Positions 1 to 64,000 of a DNA stretch of 64,000 bases are shown here, piece by piece. The stretch is taken from positions 15,438,001 to 15,502,000 of the forward strand of contig OZ249437.1 of NCBI GenBank assembly GCA_965235115.1, read 5' to 3'. The first letter of the stretch is position 1. Each line of letters starts with the position of its first letter. The position numbers and the translations under genes are program-made. The notes below the pieces were generated by a model that was given only the letters and a program-made list of their open reading frames with translations, was not told where the DNA came from and did no database searches. This DNA is from Laetmonice hystrix (taxonomy: Eukaryota).

Positions 1-553
1 TACAACTACTCCAACCGTTCACTCATTTCCCAAAGCTGCTCTTATCTTCCCCGAAACGAGAGGAGTCATTTTTTTTCGACTGTTTAGTTCGTGAAAGAGG
101 ATCATAGTAGCCGGGACCTTGGGGCCATGGAGAGTTTGAAGACTTCCTGTTCGAAAGTAACCTTGGAAGAGCAGACGTGTGAGAGGGTTTGAACGCATTC
201 CAGGGAGGAAAACTTCGAGGTAAACTTCAACCTCCAGCTTGAGGTATTGTGTCAACTAGACAACCAGGAACCAAATCTACAACAGCAATAGACAAAATCA
301 GTTTCAGACGCGTAAAATCCTAATTATAATCCAAAATCAAACCGTGGTTTGGTAAACTGGGGGGACGTTTGGCACCAGACCAGTTGGATGTCATCCAATT
401 TATTGGACGAAGCTTTTCTTCTATTCAGTCGTGTGCCTTTCCAAGCGTAATCCGTACACCTTGCCACTTCAAAGATACGCGAAAAAGTTGACATTTGAAA
501 GTAAACCGCTTAAAAACATATGGAAAACTGAGAAACATCAGTTTCTCAGTTTT

Positions 554-3036
554 CTGACTGAGTGCCTTCTCTCTGCTATCACTGTGGTCTGTTTGTGGTC
601 TGACTGAGTGCCTGTCTCTGCTATCACCGTGGTCTGTTTGTGGTCTGACTGAGTGCCTTCTCTCTGCTATCACTGTGGTCTGTTTGTGGTCTGACTGAGT
701 GCCTTCTCTCTGCTATCACTGTGGTCTGTTTGTGGTCTGACTGAGTGCCTGTCTCTATCACTGTGGTCTGTTTGTGGTCTGACTGAGCGCCTCCTCTCTG
801 CTATCACTGTGGTCTGTTTGTGGTCTGACTGAGTGCCTTCTCTCTGCTATCACTGTGGTCTGTTTGTGGTCTGACTGAGTGCCTCTCTCTGCTATCACTG
901 TGGTCTGTTTGTGGTCTGACTGAGTGCCTTATCTCTGCTATCACTGTGGTCTGTTTGTGGTCTGACTGAGTGCCTTATCTCTGCTATCACTGTGGACTGT
1001 TTGTGGTCTGACTGAGTGCCTTCTCTCTGCTATCACTGTGGTCTGTTTGTGGTCTGACTGAGTGCCTGTCTCTGCTATCACCGTGGTCTGTTTGTGGTCT
1101 GACTGAGTGCCTTCTCTCTGCTATCACTGTGGTCTGTTTGTGGTCTGACTGAGTGCCTCTCTCTGCTATCACTGTGGTCTGTTTGTGGTCTGACTGAGTG
1201 CCTGTCTCTATCACTGTGGTCTGTTTGTGGTCTGACTGAGCGCCTCCTCTCTGCTATCACTGTGGTCTGTTTGTGGTCTGACTGAGTGCCTTCTCTCTGC
1301 TATCACTGTGGTCTGTTTGTGGGATGACTGAGCCTCTTCTCTCTCCTATCACTGTGGTCTGTTTGTGGTCTGACTGAGTGCCTTCTCTCTGCTATCACTG
1401 TGGTCTGTTTGTGGTCTGACTGAGTGCCTCTCTCTATCACTGTGGTCTGTTTGTGGTCTGACTGAGCGTCTCTCTCTGCTATCACTGTGGTCTGTGTGTG
1501 GTCTGACTGAGTGCCTCTCTCTATCACTGTGGTCTGTTTGTGGTCTGACTGAGTGCCTGTCTCTATCACTGTGGTCTGTTTGTGGTCTGACTGAGCGCCT
1601 CCTCTCTGCTATCACTGTGGTCTGTTTGTGGTCTGACTGAGTGCCTTCTCTCTGCTATCACTGTGGTCTGTTTGTGGGATGACTGAGCCTCTTCTCTCTC
1701 CTATCACTGTGGTCTGTTTGTGGTCTGACTGAGTGCCTTCTCTCTGCTATCACTGTGGTCTGTTTGTGGTCTGACTGAGTGCCTCTCTCTATCACTGTGG
1801 TCTGTTTGTGGTCTGACTGAGTGCCTGTCTCTGCTATCACTGTGGTCTGTTTGTGGTCTGACTGAGTGCCTTCTCTCTGCTATCACTGTGGTCTGTTTGT
1901 GGTCTGACTGAGCGCCTTCTCTCTGCTATCACTGTGGTCTGTTTGTGGTCTGACTGAGTGCCTTCTCTCTGCTATCACTGTGGTCTGTTTGTGGTCTGAC
2001 TGAGTGCCTTATCTCTGCTATCACTGTGGTCTGTTTGTGGTCTGACTGAGTGCCTTCTCTCTGCTATCACTGTGGTCTGTTTGTGGTCTGACTGAGTGCC
2101 TTCTCTCTGCTATCACTGTGGTCTGTTTGTGGTCTGACTGAGTGCCTCTCTCTGCTATCACTGTGGTCTGTTTGTGGTCTGACTGAGTGCCTTCTCTCTG
2201 CTATCACTGTGGTCTGTTTGTGGTCTGACTGAGTGCCTGTCTCTGCTATCACTGTGGTTTGTTTGTGGTCTGACTAAGTGTCTCTCTCTGCTATCACTGT
2301 GGTCTGTTTGTGGTCTGACTGAGTGCCTGTCTCTGCTATCACTGTGGTCTGTTTGTGGTCTGACTGAGTGCCTTCTCTCTGCTATCACCGTGGTCTGTTT
2401 GTGGTCTGACTGAGTGCCTGTCTCTGCTATCCCTGTGGTCTGTTTGTGGTCTGACTGAGTGCCTGTCTCTGCTATCACCGTGGTCTGTTTGTGGTCTGAC
2501 CGAGTGCCTGTCTCTGCTATCACTGTGGTCTGTTTGTGGTCTGACTGAGTGCCTTCTCTCTGCTATCACTGTGGTCTGTTTGTGGTCTGACTGAGTGCCT
2601 GTCTCTGCTATCACTGTGGTCTGTTTGTGGTCTGACTGAGTGCCTTCTCTCTGCTATCACTGTGGTTTGTTTGTGGTCTGACTAAGTGTCTTATCTCTGC
2701 TATCACTGTGGTCTGTTTGTGGTCTGACTGAGTGCCTGTCTCTGCTATCACTGTGGTCTGTTTGTGGTCTGACTGAGTGCCTTCTCTCTGCTATCACCGT
2801 GGTCTGTTTGTGGTCTGACTGAGTGCCTTCTCTCTGCTATCACTGTGGTCTGTTTGTGGTCTGACTGAGTGCCTTCTCTCTGCTATCACTGTGGTCTGTT
2901 TGTGGTCTGACTGAGTGCCTCTCTCTATCACTGTGGTCTGTTTGTGGTCTGACTGAGTGCCTCTCTCTATCACTGTGGTCTGTTTGTGGTCTGACTGAGT
3001 GCCTCTCTCTATCACTGTGGCCTGTTTGTAGGATGA
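554..3036. repeat. Minisatellite array, 42-46 bp unit (consensus CTATCACTGTGGTCTGTTTGTGGTCTGACTGAGTGCCTTCTCTCTG), about 55 copies
   Basis: Head-to-tail repeats are directly visible; length variation is confined to the CT-rich end of the unit. Confidence 0.97.
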
Positions 3037-3153
3037 TTAAGCGGTAGATAAAGTGACCAAGTGACCGTTCGAGTAGATTGATGAACGTGAGAATAGTCGA
3101 GTTCCATTTACTGCAATGGTTCGGGACAAAGGCTCAGTAATACACAACCAGAA

Positions 3154-6100
3154 TAGTCCGGTGGCACAGGAGTAGAACCTTGCAATCTCTGGTTACAATC
3201 GTTTCTTTGCATTTTCCAGTAATTTAGACCATGTAGTTCAAGAATCCGTCGGGTGTAATGATTACCCCCGCTTGGCATTTTCAAAATTCAAGATGGCGGC
3301 CAAAATGGCCGCCAAATCACGTTTTTAGCTATAACTTTTGAACCATTCAACATAGAGTCCTGATTTTGGTGTCTAACATGGGGTTTTCGGTGTCGGGGAA
3401 TCCATTTACAATGTGAAAATATAATTTATTGACTCTTATGCATACTAATGGGGCCTACATTCAAGATGGCGGCCAAAATGGCCGCCAAATCACGCTTTGA
3501 GCTATAACTTTTGAACCATACAACATAGAGTCCTGATTCTGGTGTCTAACATGGGGTTTTGGGTGTCGGGGAATCCATTTATGGTGGTAAAATAATAATT
3601 TGATGACTCCTATGCCTGCTAATGGGGGCCTACATTCATGATGGCGGCCAAGATGGCGGCCAAATCACGTTTTTAGCTATAACTTTTGAACCATACAACA
3701 TAGAGGAGTCCTGATTCTGATATCTAACATAGGGTTTTGGGTGTCGGGGAATTCATTTATGGTGGTAAAATAATAATTTGATGACTCTTATGCATGCTAA
3801 TGGGGGGGGGGGGCTACATTCAAGATGGCGGCCAAATCACGTTTTGAGCTATACTTTTGAACCATATAACATAGAATCCCGATTTTGGTGTCTAACAAGG
3901 GATTTTGGGTGTCGTGGAATTCATTTATGGTGTTAAAATAATAATTTGATGACTCCTATGCATGCTAATGGGGCCTATACATTCAAGATAGCGGCCAAAT
4001 AACGTTTTGAGCTATAACTTTTGAACGATACAACATAGAATCCCGATTTTGGTGTCTAACATGGAGGGTTGAGTAATCAAGTAATCATTCCATCAGCCCC
4101 TATGATCCAACTGAAAGATGACAGCTAATTAAGGACCATTTACCAAGCAAAATTAGGATTATTCAGCAAAACTTTATATTTCTTTGAGCATTAAGACCAT
4201 GCGAAACACGTAAATTGAATAAGGTAGGAAATACGAACAGTAACAGGATGTAGCTAGACCAGATGATTGTCGGCAATTATTTATCCCATCTCCCACTATT
4301 ATAGAAAAAAATCCTAATCGACCTTTAGTCTGTCCCATATTTACTAATCTATTAGATTCATTGAATATGAATGAAATATTACTGAATAGGTTTCATCTGA
4401 GATGGAGTTTAGTGTCCAAAAAAATCAAAAATTGAATTTTTGCCTTTGGTGGAATTCGGACCCATGGTCTCCAGCCTTTAGGTGGGGCATGCTACCCACT
4501 CAGCTGTCGAGACTCACGGATAGGGTCGTGCTAAGGTTGTATTTCAAAAAGGGTGATGATGTCATGACACAAAAGGGTGACGTCACAGGAGAAAATGTTC
4601 ATAAAGTTGGCTCACCGGCCCACCCTTTTAAGCACACAACGTTTTATTAAGATCTGTTGGAGGCAAAAACAATCATTTTCTGACACTAAACTCCGTCTCA
4701 GTAGGCCTCGGCAGGGAAGACGTTATGTTTTTCACGTTTCTCATATTCTCTCCCTCTCTCTTTCGCCCCCTCTCCTCTTCCTTCTCTCCCCCTCTCTCTC
4801 AATGGTCATTTCTCATCAGTTTTAAAGCTATCTCGAATGAAATTTGCACTGAAGTTGTACTATAGTCTGACCAACACTCCATATCAAGCAATACGTCATG
4901 TAAGGGTTTTAAAACATACTAAAGACGTCCAAGTGGGTATTAAAGGGGCATGCTATGAAACACGTTTTTGAGGATTTCCGGCAATTATCCAACATGACTG
5001 TGTACTAGGGATCTAATTAAATAATCCTACCACAGCATTTTGTCCTCCGACGTGTTTTCGCTGCGTATGCAGCACAAGTAGATTCTATACGACCAAACCT
5101 ATAGATTTCTCCCGATAGCACATCTCCCGCCATAATTTGCCATAGACAACCTCCCATCAACCCATGTAATTGCATACTGTGTCACATCCTGCGTGTGCAC
5201 TCTCTGCGTGTGCTTAGTCACGTGCTTCGCTTAGTTGTAAACAATTCAGCAGTTGCACTCGATCGTCCGGCATCAGAATGCCACCCAAAAAATATTTTAC
5301 GAAATCGGTAGAAAAACGGGCAAGGGAGCTTCATAAACTTCGATTTCTCACACAAAATGAAACTGATAAGTCTGTCTTTGTTTACCAAGCAATATTAATG
5401 AAGGATCTCTTTATGAAAACAGCAAAAGTTCTTTGAAATACCGATTTTTCACGTTTCCTCATAATATGCCCCTTTAATATTTTCATGGAACCCATTCAGT
5501 AATACATGTATTTCATTCATATTCAACGAATCTAATAGATTAGTGTATGTCTATCTAAATTAAACTTGTAGGTCTAGCGCTTAATCATTAATGGGACAGA
5601 ATAAAGGTCGATTAAGAAACTTTAACTTCTTATCTATTATACAATGTAGTTGGAAATGGGATAAATCATCCGGTCTAGCTACATACTGTTACTGCTTGTA
5701 TTTTTTACCTTATTTAATTTACGTGTATCGCAAGGTCTTGATGCTCAAAGAAATATTAAATTTTGCTGAATATTCCTAATTTTGCTTGATAAATGGTCCT
5801 TAATTAGCTGTCATGGATTCCCCCGGCACTCAACCGCCCATGTTAGACACCAAAGTCAGGACTTTAAAGTTCAATGGTTCAAAAGTTATAGCTAAAAAAC
5901 GCGATTTGGCTGCCATCTTGGCGGCCATCTTGAATGTAGGCCCCCCAGTAACATGCATAGGACTCATTAAATTATTATTTTAACACCATAAATGGATTCC
6001 CCGACACCCAAAACCCCATGTTAGACACCAAAATCAGGACTCTATGTTGTATGGTTCTAAAGTTATAGCTAAAAACGTGATTTGGCCACCATCTTGGCCG

Positions 6101-6429
6101 CCATCTTGAATGTAGGCCCCCCATTAGCAGGCATAGGAGTCATCAAATTATTATTTTACCACCATAAATGGATTCCCCGACACCCAAAACCCCATGTTAG
6201 ACACCAAAATCAGGACTCTATGTTGAATGGTTCAAAAGTTATAGCTAAAAACGTGATTTGGCGGCCATTTTGGACGCCATCTTGAATTTTGAACATGCCA
6301 AGCGGGGGTAATCATTACACCCGACGGATTCTTAAACTACATGGTCTAAAGTACCGGAAAATGCAAAGAAACGATTGTAACCAGAGATTGCAAGGTTTTG
6401 ATTAAAAATGGGCTTCTGCCACCGGACTA
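3154..6429. mobile_element. Non-autonomous foldback DNA transposon with ~1-kb inverted arms carrying ~175-bp subterminal tandem repeats (Academ-like termini)
   Basis: Left end TAGTCCGGTGGCA (3154) is the reverse complement of right end TGCCACCGGACTA (6429), and GAA flanks both ends. Arms align in inverted orientation (about 3172-3322 with 6252-6400, and about 4120-4400 with 5480-5812). No transposase ORF. The superfamily call is inferred from the TAG..CTA termini and 3-bp TSD. Confidence 0.85.
4944..5473. mobile_element. Kolobok-like MITE nested in the spacer of the foldback element
   Basis: TTAA at 4940-4943 and 5474-5477; TIR AGGGGCATGCTATGA versus AGGGGCATATTATGA (13/15 match). Confidence 0.75.
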
Positions 6430-7880
6430 GAAGGTTTCACATGGAGGATTCCACCATTTAATATATGTCCGCCTGTCTCATCGCCAGAACCCGACACCTA
6501 TGTGCTGTCTTGTCCAGGCGTCCGCCCGCTAATATAACAGAACATTTACTTTGGCGCATCTTTGATTTCGTTTGAAAACTTTCTCAATATAGAGGAAAGG
6601 GGCTGTGGTCTTCGTGTCGCGTGTATAAGAAGAGGCTTTGAAACGCGTGGACAGGTACGATACTAGTATATAACATGTTCGGGTACGTTATTACTTGAGC
6701 GCAAAGCCTCAAAATTGTCTCAAAAGTTGGACCACGCCTTCTACCCGATTAGTGTCCCATTTTGGTAGGATTTCATCCATCCTGATTATGCTGGGCTATA
6801 CCTGCTGAGTCCTCCGGCCGCTGGGCCGACCTCAGCCTTTAGGGGGTGGTTTCTTACCCCTGCATGTTCTTCATCCTCATCAGAAGATTTGTAAGGGTCC
6901 CTTCGGCGGGGGTTTAAAGTTGCTCGGTCGGTCTGGGGTTGTTCAGCAGGCGTTGGTAAGTACCCACTATAGAAACTCATTACGTCTGAGAACTCGCTGG
7001 CTGATGTTAGATGTACTGGGCGATTATTAAATCAGAAATGTGTAACTTAGTCACGGTGATATTCCGCCCGGTTCTTTGATATACCCCAAGGGTTTCAGAG
7101 GAAGAGAGAATATTGAAGAGGATTATACTCTAGAATGACAGTCGTGTCTGTTACTGCCGTGCAGTGTAGGAATGTCCTCTGGCGGTCTGGAGTGTGTGGG
7201 GTTGGGTGAGATTGAAAATAGACACCAACGCATCACATGCCCAGAAATAAAAAAAATAGATGTGTGCCATGGCAATAACGAATTCTTCAGTGAATATTTC
7301 GAGAAAAGGGCTCATCCTGTCCAACATGAGAGTGTCGCGACTGAACCACCCTATACCCTGTGGTGATATTGCCTTAGAAAAGAAATCTTGATCCAAGCCG
7401 ACTTCTCTTTCCAGTAAATGTAAGACGGACGCGGATTGCGTTCCCGGTAACATAGGCAGACGATTCAGACAGTGATAGCAAGAGACTGCCACCGGGGGAA
7501 CTCTGTGCTCATTATTCGGAAATTATCAACATTTCGACAGAAGCGTCCAATTCGCTTAATTTAATTCCCCAAAGTATGCCTGCGTGATGTCAGCATCGGT
7601 GGGGAGCATGTAGTCACTGCTAGAAGTTGTTAATTAAAGATGACCGTTGGCCGTTTCATGTTTTTGTCTATAGAGTCTACGGTATCCCTGTTCTGGATGA
7701 CGAATCGCTGGGTCCGCAGACAATGTGCAACCTTTTATTTGCTTATAACTGAGTTTCCATTGGATTACCTTCGAATTCCACCGCTTTCATTCCAAGGGTT
7801 TGTAGTTTCATTTCTCAGAGCTTCTGTCCAGATCTTAAAGAAATGACGTTTCCTTTAATATTCAAAAGAGATATATAAAT

Positions 7881-7994
7881 CAGTGGGGGGTCCAGGATTT
7901 TGATAAGGGGGCCCACCTACATTTTTTTTAATTTTCACTGTAAAAAAGAAAAAGGAAATCTAAGGGGGGCCAGGGCCTCCTGGATCCCCCACTG
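7881..7994. mobile_element. Short MITE (CAGTGGGG(G/A)TCCAGGA TIR family, hAT-like)
   Basis: 17-bp TIRs with one mismatch; ATAAAT on both flanks. Confidence 0.65.
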
Positions 7995-9648
7995 ATAAAT
8001 TGACGCACAGACGTCATCACGCAGAGCTCTTTTATCCGCGATGGCGTCATAATTCTCGCGATGACGTCACAAATTTTGCGCCCCTGTGAAATTCCCCCTG
8101 ATGGTGGGAAAAAGTCAAAAACAGGCGCGAGTAATCCAAATGAACAATATGGACAAATGGACAGTTTGTGACTTTGAGAAGTCCATCCCCCTTAACCATG
8201 TATGGTAGTCCTAAACTAGAGTCGCTGTATAAAATTTCGTAAAATAAAACATGAAGCCAGGTGGCTTTGCCTCATTTCATTTGGTTAATGGATGTTATTG
8301 GTAATGTGAACTTGGGTCCGATTCAAGGAATGGAATTATGTGTAAGGAACGTTTTATTGGGCTGTAGACGAATCTGTCATAAGTCATAAATCATAATCTG
8401 TCTGTCGGTCATGCTTTACGGTGTACTTATAGCCCACCCTTCCGCCAGAGGTCGTTTTTGCTGAAACCAACCTCTTCTGGTTGTGTATTGTGGGATAGCC
8501 CGGGACTAGAGTCAGAGTCAAGATGGACACCTGCGAGCAGTTAACTATGCTCACAAAATAATTATAATCAAACATTACTTACATTATCTGAGGTTGCTTA
8601 TCACTTCATTTCATTTTTCTTAAAGATTTAAATGTATGTAATTTTACTTGAAACAGTTAAAATGCAAACTACTTTGCTGGACTATTTTTTACCTCTTCAC
8701 TGCATTTCTATCTCCCCGGTACGCCCTTTGGCCGGCGTAAGTAGATACGATGGTACGTCATCAGTGCATTGTTGGAACACGATTTGTTGTGTCCCCACCA
8801 TCCCTAACCAGCAGGGTCGTAGTCTCCAGAGTACGGGCATGCGCAGTGTGACTTAGAGCCTTCTTTGAAACCTTGTGACATAGCGGTAGATCATACGGGT
8901 CTCCTTGGGCCTACGTACGGCCCTGTATGTCGTGGGAACTGATGGTCACAAGGTTTCTCCTCCTAGCAGATGCTCTGCACCCAGCGTCTGTATGGTCACT
9001 TAAGGACTTTAATTATTTAGGTTATAAGAGCTGGTAGTCTCAATTAGAAGTTTGTGCCACCCCTTTAGCCATTGCTGGGCACTCTCAACATCCGTTTATG
9101 GACAAATCGTTTTAGGTGCATGTATTAGTCAAAGAGCTTGATGATGGTGCACTAGGGAGAGTCTAGCTAACCCATGAATACGCATAAATTCTGTGTGAAT
9201 GGTCTCCTTCTCTAAGTGAAAGCAGACAGCAGGCTACAATTAGGCCTACGTACCGTATATGCATAGACTGGAGATAAGGAAAGCTAAGTGAATGAAACAC
9301 TTTGTCAGAATACGCTTTTGGAGAGCGCATCCTCAATGTTCCATTAGAGCCTACTTGAGTTCCTGTCCTCGCTGGTTCGATCAGTGGAGTCTGTGCTTGC
9401 TATGTCATCTCCACATTGTGTAGATCTCGACACTACATAGTGGACTCTATAGTCGGACACAGCCCAATAGGGAATAATTTGAATCCCTTCAAATAACGAA
9501 AGGGCCAATAAGCTAAGGTTATACAGACTGACATAGAGGTTTGAATGCCATTAGACAGTGCCACATAAGTTTGAAATATATAGGCCCTACGACAGATGTG
9601 GTATTGACGTTTTACCATTGGCCATGAGCAAATCCTTCTCCATGTTTA

Positions 9649-9927
9649 GGGGGGCGACCATTAGATATTTAGCGGTGGATGGGTTTTTTGGGGGAATATT
9701 TTTTTTTTATTTCAAAGAGTGGACTGCCTCAATTATTTTGTTTCCAACCCTCAAAATTTTATTTATTTCATATATGACTCATTCTTTATTCCCAGATACT
9801 ACAAACACATTATTTATTTCAGGCATGATCAGGGAGAATTTATTTATTTCACCAATGTTCCACCCGAAATTATTTATTTCAAAAAACACCCCACCCCCCC
9901 TAAATACCTAATCTAATGGTCGCCCCC
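9649..9927. mobile_element. PIF/Harbinger-like MITE
   Basis: TIR GGGGGCGACCATTAGAT at both ends; TTA at 9646-9648 and 9928-9930. Confidence 0.75.
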
Positions 9928-11208
9928 TTAGCGTTTGAAGGATCCTGAGAACAATCATTTGGCACCCCCCCCCCCCCCCAAATTAAATTAAATTAAAAAT
10001 TAAATCAGTTAGGCCTATAGGCCTAATCATGGTGTGTTGTTAAAGGCAATATTAATGTTGCTATAGGCAACTCAAGTGAACGACTGAAAGCTCTATAGAT
10101 AGTGTAACATAGGCCTTACAGTGTAGGCCAGACGGGCAAGGAAGGAAATTTGTTTAAACAGTAGCTGTAGGTTGGCTATTATATCCTCCATAATTGTTTG
10201 CCAGATCAATTCATAGTTTATTTCTACTAGGCATACCGTTATCTTGTATTTAGCCTACGGTACTCGAGTGTTGCCGGCGGCCGCCTGAAGAGATTCACAG
10301 GGACACTATTTCACCGAGGTCGGTTGAGATTAAGCACGGCCAACGGATCACGTGATCATTGTGAGCGCGTCCGGTGTCGTCACGACTTTACCAATCTCAT
10401 ACCTGCTACCATGGCAACAGTCGAGAGTTCAACAGTGTGTCCCCAGGCTTGCCGGAGGCCTATAGATCTATGGCCTACTATAGAATGTCCGTGTTAGTGT
10501 AATGAAGTGTTTCCTGGCGATAAGGCCTATGGCATGGGTTGGGTACGAGTATGCTTGAATTAGGCCTATGTAAACATGAAACCCTCGGCTACACAACTTG
10601 ACTATATATCGGGACTCATGCAGGGGCGAATCCAGAGCGGTTTATGAGGGGCGGTTGCAACGCCCCTTGGGAACATTTTTCTTTCAGTTTTGCCCTCTTG
10701 TGTTTTCGCTTGTGAGATTCCATTCTTGTTTTAGCCGTAGGCCTATAAAGTTCTAACCCAGGGACACCCCAAACCTAAGTGGTAGGCGCTGGACCTACCA
10801 CTAGCTATCTATATCATTAAAGCGACAGTCGCGTCCTCCAGCATTTTACGATAGGGGGGCCATCATAACGGTCGATGTGCTAAATTATAGACGTCAGTTC
10901 CTATACTACGGCATATGATGGTCGTAGTTATCAAATATGCCACTAGGTGGCTACGAGCATGGTCTAAAGGACGAGACGGTAGCTTTAAGGCTAAGGCTAG
11001 GCTAATAATTACATCGACCTTGTATAGGCCTATGCCGTTACTAGGGCCGAGCACAGCCCCATAGAGAAAAATCAATTCCCTTCTTATAAAGAAACGGCTG
11101 ATTCTGAGCAATGCACAAATAATTGCAGCGACACTTTTACCCGAGGAGTCGCACCTTTAAAAATGGCTGCGTACTATTGGAAGAGTTTGCTTCAACGATA
11201 GGCCACAC

Positions 11209-11370
11209 TAGTGGCGTATCCAGGGGGGTTAACAAGTATCCCGAAACCCCATCCCCTTGTCTTTTCTTAACTTTCCCAGAGGAGCATGGACAAAGGCAAT
11301 CTCTGAAGTAGGCCTACTTATTATAGACCCCCCCCCCCCCCCAACCAACCAATTTCTGGATACGCCCCCG
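11209..11370. mobile_element. Short MITE (GGCGTATCCAG TIR family)
   Basis: TAGTGGCGTATCCAG ... CTGGATACGCCCCCG inverted ends around poly-G/poly-C tracts. Related end fragments lie near 10621, 48164 and 60514. Confidence 0.55.
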
Positions 11371-11498
11371 CGCCCAATCACTTTTATACCCATTAAATTA
11401 ACATCGTGTCGTTCATGGATTTAAAGAAAGGTATAGATTAATAGCGGTATATTATTGTAAGTAGACCGTCGCACATTATAATTAGCTGGAATTGGCAC

Positions 11499-13565
11499 TC
11501 GGCTCAGTCACAATCAGGGTACCCAGTGGTTTGCAAATTGGTCCAATTTTTTTTTTCCTCAAATAGGAGTAAGTCATACAATGATTTTTGCAGAAATGTG
11601 TCAGGATTCAAATATAACAAACCCTGTGAAGCATTCGCACTCTGTTTTCGAGATACCAGGTTTCGAATAACATGTGTCCCATGGGGGTACGGACAGGACA
11701 GGGCTGCCGACAAACCAAATTCAGATCGTCAAATGACCAAGAGGGCTCTTGAAACAGATGTCAAACCGTGTCCAATCTGATCTCAGACCTACCAATACCA
11801 TTTGGGCTTATGTTAAGAACAAATGGCAAGCCGAATTGGATGAACAACCAAACAATAAATTGTATCAGATCAGTCCCGTCGTGAACCAAAGGTATCATCA
11901 CGGCCATACCCAATGTAGACATGAAATTGTTTTTACTCGATGCAGGATTGGTCATTCTAGATTAATCCACGTGTTTTTATTGAAGGGGAGCCACCTCCAG
12001 AATGTTATGGCTGTCAGTGTCCTTTGACACTGAAGCATCTTTTACTTGAGTGTGGTGATTCTACTCTGATCAGACAACGGTTTTATAATGAGACAAGTCT
12101 TAAGGACCTTTTTAGCAATGTCAGACCAGTATGTGATTTTAGAGTTTTTGCCAGAGGCTGGACTTCTCACTCTTTTATAGTTCAGGCTCGTCGATAGCCC
12201 TGTTGGGCTGACAGGATTGAGTTTGTTTCAATTCCCGTTGTGGCCCGGGATAAAATGGGTTCCTTTCACTTTATGGTCTTTTAACCCTGTTTTCGCCATG
12301 AAGATGACCCCGGGTGCCGACACGGCGGAAAACCACCACTACTCACTCACTCACTCACTCACTCACTGCAATATATATGCAAACAGAAACTGATTATGTT
12401 CACACATCCTTCACTTTAAATAATGTCCTGTCCGTCCCCCCTTCATTATTTTCGGGTTACAGTGCTGCCTATTAAATTAAAGCAGAAATCAGATAGCTTT
12501 TAAATTTCTGATTGTTATACATATAATGTAGCAAGTATTGCAAATTAATGCAGTAATCACAATATTAGCACCAGATTTACTGAACTAAAATACATTTTTG
12601 AAGCATTTAAGTTTAGGTGGTGCATAACCCGTCAGTAAATTTCCCTTGTATTAAAACTTTGAGCGAAATATTGCATGAACTAAATGTATTATTGCCTTTA
12701 CAGTTTATCCAGTAGTAAATAATCAACATATTGTCATATTCACTTGATAAAACGTCATCAAATTAAAGCCTATAGCAAGGGGGTACGGACAGGACGACGG
12801 GGACGGACAGGACAAAATGCGAGTTGTGTCTTGTTTTTCAGGACGCAACAGTGTGAAACCTCTTATAAATATTGTATTTAAGGACGTTCAAAGAAGGGCT
12901 ACACATGCACAATATGGCACAAGTAGCTGCTTTTAGAGTAGCGAGATGCCCCATGGGGTACGGACAGGACACAAATTTCTGGAAATAACAGCATGCAAAA
13001 GGATTCATACCTATTTTCATATATGATAACACCCAAACTTTTTTCTCCATCCCAGTTCCAAATAAACATTATTAAGTTTAAACCAGTGGCATTAGTATGC
13101 ATTTATGTTGAAAATTACAGATATCAGGTAAGGTTTTGGTCATTGTAATAAAAATATCGCTATTTTGTAACGAACAACACATTATTGAAAACATTCTGGT
13201 ACTTTCCTCACAGAGGTCAGATTTCAACCAGAATACCTGCATGTAAAGAAAAAATGTTAACAAATTTATTATGCATATCTACATTAGTGTAATTGTAACA
13301 TTAAACTGACATTTACGTTATGCAAAACTACGTAATTCATAGGTGCAAACCCGTAACAACTAAAACCTGCCATTCTTCCACATGTAAAACCACTTTTAGA
13401 AACATGAACTTCAACATCGACCCAAAGAAGGTGCATGGATGTATGTGTGTTAACAAGACACTTCGCATAATAAACATAAACTGTGGCTATTTATTGGTAT
13501 AGGTGTGCAAAGGTTGCTGTAACATTACATAGTCCTAAAATGACACCTGATTGTGACTGAGCCGA
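11499..13565. mobile_element. Unclassified non-autonomous TIR element (~2.07 kb) with internal CCCATGGGGTACGGACAGGAC motifs
   Basis: Perfect 20-bp inverted repeat TCGGCTCAGTCACAATCAGG (11499-11518 and 13546-13565); the internal motif recurs near 11678, 12780 and 12951; no clear TSD. Confidence 0.7.
11745..12366 (+). mobile_element. 5'-truncated, frameshifted non-LTR retrotransposon 3' end (I-group-like ORF2 C-terminus) with (TCAC)n tail
   Basis: Translates to WAYVKNKWQ...NNKL...RCRIGHSRL, then in another frame EPPPECYGCQCPLTLKHLLLEC (CCHC zinc finger typical of RNase H-bearing LINEs). Ends in ACTCACTCACTC repeats; a matching tail fragment lies inverted near 14893-14925. Confidence 0.8.
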
Positions 13566-15011
13566 ACTGGAAGCGATTGCTGTGTCACACTGCGCATTGC
13601 TCGTGGCGCACCCTTTCTCCAAGGAGCGTTCGAAAGATCGCCACATCTAGCCTAAAGACTATAGATCTTGCCATCGTGAAAGGAAACCTCTGTGCACACA
13701 TAAACCGTGCCAATATCATTCCCATCTTAATGACACCTGTCCGAATCAGGCGGATTTAATATAAATGCAAAGGCTCCTGCTTTCTGCCAGATCATGGAAT
13801 AGGCCTACGTAGGGTTTCTGAATTCGGTAATTTCCTTCGTGCATCTATACGATAGGCAGCATAGGGGATTCCGCTCGCTTGTGAGCCGTCATGCAGGGGC
13901 TTAAGTTAAATCCTCATGACAAGGCGGACAACCCGACAGGTCGTTAAGTGGTCACTCCTTCTGTCACGTGTCACTGAGCGATATCCGGAGAATTTCACTA
14001 TCTATCTGTGGAGATCACGTGGAAATTACACGTCACAAGTCTGCGAGCTTCACAGTCCGTAGATGTATTACTATGACGCTTCCCGCCGGCCGGGATGACC
14101 TACATTTGGGAAGTTAATCCGATTTGGCCAGTAAAAGATGACGAACGAACTGTTGTTATTTCAAAGAGTATCTTTCAATCTTTCCATTAACCGACCCAAA
14201 AAGCTAAAATGATCAATTATGCTAAAAATAAGATTGATGCAGCAGATGAAGTCAGTGAGCCAGTAAGATTAAACTTTTCCGAGTTATGTCGTTCTCCTGT
14301 CAAACTCTAGGCCCATGTAAACACCATGGTATTTATTAACAGGAGGATAATTTTGGGGAGGAATGGCAGGTGACTGGTTTACAGATATGACCTGTCACTT
14401 TAAATATGGGTAAATCTATCTCCGATATCCCCCGAGTACGTGTCCGCCAATGAGAAATGAATCTTGAATGACAGAACATCGCTGGAAAACGAATGGTGCC
14501 GTCTATCAAAGGTAAAATATTGTTGGAAATAAGACAAAGTAGGCATTTATTTATGTACATGTATGTATTCATATTTATTCATGAGTTGAGCCAGTTGAAT
14601 CCAGTGCTTGTACGGGACGGATTAATTATCTTTTTTTAATAACAATATCTGTTTTAGTTCCTTGGTCAATAAAAAAGTTTTAATGACATTTCTATGTCCT
14701 TACAATATGGGCTGTAAGTCTCGTGTCCTAGATATGTAAATGACCATAAAATAGCCTCAACCCACCTCACTTTAGTGACATCATAATGTAAAGTCAAAAC
14801 TTTCCCAGGTTTAGCACAGGCTGAGTTTATACACTTTTTTTAAATGCCTTGCGGGAAATACGGAATTGAAAAAAAATACTGTAAAACTACAGAGTGAGTG
14901 AGTGAGTAATGGTGGTTTTACGCCGTGTTTAAAACTACAGAGAGATGGGGGTAAGGGTTGGGTCGGTACAAAATGGAGAGTGAGTTAAAAGCGACGAAAA
15001 GCTGTGAGTAA

Positions 15012-15214
15012 AGCCGGGTTTCCATGTGTACGTTTCCGTTATCCGTTTCCGATTCGATCGTTTATACCTGTTTCCTATCAGACTGATTTCCTATGGGAAC
15101 GTTTCCATGTGTAAGTTTTAGTCCGAGTGTAGGCCTACACCTGGCACGCTGGCAGGAAATAGGCATAAACAATCGAATCGGAAATAACAGAAACGTACAC
15201 ATGGAAACCCGGCT
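15012..15214. mobile_element. PIF/Harbinger-like palindromic MITE
   Basis: TIR AGCCGGGTTTCCATGTGTACGTTTC; TAA at 15009-15011 and 15215-15217. Confidence 0.8.
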
Positions 15215-16208
15215 TAATTAATTAACTTTAAAAATATGGAAACGGGCTTGAGTTGTGGAGGGTCTAATTCCTACCATTCGAAGACCTGTTGATCCATTAA
15301 GAGCCATAGTAAGCCGTATAGCTATTCGTAAGTTATCCGTACCTATACGGAGTAGACTCGGGAAGCTATCCGTAACAATCCTTCTCAACCTGTAACAGTG
15401 TCGTAGTAACCCCAACTGGAGCCGTGTCAACCCTTATCAACCCGTTCTGGATCACGTCCTTTCCTTTCCAGGTCACGGAAGCTGTCAGATCGCCTTGCGC
15501 TACGGATCATTTCAAACCGTCGCTTGATCCGGGAAAGTGTGACGGGGGCTTAACTCTAAGTCGCACATTCTGTGTTTTGGCTGCATCTTTCGGCGCATAG
15601 CTTTAAAAGTCATAGATAAATGTTACTTGTACAATGCATCTGTTCACCATCTCTATACCATGTGCATACCGTCAAAGGACCGCCGTTTATTCCGTGAACA
15701 ACGTTAACCATTGCAGCTTTCTTACATTCGAGTCGACATACGACTCGTACTGTAGAAAGGAGATCTATGCATAGATAGTTCCACTTTCCTGTAGCTTCCT
15801 GTCGCAGCTGAAGACGTGATCGTATAAGATCGAGATCCTAATCTGCTAAATCCCACTCGTCGGATGCTACCTCCTAGGTTTAATCTCCCTCTGGATTAGG
15901 ACATCAGTTTTCCGGATTATTCAGGCACTGTATACTGTCCGTCAATCATCGTTAAAGACGGGATATAGCCTAGGTTGCTCGCAAGCACGTCTGTATTCAA
16001 TGCGTGTTACGTGTTCGTTGTTCGTTGTTGATAGGAGATTAATAAAACTAATAAAGCCTAGTTGTCCTTAATGAAGGACAAAAGTTTTCTGGTTATGACC
16101 ATACTGTTACGTTAATTGGACCATGTGAATATGATAATTAAGTTTATAAACACAGTGGTCGAGAGGTTGGCTTTGATATCGCATAAAGCTGAAGTTAAAC
16201 GGGAGGCC

Positions 16209-17037
16209 TACTGCTTTAGATGGTTCTCAGAAACATGTCCACGTGATAAACGGTACTGCTTTAGATGGTTCTCAGCAACATGTCCACGTGATAAACGGTA
16301 CTTTAGATGGTTCTCAGAAATATGTTCCCATGATAAACGGTACTGCTTTAGATGGTTCTCAGCAACATGTCCACGTGATAAACGGTACTGCTTTAGATGG
16401 TTCTCAGAAACATGTTCCCATGATAAACGGTACTTTAGATGGTTCTCAGAAATATGTTCCCATGATAAACGGTACTGCTTTAGATGGTTCTCAGAAACAT
16501 GTCCACATGATAAACGGTACTTTAGATGGTTCTCAGAAACATGTTCCCATGATAAACGGTACTGCTTTAGATGGTTCTCAGAAACATGTCCACATGATAA
16601 ACGGTACTGCTTTACATGGTTCTCAGAAACATGTTCCCATGATAAACGGTACTTTAGATGGTTCTCAGAAACATGTTCCCATGATAAACGGTACTTTAGA
16701 TGGTTCTCAGAAACATGTCCACATGATAAACGGTACTGCTTTAGATGGTTCTCAGAAACATGTCCACATGATAAACAGTACTGCTGTAGATGGTTCTCAG
16801 AAACATGTTCCCATGATAAACGGTACTTTAGATGGTTCTCAGAAACATGTTCCCATGATAAACAGTACTTTAGATGGTTCTCAGAAACATGTTCCCATGA
16901 TAAACGGTACTTTAGGTGGTTCTCAGAAACATGTTCCCATGATAAACGGTACTACTATAGCTGGTTCTCAGAAACATGTCCACATGATAAACGGTGCTGC
17001 TGTAGATGCTTCTCAAAAACATGTCCCCACATGATAA
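16209..17037. repeat. Minisatellite, 42/45-bp unit (TTTAGATGGTTCTCAGAAACATGTTCCCATGATAAACGGTAC +/- TGC), about 19 copies
   Basis: Direct tandem repeats; both unit lengths are multiples of 3, which explains the two long overlapping ORFs. Confidence 0.95.
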
Positions 17038-17176
17038 ATATGATACATTATGATACATATGATAAATATGTTACATGATTGTTACATGTATTTATGCAAG
17101 ACGTTACTTTAAAGGTACAAGTTTTCTCCGTCCTAAAACCAGTGGTTTAAACACGGTGTCTGTGATGTGTTTGCAG

Positions 17177-17300
17177 GTACTACGCCATCCTTCACCCAAT
17201 GAGGGCCAAGTATGTATGTACGGTTCAGCGGGCTCGACGGCTGATAGCGGTTATCTGGGTGTCATCTTTCCTGCTCGCCGCCCCCATCATCTTCGGCCAG
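17177..17300 (+). CDS. Class A (rhodopsin-family) neuropeptide-type GPCR, internal exon: end of TM3 (R|YYAILHP), ICL2, TM4
   Basis: TTGCAG acceptor, CAG|GTGAGT donor; peptide YYAILHPMRAKYVCTVQRARRLIAVIWVSSFLLAAPIIFGQ, with the conserved TM4 W and P. Confidence 0.93.
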
Positions 17301-17889
17301 GTGAGTGATTGTATCCGTCCGCCATCACACGCACCGTCACTATGTCATAATTATCACCGTCTCATGGATACAATTATTTATAACATCTTAAATACAAAAT
17401 CTGCCACGTCACTGCGCATACTGTCCGCAAGACTGGTACACACCCTGGGTGGGTAGGCATACATGTATACCCAAGGCCGAATGGACACGAGACCGACAGG
17501 ACACATAGCCGACTGAAACCCCCCTGCCGACTTTATTCTAGAAGTAGATCTATCAACTAAAAACCTTAGCCCTAACCCTAACGGCCTCGGGGCTGGGAGG
17601 GAGGCCAGGAGGGAGGCCGGGAGGGAGGCCGGGAGGGAGGCCGGGAGGGAGGCCGGGAGGGAGAAGAGAAAGAAAGGAGAGAGCGAGAGGACACACACAC
17701 GCACCCCAACTAAGGCCACCTACACAATGAAAAGATGCAAGATGGAATTGTCGTCAAAGCACACATCCGTTCAGCGCAGGGTTGCCGACCAGTTTAAACT
17801 ATAAAAAGTCAGAATTCCAACCTCATGGATTATGGTCGTTTTTCCACTAATTAAACAAAGCTTTAATTTTCTCGAATCTCGTGATCACC

Positions 17890-18030
17890 GGGCCTCTCAC
17901 GTCTGGGTTCGAATCTCCCTCGAGTCGAGCCAGATGTGAGAAGAGTTCAGTTGCTTGCTATAGGGTCGGTGGTTTTCGCCGAACACTCCGGTTTCCCTAC
18001 CTGTCAAACTGACCGATTTTACCATTGAAA
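17890..18030 (+). mobile_element. tRNA-derived SINE fragment
   Basis: B-box-like GGTTCGAATC followed by the GGTTTTCGCCGAACACTCCGGTTTCC core seen in invertebrate SINEs. Confidence 0.5.
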
Positions 18031-18575
18031 TCTATAGATAGAGTGCAAGATATTTCATATACAATAGTATAGATTCCTACTGTCCGCATGGAACTAAGGC
18101 CGTTTGTGTCCGTCCTCAAATGCGTATATTGTGACGATAGTCCATTAATTCATCAAGGAAAATATCCTCGCCAAAGAAATCTATCCCAGCCAATAATGTA
18201 TGCGATTTCAGGACGCGACAAGTGTAATGGAAGAACTTTTTTATGTGTCAGATTTTTGAAACCCTCTGTTTGTACATGTGTTGACCAATGAAATCGGGCA
18301 TATACAATGTCTTCCGGTAAAACACGAAACGGCTCAGCAGGTAACCGGAACATGCTGGATCAGCCTGTGAGCAGGCCTGTATAGGAAGACACGCCGAGGA
18401 CCCTGGATCCGCAATAATTTCATCTCATTGGGTGAGAATGAAAGGAAAGTCGCGTTTACATTGGAGCGAAATCAAAGCTGGCGACTATATTTATCACGGA
18501 TAACTCACACAGCTGTACGATTTCTGTGGATTGAGCGAGGAGATAGGAGAACGGACGGAAGGCTTCTTAAGCTTA

Positions 18576-18786
18576 AGTGCTGAACCCACCAAGGCGATTC
18601 CCCTTGCGACGCCCATGCGATTTTAACATCACCCTTTTATTTTACTGTAATTTTGAGATTAAAGGATGGAACCCATTTCCTGAAACGGAGAAGGCCAGCC
18701 AGGAAAAATCTCAGAGTGAAATTCAACCATTAAATCAAAAACCGCATGGCCGTCGCAAGGGGAATCGCCTTGGTGGGTTTAGCACT
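18576..18786. mobile_element. PIF/Harbinger-like MITE
   Basis: 36-bp TIR AGTGCTGAACCCACCAAGGCGATTCCCCTTGCGACG (1 mismatch); TTA on both flanks. A diverged partial copy lies at 29712-29858. Confidence 0.8.
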
Positions 18787-19482
18787 TTAAACTTAACGTT
18801 TCTGACTAGCTGGGCTTCTTCAACCAACCAATCAGAAGCCTTAAGCTTTAAACTAATCAAGATCTTAAGGATGACGGTCTGCGAATGAACGCATCATGCC
18901 AACAGTTACGTATTGTGGCATAGGCGGATCGGGGGGGGGGGGGGAGGTCGAGACCTCCTTTGGCACCAATGTATTTTTTAAAGTTCTCATTTAACTTTCT
19001 GAATATTATTTTGAAACGAAAATGTGTCTGCTTGTTATTTCAATCTTCCTAAAAATAATAATGCAGAAATCAACTGGATATGCAAATTAAAACTAAAAAC
19101 TTGATTTAAATTAACTCTGGCGGATGGAAAGAGGCGGTTTAAAAAATCTGTTGATGGCCTAAGGCGAATTTTTCCACTAATAAGCAAACTTATTATTTCA
19201 AACGTTGACAAAAGGTGTTAAAAAGTGGGTTAAAATATGTGCCAGTGGGCTGTAGTTTTAGTCTTTAACCGGAAGGTCAGCACTCACTCGTAATTTAATT
19301 AATTAACGCCACAAATAACCGAAATAAATTAATTCATATCGTATGCGTACACTTTTTATCAAACATTGACGTTGATAAATCAGAAAAATATAGTCGAAAT
19401 GGCCAACAGTTAATAACAGGCGCTCGTATAGGGAAAAGAGAGAGAGTGGGGTCAAAAGGTGCACGCTGTGTTTAATACTCTA

Positions 19483-19629
19483 NNNNNNNNNNNNNNNNNN
19501 NNNNNNNNNNNNNNNNNNNNNNNNNNNNNNNNNNNNNNNNNNNNNNNNNNNNNNNNNNNNNNNNNNNNNNNNNNNNNNNNNNNNNNNNNNNNNNNNNNNN
19601 NNNNNNNNNNNNNNNNNNNNNNNNNNNNN
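19483..19629. other. Assembly gap (N run)
   Basis: Run of N. Further gaps at 19847-19977, 33060-33202, 34874-35058 and 62226-62355. Confidence 0.99.
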
Positions 19630-20047
19630 GACCGATCCAAGTTGTTTCAAATCTCACTGTTTTTACAGAAACCATTACAGCCTGAAGTGACCCTTCCCGC
19701 CATTAACGGCCAGTTTTCACCGCTTCGTTGAATATTTTGGGCAGGTGGCGGTAATTGCTCGAATTTAATACCTCAAATTCCGACTGATTCTTTCAAACGT
19801 TAAAGAGATTTCGCCTTCCCGGTTAAATTTATTAAAGAAAGTTTTCNNNNNNNNNNNNNNNNNNNNNNNNNNNNNNNNNNNNNNNNNNNNNNNNNNNNNN
19901 NNNNNNNNNNNNNNNNNNNNNNNNNNNNNNNNNNNNNNNNNNNNNNNNNNNNNNNNNNNNNNNNNNNNNNNNNNNNNTAATGAACACCACGGTGAACATG
20001 GACAAGGCAAGGCTGGAATCATCGTGAACTCCATTCGGGCCGTTTAA

Positions 20048-20387
20048 AGGTGCTATTCGTGAAAAAAAGTTCAATTTTTTTATTTTTTATTTTGTTGACA
20101 TTTATGTGATCCCACCTATCATGGAAATAGATTCACAACAAAGGAAATCAATTTTTTTCATGGATAACGGCACAAATGGGGCTCTCTCAAAAGGCCTGTG
20201 GAGACCCTGACACGCCCCACCATAGGAAATGGCTCTATCTCGGTGCGCACCGAGATAGGTTTCAAATGCTGCACACAAACTAATAGAAGGTTCATCAGGC
20301 CAATGGTATCGGTAGGAATTTTTTCTAGTACTATGTGCACAATGTTTGATAGGAGAAATGCCATTCTGTGCGAGACGAATAGCACCT
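20048..20387. mobile_element. Kolobok-like MITE
   Basis: Perfect 13-bp TIR AGGTGCTATTCGT; TTAA at 20044-20047 and 20388-20391. Confidence 0.8.
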
Positions 20388-20865
20388 TTAAAGGCCAGGG
20401 TTCGCACGGTCATCAGTCATTACTGAAAGCCTAAACCACTAACCTCTCTACGACTATCGACCTTAACCAGGTAGATTCTGCGCTGAGATGAAGGTGCAGC
20501 TTTCAATCAGTTGTTTTGACAGAGACAGGCTTCAGAATTTCCCCCGTGCCCTGATGTAGCAAGACGACGTCAATCACCAGATTATGTATCCTATCGTCTT
20601 GCCTGCATGTACAACTTGCACGGTAAAGACTGCCAGGAGAGGAAATTTGTCCTTATGAAAGTTGCGCTTCGCCCTACTTTTTATATCGTGTCAGGCTTAA
20701 TCAACTGTGAGGTGTTTCGTGTAGCAATAATTGACGTTATGAGAGAAAATTGGATGCAGCTATGACAGATTTTGCGGGAAGGGCGCTAGGATTACTGGGG
20801 TTGGTACCGGAATCGGTTTATCCTCTTGCGTTCGTCTAGTACCTTTTAATTTCCGTATGTTACAG

Positions 20866-21068
20866 AAACACAAGAAAGTGGGGTTGAGACGGACAGCCTA
20901 CTGGTGCATTAAGGAGTGGTCCCTACCCGTCTACACACACCTCTACGAGGTCGTTATGTTGCTCATCATACTTATTCTACCGCTTGTCATCATGAGCTTC
21001 GCTTACTGCAGCATCTGCAAGGAATTGTGGGTCATGACGTCACGACGCGCCGCTATGCGGGCAGAAAA
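20866..21068 (+). CDS. GPCR exon: ECL2 (YWC), TM5, start of ICL3
   Basis: TTACAG acceptor (phase 0, matches the previous exon), AA|GTAAGT donor (phase 2); KHKKVGLRRTAYWCIKEW...LILPLVIMSFAYCSICKELW. Confidence 0.93.
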
Positions 21069-24000
21069 GTAAGTAAAACTCAACCTATACGTAAACAACG
21101 TTATGACGTCACCATTGCAGCTCTACCTTTTAAAAATTACACGTCAACATCCCCGCAACCCTCTGGTCAGGTGTAGGCAAACTTGAGTCGTTCCTCTTTG
21201 TTCTAATATATGAAAGGGGCATAGAGGCCTAACATCTTTAAATAGAAATCCATAATTAGATGTCACAGAACGTCACAAGACTTATTGTGATATGGATATC
21301 TTTCACATCACTTTGTTTTTCAAGGTTTCTTACGTCAGGCCATTTTTAAACAGGGCGAGTCAACGAGTCATGGTTGCCAACAGCACGGGGTGAATACGAT
21401 GTTGACGTATAATACAGGGTATGTGATTATTAGTGATGAGAAAGGGCAATAGAGAGGAGGGGAAGGAAGGATGCCATGTCAGAAATCTGCATGGTTTTGT
21501 TGTTGTTGATTGGGGAGGAGTTTTATTATTATTATTATTATTATTTCAATACAACATTATACAGTGTTGACGGGGGATCAACACAATATTGGCTGTTCTT
21601 CCTCCATCGCGTACTCTGCCATTGGCCGTGTACAGGTAAATCCGTTGCATATAGTTTTCTCAAGACTGACACGTTCAAGTTTAAGTTCAAGTTGAAGAGT
21701 GCAGTGATTTTGATAGGGGGGGGGGCACCTAAAATGGTTTAGCCTCGCTATGCTCAGCATGAGTTTATTGTGATTCTACTGACTCTGAGGCCACCTTTGT
21801 CACATCTAGGCATTCGTTACTACTTGACTGGGGAGTAAACCTACCATTTTGGCCCCGTTGTTGTCTATTTCAATGCTGCATGTTCCAGAGTTATGTTGCT
21901 GCTGAACGACTGAGTAGGCCTAATAGTCGACTGCCCCCGCCCCCACCCCACCCCTAGATCCCCCAGTGAGAGTGGAAAAGGTGGGATGCAGGGATAAAGC
22001 GAGTGTGACCCCCGATTCCCGTCCCCCGCTGTTGGCAATCGGAAGACCTATACTCGTGCACTGGCTGAGCCGTGGGTCCGAACCGTAACTTTCTGGGTGA
22101 CGAAAAGTCAATGTTGCGTCTGTAACCTCAAAAAGCAAGGGCCAATTAGAACGCTGCTCTGATCGCGGAGTAGGTGTAACGGTCACGTGGCAGACTTGAC
22201 GCCTGTCGTAACGAGCAATGATTGGTGGAGCCCCGAGCCTGCTGGACGCGCGTCCCACGCCAGATGACGTACATTGGCAACAGAACGTGCTCCGCAGATT
22301 CTGTCACCTTCAGTTATCAAAGCGGACGTGGAAGTCACTTCAGTCCTGAGGGTTAAATCTAATCAGACTGGTGTGGATGGACACTGGGTGACGCCAGCAA
22401 TCTATGCCAGACCTTCTGGCATGGAGTGGCATCTATAATTACCAGGCAAGGCGATATAATACCGTGTTCGAACAGGGAGCCTGGTAGGCAAATACATTTT
22501 CTTGTGTTCGATAATATTATTAACTGCATCATTATTTCATATAGCGCTGCCAACTTACTGACCATACATTCTACCAACTGACCATACATACTCATTTATT
22601 GATACAATGTCGCGACGGTGAGTGAGTGAATTGGAGGTTTTACGCCATATTCAGGGAGATGGGAACCATTTAATTCAGTCAAGGAACCTATTTTACCTCA
22701 AGGTCCCAGGGGTGAGTGATGATGAGGATAAAATAAGAAAGAAACCTGCCACCGTGAGGCCATCCCTATATTCTTCTCGAAAAATGGCAGGGGTTCTTTT
22801 TAAGCCATTGATGACCCAGTTGCGGAGCACTGGGGAGGGCCAGTGAGAAAAATAGTATGAAGACACTGGTGAATCTATATTTTTTTGTATTTACGAAGAA
22901 CATCCTACTGGAAGGATGAAAATCCATCTGTACCACGCAGATAAGTTTGCACTCCGACACTCGACCACTTCTTCCCCACACAACCCTCGCCCCATTTGTC
23001 GCGTTTTACGAACAGCCAGGGGCTGAGCTGAGCATCATTCTTACCCCTGACCCCCAAGGGGGTGTAGCTACAGACAGTATGCCACAACTCTGTCACAGGG
23101 CCTTATATAAACTCGGAACATTTAGTTTTCTGCAGGGTTAGGATTACTTTCGAAGGTTCCTTCCAAGTATTTTTTATGGAGATTCGTGGGCCGTTGAGGC
23201 TCTTCCGTGTGGGTCGGGGATTCACATGTGAGACACATAAGCTTGTGACAACTTCATCTGACGAGATAATGCTCAGATCCCTCTCAAATTTGAACACCTG
23301 TCGAGTTATACTCGGGGCTAGGTCAAATTTGAATATAATTAAGATCTTGCAAGTATTTTTTATATAGTGGCAAGTTCTCCATTTAGACGGGCCAGACAGT
23401 ATCACGCAAACCTACCTGAACAATTAAACCGTTATTTCCTAACCGTACCCCCCCCCCCATAAAAAAGAGGCTACCTTCTGCTTAACTGAGCAATTTCTAG
23501 TTTTAATTACTGTTCCCATTTTTGGTGTACAACATCGAGAAAACATAAGTTGGACACGACTCCTGACCGCCGTTACACCCCGAATTGGAACCAAATCAAT
23601 GCAGGCAGCAGCCAACCAGATGGAAATTTCTTTAACCTTGTCAGTCTCTATGAATGTAATCAGGAAAGTAATTGTTTAAACGAGAGCCAACAACATCAAT
23701 ATCGCTATTAATTTTGAATCACTTTCTCGAAACCATTAAACCGAACTGTTCACTCAATTGAAGTGAGAAGGACGCTCGACATGAGATAAGGACGGAGAAA
23801 TGATGACGACTTTGGTCACTTAGTATTTAGAAAACATTCACTGCCGCCCTTCACAGGATGTCGTTAGGTGATTAAACACTCCGTTAGGGGGCGCGCAAGT
23901 TTCTACTTCCGGTAAGTCGATCTGAAATTTGTGAATTTAAAATTCGAATCGCCATGGTTTTTTTTCGTTTACATTGAAGGCATGAGCAATAATCGAATCG

Positions 24001-24410
24001 GTCTTCTACGATCGGTTCATTTAATTTGCTTCTTTTAAACTGGTTGCCAGATGAAGAGAAGGTATTTCCGAAATTCTCGGTAATGGATACCGCTAAAGAA
24101 ATGGCGCGTGCACTTGGTAGTTGTAATCTCTTTGCGAGAACGACAGAAATTATGTGGTGTTTTATTTATGACGACGGAATTGTTGGCATTAAAATAGATC
24201 GTTCTGTTCATACGTTGTTTGTCTGTCACTGGAAACATTCATAACATTTACCGCTTCTCACAGGTAATCACGAAACAACAGGCTCATCTTGGCCAACGTT
24301 TGAATCGTGGAGTGTTCAGACTTTCGGAACCATTACATTTACTGTTACTTTACCCCCCACCCTGCTCAGGTAAGGAGGAGGGTTTGATGGCCCAGTCAAG
24401 TATACATAGT

Positions 24411-24557
24411 GGGTGGGTATATTTGGGGTTTTACGCCTTGCAACAGCCAGGGTCATATCACGGCGGTGAAGATGATGATGAAAATCAGTTTTTCTTGGTG
24501 GAGGAAACCGTAGTACCCGGAGAAAACCACCGGTACCTGGAGAAAACCACCGGCCTT
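24411..24557 (-). mobile_element. SINE fragment
   Basis: GGAGGAAACCGTAGTACCCGGAGAAAACC is the reverse complement of the common SINE core; the GGTTTTACGCC end motif is shared with copies near 14915 and 22640. Confidence 0.5.
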
Positions 24558-25533
24558 CGGGAAGGAGTATACATAGTACACGTATTGTTGGTGCTGCTTT
24601 TTTTAGAATTTGTGCGAGAGAGAGCAGCCGTTGTAACCGTTAGACAGTTTTGAAATAGCGTCATTCGTAGAATTGCCTGCAGCACGAGGACAAGATCGGT
24701 CATGGAATCCATATTGGCATTTAGAGAAAGGTTGAAAGGCAATACTGGCAAATCTAAAAACTGAAATCAATTTTCCTTTGAAAATTGGAATTGACCCCTA
24801 AAGGTGCTCTCACGCGCTACGATTTCGACTACGCTACGAACCTAGTCTAGTTCTCGTTTTATTGAAAGATGCCGTCAAAACTGCATGCATAGAAACCCGA
24901 AAGGTTAGTCAATGTTATTAGAGTATATTCTTTAAATACCTGGGTAAGAATCGCCGTAGAGGTCTCATGTGACAGATGTTATCTGAATCTGGCCGTATGT
25001 TGAGATATTGAAAGCCCCTCCGTGCTAAAAACCTGTAAAATCGACCCCCTGCCATATTAATCAGCTTAGTATCACATGTAAAACTCAATAAATTGAAGTG
25101 AGACCAACCAAATGTAATGTGAGAACGCTAGCTCAGCTGACTCCGTTGCGATCTAACGCTCTATCTTCAAACCGCTTGGCCAATTTAGATAACCGGTCAA
25201 CAGGGGAATTCCTTTATGCGCGCGCAGGTGATCTATTGCCGCTATCCTTTTTTCTTTCTGTTGGATACATCGATTTTCGTCGCTTAAAAGCCCGTTTCCT
25301 CGGAGGCATATTTGCAAAGCAAGCGTATGATCAAATATGGTGGAGAGATACCGAAAGTTAGCATGGGATTTCCCAGAACTTGGGAGTATTATATAGGATG
25401 TTGTAAGTCATTTGCAGCGCCACTTTACAGTGTGTCTTTACATATGTCAATGGGTTGCTATCGGTGACAGGTAAGTGTTTTATTTTCGAAGTTACGTGCG
25501 GTGTAATTTTAACGTCAATGTCAAAGTTTTCGG

Positions 25534-26410
25534 ACCCCTATAAATGGGACCAGTGGGCAGTGGTTGCTGTCAATCTATACATACCCCCGATAAATGGGAC
25601 CAGTGGGCAGTGGTTGCTGTCAATCTATACATACCCCCTATAAATGGGACCAGTGGGCAGTGGTTGCTGTCAATCTATACATACCTCCTATAAATGGGAC
25701 CAGTGGGCAGTGGGTGGTGTCAATCTATAACTACCCCCTATAAATGGAGTCAGTGGGCAGTGCGTGTTGTCAATCTATACATACCCCCTATAAATGGGAC
25801 CAGTAGGCAGTGCGTGTTGTCAATCTATACATACCCCCTATAAATGGGACCAGTGGGCAGTGGTTGCTGTCAATCTATACATACCCCCGATAAATGGGAC
25901 CAGTGGGCAGTGGGTGGTGTCAATCTATAACTACCCCCTATAAATGGGACCAGTGGGCAGTGGTTGCTGTCAATCTATACATACCCCCTATAAATGGGAC
26001 CAGTGGGCAGTGGGTGCTGTCAATCTATACATACCCCCGATAAATGGGACCAGTGGGCAGTGGTTGCTGTCAATCTATAACTACCCCCTATAAATGGGAC
26101 CAGTAGGCAGTGCGTGTTGTCAATCTATACATACCCCCTATAAATGGGACCAGTGGGCAGTGGTTGCTGTCAATCTATAACTACCCCCTATAAATGGGAC
26201 CAGTAGGCAGTGCGTGTTGTCAATCTATACATACCCCCTATAAATGGGACCAGTGGGCAGTGGGTGCTGTCAATCTATAACTACCCCTATAAATGGGGCC
26301 AGTGGGCAGTGCGTGTTGTCAATCTATACATACCCCCTATAAATGGGACCAGTAGGCAGTGCGTGTTGTCAATCTATACATACCCCCTATAAATGGGACC
26401 AGTGGGCAGT
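25534..26410. repeat. Minisatellite, 50-bp unit (ACCCCCTATAAATGGGACCAGTGGGCAGTGGTTGCTGTCAATCTATACAT), about 17 copies
   Basis: Direct tandem repeats. Confidence 0.95.
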
Positions 26411-28940
26411 ATATAAATGAGACTCACTCCAACCGGTAGGGTGTTATTTGCTTAAAACAAGATCCATCGCTCCTTAATTGCTTTATCTTTAAACCAATCA
26501 AAATGTCGCACATATTTATCGGGATTATGACTCGTCCAGACAGGTAGCACATTATAATGTGGCACACAACGGGCCGTTCGGGGACAATCAAACACTCTCG
26601 TCATCACTTCCTCCGAGTCTCATAAATAACGACGCCAGTAATAAAACTGTTAGCAAACCGGTTGATGCCGATAGTTGCGGGACTGCTCAGCACTGGCAGA
26701 CTGTAGGCCCCCGACATGATATGAGATTAACAATAACTTTAAAAAATATATTATCAAGGAAATAATCAAATCAACTTTACAAGTAAACTAAAAGTCGTTT
26801 TTCTCTGTCTCCGTTAAATATAATATTAAACGATAAGGTCATGGTTAGATCACTCCTTGTACTGCGTACTTTATAAGTGTGCTGTCAACCCTCCCGTTAC
26901 ATGAACAATTTGTTTCCAAGGAGGCCTGCTGTGACAAGGTGAGCAATACTTCCCGAACGTCCGCCGCCTCAGTTGTCAACATATTAACCCGGTTTGTACA
27001 AAGTAGGCAGGCGACCTTTCTCTCGGTTTCCCAGCATCAGGTAAGGGGCGGACCGATGGATACCCCTTGGCGGTTATTGATGAATTTAGTAATTTTCTTT
27101 TTAGTAATTTATTAATTAATTTATTTTATCTATTTATTGTTGTTTCATTTATTTATTTTTCATTTATTCATTTTTTTCTATATTTTAATTTTTTCACTTT
27201 TTTACAAGTTGCTCAGCAAATCTTTGTGTTCTCACCTCAGATAACAAAATACAAATCCACAAGGGAAAAAAGACTTGTCTGGAAATGAACAGTTTGCGTC
27301 CGGTCCGCTCCTGTCATAGTTGGTTTACACCGATAACAAAACAAAAGAATTGGACAAACAGTTCATCACAAATAGATGTATATGTCATGCAGGTCCATAA
27401 GGTACCGTTGACAATTTAAGGGCTGTGTGTGTGGAGTCGTTCTGCGTTTTGAAGGTTTAAACAAGAAATTAGCCCCACATGTTCCTCAAGGGGAGATGAG
27501 TGTTAAATCCCGTGCTACAGGATTTCTTAGCAGTTCTACTTTTATCAAATATATTCTACATCCTTTTATATATTTCATCTATATGGGGATTCGTAACTCT
27601 CGCCGACAAGGACTTTGTACGGCGCCTAATGTTATAAAATATCTATCCACACCTGTACATGGACCGACTGGATGCAAGGACTATAACTCGAGGAAATAAC
27701 ACTTTAGCAAACATAATTTGACCACCACTTTTGCTTTCTGCAAATGACCAGGTCTCCGTAGGATGACAACAAATTGCATCCGTAATTAAAGCTCTACCTG
27801 AAATTTTGTCTTATTTGTCATTAGGAGTCTAATTTTGAAATCGGGGATGGCTTTGAGCAGACTAATCTAATGAGATTAGTTAATTCGAGGCTGTCTGGAA
27901 CTAATGTCTGCACATTGCATTTCCCCTCGGGGGTGTCCCCACACTTTTCATTTTAATGAAATTAATAAATGAAATTCTTGTCTATATTCTTCACCCTCTT
28001 CCTTTCGTTTGTTAGGGCCGATTTATACCAGCAGTGGAAGGAACGTGTGTAAAGTTGAGTGTGACTAATAAATCTGCCCCTGGCACCATGTGACCGGAGA
28101 CACGTCAACTTTACAGACTATTCATGATGAACAGGGGGGGAAAATCTAAACTATCCAAGCAATGAAACTGGTCTTTCTTGAAGTATGAATATAACTGAGA
28201 ACTGCTGTCTCAAATAAATTCATCACTTTAATGGTATCTGTAAGATGGCTTCATTTGATACGCTCACAACGGACACTCCACGATAATACATTGGGAGATA
28301 GAAATCGAATATCACCACCACCACAGAACAATGTGAACAATTATTGTTCATCAAACTACATAAAAAAAAGTTTGTTCCATAAACGATAATGTGGTACGGC
28401 CCAGAGGCTTCCTAGATTTGTAAGACACTAGTGTTTGTGAGCCATCAGTATGAAACCAACTAATGGTTGAACATCATAAACAGGATGTGGCTTCAAGTAA
28501 CACGCTGATACAATAAGCCATGTTGGTATCTTGCCTCCCTCAGCGTTCATAAAGTATGATCTAGCATGTCTAGCCTGCTAGGTTGACGAAGATTGAGGAT
28601 TATCTATTATATATTTTTTATCCAGTTTTTGCGTCCTCTAGGTTCCCTTTTTCAGTTGAAAAGGGGAACAGCTGAAACCTCGGCCGCCTCAGACCTTACA
28701 CATGCAGGCAAGCCAGAGACCTACCTTGGCTTGGGCGCACGGCTGGTGTCAGAACGCAGATATCGACGGAGACCCGTTCCTGCCGAGAGGGAGCTTCACT
28801 TGTATCATTTTTGTCAGAGTGAAAATTTGTCACGTAATGATTATTCGACGATCCCATTTAATTACATGGCGGCTTTCGTTAATTTATATGGTGGCGGCAC
28901 TTAACGAAGTATGATACAAATCGCTGCTGTCAATCTGACT

Positions 28941-29689
28941 CTGACATAAAACAGTCACACTCCATTCTAACCCATGGCACGCATGACCTTGCGTAGATTC
29001 CAAGCATAAAGACCTGACATAAAACAGTCACACTCCATTCTAACCCATGGCACACATGACCTTGCGTAGATTCCAGGCTTATAAAGACCTGACATAAAAC
29101 AGTCACACTCCATTCTAACCCATGGCACGCATGACCTTGCGTAGATTCCAAGCATATAAAGACCTGACATAAAACAGTCACACTCCATTCTAACCCATGG
29201 CACACATGACCTTGCGTAGATTCCAAGCATATAAAGACCTGACATAAAACAGTCACACTCCATTCTAACCCATGGCACGCATGACCTTGCGTAGATTCCA
29301 GGCATATAAAGACCTGGAATAAAACAGTCACACTCCATTCTAACCCATGGCACGCATGACCTTGCGTAGATTCCAGGCATATGAAGACCTGACATAAAAC
29401 AGTCACACTCCATTCTAACCCATGGCACGCATGACCTTGCGTAGATTCCAAGCATATAAAGACCTGACATAAAACAGTCACACTCCATTCTAACCCATGG
29501 CACACATGACCTTGCGTAGATTCCAGGCATATGAAGACCTGACATAAAACAGTCACACTCCATTCTAACCCATGGCACGCATGACCTTGCGTAGATTCTA
29601 GACATATAAAGACCTGACATAAAACAGTCACACTCCATTCTAACCCATGACACGCATGATCTTGCGTAAATTCCAGGCATATAAAGACC
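28941..29689. repeat. Minisatellite, 75-bp unit, 10 copies
   Basis: GACCTGACATAAAACAGTCACACTCC... recurs every 75 bp (e.g. 29161 and 29236). Confidence 0.95.
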
Positions 29690-29711
29690 AATGTCCATAT
29701 AGACTATTGTC

Positions 29712-29858
29712 ATTGCGACGTCCCTGCGTTTTTGACATCGCCGTTGTATTTTACTGTGATTTTGAGATTAAAGAATGGAAGCCAATTCCAGAAACAGGGA
29801 AGACCAGGCAAGAAAAATTACAGAGTGAAACTCCACCATTAGATCAAAAATCGCTTTA
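29712..29858 (+). mobile_element. Partial diverged copy of the 18576-18786 MITE
   Basis: Aligns with about 18608-18742 (TTTTACTGT..TTTTGAGATTAAAG..CAGAGTGAAA). Confidence 0.7.
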
Positions 29859-31846
29859 GCGGGCATGGGCTTTCATAGTGTCGTGATGTAAGCACCCTAG
29901 TGATGTTGAGGGAATGGGGTTTCCGTCATAAATCTGGCCTTCTCTCTGTGGAGTTCCTGCTGTTATGCGAGGCGAATGGGTGCAGTAATCTTGGGGCAGG
30001 GGTTCGATTCCAGTAGGGTCATATACAATATTCTATTTCCAGAAATTATGAAAGTGAACTCGGTAAGGCCTTTTATGCCCCTGCACAGTAGGGATAGAAA
30101 AACAAATCATTATTTACAAAATCGCTCACCCAGGTTTGCAATTTGAGGATTTTCTGTGGCTACCTCGTGTGTTCCTGCCACATAGGCCTACTCGTACTGA
30201 AAGGTCATAGGTAGATCTTCATATTATTAGACGTCATATTCCACACACAAAAACAACCAACTGTGAGCCTATCTTAAAACATCTGAGGCATCGAATCTCT
30301 ATCCTTATAAAAGAACAATTAGGTAAAGTAGAATCAATTGAAGCGGTCAACAGACGTTCTTACCTCCAATGAACGAGTTATCATCAAATTTGTTAGTTTC
30401 CCTCATTGTATTCACCAGATTGGAACATGTAAATTCGCCATGAGCACCCAGTGCAGGTCTAGGTGATAAGCGTCAAGCCCCATGAAATGCATCAGCCCTG
30501 TCACTCAGCCTGAGGAGCCTTGGTACTTACACTATTACCACCTCATCGTAACAAGCTCATTCAGCGAGCCTATTATGAGGCCAGGTCTATGCTGTGATCA
30601 GTTAGTCCTTCCAGTTGCAGTCGCTGAACGGCGCTGAGCACTTACTTCTCTTAACGCCCAGAGCTGTGCGGAACTCGCCGCTGTTAGTACAAGACCGCCT
30701 ACAAAGGTAATTTACCGACAAACCCTTTAGTGATACGTCCATCAATTTACATGGCATGACGGGAATGCCCCAAAAACAAGGCACGAACCTCTCAGAGTGT
30801 CCTCGGCAATGTAAGAAGGACTGATAATGACCTCGATAACGGCAGAGTAACGGACCGGCAGAGATCATAATGACCATTGAGGTGTAGGACCTAGACATCT
30901 CTCTCACATCAACTACCAGAAAGCAATATTAAACCTATGATACACAGATAATGTGAGGGCGGGGGAATCTTCGTTAACCGGTCGTACGTTAAAATCCTCA
31001 TTGAAAATACATTGGTTTTAACGACAATCTAACGACAGGCTCTGAAACTCCTGCCATTGAAAGCACTGATTGGTGAAGTTCTTATTAATCTGCTCAGAGT
31101 CGCATTTTATTGTAATCCTTTGGACCAGGGGTCATATAGGTCTCACGTACAATCTTCGGCACCCTACTATGAACCCCGCCAAAAGCGTGTGGGCAGCATA
31201 GACACTTTCGCCCCCCCCCCCCCCCCCATAAAGCTCAAATCAAATGGTGACAAACAAAGCCGATCTCCGCTGTTCACCCTGCTGCCCCCCCCCCCCCCCC
31301 CCGACTACATCACCCAATCCGCTGGCGGGGACCCAGACCCCTCCCGACCCCCCCCCCCCCCAAACGACGACCCAACCGGAAGATGTCCAAGGTACGAACC
31401 CGACCGGATAGGACCAACGATTTCCGACTTATGTTATTGTCTACAGTTTAAGGACGTAGATCTAGTTAAATTATTTAATCTTACGCAGCAATGATCTTTT
31501 AACAAAAAGTGTGTTTATGGCAGGGTTTGAGGACAGAGTTTGCTGTGGAGGCCCGGATAGACAATAGGCTCCTTTGAAAAGTTTGTTGAATGTTCCTTTT
31601 GGTGAGATTTGGAGAGAGGTGGATACTCTCCTTCCTCTAGTAGGGGTTCTTTGTAAAAAAAAAAAAAAAAAACCTTGGTCTCTTTCCGTCGAGTCCCGGA
31701 AAATAATAGGCTCCTTGGCTCTCCTCCTCTTCTTATGAAAATCCTGTGGATTGTTCGTCGAGACTTTTTTTTATCGTTGTTTTATTCATAAAAAATACAC
31801 GGCAGGGTGGACAGATATAGTCTGTGGACAGTAGTTCGCCTGGCGG

Positions 31847-31975
31847 CCAGTGACGTCATAATGGTAGGTTACTCACGGTAAACAGTTCATCTCGCAACCA
31901 GTGACGTCATAATAGTACTCACGGTAAACAGTTCGTCTGGCATCCAGTGACGTCATATTTTACTCACGGTAAACA
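31847..31975. repeat. Three-copy ~47-50 bp repeat, each copy with TGACGTCA and ACTCACGGTAAACA
   Basis: CCAGTGACGTCATA at about 31847, 31897 and 31944. Confidence 0.85.
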
Positions 31976-34900
31976 TCTGAGGCAGAAGTATCTAGTTGAA
32001 CCCCATTCGTTCCAAACGTGCGCATACATCTCCAAGATATTTCAACTCTTATCTTCTTCTTCCGAATGCCAGAAATATTTAATTTGGTACATCACCCGAT
32101 TCATACGATCATATCCTTGGCCGAACTGAATCAATTGGCATACAATTGACATACAATTGGGATGAAGTAGGTGTAGACGCCGAAAGGCCCGAGTAGAAAG
32201 TAGCAGACGCCTGTGAAGATCACAGACGGATCGTCTGTGCATCTTATTGATTGTGATCGAGCTTTGAAAGACGGCGTGTCAGACTCGATCGTTTCCTTTG
32301 TTATATCAGATGTAGAGCTGTGAAAGCGTCAATATGAGTGGTCTGACGCCATAATAAGCGTCAACAGGACCCCCTCCGGTCCGACACGTATATACGTATG
32401 ACGGAAACGGGCTCCTTAAGACCATAAAGAAGAAGATAATTCGCACAGGAAATTTAATAACTGTGGTCCCATATATATGTAGCATGTCGTCGACATGGAC
32501 AGCCTGGCTTGGTGTAATAGATAACATAGCTATATGTCGTAAGGCATAGATAAGACATGTCTTGGGGCATGGATAAGACGGCATCATGATTGATGCATTA
32601 TAGATTAGACAGTTATGCCTTGGTGCATAGATAGGAAAACTAGTTTCCTGACAGTAGTTTACACTTTGCGGAATTAATTAGAAATATCCTGTATCAAGTA
32701 GAGCTCCATCTATTTAGACTAATGCCCCCCCCCCCCCCCCCCGAATTGCATTGTATGACACATATAATAATCTTCTGAAAGGTTCAAAGCTTACAGACTC
32801 AAATATGGACATGTATGTCGCTTTGTGTGCCTGGGTCTGAAGCTGGATCATTTACCAGACTCTTTCAGCACCTTAACAATTTTTCTTAGCACATGAATGT
32901 GTTTTCAGCTGTCAGTGGTGACGTTTTAATCTTTTCTGTAATGTTTTTTTTTAATTTTTTTTTATAAGAAGACAGCTATTCTTCAAGCAAATAACCAGAA
33001 AAGTACGACGATTTGTTGTAAAATGTTTCTGTTGATAACTCCCCCGATAACTTACTTTGNNNNNNNNNNNNNNNNNNNNNNNNNNNNNNNNNNNNNNNNN
33101 NNNNNNNNNNNNNNNNNNNNNNNNNNNNNNNNNNNNNNNNNNNNNNNNNNNNNNNNNNNNNNNNNNNNNNNNNNNNNNNNNNNNNNNNNNNNNNNNNNNN
33201 NNGTAGGGACACGGTGTCTCGCACCGGCGTTTTGAGGACAATGCCATTTTTAGGGCAACTTTGATAAAAACACCACAGAATTATTCAAAATGCCTTTTTA
33301 TTTCAAGTTCGCTGTTTCGATTGTTCTTAATGTCTTAATTACTAAAAAGAGATTCAGGTTTGAGGGGACAAAAGCGAGTTGGTACTACTGGGGACGACCG
33401 CAACAACCAATCAAATTGCAGCTTACAAGGGTTTTGGGAAAGGTGCGAAAAACGTAGTGGCGACATCTAGAGTTCCGCCTTGAGAGGACAGTCCCTACAA
33501 GATTATCTCTCACCGGTGTTCACCATTTCATACGGAAATTGCCGTGTTACATTTAAGCTTAGGAGGCATTTTAAGGTTAAGGTCATTCACAGCGCTTCCC
33601 CAAGGATTTCAGAAAGGTAGGGTAATATGTCAAGGAAGGTGCATGTTTTGCCACCAACAAGTGCCTGCGGCAAAAAGGCAAGGTATGAAGTATTAGGGAA
33701 TTTAAAGTTTTCTATTCTTTCCCCTCCTGATATGAATGCGATGGATTCATACTCTGTACTGTTTGTAGACCTATAGATCTATAAACTCAAAGGATTACTT
33801 GAGTGGAACTGATTTATTTTTCTTTGACTGAGAAAAAAGACAACACGGCAGAACTGAGATGGTTTACGGATAAAGCTGCACCTCACGCCGGTGACTCTGT
33901 ACGTCAGTCAGTCAGTCAGTCACAGTCAACAGTTGTACCTGTACACAGTATAACACCGCCATACCTGCTTGGCTTTAGCATCTTGACTTAATTTGGACAG
34001 ACAGGACGGTGGAAATGGTGTCTTGATTAATATGAAATACTGTTCTACCTGGAAAACCTTCTGATGTTTAAGTCGGTATTCACTTATATTGCTTTGTGAT
34101 AAAGAACCCACTAAAATACAGCCATGTAGGCAATTGGTTTTGGAGGTGAGACCCTAATTTGTATATAAATGACTGTAACTATGTGGACCTTGACGCTGGG
34201 TGACGACTGTCGAATGCAGAACGTCGGTGTCACGTGCCTCATTGTCCATGTTGCCCTGATTTTATCATTTTTATTAATATCTTTTAATAAAATCAACTTG
34301 CAGGAAGAAACTATGGATGGCCACCCCATTTGTAGTCCCCCAGACGGGATCTACACCTCCAAGGCTTTGGTTGTCGCCTGTAAAATGTTTATATCTGACT
34401 GAAACAATGTGGTTGTGTTGGACAGCACTCTGGAGGTCCAGCTTGTCCTCCCCACTTTATAAAGCCACGAAACCACTGGTCACACGTACAGTGAACGGTC
34501 ACGTCTGAAAGTATCGCTTAGATAGACTCGGGTCTGTCTCCCATGAACTGGCTGATAGGTCAGAAGGAGCTTGCATGGGTCCACGTTCGGTCGTAGTCTG
34601 GCAACACGTGCTGGTGGTTCAAACACTGACAGTATGATGAGTACATAGTGTCCACTTGGAGCCGGGAGGGTGCAAGGCTGAGAAATGTGCGATACGACTC
34701 TTCTAAAGGGATGTAGCAATACAACCCGTTCCCCGTCAGTGGGTCTAGCTGTGGCATAGTTCCATATGGCGGCCATCATTGGGTTATCACGTGTTGTCTC
34801 AGACGCCAGATCTTCGAACGGTAGGAGGAACGTATAGATCTCGTCGACTAAGACCAAGTTCGCTTTTTCTTTTNNNNNNNNNNNNNNNNNNNNNNNNNNN

Positions 34901-36699
34901 NNNNNNNNNNNNNNNNNNNNNNNNNNNNNNNNNNNNNNNNNNNNNNNNNNNNNNNNNNNNNNNNNNNNNNNNNNNNNNNNNNNNNNNNNNNNNNNNNNNN
35001 NNNNNNNNNNNNNNNNNNNNNNNNNNNNNNNNNNNNNNNNNNNNNNNNNNNNNNNNNNTTAACCCCGATGGCACCCCGGAAGGGGTCTTTAGTTCAATCA
35101 CCTGAAAGAATCCATTGAGCCCCCGTCCGCTGTCTCCCGACCTTTAGAAATCTATTGCCAGTGGATGCGTTGACAAAAGAAAACCACTGTACCAAACTGT
35201 GCATAAAACTCTATTACTCTACTTTCCGTTTCGGAGCTAATGAAATCAAACATACCAGAAAAGAATACTTTTCCTGAGAATCGTCGTGTAGAATCTATAG
35301 CTTGACAAAGAAATTTGTTCCAGGGTGTTTGACTCAGCAGTACAAGTGATTAGGAGAGTTTGAGGAACTAATTAAATTAATGAACATCCTACATTGGGAT
35401 GCCAACCTTGCATATCCACAGGATGTAACACGTAGTTTACACGTAGGCATAAAAGCAATTTATTCTTATTTGGACTAAGGTGTGTCAATGCCCGAGAGAT
35501 ACATTGGCATCTGAAATATACCGATAATTATTTATGAGAATTAATTTGTATGTGTGCGTGGGCTCGTATGATATCCGAGGATTTCTCTAGTGGAGTTAGT
35601 GAAAGGATGTATTACATCCAGACTTATTCAACCAGCTGATATATTTCAGTCTCATAACGAGAGATCCTAAAAGCCTGAGTGTTTACTCTTGTCCCTGGAG
35701 AGAGAGAGAGAGCATGGCGCACTTGTAGCGTACACCCTTTGGGTCGATCTGTCTGTGTATTTCAGTGCAGTTATAAAAACCCTTTCAAGGTTTTCTGCGC
35801 CAATCGTGGCCATATCCATAAATTAGCAGGACTGAAATGTGCCTGAAAAACTGAAAGACTTTCTCCCAAATGAAAAGAGCGTCGTTAAAAATATCTCATA
35901 GCTGCCTACTTCACTCACCTCCCTTCCATCCACTCCTCCACGGCTTCTTACACATCAGCTGGGAGAGCGGCAATAAAAAGATCTCATGGCTGCCTACTTC
36001 ACTCGCTGCCCTCGCATTAACTACTTCACTGCTTTCTACACATCAACTCGTGTAAAACCTAACATTTGAGGCCAACAGAGCAGGATATCTCCATTCAATG
36101 TACCCATGACTATCCATCCTATCGAAGCTAAGCAGTTATACCCTTGAAATCTTTTCCATGCACTGATAGCTACCCTCACTGTGTTGGGACAGATGAAAAC
36201 GATGAGCCGTCCCTGGCAGGTGATCTGTACACTGTCGGAAGTGATTGCTATCGAGCCTCTCATTAAATTCCTGGTCTGATCCGGAGGTTTGATCGTCATT
36301 AACTTTACCACAAGATAATAATTAATCACCACCTACAGCTAAGAATTATACAATGTGTATAAGACATGTCTTGTCAGTGTTTGATGCATACGAGCACCGG
36401 CTTCAGTGCTGACTTAATACCTTAAGCTCTATCGCGGGGGTAGGGTATAAGAACCTTTGTCATTTGTTCAAGAAGAGTATAGGGCATTGACTCTGCGTGA
36501 CACGATGCCTCCTTCATCATCACCCCTTGGGACTCACGGGGTACAATTATATAATTATAAGATCTCGCCCAGCCTAAGCAGTTTTTAGAAGCAATATTGC
36601 CCCTATAATTTTGGCTGACAGTGCCTAAATCACCAACTCACTGACCTTTAGACATCACTTCAAAATAATAAATTGATAACCATAACAATTTTAATTTAG

Positions 36700-37176
36700 T
36701 GTTATGTTGTGAACATGGAAGGGAAGACAGACTTGTTGTGTGCTGAGGTTTTATTCGTCACGATAGACAGTCGCGTCGTGCGTTCTCGTCTCTGTCTATC
36801 TCTCTCTCTCTTTCTATTACATTGTTGTACTATATATACTAAAATGCTTATCATTAGTCAGGTGATTACAAATGGGTCCTCTCTGTAGTTGTTTGCATAA
36901 GGAAACGTATGTGGTCATGAAAGATTGGAGCTGACATGGTGTGCTTACATTACTGCGGGAGGTGTTCTATCTTTCCTTAGATGTAATGATTATGCTTCAT
37001 TACACAAGAGCTCGATTACATGACAGTGGTATGTGTGTTTGGACTTGTTCCTTTGATAGTGTGGTTATCTCTAACCATGACTGAGAACAAAGGTCTGATA
37101 ACAGTGTCCAGGCATGTCCATGTTATCTGGTTGGTAAGTATAGTCTGTTGTGTAAAGTTCAGATAAATATACCACA
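36700..37176 (-). repeat. 3' LTR (477 bp)
   Basis: Identical to 45670-46172 except for a 24-bp indel and one TC unit. Confidence 0.96.
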
Positions 37177-37195
37177 TGCTCTTGGTTTCAAGAAA
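37177..37195 (-). promoter_or_regulatory. Candidate polypurine tract abutting the 3' LTR
   Basis: Minus strand reads ...TTGAAACCAAGAGCA immediately before the LTR TG. Purine-rich but imperfect. Confidence 0.55.
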
Positions 37196-38083
37196 AATTT
37201 ATGATAGTGAATTATTTCCTAAAAGGAATTTGTGAACTCTTAAATTTTTATCATCAGTCCATCGGTTGATTAAATATACCACATGCTCTTGGTTTAGCAT
37301 TATGATCGTAAATATAATTGAGCATAAATCCGAACTCTAATTGATAAAGTCACTTAAAATGTGATTGCGATAATTGGCAAAACGTCTGCTGGCAAGAGTC
37401 ACTCAAGGTTTGGAGTTTATGAGTCACTTATAGTTCGGGTTTGAGGTCCACCGTTTTACATCACTCTGTCATCCATCTATGGACGATCCCTGGTGACTGG
37501 ACTTGATCGTGAAACAGTCTCTGAGAGTGGTCGTTATTATCGAGAAGTGTTACTTGCGACCTCTACCACGGGATGACTTTTCATCCATTCGCACTGATTA
37601 TTTTGGTGCATCTTAATAAAATGTTGACTGCGATGTCCGCAAAGTAAAGACGTTTCACACACTTGCAGCACCCTCTTTATCGTTGATGGCACGTTTGGAG
37701 GGTGTTATTAACCTCGGTACTTGCTGTAGTTTTACGGCTTGCGTTGCTGCGCCCTCAACTGTGGCCTTCTTGGTCGGTGTTTCTGGTAGGTGCGTTTGGT
37801 GTTTCCGACATACACCAAGGGATGCATCTGGGGATGGCGTTTGGTGTATGTTTATGCTGATGGACTTGGCCTTCGTTGCTGTCTGTCGTTAGCCAGGAAG
37901 TCCATCAGGTTGCGCTTGATCTTCGATGATGGTTTTTGTTTCCACCGTTGCGTTCGTTACAGCGTTACAAACTTCTTGTGGGTTTGCGCTGAACTGCTGC
38001 TTCGGTGAGCGGTTCTGCGGTGTCATTCTCAGCTTGTTTAATTTTCATTTCTGTCTTCTCCTTCCGGCTTCAGGATCTTTTGT

Positions 38084-38194
38084 TCAGTGACTGTCTTCTG
38101 CTTCTGTTTTTCGCTTGTCTCTGCATTTAGACTCAGACCACAAAGCATTGATACATGCAAACAATATGAACACCAGATGGCTGAGAGCGGTCAT
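38084..38194 (-). CDS. Candidate 36-aa hydrophobic/basic micro-ORF (MTALSHLVFILFACINALWSESKCRDKRKTEAEDSH) behind a splice acceptor
   Basis: TTGTTTCTGCAG acceptor 2 nt before the ATG; hydrophobic stretch followed by KCRDKRK. Expression unproven. Confidence 0.3.
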   Translation of the reverse strand: MTALSHLVFILFACINALWSESKCRDKRKTEAEDSH

Positions 38195-39475
38195 GCCTGC
38201 AGAAACAACTTAACTGTGTGGAACATTTAGAGGTTATATATATATATATATGTATCTATAATTACCTTACAATTTGCTAAGTATAGTTCTATCTACGGTG
38301 TTGCTCGGCTCACAAACAGTTTTGAATCTACGAACTAGGGTACTCCTGCATTTTTAGTTTTACTTTGCCATACTTTATATGTTGCCTAATAAATATCCTG
38401 CCTTTCCATTGCAGTGTGGCAACTCTCACTTCCTGAATCTTCTATCGGACTGCTGGGTCCACTTAGTGCTATCTGGATTGTCTCCCCTGTGTTCTGTTTG
38501 GGTTTGAATCTCTGAGTTCGGGGAACCGGTTGGAAAATCCCGCTGGTATCGGTAAATTCCGAGTGACTCGAGACTTCGACCCAGTTCTCCCCTGATACTA
38601 GAATGACTTTCACCACTTTCGTTCGTCGGATCAATCTTTTGAACTTCCCGTACGAGCATAGTGGCAGTCTGACATAACTAGGAAACGTAAGTCTCCCTAT
38701 TTCGTCTGCTGATATAGTATGTACACTAAACTAACTGATAAATTGTTCTGCACATGACATATACTATCATTTAGTTGGGTAATCAACCATCAGGGTGTTA
38801 CCTGACGCTACTTAACGTCCATTGTGCGTCTGTGACATAGGTGTGCGCCATCGGACATGTGATGTCGATAACGCTGGCGGCTTTAAGTGTTGCCGATATG
38901 GCAACGTTTTGACAGTGTGTGTCCTGCGTATTCGTGCGTTTTATCTCGGATATGGTTACCTCATACCCACGATGCGAGTCTCTGTAAATATGACTCGGTT
39001 CAACATGAAAAGCATTAGCCAGCTTTGTTACATTGCATTGTGCAGCGATTCTCGATAGTTTGATAACCTTGGGGTGCACTGAAGTGTTGTTCAGTGAGGC
39101 ACAATAGTCTTACCCACTTGATGGTTATACATAATAATGAAGTTACGCACAATCCCACAGCAACTGAGACTTATCATTTTGGAGTCTAGACGGATTGATA
39201 GCTGCTGTGTAATTAAGCGTGTGTACGCCAAATGTGCTCCCACCACGGAGCGCGAGTGATCGAAGTAATGAGTTTGAGAATCGTGCATAGGTATTCTTGA
39301 GATGACGTCGTGAAACTGATATCACGTTAACTGTGTTATTGTCATCCCGGCCTAGTAGTGGCTGGCTGCGTTAGTGGTTGTGGTACCTACTACGCAATAC
39401 ATGTGTTATCATCATTAAACTAACTCCGCATATGCATTAGCTACTTTATATCCTAGAAACATTTATACATAACGC

Positions 39476-40438
39476 CTAAAATGCGTAAAACCGATGAGCA
39501 AACCTTTTCCTAGATCCGGTTATCCTCAGATCTGGGTCGTTATCCAACGCTTTTGCCCATGGCAGTACATAAGGATGGTCCGCTGTGCGCATCCAAAAGT
39601 TGTGATATTCCTCACTTGGCGACCTCAACAGTAGTTGTAGGGCTCCGTCTTTATACCTTGCTTTCTTGATCTCCAGTTCCATAGATTCCTTTGATATTTG
39701 TTCTGTCATTCTGAAAATCGTTGCCTTCGTCCTGTCCTTAAGTTTGGTAGGTGCTGCCAATCTGCCATTGGCTTCTGCGTGTTGTACCTGTAAGTTGATG
39801 CTCACTGGCTCCCCTTGAATTGTAAAGTTTAAGGCGTTTTGTGGCATGTTGGTGACCTTTTCCCCTTGCTCGTTAGTTACCTGTATGGTGGGTTTCTTTA
39901 GAATGGGTTTCAATTCGTTGACATGGTTGACTGTTCCAGTTTCTGTTCTGATCCACGCGACTTTCAGTCTGGCCACATGAAATACTCCATTTATCTGTTG
40001 GCCCTCGAGTGTTTGCAGAATAGCGTGGTTGCGGTCAAGCATGGATTTGATTGATAGTGGTCCAATGAAATCCATTCGGATTTTCTTAGAGTTTGTCTGT
40101 AAGGCGCTATGCGACGGTGACAGCAGATAGATAAGCATACCTTCTGTGAATATTGGTGGGTTTTTCACTTTCTTCAATTGCGTTTGCGCTTGTTTTGTTT
40201 GGTTCCTGGCATGTAAGTCCAGAACTGTCTTTGAAACCTTCTGCAGTCTCTCCTTCATTGACTCCACATAGTCTACGTAATTTCTGCTGATCGCATCTGC
40301 TGGTCCGCATTCGAACGCAGATGGTGGGTTCCTTAGATAAACCAAGTAATAGGGACTGTATCCACTTAATGATGGGCTGGCGAAAGAGTTCATAGCAAAT
40401 GCTACGGCATTGCAGAACAAGTGCCAGTTCTTCCCGTT
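39476..40438 (-). CDS. pol: Pol C-terminal segment (integrase C-terminus plus ~160-aa extension), in frame with pol beyond a premature TGA
   Basis: Same frame as 40439-44245; CLT*NGKNWHLFCNAVAFAMN continues the integrase consensus; GPY/F-like FIGPLSI and VFHVARLK motifs. Confidence 0.9.
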   Translation of the reverse strand, partial: NGKNWHLFCNAVAFAMNSFASPSLSGYSPYYLVYLRNPPSAFECGPADAISRNYVDYVESMKERLQKVSKTVLDLHARNQTKQAQTQLKKVKNPPIFTEGMLIYLLSPSHSALQTNSKKIRMDFIGPLSIKSMLDRNHAILQTLEGQQINGVFHVARLKVAWIRTETGTVNHVNELKPILKKPTIQVTNEQGEKVTNMPQNALNFTIQGEPVSINLQVQHAEANGRLAAPTKLKDRTKATIFRMTEQISKESMELEIKKARYKDGALQLLLRSPSEEYHNFWMRTADHPYVLPWAKALDNDPDLRITGSRKRFAHRFYAF

Positions 40439-43400
40439 TCAAGTAAGACAGGAGGTCAAGAAGCTTGATACTGTTCCCACATAACGTTCAGACTTGTTTG
40501 ACTTGTGGTTTCCCACAGACACAAATCTTTGGTCAACCTTTAGAGCGTTGAACACGTATGCGATGACTTGGTTGTTGAACTCTCTTCCCTCGTCGCAAAT
40601 GAACCTCTTGAACGGCCCATGTATAAGAATGCATTTTTGTAGGATCGCTTCAGCGACTGATGGCGCGTCCTTGCTTTGTAGTGGTACTAGAATTGTATAT
40701 CGGGTGACCGCGCATACTAGGACTAATATGTAGCGGTGTCTGCTATGTGATTCCGGCATTACTTTCAGGTCACAGTAAACTGTTTCCATTGGTGCGTATT
40801 CCGTTGGGATGTTCACCTCGAACGGTCTGTCGGCGTTTATGGGGTGTTTTCTTGTTTGACAGGTGTGACAAGCTTTGACGTAGTCAGTGATTCTTTGATA
40901 CAGCAATGGGAAGTAGTACTTTTTCTTGATGGTCAGTGCTACTCGGTTGATACCTTGATGGCACGCTAGCAGTGAGTCATGGTGCATTGAGATGATCTCG
41001 CTCACCATTGATCTTGGAACAGCTAGATTTACTCTGATTTCTTCTGTGTTCGGTTTCTGCGTGAATCTGAACAAGACTCTATCTATTAACACATAGTTTT
41101 CTGCTTCTAGTAGCACTTTCTTTGCTGCTTTCTTCGTGTTTGGTAATAGGCCCTCATCTAGGTATAAGTGAATGTCTTTAAAGTCTGGACAGCTTGCCTG
41201 TTCCTTTGCAATCTCCCTTTTGGTTTGTGGCAGATGATAGTCTCTTAATACCTTTTGTTTGATTCTCTTTAGTAGTTGGTTTATACTTGCTTGTTTTGGG
41301 GTCCGGCCAATCTTGATGTTTTGATCCGAAAGATTAGAAATGAGCTGAGTTGGCTGGCGGTAGAAATGGTCTGGTGGTGACGTATGGGTTTCGAAGATTT
41401 CTGTCTCACTTGTTTCAGGTGTTTGTGCTTCAATCGGGATGTGTTTTAATGGTGTTTGTGTGTCTACTAGTCGGTGTGTTTGAGCTTGCTCTCTTGTGTT
41501 GTATCTTGGGAATAACAGAGTCATATCGTTATTTACTATTGGCTCTTGTTGTTGCGTAGCGCGTTCGGTTGTAGCTTTGTTTGCCGTTGGTGTTGGGGTG
41601 TTATTTCTCACGCTTTTCCTGGCTTTATTTTCGGGTGATATGTCTGCTGGAGGTATTGGTGGCATAGCGATGTTGTTTCTTCGCGCCATGGACCTCGTGA
41701 TTGGGAATGCAATCGTGTCTTCCTGGTTTGTGTCGTCTACTGGCGGTGGGTTTCGCGACAAGTAGTCTGCGATAACTAGACTCGATCCCTTTTTGTAACC
41801 CACTTTTATGCAGTATCCACTCAACTTCTCAAGCAGCCTTTTTATCCTGTCCGACGTGGGCTCTGCCTTGGATTTCATTATCCTTGGGATGGCGGCGTGA
41901 TCTGTGTAACACTCAAAATGAGTGCCTTTTACCAGGTGTCTGAATGCTGTTACTGCTATCGTAAGACCTGTTAGCTCTAATTCTGTGATTCCATAGTTCG
42001 ATGCAGCTTTAGGAAGAGCTTTAGAGTAGTAGGCTATAAGCCTTTCTGATCCGCCCTGGACTTGCCACAGGCTCGCTCCTACTCCGATTTTTGAAGTGTC
42101 AGTGTACAGTCTGAAGAGTCCCTGGCTGCGTGGCATGGTGAGAATGGGTGATTCTTGTAAGAGTTTTATAATCTTGTCGTAATTATCCTGTGCTATTTGG
42201 TCCCATACAAAGTCGGCCTTCTTTGTTGCAATGGAGTGCAGCGGTTGAAGTAGAATTTGGAGATGAGGCAAGTACATGCTGAGATACGATACTTTGCCTA
42301 TGAATCCCTTCAACTTCCGTTTTGTTGTTGGAATCGGCAACTTCTGTATTGCTTCCGTTCTCTCCATGAGAGCTCGGATACATGGTTGTTTGTTATGTAT
42401 GATAATCTCATGGCCCATGTATGTGACTCGTTCTCTAAACAACTTGGCTTTTGCAGGTGAAATTTTGAGTCCGTATTTCTGTAGAACTGCAAGGATCGTT
42501 TCAACGTGTTGGTAGTGATCTTTGGTCCCTTTTGAGTAGATTATCAAATCATCCATGATTCCTATGCAAAACTGGTTGCCCTCTTGAATTTCGTCTAAGA
42601 TTCGGTTGATTCTGGTTTGGAACTCTGCTGGACTTATGTTAAGGCCCATTGGTAGTTTCTTGTAGAAGTATGTTTTTCCACCAAAGTATGAAGCAATTCC
42701 TGTGTATTGGCGGCATCTTTCTGATAGATTCAAACAATGATAGGCTTCTTTAAGATCTAGTACTGACAGTATTTGAGCTTGGGAGTGTCCTATTATCTGT
42801 AGCGTGTCTTTGATAAGAGGAAATGGCAGATTCCTCTTCACGATACGCTGGTTGAGATGTCGGAAATCGGTGACTAGTCGGTATGTCTTTGTGTCTTTCT
42901 TCCTGAGAAGCATAACTGGACTCGAGTACTGGGAGTGTCCTTCCTGCAGAATTCCCATCTTGACTAGTTTGTTAAGTTCTTTGTCAATGATTGGTTTTTC
43001 CGTCGCCGGAACGGTAAATGGCCTGATGTAGAACGGTTTTGTGTCGTTTAACTGAAAGTCGACTGTCATGTCGGTTTGGCCTACCTCTGAGTGTAAACTA
43101 AGCGCGTTTTTGTATTTATTTAACATTGTTCTGACTTTCATTTTTCCCTCCATGTCAAGTACACAGTGCTCAAATTTAATGTCTCTGTTTATAATTTCTT
43201 CGTCAAACATTTTAAGTCGGTCGTCTGTGTCTTCTAGAAAAGGGTATTTCTGTTTCTTATATTCGTACAGAGTGTCTCGCTCTAGTGGTTCTCCGTCTTG
43301 TCCGGTCTTATCTTTTATCGGTTCTGGTGTTGGTCTCTCCGAGCGCGCAGTGCATGCATAGTAGTGTACAGTGGTGCTTGCTGATGTTATCTCAGCGTGT

Positions 43401-44358
43401 GATACTGCCGTATACATGTTGGTCATTGCTCTTGGTTCCACAGTTGCCACGGGTTTATCTCGTCTAATCTTGATTGGCGTGTTTGATGGATTCCGTACGA
43501 CAATTGCGGCTGTTGAATTTCTGAACTGTACCAACATTAGCTTGGATGATAGGTTTTCGAGGAATTTTGTGGCTTTGATAAGAATGTTGGAATTCCTTAA
43601 AAAGTGTGGTAGTTTCCCCTGTATCGTGATGCTCCTTGTCTGATGGGGTTGTAGGATGGTATCACAAGATGGTTTTAGGAGAATGGAACTCGATTTAAAT
43701 TTCAGTCTGTGTGTCCTGAACTCAAGTTTGGCGTCGATTTCTCCCATCGACGGGCTTCCTAATACCATTGATATTCCCCCTAGGGTATTGACAACTAGTG
43801 CGGTCACTAGAAACTTGTGGTCTTGTATGTTAATAGTTACGTCAATAGCATGGTCCGTTGTTAGATATTCTCCGTTCCCTACCTTGAATCTCATCTGTTT
43901 GCATTGGCGTTTTGGTAGTTCTGACAAGTATCTCGACTCATTTATGGTATTAGCACAGATTAATGTGTGTGATGCTCCTGAATCAAAAAGTATTGTGATG
44001 GTTTCGCGATTCGGTAGTTTTGCTGATGTCATGTTTCTGGGATTAAGTTCGAGGCATATTGTTTCATTGTTGTTCTGGTTTTGTGCGCTGTTAACATGTA
44101 CTAATGATGCGTCTTCATTGGGATCAAATGTAGTCGACTGTTCGTGAACTTTAAGTACCGTCGTGGTTTCGTCGTCGGTTAACGTGTTGGTTCTAACCTC
44201 TAAACTATGTGCGTTATCCGTTTCTGAATTTGAGTTGGTTGGCAATCTAGTGGGTGTGGTTTTTTGTAATGGATGTGGTGAATTATGTGTTGTGGTGGAT
44301 TTGATTGTGTCTTTGGAAACAGACAGACTGGCGTCCTCTGGCTGTCTCCCCTCTAAAA
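40439..44358 (-). CDS. pol: Pol polyprotein (aspartic protease, RT, RNase H, integrase), in the -1 frame relative to gag and interrupted by TGA at 40439-40441
   Basis: Protease ILFDSGAS (D at ~43984); RT LDLKEAYH, LPMGLNISP and GIMDDL; RNase H YTDTS, ELELTG, YTDH and IADYLSR; integrase HH..H..CHTC and D(YCD)-D(ICDEG)-E(SERY). Confidence 0.96.
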
Positions 44359-44362
44359 ATCC
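44353..44362 (-). promoter_or_regulatory. Candidate -1 ribosomal frameshift site G GAT TTT TAG
   Basis: The pol frame is open from GGA TTT TTA GAG across the gag stop and is -1 to gag. Confidence 0.75.
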
Positions 44363-45417
44363 TGTTCCTGGCCGTGTTGTAGGTTATCTAGTTTGTTTGC
44401 TAACATATAACATTGTCTCCACGCATGTCCTTGTTTGTGACAGAAGTTACATATGATGTCCTGCCTATGGTTCCTATCGGCGTGTGGTGTTGCGTCTCTC
44501 TGTCTTGTTACCTTCTCAGTAGGCCTTTCTCGGCTCTTCGACTTATCTCGGCCGTCATATCGACCTCTGGACTCGTATCGCTCCCTCGATTGATATCTAC
44601 CTCGCGACTCGTGTTGGCCTCGGCCTTCGTGTCGGCCCCTACTCTCATGTCGGCCTCGGCTACGGCTGTCATACCGACTCCGGCTATCATAGCGGTTTCT
44701 ACCCTCATGTTTATTTGTGTTCCTGTAACGCCCTCTAGATTGGTCTCTGCTCCTATCTACCTGTTGTTGGTTCCCTACCATAGCCATCAATCTGTCCTGT
44801 CCTAGCGTTAGTTCCCTTACACAGTGTGTGAGGTGGTCTATTTCTGTCTTTTGGTTTGTTCTCTCCCCTTGTGTGCATAATATGTTTCCTGCTACCATCG
44901 GCTTTTCCCTCTGTAGATCAGCATAGCGCTGTGCCCTCGCTGTTAGATCGTTCAGTTGTACTGCCCCGCTCATTACCACGAATGTTTTCATCTCAAACGG
45001 TAACCCGTTCAGGAACTGTTCCCTGACTAGTTCTGGCCCCAGGTTCAGCCTCTCTGCTAACCTTCTTAGCTTGTTCGAGTATCGCTCCACGCTATCTGGT
45101 GGTGTCCACCTGAGCGACCTAAAAGCTTCCAAAGACGCTTCTCTTGACGTTAGTCCTGAGAAATATAGTGTGAAAGCATCCCTTAAGTTTGCAGGGTTAT
45201 TAAACTGCTTATTCGCGATCCATTCTCTGGCTTCACCACTGAGTGATAGTTTGAACTGGTTAACCTTGTTGTTATCGTCGTATTGATGCGCTATACAATA
45301 GTCCTCCCATTTCAACCAATGACTGTACGGGTTTGAATCACCTTCCCCTGTAAAAAGTCTGGGAAACAAATCGTGTAACCTTGGGAGATACCCATGTTGT
45401 TGATTCGGGTTGGCCAT
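44353..45417 (-). CDS. gag: Gag, 354 aa, with an R/S/G-rich hexapeptide tract and one CCHC zinc knuckle
   Basis: ATG-started ORF with CNFCHKQGHAWRQC near the C-terminus; lies between the PBS and pol. Confidence 0.95.
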   Translation of the reverse strand: MANPNQQHGYLPRLHDLFPRLFTGEGDSNPYSHWLKWEDYCIAHQYDDNNKVNQFKLSLSGEAREWIANKQFNNPANLRDAFTLYFSGLTSREASLEAFRSLRWTPPDSVERYSNKLRRLAERLNLGPELVREQFLNGLPFEMKTFVVMSGAVQLNDLTARAQRYADLQREKPMVAGNILCTQGERTNQKTEIDHLTHCVRELTLGQDRLMAMVGNQQQVDRSRDQSRGRYRNTNKHEGRNRYDSRSRYDSRSRGRHESRGRHEGRGQHESRGRYQSRERYESRGRYDGRDKSKSRERPTEKVTRQRDATPHADRNHRQDIICNFCHKQGHAWRQCYMLANKLDNLQHGQEQDF

Positions 45418-45659
45418 TGCCTTTCTTTGTTTTGTGAGCTTTGCACCGTCTATCGAACTACCTGTACGTTACAACTGTTAAACTTGTTTTGACTACTTGT
45501 TTTGTTTTGTTTTTCACCTTGCTTTTCGTCCACACGGTTATTGCTTACTGACATGAACCTCCGATGCCCTGGTTGAACATAAAGCTAGCACATATCAAAG
45601 AATGGGTCTTACCATTTTGTTGTCGTGCAGCTCATTGTCGTTCGAAGCAGATCCGGTTG

Positions 45660-45669
45660 TTCTCCACCA
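45660..45669 (-). promoter_or_regulatory. Primer-binding site TGGTGGAGAA (candidate tRNA-Ala primer)
   Basis: Abuts the 5' LTR; complementary to a tRNA 3' end UUCUCCACCA, as found in some animal tRNA-Ala(AGC). Confidence 0.8.
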
Positions 45670-46172
45670 TGTTATGTTGTGAACATGGAAGGGAAGACAG
45701 ACTTGTTGTGTGCTGAGGTTTTATTCGTCACGATAGACAGTCGCGTCGTGCGTTCTCGTCTCTGTCTATCTCTCTCTCTCTCTTTCTATTACATTGTTGT
45801 ACTATATATACTAAAATGCTTATCATTAGTCAGGTGATTACAAATGGGTCCTCTCTGTAGTGGAGGAGGGTGCATGATACTTATTTGTTTGCATAAGGAA
45901 ACGTATGTGGTCATGAAAGATTGGAGCTGACATGGTGTGCTTACATTACTGCGGGAGGTGTTCTATCTTTCCTTAGATGTAATGATTATGCTTCATTACA
46001 CAAGAGCTCGATTACATGACAGTGGTATGTGTGTTTGGACTTGTTCCTTTGATAGTGTGGTTATCTCTAACCATGACTGAGAACAAAGGTCTGATAACAG
46101 TGTCCAGGCATGTCCATGTTATCTGGTTGGTAAGTATAGTCTGTTGTGTAAAGTTCAGATAAATATACCACA
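45670..46172 (-). repeat. 5' LTR (503 bp)
   Basis: TG...CA on the minus strand; TATA-like TATATATA near 45805 and AATAAA near 45720. Confidence 0.96.
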
Positions 46173-46938
46173 TTAGAATGTCAGAATGTGGTCAAACTCT
46201 ACTTTCTTCAAAGAAGGTAGGCAAAATAAAAACCTCCAGGCGATTCGGAAATCTCCAGGAAATTAGGCAATGCGAGGGTTAAATAGCAAGTCACCGATGG
46301 TATAGTTAAACCCAGAATATCTTGACCTGCTCTCCCTTGTCCGTTCTCAGGGAGGTCTTATTAATTATAGACCGGCTTCATTATAAGTAAAACAAATGAT
46401 GGTCCTGGGGAAACCTGACATGAACCCGCTTAAATCCTGTCTGTCTGTGGTCGTGGTAAATAGCTGCATCCATCCCTAAATGTAGGTCCAAATGTACATG
46501 TATTATACATACGACTGCCTTTCTACGCTCGTCGGCGTGGTGGAAAGGTCACTGATAACGTCGACATGTAACGTCTGAATCATTGAATATAAAATGGCAC
46601 CTATAGTAATGGATCTGAACAGATCTTGGCCAACCGACAGCTAATAGACCTACGTATACTGCTGAATTCGCTGTGCTAGATGGGATAATCGACTAGCACT
46701 TCGGGGGAGGAACTCCATTTCATGCCACACGACTTCCAACACAAAGTTTCCTTGTAGATACTTTTATTTATCTACTGCCACGACCGTGACCATGCCAAGA
46801 AAAATCTCATTGAAATATCTTCAGGGGAGAGAACCCATAATGTCTGTGGATGATAATTATTCACGTTATATGCACAATTACCATGAGGCTTCAGGTGGAG
46901 GAAAGTAAAGTTCAGTAAAAGCCAACAGGACGACAAAC

Positions 46939-47872
46939 TGTCTGTATATTATTGAAGTATCCTGTAACGTTTGTTCAAGTGGCTGTATGTTATTGAAGTA
47001 TCCTGTAACGTTTGTTTAAGTGCCTGTATGTTATTGAAGTATCTTGTAACGTTTGTTCAAGTGTCTGTATGTTATTGAAGTATCCTGTAACGTTTGTTTA
47101 AGTGGCTGTATGTTATTGAAGTATCCTGTAACGTTTGTTCAAGTGTCTGTACGTGTATGTTATTGAAGTATCCCGTAATGTTTGTTCAAGTGTCTGTATG
47201 TTATTGAAGTATCCTGTAACGTTTGTTTAAGTGCCCGTATGTTATTGAAGTATCCTGTAACGTTTGTTCAAGTGTCTGTATCTTATTGAAGTATCTTGTA
47301 ACGTTTGTTTAAGTGGCTGTATGTTATTGAAGTATCTTGTAACGTTTGTTCAAGTGGCTGTATGTTATTGAAGTATCCTGTAACGTTTGTTTAAGTGCCC
47401 GTATGTTATTGAAGTATCCTGTAACGTTTGTTCAAGTGTCTGTATCTTATTGAAGTATCTTGTAACGTTTGTTCAAGTGGCTGTATGTTATTGAAGTATC
47501 CTGTAACGTTTGTTTAAGTGCCCGTATGTTATTGAAGTATCCTGTAACGTTTGTTCAAGTGGCTGTATGTTACTGAAGTATCCTGTAACGTTTGTTCAAG
47601 TGGCTGTATGTTATTGAAGTATCCTGTAACGTTTGTTCAAGTGTCTGTATCTTATTGAAGTATCTTGTAACGTTTGTTTAAGTGGCTGTATGTTATTGAA
47701 GTATCCTGTAACGTTTGTTCAAGTGGCTGTATGTTATTGAAGTATCCTGTAACGTTTGTTCAAGTGTCTGTATCTTATTGAAGTATCCTATAACGTTTGT
47801 TCAAGTGTCTGTATCTTATTGAAGTATCCTATAACGTTTGTTCAAGTGTCTGTATCTTATTGAAGCATCCTG
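46939..47872. repeat. Minisatellite, 41-bp unit (TGTATGTTATTGAAGTATCCTGTAACGTTTGTTCAAGTGGC), about 22 copies, running into the GPCR acceptor
   Basis: Direct tandem repeats; the last degenerate unit merges with TATATTTTACAG at 47873-47884. Confidence 0.95.
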
Positions 47873-47884
47873 TATATTTTACAG

Positions 47885-48014
47885 CCAAACAGTTGAACGG
47901 GACGGGTGTTACATCTCGACAGGTCACGCCAACCACGTGAATGACAAGTCGGCCGCCTACGCACGTCGGCGCCGGAAAATGGCGAGTGTTGACGACGACT
48001 CCACTCGGAAGCAG
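47885..48014 (+). CDS. GPCR exon: ICL3 up to the start of TM6
   Basis: TTTTACAG acceptor (phase 2, completing AA+C=Asn), CAG|GTATAT donor (phase 0); QTVERDG...ASVDDDSTRKQ joins VIKML. Confidence 0.88.
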
Positions 48015-48619
48015 GTATATACAATTTATAATTTACAGACTAATTTTCTCGTAACATTTCCCCAAAATTTGATATAAAGGACTAAAAGTCTCCCAGTCCC
48101 GAAAATGCTTGTCCAACCCCATGACGTTCTCTAACCCGTCGTCAACCCTCGACCATGTATAACCCAGTGGCGGATTTAAATGGGGGGGGGGGGCTCACTG
48201 GGTTACACCCCCCCCCCCGCTTTTTCCTGCTTGAAAGGTTCACAGAAAACATACCCCCGCACCCACAACCTCCCCCCGTTGGCGCAACCCTAGTTGACTT
48301 TACGATTTGTAGCTTTTTATTTCGACAGTGTCGTCCGTCTAATTGTGACACTGACGAAATATGTTTTCAAAGAAACGTACTTTATTGTAAAATATCAGCA
48401 CGAGGAGGACGTGTCATGACATGCCCAATTCCCGTGAACAGCCTCCAATAAATATAATGTGCTCTGACAGCTCTGACAGAAAAAAATTTCAAATGTCAAC
48501 AACAAACTGAGTCGTATATATAACGGGCACAAGTAAAAAGTCTGGTTTACATGCAGTAACATTTATAAGTTCTGTTTTCCATCCAGTAATTAGCGTTGTT
48601 TTCTGTGACTCGACTGTAG

Positions 48620-49087
48620 GTTATTAAGATGCTGGTTGCCGTCATCGTGCTCTTCGCAATCTGCTGGGGCCCAACTGTCATCGACAACGTGTTGGCCGCC
48701 TATGGATACGTCGACAAGATGAACTATGGCTCTCTAAAACACATGAGGCAGGCTTTTGTTCTCATGTCTTACTTTAACTCTTGCGTCAACCCCATAGTGT
48801 ACGCCTTCATGTCGAAGAACTTCCGGGAAAGCTTCAAATGCGCGCTATGTGTGTGCGTTCACGGGAAGAAATACTTGCGTCAGTACAGGTACAGCCGACA
48901 GGCAAGCTTTCAGACGCGCTCGCCATCAATGACAATGACTCGTACCGTCTCACTCTCAACAAAAAATGACATGTTGGATAAGACAGACTTCGCTTGCAAC
49001 GACTTCGAGGCGGAGATCCTGGAGACCCGCTCGAGTAATTCGCGGTTGATGCCATGTCGACTGAACGAGGGGGACGCAAAGCTCTGA
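48620..49087 (+). CDS. GPCR last coding exon: TM6 (CWGP), TM7 (NPIVY), helix 8 and Ser/Thr-rich tail
   Basis: CTGTAG acceptor; VIKMLVAVIVLFAICWGP...SYFNSCVNPIVYAFMSKNFRESF; TGA at 49085-49087. Resembles peptide receptors of the QRFP/CCK/orexin neighbourhood, but the orthologue cannot be assigned by eye. Confidence 0.96.
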   Translation, partial: VIKMLVAVIVLFAICWGPTVIDNVLAAYGYVDKMNYGSLKHMRQAFVLMSYFNSCVNPIVYAFMSKNFRESFKCALCVCVHGKKYLRQYRYSRQASFQTRSPSMTMTRTVSLSTKNDMLDKTDFACNDFEAEILETRSSNSRLMPCRLNEGDAKL

Positions 49088-49092
49088 ACTCG

Positions 49093-49272
49093 CGACGTCA
49101 GGACGCCATGCTATGAACGCGTGACGTCAGAACGTGACATTGTGAATGTGTGACGTCTGTACGCCACGTTATGGATGCGTGACGTCAAAACTCCACGCTA
49201 TGAACGTGTGACGTCAGATGCCACGCTATGAATGCGTGACATCAGACGCAAAGCTATGGATGCCTGACGTCA
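49093..49272. promoter_or_regulatory. 28-29 bp periodic array of CRE palindromes just after the GPCR stop
   Basis: Perfect TGACGTCA at 49122, 49180, 49209 and 49265; one-mismatch copies at 49093, 49151 and 49237. Confidence 0.6.
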
Positions 49273-50320
49273 GAACGCAGAAATGTTATGCACAACGGAG
49301 GAAACGACGTTGATGCCACAGATGCCCATGAGGACGATATCATCTCGTCAAAGTACGAAATACGAACAAAACATGTTTAACGGATGTAAAGACTATATCC
49401 ATTAATCAACACAAAGTTCAACAGATATATTGGCATATAATTTGTCTGACAGTGGTCCCAAGCTTGAGTAAAGAGGATCTTAAGCAGGATTTTTGTCCAA
49501 ATTTCTGAATGTTTACAAGCACAAACCAGTTTTATGGGGTATGTTCTGCACTGGCTTTGCTCACATTCTGAATGCTAGATTTACTCAAGCAACTAAAGTC
49601 TAATGAACACTGAACACGAGGGTAACTTCTTCCTGGCTTTCTGTTTGAATTGGTATAACATAAAAGCATGAATTTCATTATTATTATGATCCTTTATTTA
49701 CCGCGATTAGAAGCTGCCTAGTAATAAGCATAAAATCACACCCGAAAGCTCCCATACTTATCCCCAATGATATTTGTACCAATCTATTTTTGCCGGAGTA
49801 GATGCCATTCACGGTGATGCTCTTACGTGGATCTAATTATCAAAGTAACGGGGAGAAACGAAGTAGGAGTGATCCACAAGAACTGACTGGCAACCTTTCT
49901 TGAGATACAATTTTTCTTCTTCAGCCTGACTTCTCTCTCAAAGTGCATTGAGTGCATACATACTAGAGGGCGGGAACAATAAATCTTCCAGGATATTATT
50001 ACATATACTAAAACATTGTGACAACAAGCGAATGAATAAACTGATGCTCCAATGAGGCGGAAATTGAATGAATCAGCATAGCGTTGCTCAGAATGGAATT
50101 GGGATACACACTACCTACCTGACCACCAACCTGATGGTTGTCAAAAGAAAAAAATGAGATGTTCAAGAGGGTTATTTCCATTTGTAAAATTCACAAAGAG
50201 AGGAAACGAACATAATGTATTTCAAGTACTTGCGATGACTTCCAATTTACGAATCTCTACTTTGATATTTTCATGTCGTGTCTGCTTTATGTAATGTGAT
50301 GGTATGAGAAGATGGCGTCT

Positions 50321-52557
50321 CCAGGCTGAGACTGGGATATCGCCAGGCCGAGACTGGGATATCGCCAGGCCGAGACTGGGATATCGCCAGGCCGAGACTG
50401 GGATATCGCCAGGCCGAGACTGGGATATCGCCAGGCGGAGACTGGGATATCGCTAGACTGAGACTGGGATATCGCCAGGCCGAGACTGGGATATCTCTAG
50501 GCCGAGACTGGGATATCGCCATCCAGGCTGAGACTGGGATATCGCCAGGCTGAGACTGGGATATCGCCAGGCCGAGACTGGGATATCGCCAGGCCGAGAC
50601 TGGGATATCGCCAGGCCGAGACTGGGATATCGCCAGGCCGAGACTGGGATATCGCCAGGCCGAGACTGGGATATCGCCAGGCCCAGACTGGGATATCGCC
50701 AGGCCCAGACTGGGATATCGCCAGGCCGAGACTGGGATATCGCCAGGCCGAGACTGGGATATCGCTAGGCCGAGACTGGGATATCGGCAGGCTGGGATAT
50801 CGCCAGGCTGAGACTGGGATATCACCAGGCTGAGACTGGGATATCGCCAGGCCCAGACTGGGATATCGCCAGGCCGAGACTGGGATATCGCCAGGCCGAG
50901 ACTGGGATATCGCCAGGCCGAGACTGGGATATCGCCAGGCCGAGACTAGGATATCGGCAGGCTGGAATATCGCCAGGCTGAGACTGGGATATCGCCAGGC
51001 CGAGACTGGGATATCGCCAGGCCCAGACTGGGATATCGCCAGGCCCAGACTGGGATATCGCCAGGCCGAGACTGGGATATCGCCAGGCCGAGACTGGGAT
51101 ATCGCCAGGCCGAGACTGGGATATCGCCAGGCCGAGACTGGGATATCGCCAGGCCCAGACTGGGATATCGCCAGGCCGAGACTGGGATATCGCTAGGCCG
51201 AGACTGGGATATCGGCAGGCTGGGATATCGCCAGGCTGAGACTGGGATATCACCAGGCTGAGACTGGGATATCGCCAGGCCCAGACTGGGATATCGCCAG
51301 GCCCAGACTGGGATATCGCCAGGCCGAGACTGGGATATCGCCAGGCCGAGACTGGGATATCGGCAGGCTGGAATATCGCCAGGCTGAGACTGGGATATCG
51401 CCAGGCCGAGACTGGGATATCGCCAGGCCCAGACTGGGATATCGCCAGGCCCAGACTGGGATATCGCCAGGCCCAGACTGGGATATCGCCAGGCCGAGAC
51501 TGGGATATCGCCAGGCCGAGACTGGGATATCGCCAGGCCCAGACTGGGATATCGCCAGGCCCAGACTGGGATATCGCCAGGCCGAGACTGGGATATCGCT
51601 AGGCCGAGACTGGGATATCGGCAGGCTGGGATATCGCCAGGCTGAGACTGGGATATCACCAGGCTGAGACTGGGATATCGCCAGGCCCAGACTGGGATAT
51701 CGCCAGGCCGAGACTGGGATATCGCCAGGCCGAGACTGGGATATCGCCAGGCCGAGACTGGGATATCGCCAGGCTGGAATATCGCCAGGCTGAGACTGGG
51801 ATATCGCCAGGCCGAGACTGGGATATCGCCAGGCCCAGACTGGGATATCGCCAGGCCGAGACTGGGATATCGCTAGGCCGAGACTGGGATATCGCTAGGC
51901 CGAGACTGGGATATCGGCAGGCTGGGATATCACCAGGCTGAGACTGGGATATCGCCAGGCCCAGACTGGGATATCGCCAGGCCCAGACTGGGATATCGCC
52001 AGGCCGAGACTGGGATATCGCCAGGCCGAGACTGGGATATCGCCAGGCCGAGACTGGGATATCGCCAGGCCGAGACTGGGATATTGCCAGGCCGAGACTG
52101 GGATATCGCCAGGCCCAGACTGGGATATCGCCAGGCCCAGACTGGGATATCGCCAGGCCGAGACTGGGATATCGCTAGGCCGAGACTGGGATATCGCTAG
52201 GCCGAGACTGGGATATCGGCAGGCTGGGATATCGCCAGGCTGAGACTGGGATATCACCAGGCTGAGACTGGGATATCGCCAGGCCCAGACTGGGATATCG
52301 CCAGGCTGAGACTGGGATATCGCCAGGCCGAGACTGGGATATCGCTAGGCCGAGACTGGGATATGGGCAGGCTGGAATATCGCCAGGCTGAGACTGGGAT
52401 ATCACCAGGCTGAGACTGGGATATCGCCAGGCTGAGACTGGGATATTGCCAGGCTGAGACTGGGATATTTGCTAGACTGAGACTGGGATATCGTCAGGCT
52501 GGGATATCGCCAGGCGGAGACTGGGATATCACCAGGCTGAGACTGGGATATCGCCAT
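50321..52557. repeat. Minisatellite, 22-bp unit (GCCAGGCCGAGACTGGGATATC), about 100 copies, with higher-order structure
   Basis: Direct tandem repeats with recurrent 16-bp deletion units and ordered variant blocks. Confidence 0.97.
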
Positions 52558-52733
52558 CGTGCCAGATATAACGGATTATGTGACTTTGTTCTTTGTGTTC
52601 TCGAACTTATCTTTGGTGGTAGCTAAAACTGTCGCTGGTACTGTGAAGTTGATGTGAATAAAATTATGATACGTTAACCACACTTAGACTCGCTGGGTTT
52701 TTTTTATATTTCTACCCTCCGGCCGGTATGTAT

Positions 52734-52912
52734 GGTGGCCCACAAGGGGCATTTATTTCTATAATAGGCTTTTCATTTTAGTTTAGTACTTTCCACCGCG
52801 GGGAAAAACATAATTCCACGGCGAAAAGTTTCCTCCGCGGAAAGAAGACTTATTTTCCGCGGTACTAAAATAAAATGTCGCATATAGAAATTAATGCCCC
52901 TTGTGGGCCACC
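52734..52912. mobile_element. Palindromic MITE
   Basis: 28-bp TIR GGTGGCCCACAAGGGGCATT(T/A)ATTTCTA plus an inner inverted pair; no clear TSD. Confidence 0.7.
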
Positions 52913-53702
52913 CCAATGGCGACATCTCGACCAAATCTAGTTGTAACTAAAACACCAATAAATATTGCTAGCCGTACACCTCACCGTTAACACCTCTGTC
53001 CAATTACCCACAAACGTATCTGGTTCCATTTCATTGCCCCTAAGCCTCACTCCGACTCCCAAGTAGAAAGTCTACGTTGGAATATTACCACCATCACAAA
53101 TGAATATACCTGTCCGGTGAGATGAAGGGCGGTATAAGGAGGAGCATTTTATCCTGCCAATCCTGCCTTATCGCGTTAGCACACAACGCTGTCAAAGTGT
53201 GGACGAAATGACAAGATATTCTTCATATTTCCCCAAAAGGTTTTGCAATCTTCCAGTATATTCCACCAAGGCCATGTCAATCAACAAAAACGCCTGACCT
53301 TAAATTTCATCATATTCTCTGTTGTGCTGTCAATTACTTTCTGAAGATGCAGGCGCGCACGTCCTCGAAATTCTCATCCATCTCCTATGTGATTATGGCT
53401 TCCCTTGCTCGGTATTACCAGTGACATTGCCTGGGCCTTCGTTGCCCCGGGTTACTCATTAGACGCAGCGTCTTGGTGGCCGTCGGAATCAACCAGCGTT
53501 CCTGACCGGATGTTGTTATAGGACCGAGCCGACGACACGTAAAATCATCGTCTCGTGGCCGGTTTACAGCGCGGAGTAATACCAAACGCTTGGACTACAG
53601 TTGTACCAATTGGTAAGTTGTGGGGACGTCTGTAAGTGTCTGTTATTTGAATATTATTACATCTTTTCAACACATACAACTACACTCGGGACACCGTGCG
53701 TT

Positions 53703-54000
53703 TTACATATGAACTGGTGGAAGAAAATATAAGAAAAGACGGTTTACATATGGGGGAAGAAAAGAAAAGAAAAGACGGTTTACATATAAACTGGGGGAAG
53801 AAAAGCAAAGACGGTTCACATATAAACTGGAGGAAGAAAAGAAAAGAAAAGACGGTTCACATATAAACTGGGGGAAGAAAAGAAAAGAAAAGAAAAGAAA
53901 AGACGGTTCACATATAAACTGGGGGAAGAAAAGAAAAGAAAAGAAAGGAAAAGACGGTTCACATATAAACTGGGGGAAGAAAAGAAAAGAAATGAAAAGA
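53703..54000. repeat. Purine-rich tandem repeat (AAAAGACGGTTCACATATAAACTGGGGGAAG plus a variable AAAAG tract), about 6 copies
   Basis: Direct repeats visible. Confidence 0.85.
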
Positions 54001-54207
54001 AGCGCGACTCTGACAATAATAACCGACACCAATGTTCAGCAACTGATGGTATTTATTTTCTACACAACACTGAATAATTATACCCGTTAGTTCCATAATA
54101 CAAGGGACATTGAAGTGCATAGGACATCAGGGCCCGGTTTTGTGTGTGTGCAATTTTCGTGAGCTGAGCAGAATTTTCGTGAGCTGGGCACAACCTATCT
54201 AACTATG

Positions 54208-54438
54208 CCCAGGGCCGTGTGCGCCCCCCCCCCCCTTTCAAAATCACATAGGCCTACAAGGCTTGAACTTTTCACATGTCACTTTAGACTCTATTTTGTG
54301 CTCTAAGATGCACCAAATCCCACCAATTTACACCTTAAATTTTAAGATTTTCTGGAATGCCCCCCGTACCCCTTAGCATGGCTTCCGTCGGCCCAAATGT
54401 ACCCCCCCCCCCCCAAATAAAAATCGCACGGCCCTGGG
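54208..54438. mobile_element. MITE with CCCAGGGCCGTG inverted ends (hAT-like)
   Basis: 12-bp perfect inverted ends with poly-C tracts inside; TSD not evident. Confidence 0.6.
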
Positions 54439-57156
54439 TCATGAGTAGTGGTAGGCCCCACCACTACTGGCATGCATAAAATATCGTTTGGCACATACAC
54501 TGAGATGTATTATAACCACATAATATTCAACCAGTGTTTCGGGGATTTGGGAATGTATCTATACATTTGAGAAGACTAGTACATGTATACTGTAGAGGCG
54601 CTGCTGTAAACAGTTTAACTTAGGGGGTAGAAAATGTAGCGAATTTTCAATATGGACTATTTAGTGGGTACAAATTTTAGCGACGTGAGATTTAGTACTA
54701 GTATGGAAGGCTTTGTGGTTAAAATTTAGCGGAAACTGTTGTTAGCGAAAATGGCAAATCGCTAAATTAAATACCTCGCTAAAATTACTTGTTATATATA
54801 TACTGTATACTATACAAAAACATGGTCAAACGGTGTCTTCTTATAGAAACAGATTTTCGGCGCAGACTGTACGTCTTGTAATTCTGGTGGGAAAATTATT
54901 ATTCTTTTTAAGAGAAGTCACGGGTTGCCCTAGGATCTGTTAGAGCTGGAACGCGAAATGTTTCCTTGGTCAAACAAACACAAATAACGGAGTTTACAAA
55001 ATGCCCCTTTTAATGTGTTCTTTTCCAACCGGGAAGTATGCATGCACGCTGTCTCAAATCAAATATTCCTCACTACCTCCACCGAAAGGGAATTCCTTGA
55101 CGCTGTCAGCATAAAGACTAAGCCCAACAGTGGATTAACCCCAGGACGTGCAGGAAAAGTCCAAACGGGCAAGAATAAAATTAAAGCCGTTGTGCAGAAA
55201 AAAAATTAAGCCGGCTGCAGAATTAGTACTGTTAACGTGTATCCACTAGGCCGACCGGCCGAATGGATTCAGCCCTTTACTATGTCGGTCATGCTACTCC
55301 TGTAGTATCGTTAAAACGAGACACCAAATTAAGACAGTCATGACGGTAAATCATCAAAATATGCCCAATTCTAGTTTAGGCCTACCCCTCCCGCCTTCCC
55401 AGGTGCTGTGGTAATACGTGAGGACGGGAGTCATGTCTTTCGAATCGAGATGAGCTTTGAAACGGGACCTGTGATTGGTTCACTGACCATAGGAGTAAAA
55501 CTTTCATTTTTGAAACTTTCGATATTTCTTTGTATAAAACACACATCCGATCCATTCATAAAGGTAGACCTAGTTCTGAAACTGTCTTGGAAATCATATT
55601 TATACAAAATGTTTTTTTTTTTTTGCGAAAACTTCTGACTAATACGACATTTTAGACAGATTACACTACAGCCGTTCTCAGGATGAACTTTACCAGACGT
55701 CCTCTCACGGCCAATTATATAGACGGTAGGAGGCTCCATCGTCCCAGGTAGCCCATACCATGCGCTGAGACCAACTCCTTTGAAGATTCGCGGTGCCATG
55801 CCGCACTCCCTTACTGTGCATTAAGTCTTGTTGTGGATGAAAAGATAATAACCTCAAGTGAAAACGGTCAAATCGGTACGTATCGGCGAATTAACCGTTA
55901 ACAGTCACTTGTTCGGTATTCTAACAAGCAGTACAGTGTTCTCGAAGTGCCTAATTTCCCCCGAAGACTACGTTTTAACGCCCTGTTAAAGACATCGAGA
56001 AGACCAGAATGTCCATGTCGCTGTCCTCTTGTCGGTTTGCGCATGCCTCAGCAACCACAAGTACGTGATAGCGTTATAAAATTACATCACGTTTAACGTT
56101 CTCTTGGACTAATAATAGCCACGATCATGAACGCCGTAATCCGTTAGAAGCAAATAATTCTTGAAATTTACGAATATGGACCATTCCGCCGGCGCAGGAG
56201 GTTTACACACCCGAGAGTGCTGTATTTTATACACATGGCAAGCGGCTAAACAGCTGCTATACAAACGGATTCGTAAAGTGATCCTATAACATTGCAGCTG
56301 AGACAACAGGAGGAAATGTCGCCTTCACAACGCTCGTCTACAATTTTAAGATATGTCGTTTATTCTCACGCTTTGAAAGGAACTAGCCACATTATGCTGT
56401 TCAGGACTAGAGTAGGATGTTGTATCTCCCTTGTACATTATATAAATGACCTCAAACAATATACAACGACTCTCAAGTGTTTTATTGTTCCCCTGGTAAA
56501 GGTATATACGTATATCCATTGGTTTATGAGCATTTCGTATCCTCTTTCTTGTAATCTATATTTATACGACACGTTTAGTACATATACCACCGACTGACAT
56601 AGTTGCCTACTGTCTACGTGACACTCATGTCCCTAATAATATCACACTACGCCTTGTAGTGATAATCTCACTAATATATATAGACGTACACAAAATAATA
56701 CGTACAAGTGTCCCAGCACTAGATTACCAGCAGTACATTTGCTGTCACGTTATATGGTCATGAGTCACGGCATCATGGAAATAGAGTATTATATTTAGAT
56801 TAAATAAGGAGCAGTAGCCTTTTTAATCTGTTCTAGCAGATTACCAAAACATAAACAGAAACAATTGAAACAGCCCCGATCATCACGTTCAGACCTCTGT
56901 TAACAAATAAACGAGCCAGTTCTAATGAGCTTGGGACTGAGTCTTAATATATACGGAAGCATATTAAGGACACATTATGAATAAATCACTAAAATATAGA
57001 AGTTTTGAGTTGAAAAGGCGGAAATCTGAGTTTTAATTTCCGCAATGTGTCCCTGGATGGTTTTCGTGGTGTTGAGACTCAATGCCAGGTTCATTATAAG
57101 TGACCTGGTTTTCGTTATGACGCGGGCGTATCGGTTTGTGGGCCACATGACGTGGC

Positions 57157-57255
57157 TCACCGTGATAACGAGGCCATAGCCTCCACCAATCGGAGCACTT
57201 CTACTATCGTCAAACCGAACTTCCGCTCCAGCGAAGAGAAGAAATACTCGGGGGC
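57157..57255 (-). CDS. ARM-TIR-SAM gene, terminal exon (end of the SAM-like domain)
   Basis: GATTTCAG acceptor (phase 0); APEYFFSSLERKFGLTIVEVLRLVEAMASLSR*. This exon is not in the ORF track; I found it by following splice phases. Confidence 0.8.
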   Translation of the reverse strand, partial: APEYFFSSLERKFGLTIVEVLRLVEAMASLSR

Positions 57256-57586
57256 CTGAAATCAACAATAGTTCTTCTGTTAATCTCTCAATAACAATAG
57301 TTGTGACTGTAGAAAATAATGGAACTATAGGCTTTGGGCATTGATAGAATGTTTAGTGTAGGCCTAATTTGAATTAACGAAACCGTTTTTATCCATTGTG
57401 ATATTAAATATAAACAGAATTTCGACGCCGTGACTTATGTTAAGTAGAAACCTGTTATATATAGTTTTCGCGACCTTGATAATATGAACCCATCCCCTAA
57501 TTTTTATCCATTGTGATATCGTTTAGTAAATATATAAAGTTTCAACTAACTCCACCTAATATTTGGTTAAATTCATTACCCTCCTG

Positions 57587-57865
57587 ACCTCCCTGCCGTA
57601 AATCTCCTGACCTCCCCTGCCGTAAATCTCCTGACCTTCCCTGCCGTAAATCTGTGACCTCCGCTGTCGTATATCTCCTGACCTTCCCTGCCGTAAATCT
57701 GTGACCTCCGCTGTCGTATATCTTCTGACCTCCCTGCCGTAAATATCCTGACCTCCCCTGCCGTAAATATCCTGACCTCCCCTGTTGCATATCTCCTGAC
57801 CTCCCTGCCATAAATCTCTGACCTCCCCTGCCGTAAACCTCCTGACCTCCCTGCCGTAAATCTCC
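57587..57865. repeat. 23-24 bp tandem repeat (CTCCTGACCTCCCCTGCCGTAAAT), about 12 copies, intronic
   Basis: Direct repeats starting 46 bp into the intron after the 57912 donor. Confidence 0.9.
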
Positions 57866-57911
57866 TTTGTTTCGGAGTGAGAACAGCAAACCGCCATGTT
57901 TTCAGGCTTAC

Positions 57912-57978
57912 CTCATGTCTTAATGTCAACAGGCTCGACAACAACCTTCCGTCAATCTCCTGAAATGCTCCTTTACAT
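57912..57978 (-). CDS. ARM-TIR-SAM gene exon (SAM-like core)
   Basis: GATTTCAG acceptor (phase 2), GAG|GTAAGC donor; CKGAFQEIDGRLLSSLLTLRHE contains the SAM-typical F..IDG..L. Confidence 0.82.
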
Positions 57979-58312
57979 CTGAAATCAAAGACAAACAAAC
58001 TCTATATTGTTGTACCTACCAGACTGTGACCTTCCGTTTCCCATTAGATACTGTCGTGTGATTTATGGAGTATAGGGTAAGAGTATGCAAATTTGGGGAA
58101 ATAAACAAAGAAGGTTCACAGAACTGCACAGTGCGGACCGAATTAGAAGCATCCACTTTTCTAACATTTGGGCCTCTTCCATTAAATGTATATTGTGTAA
58201 TTACGTCAACGTAAAAGTCGTAAGCATTACTGAATATAAGGGCAATATTAGTTGTATTCTGGGGGAGGTTTTATGGGTATATTTGCAATGTTAAAAAGAG
58301 TTTAATTCATAC

Positions 58313-58484
58313 GTTTCAAGTTGATGTTGTTGTAACCATTCCTGTACTTGTTGCTTGTCCCATGCTGTGAACGACTGCGCAGAGGCGTTTGATGACGTCA
58401 CCGGTGTCTCGGTAAACGGGCCACCTTTCGTAGCGGTGTTCGCCGGCTGCGACACCACCGGAACGACTGCAACAGGCATCCAGA
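58313..58484 (-). CDS. ARM-TIR-SAM gene exon (linker and start of SAM)
   Basis: GGTCAG acceptor (phase 1), AC|GTATGA donor (phase 2); ...FTAWDKQQVQEWLQQHQLE matches the SAM N-terminal W...V..WL pattern. Confidence 0.8.
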
Positions 58485-59486
58485 CTGACCGTAACAAGGA
58501 AGGTGTGGATAGAATAAGAAATATGACAAGGGAATAAGGAGGCGAGATGAGACAGGATGTGCAATAAATCTATCCCTGGGTACATTTCTCATAAATGCAA
58601 AATTCCTGACTGGGGAATAAATAACATTTTATGTGTCTGTGGCTACATCTCTTCCCTGTCACTACACGAATCCATACATTGATATTGAGACGACAATGTG
58701 AATTAGAAGACTTTTATGTACGGTCTAATGAGTACATCTAATTGCATCCTACATTGTTATCTCGTTTGGTGCGCAATAAACAATTAAACGTGGTCGTAAT
58801 GGACTCTGGGATTATGAATGGGCCTACAAGCGCTGTTTTGCTTATAATCACACAAGGTAGATAATAACAACCTCCTACTATATATATCAGTGGCCAGGCT
58901 TCCGTCTAACATATATCATTTTCAGGTATAATAGATCTACTCCGCATACTTTTACATTGATATATGCCAGCTCAAGGCCGTACGGCGGATTTTTTCAAGG
59001 GGGGGGGGGAGGTTCGCGGCGCCTCCCTGCAATTGTTCCATTTGAAAGACACTGCGACATGCATTTCATAAACAGCCATATTTCCATTTCCCTCGCTCAC
59101 CTGGGTAGAGCCAAGTAAAGCCAAAATACACTAACTTTGCGTGATCCTGTTATCCTGATTTGCTTATCAAGTTTCACAAATCTGAAGAAGTCACCAATTA
59201 ATAGGCCTTCGTTTCGTGACACAGGCGCGTCCAATAAAAAGAACTCGAGTCCAAATTGACGACTGGTCCTTTCAGCAGCACAATTTTGACGCAGCGACTT
59301 ATGTTAAGTAGAAACCTGTTACAGATATAGTTTTTGCGACCTTCATAATATTGAGATTAGTGCTGCAAATATGCCACCTCTGTCATGTTCTCCGGGCTAC
59401 CATCTATTATGCGCAAGCAATTTGACATAGCTTTCTTGGACAACTTTATCAAAGTTTTCCTTGTTCCCCAATGACCAAGAACTTAC

Positions 59487-59838
59487 TTGGAGTAATCTTG
59501 TCAGGTTGAGCGTCTCGGCCCCGCCCGTTCAGTTCATTCTCCAGCATACCGAAGGCCTTGTCGAAGGAGTATTTACCGTCAAAGTTGATATAGAACTTGG
59601 CGCCCACCAGCATACCTAGCCAGCCATCGGGCCTGTACCTCCGCTGCATCATCAGAGGTACAATGTCCTTCTTTAGCTGGAATGTATATTCCGCCTCTGT
59701 TCGGCAGTTGGGACTGATTTTGTACTTTTCAGACATTGCCACGAGAATAACTGCTGCGTTCTCCACGGCGGAGGCCATCGCCTCCAGGGTGGAGCCACCC
59801 ATCCTCTCCACATCCAACCAAACTCGGTAACCATCTCC
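59487..59838 (-). CDS. ARM-TIR-SAM gene exon (TIR domain core, TIR_2-like)
   Basis: TTACAG acceptor (phase 0), A|GTAAGT donor (phase 1); GYRVWLDV...AVENAAVILVAMSEKYKISPNCRTEAEY...DGWLG. Confidence 0.94.
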
Positions 59839-60200
59839 CTGTAACAAAATCCAACAAATGATTATTCTTTTATTTTATTTTATTATCGCCTCCAGGGTGG
59901 AGCCACCCATCCTCTCCACGTCCAACCAAACTCGGTAACCATCTCTCTGTAACAAAATCCAACAAATGATTATTCTTTTATTTTATTTTATTATCGCCTC
60001 CAGGGTGGAGCCACCCATCCTCTCCACGTCCAACCAAACTCGGTAACCATCTCTCTGTAACAAAATCCAACAAGTGATTATTCTTTTATTTTATTTTATT
60101 TTATTATCGCCTCCAGGGTGGAGCCACCCATCCTCTCCACGTCCAACCAAACTCGGTAACCATCTCTCTGTAACAAAATCCAACAAGTGATTATTCTTTT
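59777..60200. repeat. Four tandem 108-113 bp copies of the TIR-exon splice acceptor plus the first ~62 exon bases
   Basis: Units start at 59777, 59885, 59993 and 60106; acceptor AGs at 59839-40 (in-frame exon), 59947-48, 60055-56 and 60168-69. Confidence 0.95.
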
Positions 60201-60315
60201 TTTTCAGCTCTCGGTCATTGTTTGGTTGCATCCAAGAAAAACGCCTGGGTCGCTGTACTAACATTTCTTTTATACGAAAAGACAAGAAAGTAGAAAAGGT
60301 GTTTTTAAATCTTAC

Positions 60316-60407
60316 CTTTAGTCTCTCGGCTAGTTTGATAATGACCTCTTGATTGTCGTGGTGGTACGATATCATGATGTGGTCTTCCTTGGCGACATCT
60401 TCACCCG
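60316..60407 (-). CDS. ARM-TIR-SAM gene exon (TIR N-terminal strand and helix)
   Basis: TTTCACAG acceptor (phase 1), AAG|GTAAGA donor (phase 0); HIMISYHHDNQEVIIKLAERLK joins GDGYRVWLD. Confidence 0.9.
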
Positions 60408-62094
60408 CTGTGAAACAACAGAACATTATTTTCTTAATCCCTACAGGCGTGCCATGAATGGGTGAGAATCCGTGAGATAAAGTTACTAACACTGAGCATG
60501 CGCGTGTTGGTCCACTGGCGGGTCCAAGGGGGATGGGGCTAAGGGAGCTCCAGCCCCCTCCCTAAATTCTGGACTAAAACAATTCCTGTATCCGCCCATG
60601 TGGTCGCTGTGTGATCAGTCCAACACTCACATTGAAATACGTCAACACAGTTTTCTTAGACCCCTAATTTTTATTTAATCGATGATTATGATTGCAGCAG
60701 AAGAATTAGGAACGAATTACGTATGTTTGCAATCATTTTCTGGATGTTTAAGAACCCCCAACGATGTCTATGGGTACGGAGAACCCTCCTATCAAGTCGG
60801 GACGCCCTTTCACATCACACGTTCAAACTCCCACTTAATATTATCTTCTTTGTTAGCCAGATTTAAACAGTCCTCTTACCACTGTGGTTACGCTTCAAGG
60901 TTGAAATATAAAAACTTCCTCAACTGTTGAAGACAACCCACGAGCTCAGCCAAGGTACCAACGTATTCCTCTTAAATAATATGGTCTACCATAACGGTGT
61001 AGACGTGCACTCCCACGGATCTTACTGAAACTATCGTTTTATGTGCAACCATTTCCACTTTAAGGCCTGGCTCGTAGTCCTGGAGGCGATGTCGCCGACT
61101 GTCGGCGCACGCAGTCCGCAACGTCGCCGTGTGAAATCGTTGAGATCGCTAGGCGATCGCCGCAGTTGTCGGCGTTAAATTTTCGCTTGGCGGGTCGCAT
61201 GGACGTCGCAAGGAAAATCGGCTTCGTGGATAAGGCCCTTTAGATGGATAAACCGATGTATACAAATCCATACGGCGATAAACATAATGATCGTATAACG
61301 AGATTAGGAATTCGCCGGACGTCTGGATAAAGATACCCGCTCCTGCTACTTTCTCTGAGACACAATATCAACTTAGTCGGGCAGTCTTAAGGATATAATA
61401 AACTTTTACCCAACTAAATCTATAAGGAGAAAATAAAAACAACTTATTACGCTAATGGATAAGCGAGACGGACACCGAACAAAAAAATAATCGTGACAGC
61501 ATCTCGGCGCTGTCCATCTTCATACTTATATTCGATCGACAACGCATGTGTTGCTGAAAGTTATCTTTTTGTGTCTAAATTACCAATCAAAAATAGAAAT
61601 CTCGGCTACATTAATTACAGCTATATCAAGACATTTTTACCGATAATAGGTTTGGATTAACGAATGACAAATCTTCTGTCGATAATCCTCTGAGGAAAAG
61701 TTGTTATGGACTTTGATTGACGTGCAGGGCTCCGTCAGTATGCGTGTTATACGTCTAGTGCTGATAAACATCAGGAATTGTTATAAATACAAGACACAGA
61801 ACAAACGAATACATCCAAGCCAGGCCCATCATTGACTTTAAGTGGTTGTCTCCCGGAGTGATTTACTGGCCTCACCATGTACAATGATGGCTTGGTGTGT
61901 GATCAAAATAATACTCAGTATGGGCCTCAGTGTGTCCTTCCAAACTCGTGTGATTTGTGAACAATGTGGCTAAAATAGGTCTCCCATTCACCCCTACCTC
62001 CAAATACACCCATCCCCTCCAATGGCGGGGTCCGGGGCGGCTGGGAGGGGGGGGGGGCTGTAACCCCCATATTAAATTCCCAAATTAAAGTTAT

Positions 62095-62665
62095 ATTCTC
62101 TCTTCCTCTCCCTCTCTGTCTCTCGTCTCTCTCTCCCTTCTTTCTCTCTCCCCTCTCCCCCTCTCATCGCCCTCTCCCTCTCTCCCCACTGTCTCTCCAC
62201 TGTCTCTCGTCGCTCCCTCCCTCCCNNNNNNNNNNNNNNNNNNNNNNNNNNNNNNNNNNNNNNNNNNNNNNNNNNNNNNNNNNNNNNNNNNNNNNNNNNN
62301 NNNNNNNNNNNNNNNNNNNNNNNNNNNNNNNNNNNNNNNNNNNNNNNNNNNNNNNCTTTCTCCCACTCTCTCTACTCTCTCTTGTCGCTCTCTCTCTCTC
62401 TCGTCACCCTCTCTCTCTCTCGTCGCTCCCTCCTCTCTCCCCCCTCTTTCTCTCCCTCTCCCCCTCTCGTCGCCCTCGCCCTCTCTCTCGTCGCTCTCTC
62501 CCTCTCTGTCCCCTCTCTCTCGTCACTCTCTCCCTCCCTCTCCCTCTCTATCCCCTCTATCTCTCCTCTCTCTCGTTTCTCTCCCTCTCTTCCCTCTTTC
62601 TCTCTCCCTTTTTGTCTCCCTGTCTCTCCCCTCTCTCTAGCTCTCTCCTCTCTCGTCGTTCTTTA
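62095..62665. repeat. CT-rich low-complexity tract spanning an N gap
   Basis: Near-pure pyrimidine strand. Confidence 0.9.
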
Positions 62666-63104
62666 CCTTTTTCCCCTGCAGGCACGGATCCAGAGAGCAC
62701 GTGCCCCCCTTCAGTTGGCTGGGCATTTTTTTTTATTACAAAACCGCGGCATTTAAATGTGACTATGTTGCATTATTTGGCTGCTTGAATAAATAATGTT
62801 CTTTTGGTTCACATAACATTGCTGTTATTTCAAACATCCTGGATACGTGCCTGCCCTCTCTCTCTCGCCCCTCTCTTCCCCTCTCTCTCCTGTCTCCCTC
62901 TCCCTCAGTGTGTGCTATAAGCTTAGCGTAATGCAGACATCCTTGGTGACACAAACCAAGGAAGGAATATAGTAGAATACACACGTCTACTCACTTCTGA
63001 CAGAACTTTCTGGTGCTTAACGAAGAAAACATTGTTTTAATCTGTGGAAACTCTCAAGCTATAATGAGGTTTCAATATCTGCCTAGCGGACGTAGCAGAC
63101 ATTA

Positions 63105-63432
63105 CCCCAATAATCGATTACTCCTTAAAGAAACTATCCCTATTCCAGGCCCTGTCCCAATAATCAACTACTCCTAAAAGAAACTATCCCTATTCCAGGC
63201 CCTGTCCCAATAATCGATTACATGTACTCCTAAAAGAAACTATCCCTATTCCAGGCCCTGTCCCAATAATCGATTACTCCTAAAAGAAACTATCCCTATT
63301 CCAGGCCCTGACCCAATAATCGATTACTCCTCAAAGAAACTATCCCTATTCCTGGCCCTGACCCAATAATCGATTACTCCTTAAAGAAACTATCCCTATT
63401 CCAGGTCCTGCACCAATAATACTCCTTAAAGA
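63105..63432. repeat. Minisatellite, ~50-bp unit (CTCCTAAAAGAAACTATCCCTATTCCAGGCCCTGTCCCAATAATCGATTA), about 6 copies
   Basis: Direct repeats. Confidence 0.9.
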
Positions 63433-63617
63433 ATTCCTGGCTCTAATGTAAGACAAGATCAGTCTCCCAGATCTGAGAGAAGACCACTTCGATATATCCA
63501 CTCTAACATAAGATTAAAAATTCCACTGATATTTCCAAGGTATATCATCAAAACGAACCCGTTTTAACCGCCATATTCGCCATTGTTAGACGTACTTCCG
63601 CTGTTCTGGAAACTTAC

Positions 63618-63879
63618 CTTTTTCGTTCTGTATTTCCTTTTTAACTCCCTCATCATTCAGCTTCCAAAGCGTTCCCTTCACAGCATGTCGGACTTTATTA
63701 ACCTCACTGGTCTTGTGTATTTCAAGAGCGTCGACACATCCTGGCTCTTCTGATATCAACTTGGCGACCTTGGGGTCGAAGGCCAGCGTCCAAAGACACT
63801 GCGCAGCCGCGTAGTTCTCTTCCGGGTCACTGTAGTTCAACATGCGGACAAGCAATGGCAGGGCACCTTCGTCTACGAT
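63618..63879 (-). CDS. ARM-TIR-SAM gene exon (armadillo repeats); further 5' exons are outside the window
   Basis: CATCCCAG acceptor (phase 0), G|GTAAGT donor (phase 1); IVDEGALPLLVRML...AAQCLWTLAF...AVKGTLWKL are ARM helices. Confidence 0.9.
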
Positions 63880-64000
63880 CTGGGATGATGAAAGAAAAAT
63901 ATGTTCAATACTAGAGATGTACCTGGTGGAATATGGACCGCACCAGAACCAGCATTATGTACCCGGTCCCCCTCATTCCTGACAATTAATAAAGGCTTTC

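Follow-up and report, generated by a model that had tools for sequence, protein, structure and literature searches.

A candidate 36-residue membrane peptide downstream of pol in an env-less Ty3/gypsy retrotransposon of Laetmonice hystrix

A Ty3/gypsy element that carries gag and pol and lacks env raises the question of whether it makes a third product, and from which RNA. One such element lies on the minus strand, at 46172-36700, of the window, a 64,000-nt stretch of Laetmonice hystrix contig OZ249437.1. The initial annotation proposed that a leader ATG fused to a splice donor is joined, through a middle exon, to a short hydrophobic-basic frame downstream of pol, giving a 105-aa protein that might support envelope-independent transmission between cells. 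We re-examined each part of this model; the splice scores and ranks reported here come from a general-purpose metazoan matrix that was not trained on the present host.

The element is 9.5 kb long, young and multicopy. Its LTRs, target-site duplication, primer-binding site, gag and pol domains in the order protease, reverse transcriptase (RT), RNase H, then integrase identify it as a Ty3/gypsy LTR retrotransposon.

46173..46176, minus strand: target-site duplication CTAA, 4 nt (other copy 36696-36699)
45670..46172, minus strand: 5' LTR, 503 nt, TGT...ACA
45658..45669, minus strand: primer-binding site starting TGGTGGAGA, tRNA-Ala-like by inference
45607..45615, minus strand: leader ATG fused to a candidate donor, ATG/GTAAGA; the intron would begin at 45612
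44353..45417, minus strand: gag, with a Retrotrans_gag domain and a CCHC knuckle; preceded by 7 ATGs below 45790
39476..44383, minus strand: pol (protease, RT, RNase H, integrase)
36700..37176, minus strand: 3' LTR, 477 nt, with AATAAA inside at 36755

The 5' and 3' LTRs differ by no substitution and by two indels (24 and 2 nt), and an empty-site joint with 4 shared letters was present in two contig runs of one sample. Family copies are ~99.8% identical, and their agreement therefore shows no selection. In the stretch from pol to the 3' LTR there is no env glycoprotein ORF, the longest sense frames being 114 and 103 codons. The same interval holds the following features.

38197..38265, minus strand: candidate 69-nt intron, 26% GC with a TA run, donor AAG/GTAATT, no frame open across it
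38084..38194, minus strand: 36-codon micro-ORF with a hydrophobic N-terminal half, 5 K/R in 15 residues and an acidic end
37655..38083, minus strand: continuation of the micro-ORF frame, 143 codons with stops, Thr/Pro/Lys-rich, weakly coding-like codon use

The strong post-pol acceptor reported initially is present: TTGTTTCTGCAG, whose last letter is at 38197, precedes GC and then the ATG at 38194, which opens MTALSHLVFILFACINALWSESKCRDKRKTEAEDSH-stop, a 36-aa frame whose stop ends at 38084. Located 1.28 kb past the pol stop, this acceptor ranks first among 169 post-pol AGs and second among 740 in the element. The micro-ORF lies in a constant part of the family, and two contig runs showed it unchanged in their collapsed family contigs. 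At the observed thresholds, the trio of acceptor, ATG within 3 codons and hydrophobic frame appeared in 0 of 500 block shuffles; with relaxed thresholds it appeared in 1 of 500 (for both block sizes) and in 4 of 1000 Markov shuffles. The host flank (107,548 nt) contained no trio at the observed thresholds and four at the relaxed ones, or 0.085 per 2.3 kb. Because the features were picked after inspection, the shuffle and flank figures overstate significance. An ATG-started hydrophobic ORF is not rare by itself, with 7 examples in the host flank (107.5 kb) and one in 12-14 of 500 shuffles. Among the first 18 micro-ORF codons, T occupies position 2 in 10, compared with 5 for position 1 and 6 for position 3.

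The hydrophobic core spans 13 residues, with a best 19-mer Kyte-Doolittle (KD) value of 1.83 and an unweighted Hessa-type sum of +1.5. Six residues precede it. The charge is 0 before the core and +3 after it, a bias that fits a C-in orientation, and five K/R lie in SESKCRDKRKTEAED behind the hydrophobic segment, with a net tail charge of 0. Since the core comprises only 13 residues, it could also act as a signal peptide that is cleaved off, leaving no useful product.

Two strong donors could serve the acceptor. In the leader, as first described, ACAAAATG/GTAAGA places an ATG at 45615-45613, 55 nt past the end of the 5' LTR (45670), and unspliced it opens a 6-codon uORF, MVRPIL-stop. Its donor is indeed strong (rank 3 of 423 GTs); an ATG-fused donor of equal strength occurred in 0.5% of 5000 leader shuffles, and the donor alone in 13%. 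In the 105-aa model the Kozak context attributed to this ATG loses its +4 G (ATG/TTT). Three further ATGs, at 45686, 45670 and 45635, precede it across the LTR end, primer-binding site and leader. The contig of a diverged relative spans the leader and differs across 45403-45682 by 26 letters and 9 gaps. The second donor, at 38265, had gone unremarked and is the top-scoring donor of the whole element; it lies 69 nt upstream of the acceptor, a placement matched in 1.9% of 5000 shuffles.

With either donor the micro-ORF's own ATG is the start, because the direct leader splice reads ATG-GCA-TGA, as stated initially, overlapping that ATG, and the short intron leaves an in-frame TAA before it. HIV-1 vpu, with its minimal uORF, offers a parallel. 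Of the 25 strongest donors upstream, 14, the top three among them, left the own-ATG 36-aa ORF as the longest product. A leader-spliced RNA would carry four ATGs upstream of 38194, which would restrict translation; one of them opens an ORF of 28 codons that crosses the start out of frame.

We therefore tentatively prefer, at somewhat short of an even chance, a spliced last exon beginning at 38197 and translated from its own ATG into a 36-aa signal-anchor peptide. A subgenomic RNA would be spliced to the acceptor, ribosomes would gain access to ATG 38194, and the resulting 36 residues are predicted to enter the membrane of the ER through their hydrophobic N-terminal half, leaving the basic tail cytosolic. 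As an alternative to leader splicing, an internal TATA at 38379, upstream of the micro-ORF, could drive a short RNA. The peptide would likely be a minor accessory factor. What survives of the earlier interpretation is thus a non-random acceptor and hydrophobic micro-ORF at the third-gene position together with a strong leader donor, while the 105-aa product and the premise that sORF2 is spliced do not.

The main rival to the 36-aa peptide is that the locus is a vestige, what remains of a third gene that decayed or of a captured host gene start, with no working product. A TATA-like box, a non-coding exon, a short intron and an ATG with a signal peptide are the typical start of a secreted-protein gene, and this is the layout seen here with its candidate 69-nt intron. 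The micro-ORF frame, followed over 180 codons, has gag/pol-like codon use (log-odds 8.5, reached in 2.1% of 1000 best-of-three shuffles, as one of five segments tested) and is cut by stops common to the family contig. In the accessible parts of the literature, Env loss is described as frequent among fly gypsy elements (PMC13486581), and the "ancient errantiviruses" with env that occur in annelids, molluscs and cnidarians have Ala-type primer-binding sites similar to that of the present element (PMC13524379). Two annelid entries there measure 11.6-12.2 kb, against 9.5 kb and no env ORF here. However, stop codons are not depleted in the 180-codon frame (equalled by 37-50% of shuffles), long-dead sequence is unlikely to retain intact top-ranked splice signals, and searches of Pfam, of PDB and of 1.84 billion representatives yielded no env and no host homolog. 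We consider a vestige unlikely, though a serious contender.

No homolog emerged for any post-pol frame tested: seven read-through frames gave only sub-cutoff matches in Pfam, PDB gave none, and an Atlas search with the 103- and 114-aa frames was empty, as was Rfam. One post-pol frame, read through with X, had a single match, to a tandem repeat of 25 units; we discarded it as an artefact of summing over the repeats. A second frame had no homolog. The window contains no tRNA gene. Scans for relatives recovered one 2.8-kb metagenome contig with pol only; in viral sets, nothing in some scans and 12 distant 8-kb contigs, 24-28% identical, in another; in genomes, nothing in one scan and one 559-nt RT piece in another; and 2 distant RT matches in plasmids. 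The pattern of primer-binding site plus donor occurred at 117 viral-contig loci, 0 of them with a pol or gag match. Splice-matching joints were absent from three DNA-like contig runs of one sample, which is no evidence either way since contigs drop rare forms. Searches of the open literature turned up no account of this family, nor of any spliced micropeptide encoded by gypsy elements of spiralians.

The micro-ORF might instead be reached from a donor inside gag.

45336..45344, minus strand: candidate phase-1 donor in gag, AAG/GTGATT; the intron would begin at 45341; rank 5

A single splice from 45341 to 38197, which the initial annotation did not mention, would use gag's own start and join 25 Gag codons to the micro-ORF, giving 62 aa. 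A matching-phase donor within the first 60 gag codons arose in 4.5% of 5000 synonymous shuffles, and the GGT that it uses is the rarest Gly codon (10 of 83). The product would have 32 residues ahead of the core, with a hydrophobic moment of 0.70-0.75 at residues 10-23, followed by the hydrophobic segment and basic tail in an sORF2/FAST-like layout, and in the available text Idefix-subclade env is likewise spliced from within gag (PMC12992720). Yet the 17-residue tail forms no amphipathic helix (moment 0.06-0.23), Gly2 and the MGxxxS/T motif are missing, no Tyr follows the segment and the membrane span is marginal. The donor also overlaps a capsid-like motif, which may explain it, and the internal ATG would be redundant. 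We regard this fusion as quite unlikely.

The resemblance to FAST-type fusogens deserves comment, as the initial annotation had compared the locus to spliced sORFs of MDG1-clade elements. In the accessible part of the preprint describing them, MDG1-group sORF2 lies upstream of gag on transcripts that show no sign of splicing; sORF2 generally is mostly upstream of gag, with 7 of 22 lepidopteran cases downstream of pol, and its products measure 63-107 aa, with a ~30-aa ectodomain, an amphipathic endodomain and, mostly, myristoylation (bioRxiv 10.1101/2025.03.14.642691). That screen demanded MGxxxS/T and a 10-50 aa ectodomain, although Stalker1/2 sORF2 also have no myristoylation motif (same source). 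Drosophila MDG1-group elements and the present one are both env-less Ty3/gypsy elements with a short ORF, one hydrophobic segment and at least three K/R within the 15 residues behind it (five here). They differ in that the present element offers spliced models only, no Gly2, a 17-aa tail lacking an amphipathic motif, and no detected homology. None of our models, which start MT, MA or MF, contains MGxxxS/T. The 62-, 105- and 197-aa models fall within the 60-210 aa of sORF2/FAST proteins and the 36-aa model does not; only the 62-aa model combines an ectodomain of 10-50 aa with an amphipathic motif (32 aa, moment 0.75), the 105-aa model having 75 residues before its core. The 36-aa peptide is thus probably not a FAST-type fusogen. 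That, in an env-less gypsy element of a spiralian, 25 Gag codons and the post-pol exon encode a non-myristoylated, FAST-like fusogen of 62 aa, with an amphipathic ectodomain of 30 residues, a membrane span and a basic patch, seems to us highly improbable; such a protein would let the element pass between cells without an envelope in a non-insect host, through splicing that has not been described for sORF2.

Multi-exon, C-terminally anchored proteins would require additional exons.

39114..39315, minus strand: middle exon of the 105-aa model, weak acceptor and fair donor (39113), not supported
38430..38705, minus strand: candidate extra exon of a ~197-aa chain, inside the 114-codon open frame 38386-38730

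The three-exon join is in phase and yields 105 aa, as originally computed, and its middle acceptor is as weak as was conceded (score -4.3, rank 221 of 740 AGs). The exon itself is at chance level, the model ranking 9th of 98 open, phase-consistent middle exons. GGTAAG occurs on the sense strand only at 45613 and 39114 (it is also present twice on the antisense strand), and when exon chains were searched for without guidance, the best chain terminated in the micro-ORF under each of three penalties, using donor 39113. Against this, its score was matched by 25, 8 and 15 of 150 shuffles, and the 197-aa chain was not clearly above shuffles. Both family differences in the middle exon (2 of 2) are non-synonymous in the 105-aa frame, codon use in the exon frames is not coding-like (log-odds 0.5 and 0.7), and the 114-aa frame, which has no homolog, gave a single-sequence structure model with a pLDDT of 34. 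One chain with a 35-nt intron (39113-39079) was dropped, this being below the minimum intron length, and an antisense spliced gene was rejected, as 29 of 60 shuffles score equally well. A five-exon accessory mRNA is known from Cer1, as far as the consulted text goes (PMC10309623). We find these multi-exon products very unlikely.

Equally slim is the chance that the 2.3 kb behind pol do not code and that acceptor and hydrophobic codons both stem from a patch rich in T on a strand rich in A: the post hoc choice of features, the four relaxed trios in the host flank and the 9.6% of shuffles with two open frames of at least 100 codons fit this, but composition-keeping block shuffles rarely regenerate the trio and the best donor stands at short-intron distance.

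Returning to the own-ATG peptide, third genes expressed from an RNA that is spliced, or that starts at an internal promoter, have precedents in the accessible texts (PMC12992720, PMC4402516, PMC10309623). Insect errantivirus env-F resembles the present layout in its leader or gag donor, post-pol acceptor and an exon opening with a hydrophobic segment, but the present element has no F-type ectodomain and 36 codons rather than a full glycoprotein (PMC12992720). Other invertebrate gypsy third genes are Oikopleura Tor env, C. elegans Cer1 CERV and the transmembrane ORF3s of rotifer Vesta, with an internal promoter, multiply spliced RNA or small transmembrane ORFs, respectively (PMC4402516, PMC10309623, PMC5408684). 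Their products are at least 210 aa where the texts give a length, against 36-62 aa here, and for Tor env and CERV there is evidence from RNA, whereas the present product is one prediction in one young family. If the micropeptide is made, it would strengthen the case that gypsy elements lacking env retain very small membrane accessory genes in non-insect hosts too, genes that screens based on ORF length and myristoylation overlook. One RT-PCR would distinguish the three candidate junctions.

Within pol, a single stop at 40439-40441 looks private to the present copy. The integrase tail matches Ty3 integrase 7q5b (E 5e-4). No Chromo domain matched pol in Pfam; the last pol piece, residues 256-299, scarcely covered by fold searches, is predicted to form three strands and a helix (pLDDT 83-95), and a chromodomain-like unit at the Pol C-terminus, such as a spiralian and cnidarian gypsy clade carries behind its integrase (PMC13524379), is possible on this model.

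The element is a minus-strand Ty3/gypsy retrotransposon (46172-36700). Its features and the repeats around it are as follows, positions being those of the window:

46172-45670, minus strand, 5' LTR
45417-44353, minus strand, gag
44383-39476, minus strand, pol (protease, RT, RNase H and integrase matches)
37176-36700, minus strand, 3' LTR
CTAA, 4 nt, target-site duplication flanking the element
3176-6397, 487-3048, 46821-47987 and 50307 onward, repeats in the host flanks

The LTRs show no substitutions and differ by two indels of 24 and 2 nt. A single stop interrupts pol at 40439-40441; the collapsed contig of the element family reads differently there, so the stop looks private to this copy. 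Since an empty-site joint was seen in two of three contig runs of one sample (X1 to X3), and long, near-identical contigs span the element in X1 and X2 at ~10x flank depth (a depth that does not equal copy number), we take the family to be young and probably present in many copies. The 2.3-kb post-pol region, from the pol end to the 3' LTR, is a constant part of it. Pol has 133 relatives at E 1e-50 or better (top identity 75%; 49% for the one from Patella caerulea, alone among those listed in having a species name), and we assign the element to a new gypsy family. An env identity was rejected: the post-pol region holds no long ORF, and searches of Pfam, PDB and representative sequences gave no F or gB match. 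The primer-binding site is like the Ala-type sites of env-bearing annelid elements in supplement 1 to PMC13524379, a likeness that may serve as a lead to a history of env loss. Invertebrate gypsy elements with spliced or small third genes are known (excerpts of PMC10309623 and PMC5408684).

The post-pol region contains a micro-ORF, a 36-codon hydrophobic frame (38194-38084) just behind a splice acceptor at 38197; all coordinates of the initial annotation proved correct on re-checking. Under a generic splice matrix, this acceptor took first place among the 169 post-pol AGs and second among all 740 of the element; the leader donor came third of 423. Post hoc chance tests asked how often a strong acceptor is followed by an ATG within three codons and a hydrophobic frame. 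At the observed thresholds none of 500 block shuffles that preserve composition reproduced this trio, nor did any site in 107,548 nt of host flank; relaxing the thresholds gave one shuffle of 500 and four flank sites. A hydrophobic ATG-ORF by itself was commoner, with seven in the same flanks. A chance origin of acceptor and micro-ORF is improbable; the last exon looks more real than not, and we take the unit to be real as a prediction from sequence. The micro-ORF's frame has the fewest stops (30, versus 40 and 48). The second-ranked post-pol acceptor, at 39476, falls on the pol stop codon; a splice to it from the leader ATG would yield no more than 10 codons, which share the micro-ORF's frame.

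We tentatively favor a subgenomic RNA entering the last exon at 38196 and yielding a 36-aa signal-anchor peptide, a reading drawn from signals and frames. Translation would begin at ATG 38194, reached by leaky scanning or past a mini-uORF; a short RNA from an internal promoter is the alternative template. The 13-residue core and its flanks would serve as the signal anchor, with the +3 charge behind the core holding the tail in the cytosol. Splicing from 14 of the 25 highest-scoring donors upstream, the best three among them, would keep the micro-ORF's own ATG as the start of the 36-aa product, a point also missed initially. A TATATA at 38379, likewise missed, makes an internal promoter possible; one has been demonstrated for Tor3b/4b env (PMC4402516, excerpt). 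Also overlooked was the element's top-scoring donor, AAG/GTAATT at 38265, 69 nt upstream of the acceptor, with which it bounds an AT-rich, intron-like stretch (1.9% of 5000 shuffles). None of the three frames upstream of this candidate intron is both open and equipped with a start, and removing the intron places an in-frame TAA before the micro-ORF ATG.

The unit could instead be a vestige, the stump of a decayed or captured gene with no working product, which we consider possible if rather doubtful. As a membrane span the hydrophobic segment is borderline, and it fits a cleavable signal peptide equally well, which favors the vestige. The micro-ORF's frame, as was also overlooked at first, runs on as far as 37655; its codon use is weakly coding-like (2.1% of 1000 best-of-three shuffles, for one segment of the five tested), and the stops in this extension are common to the family.

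A fusion to Gag is unlikely. A phase-1 donor at 45341 inside gag, another feature overlooked initially and arising in 4.5% of synonymous shuffles, would join the first 25 Gag codons to the micro-ORF as a 62-aa protein with 32 residues, including an amphipathic helix, ahead of the hydrophobic core; idefix-subclade env is likewise spliced from within gag (PMC12992720, excerpt). Only this model passes both the size and ectodomain criteria of the sORF2/FAST-like screen, as excerpted from bioRxiv 10.1101/2025.03.14.642691; the 36-aa model fails both and the 105-aa model discussed below fails on ectodomain length. All models carry the basic patch, all fail on myristoylation, and none has an amphipathic tail; they therefore fall outside the sORF2/FAST-like set as defined there. 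The 62-aa form could still work like such a protein, a fusogen reading being a long shot. According to the same excerpts, sORF2, a short ORF of Drosophila MDG1-group elements, lies upstream of gag, with 7 of 22 lepidopteran cases behind pol, and its transcripts are without evidence of splicing; the "similar spliced sORF" initially invoked for the MDG1 clade is therefore wrong.

The initial annotation had proposed a 105-aa product from three exons (45615-45613, 39315-39114 and 38196-38084). With a score of -4.3, the middle acceptor is 221st of the element's 740 AGs, and the model comes ninth of the 98 middle exons that stay open and in phase. In 38835-39194 the family contig departs from this copy at six points; both of those in the middle exon are non-synonymous in the 105-aa frame. 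Four of the six are synonymous in the micro-ORF's frame, a number too small to mean much. An unguided exon-chain search recovered donor 39113 again, together with an exon at 38705-38430 (or a shorter form), ending in the micro-ORF; started from the leader ATG, the chain gives a 197-aa model, its score equalled by shuffles in 25, 8 and 15 of 150 trials. Neither exon frame (39315-39114, 38705-38430) has gag/pol-like codon use, and a homolog search with both found none. Multi-exon forms of 105 or 197 aa ending in the micro-ORF seem improbable, and exactly the 105-aa product very much so.

X1's 6.7-kb family contig differs from this copy at 12 points, six of which cluster in the 360 nt of 38835-39194, suggesting relaxed constraint or a recombination tract. 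At 38707-38715, X1 and X2 have a contig break and X3 a loose end; in X2 a contig of 2,966 nt carries ~2.5 kb of foreign DNA joined to 38715-38266, and may stem from a truncated copy or from another element with the same 3' module. Short, lower-depth matches from at least one related family cover 41718-45360 and the LTRs, one of them in X1 skipping 3.2 kb internally (41718-44940). A 25-nt stretch at the purine-tract/LTR-start junction is duplicated (37295-37271 and 37188-37164, minus strand), the copy lying 107 nt upstream of the 3' LTR, and a related family's contig also aligns to 37155-37248. After the integrase SH3-like domain, the Pol C-terminus (~39670-39480, minus strand) is modeled with high pLDDT as three strands and a helix, chromodomain-like in predicted layout; a fold search gave no confirmation. 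Ahead of the gag start lie seven ATGs (45790-45417), and translation of gag itself would therefore call for reinitiation, shunting or internal entry. The host flanks contain long nested inverted repeats and several tandem arrays with units of 46, 41, 22, 50 and 75 nt.
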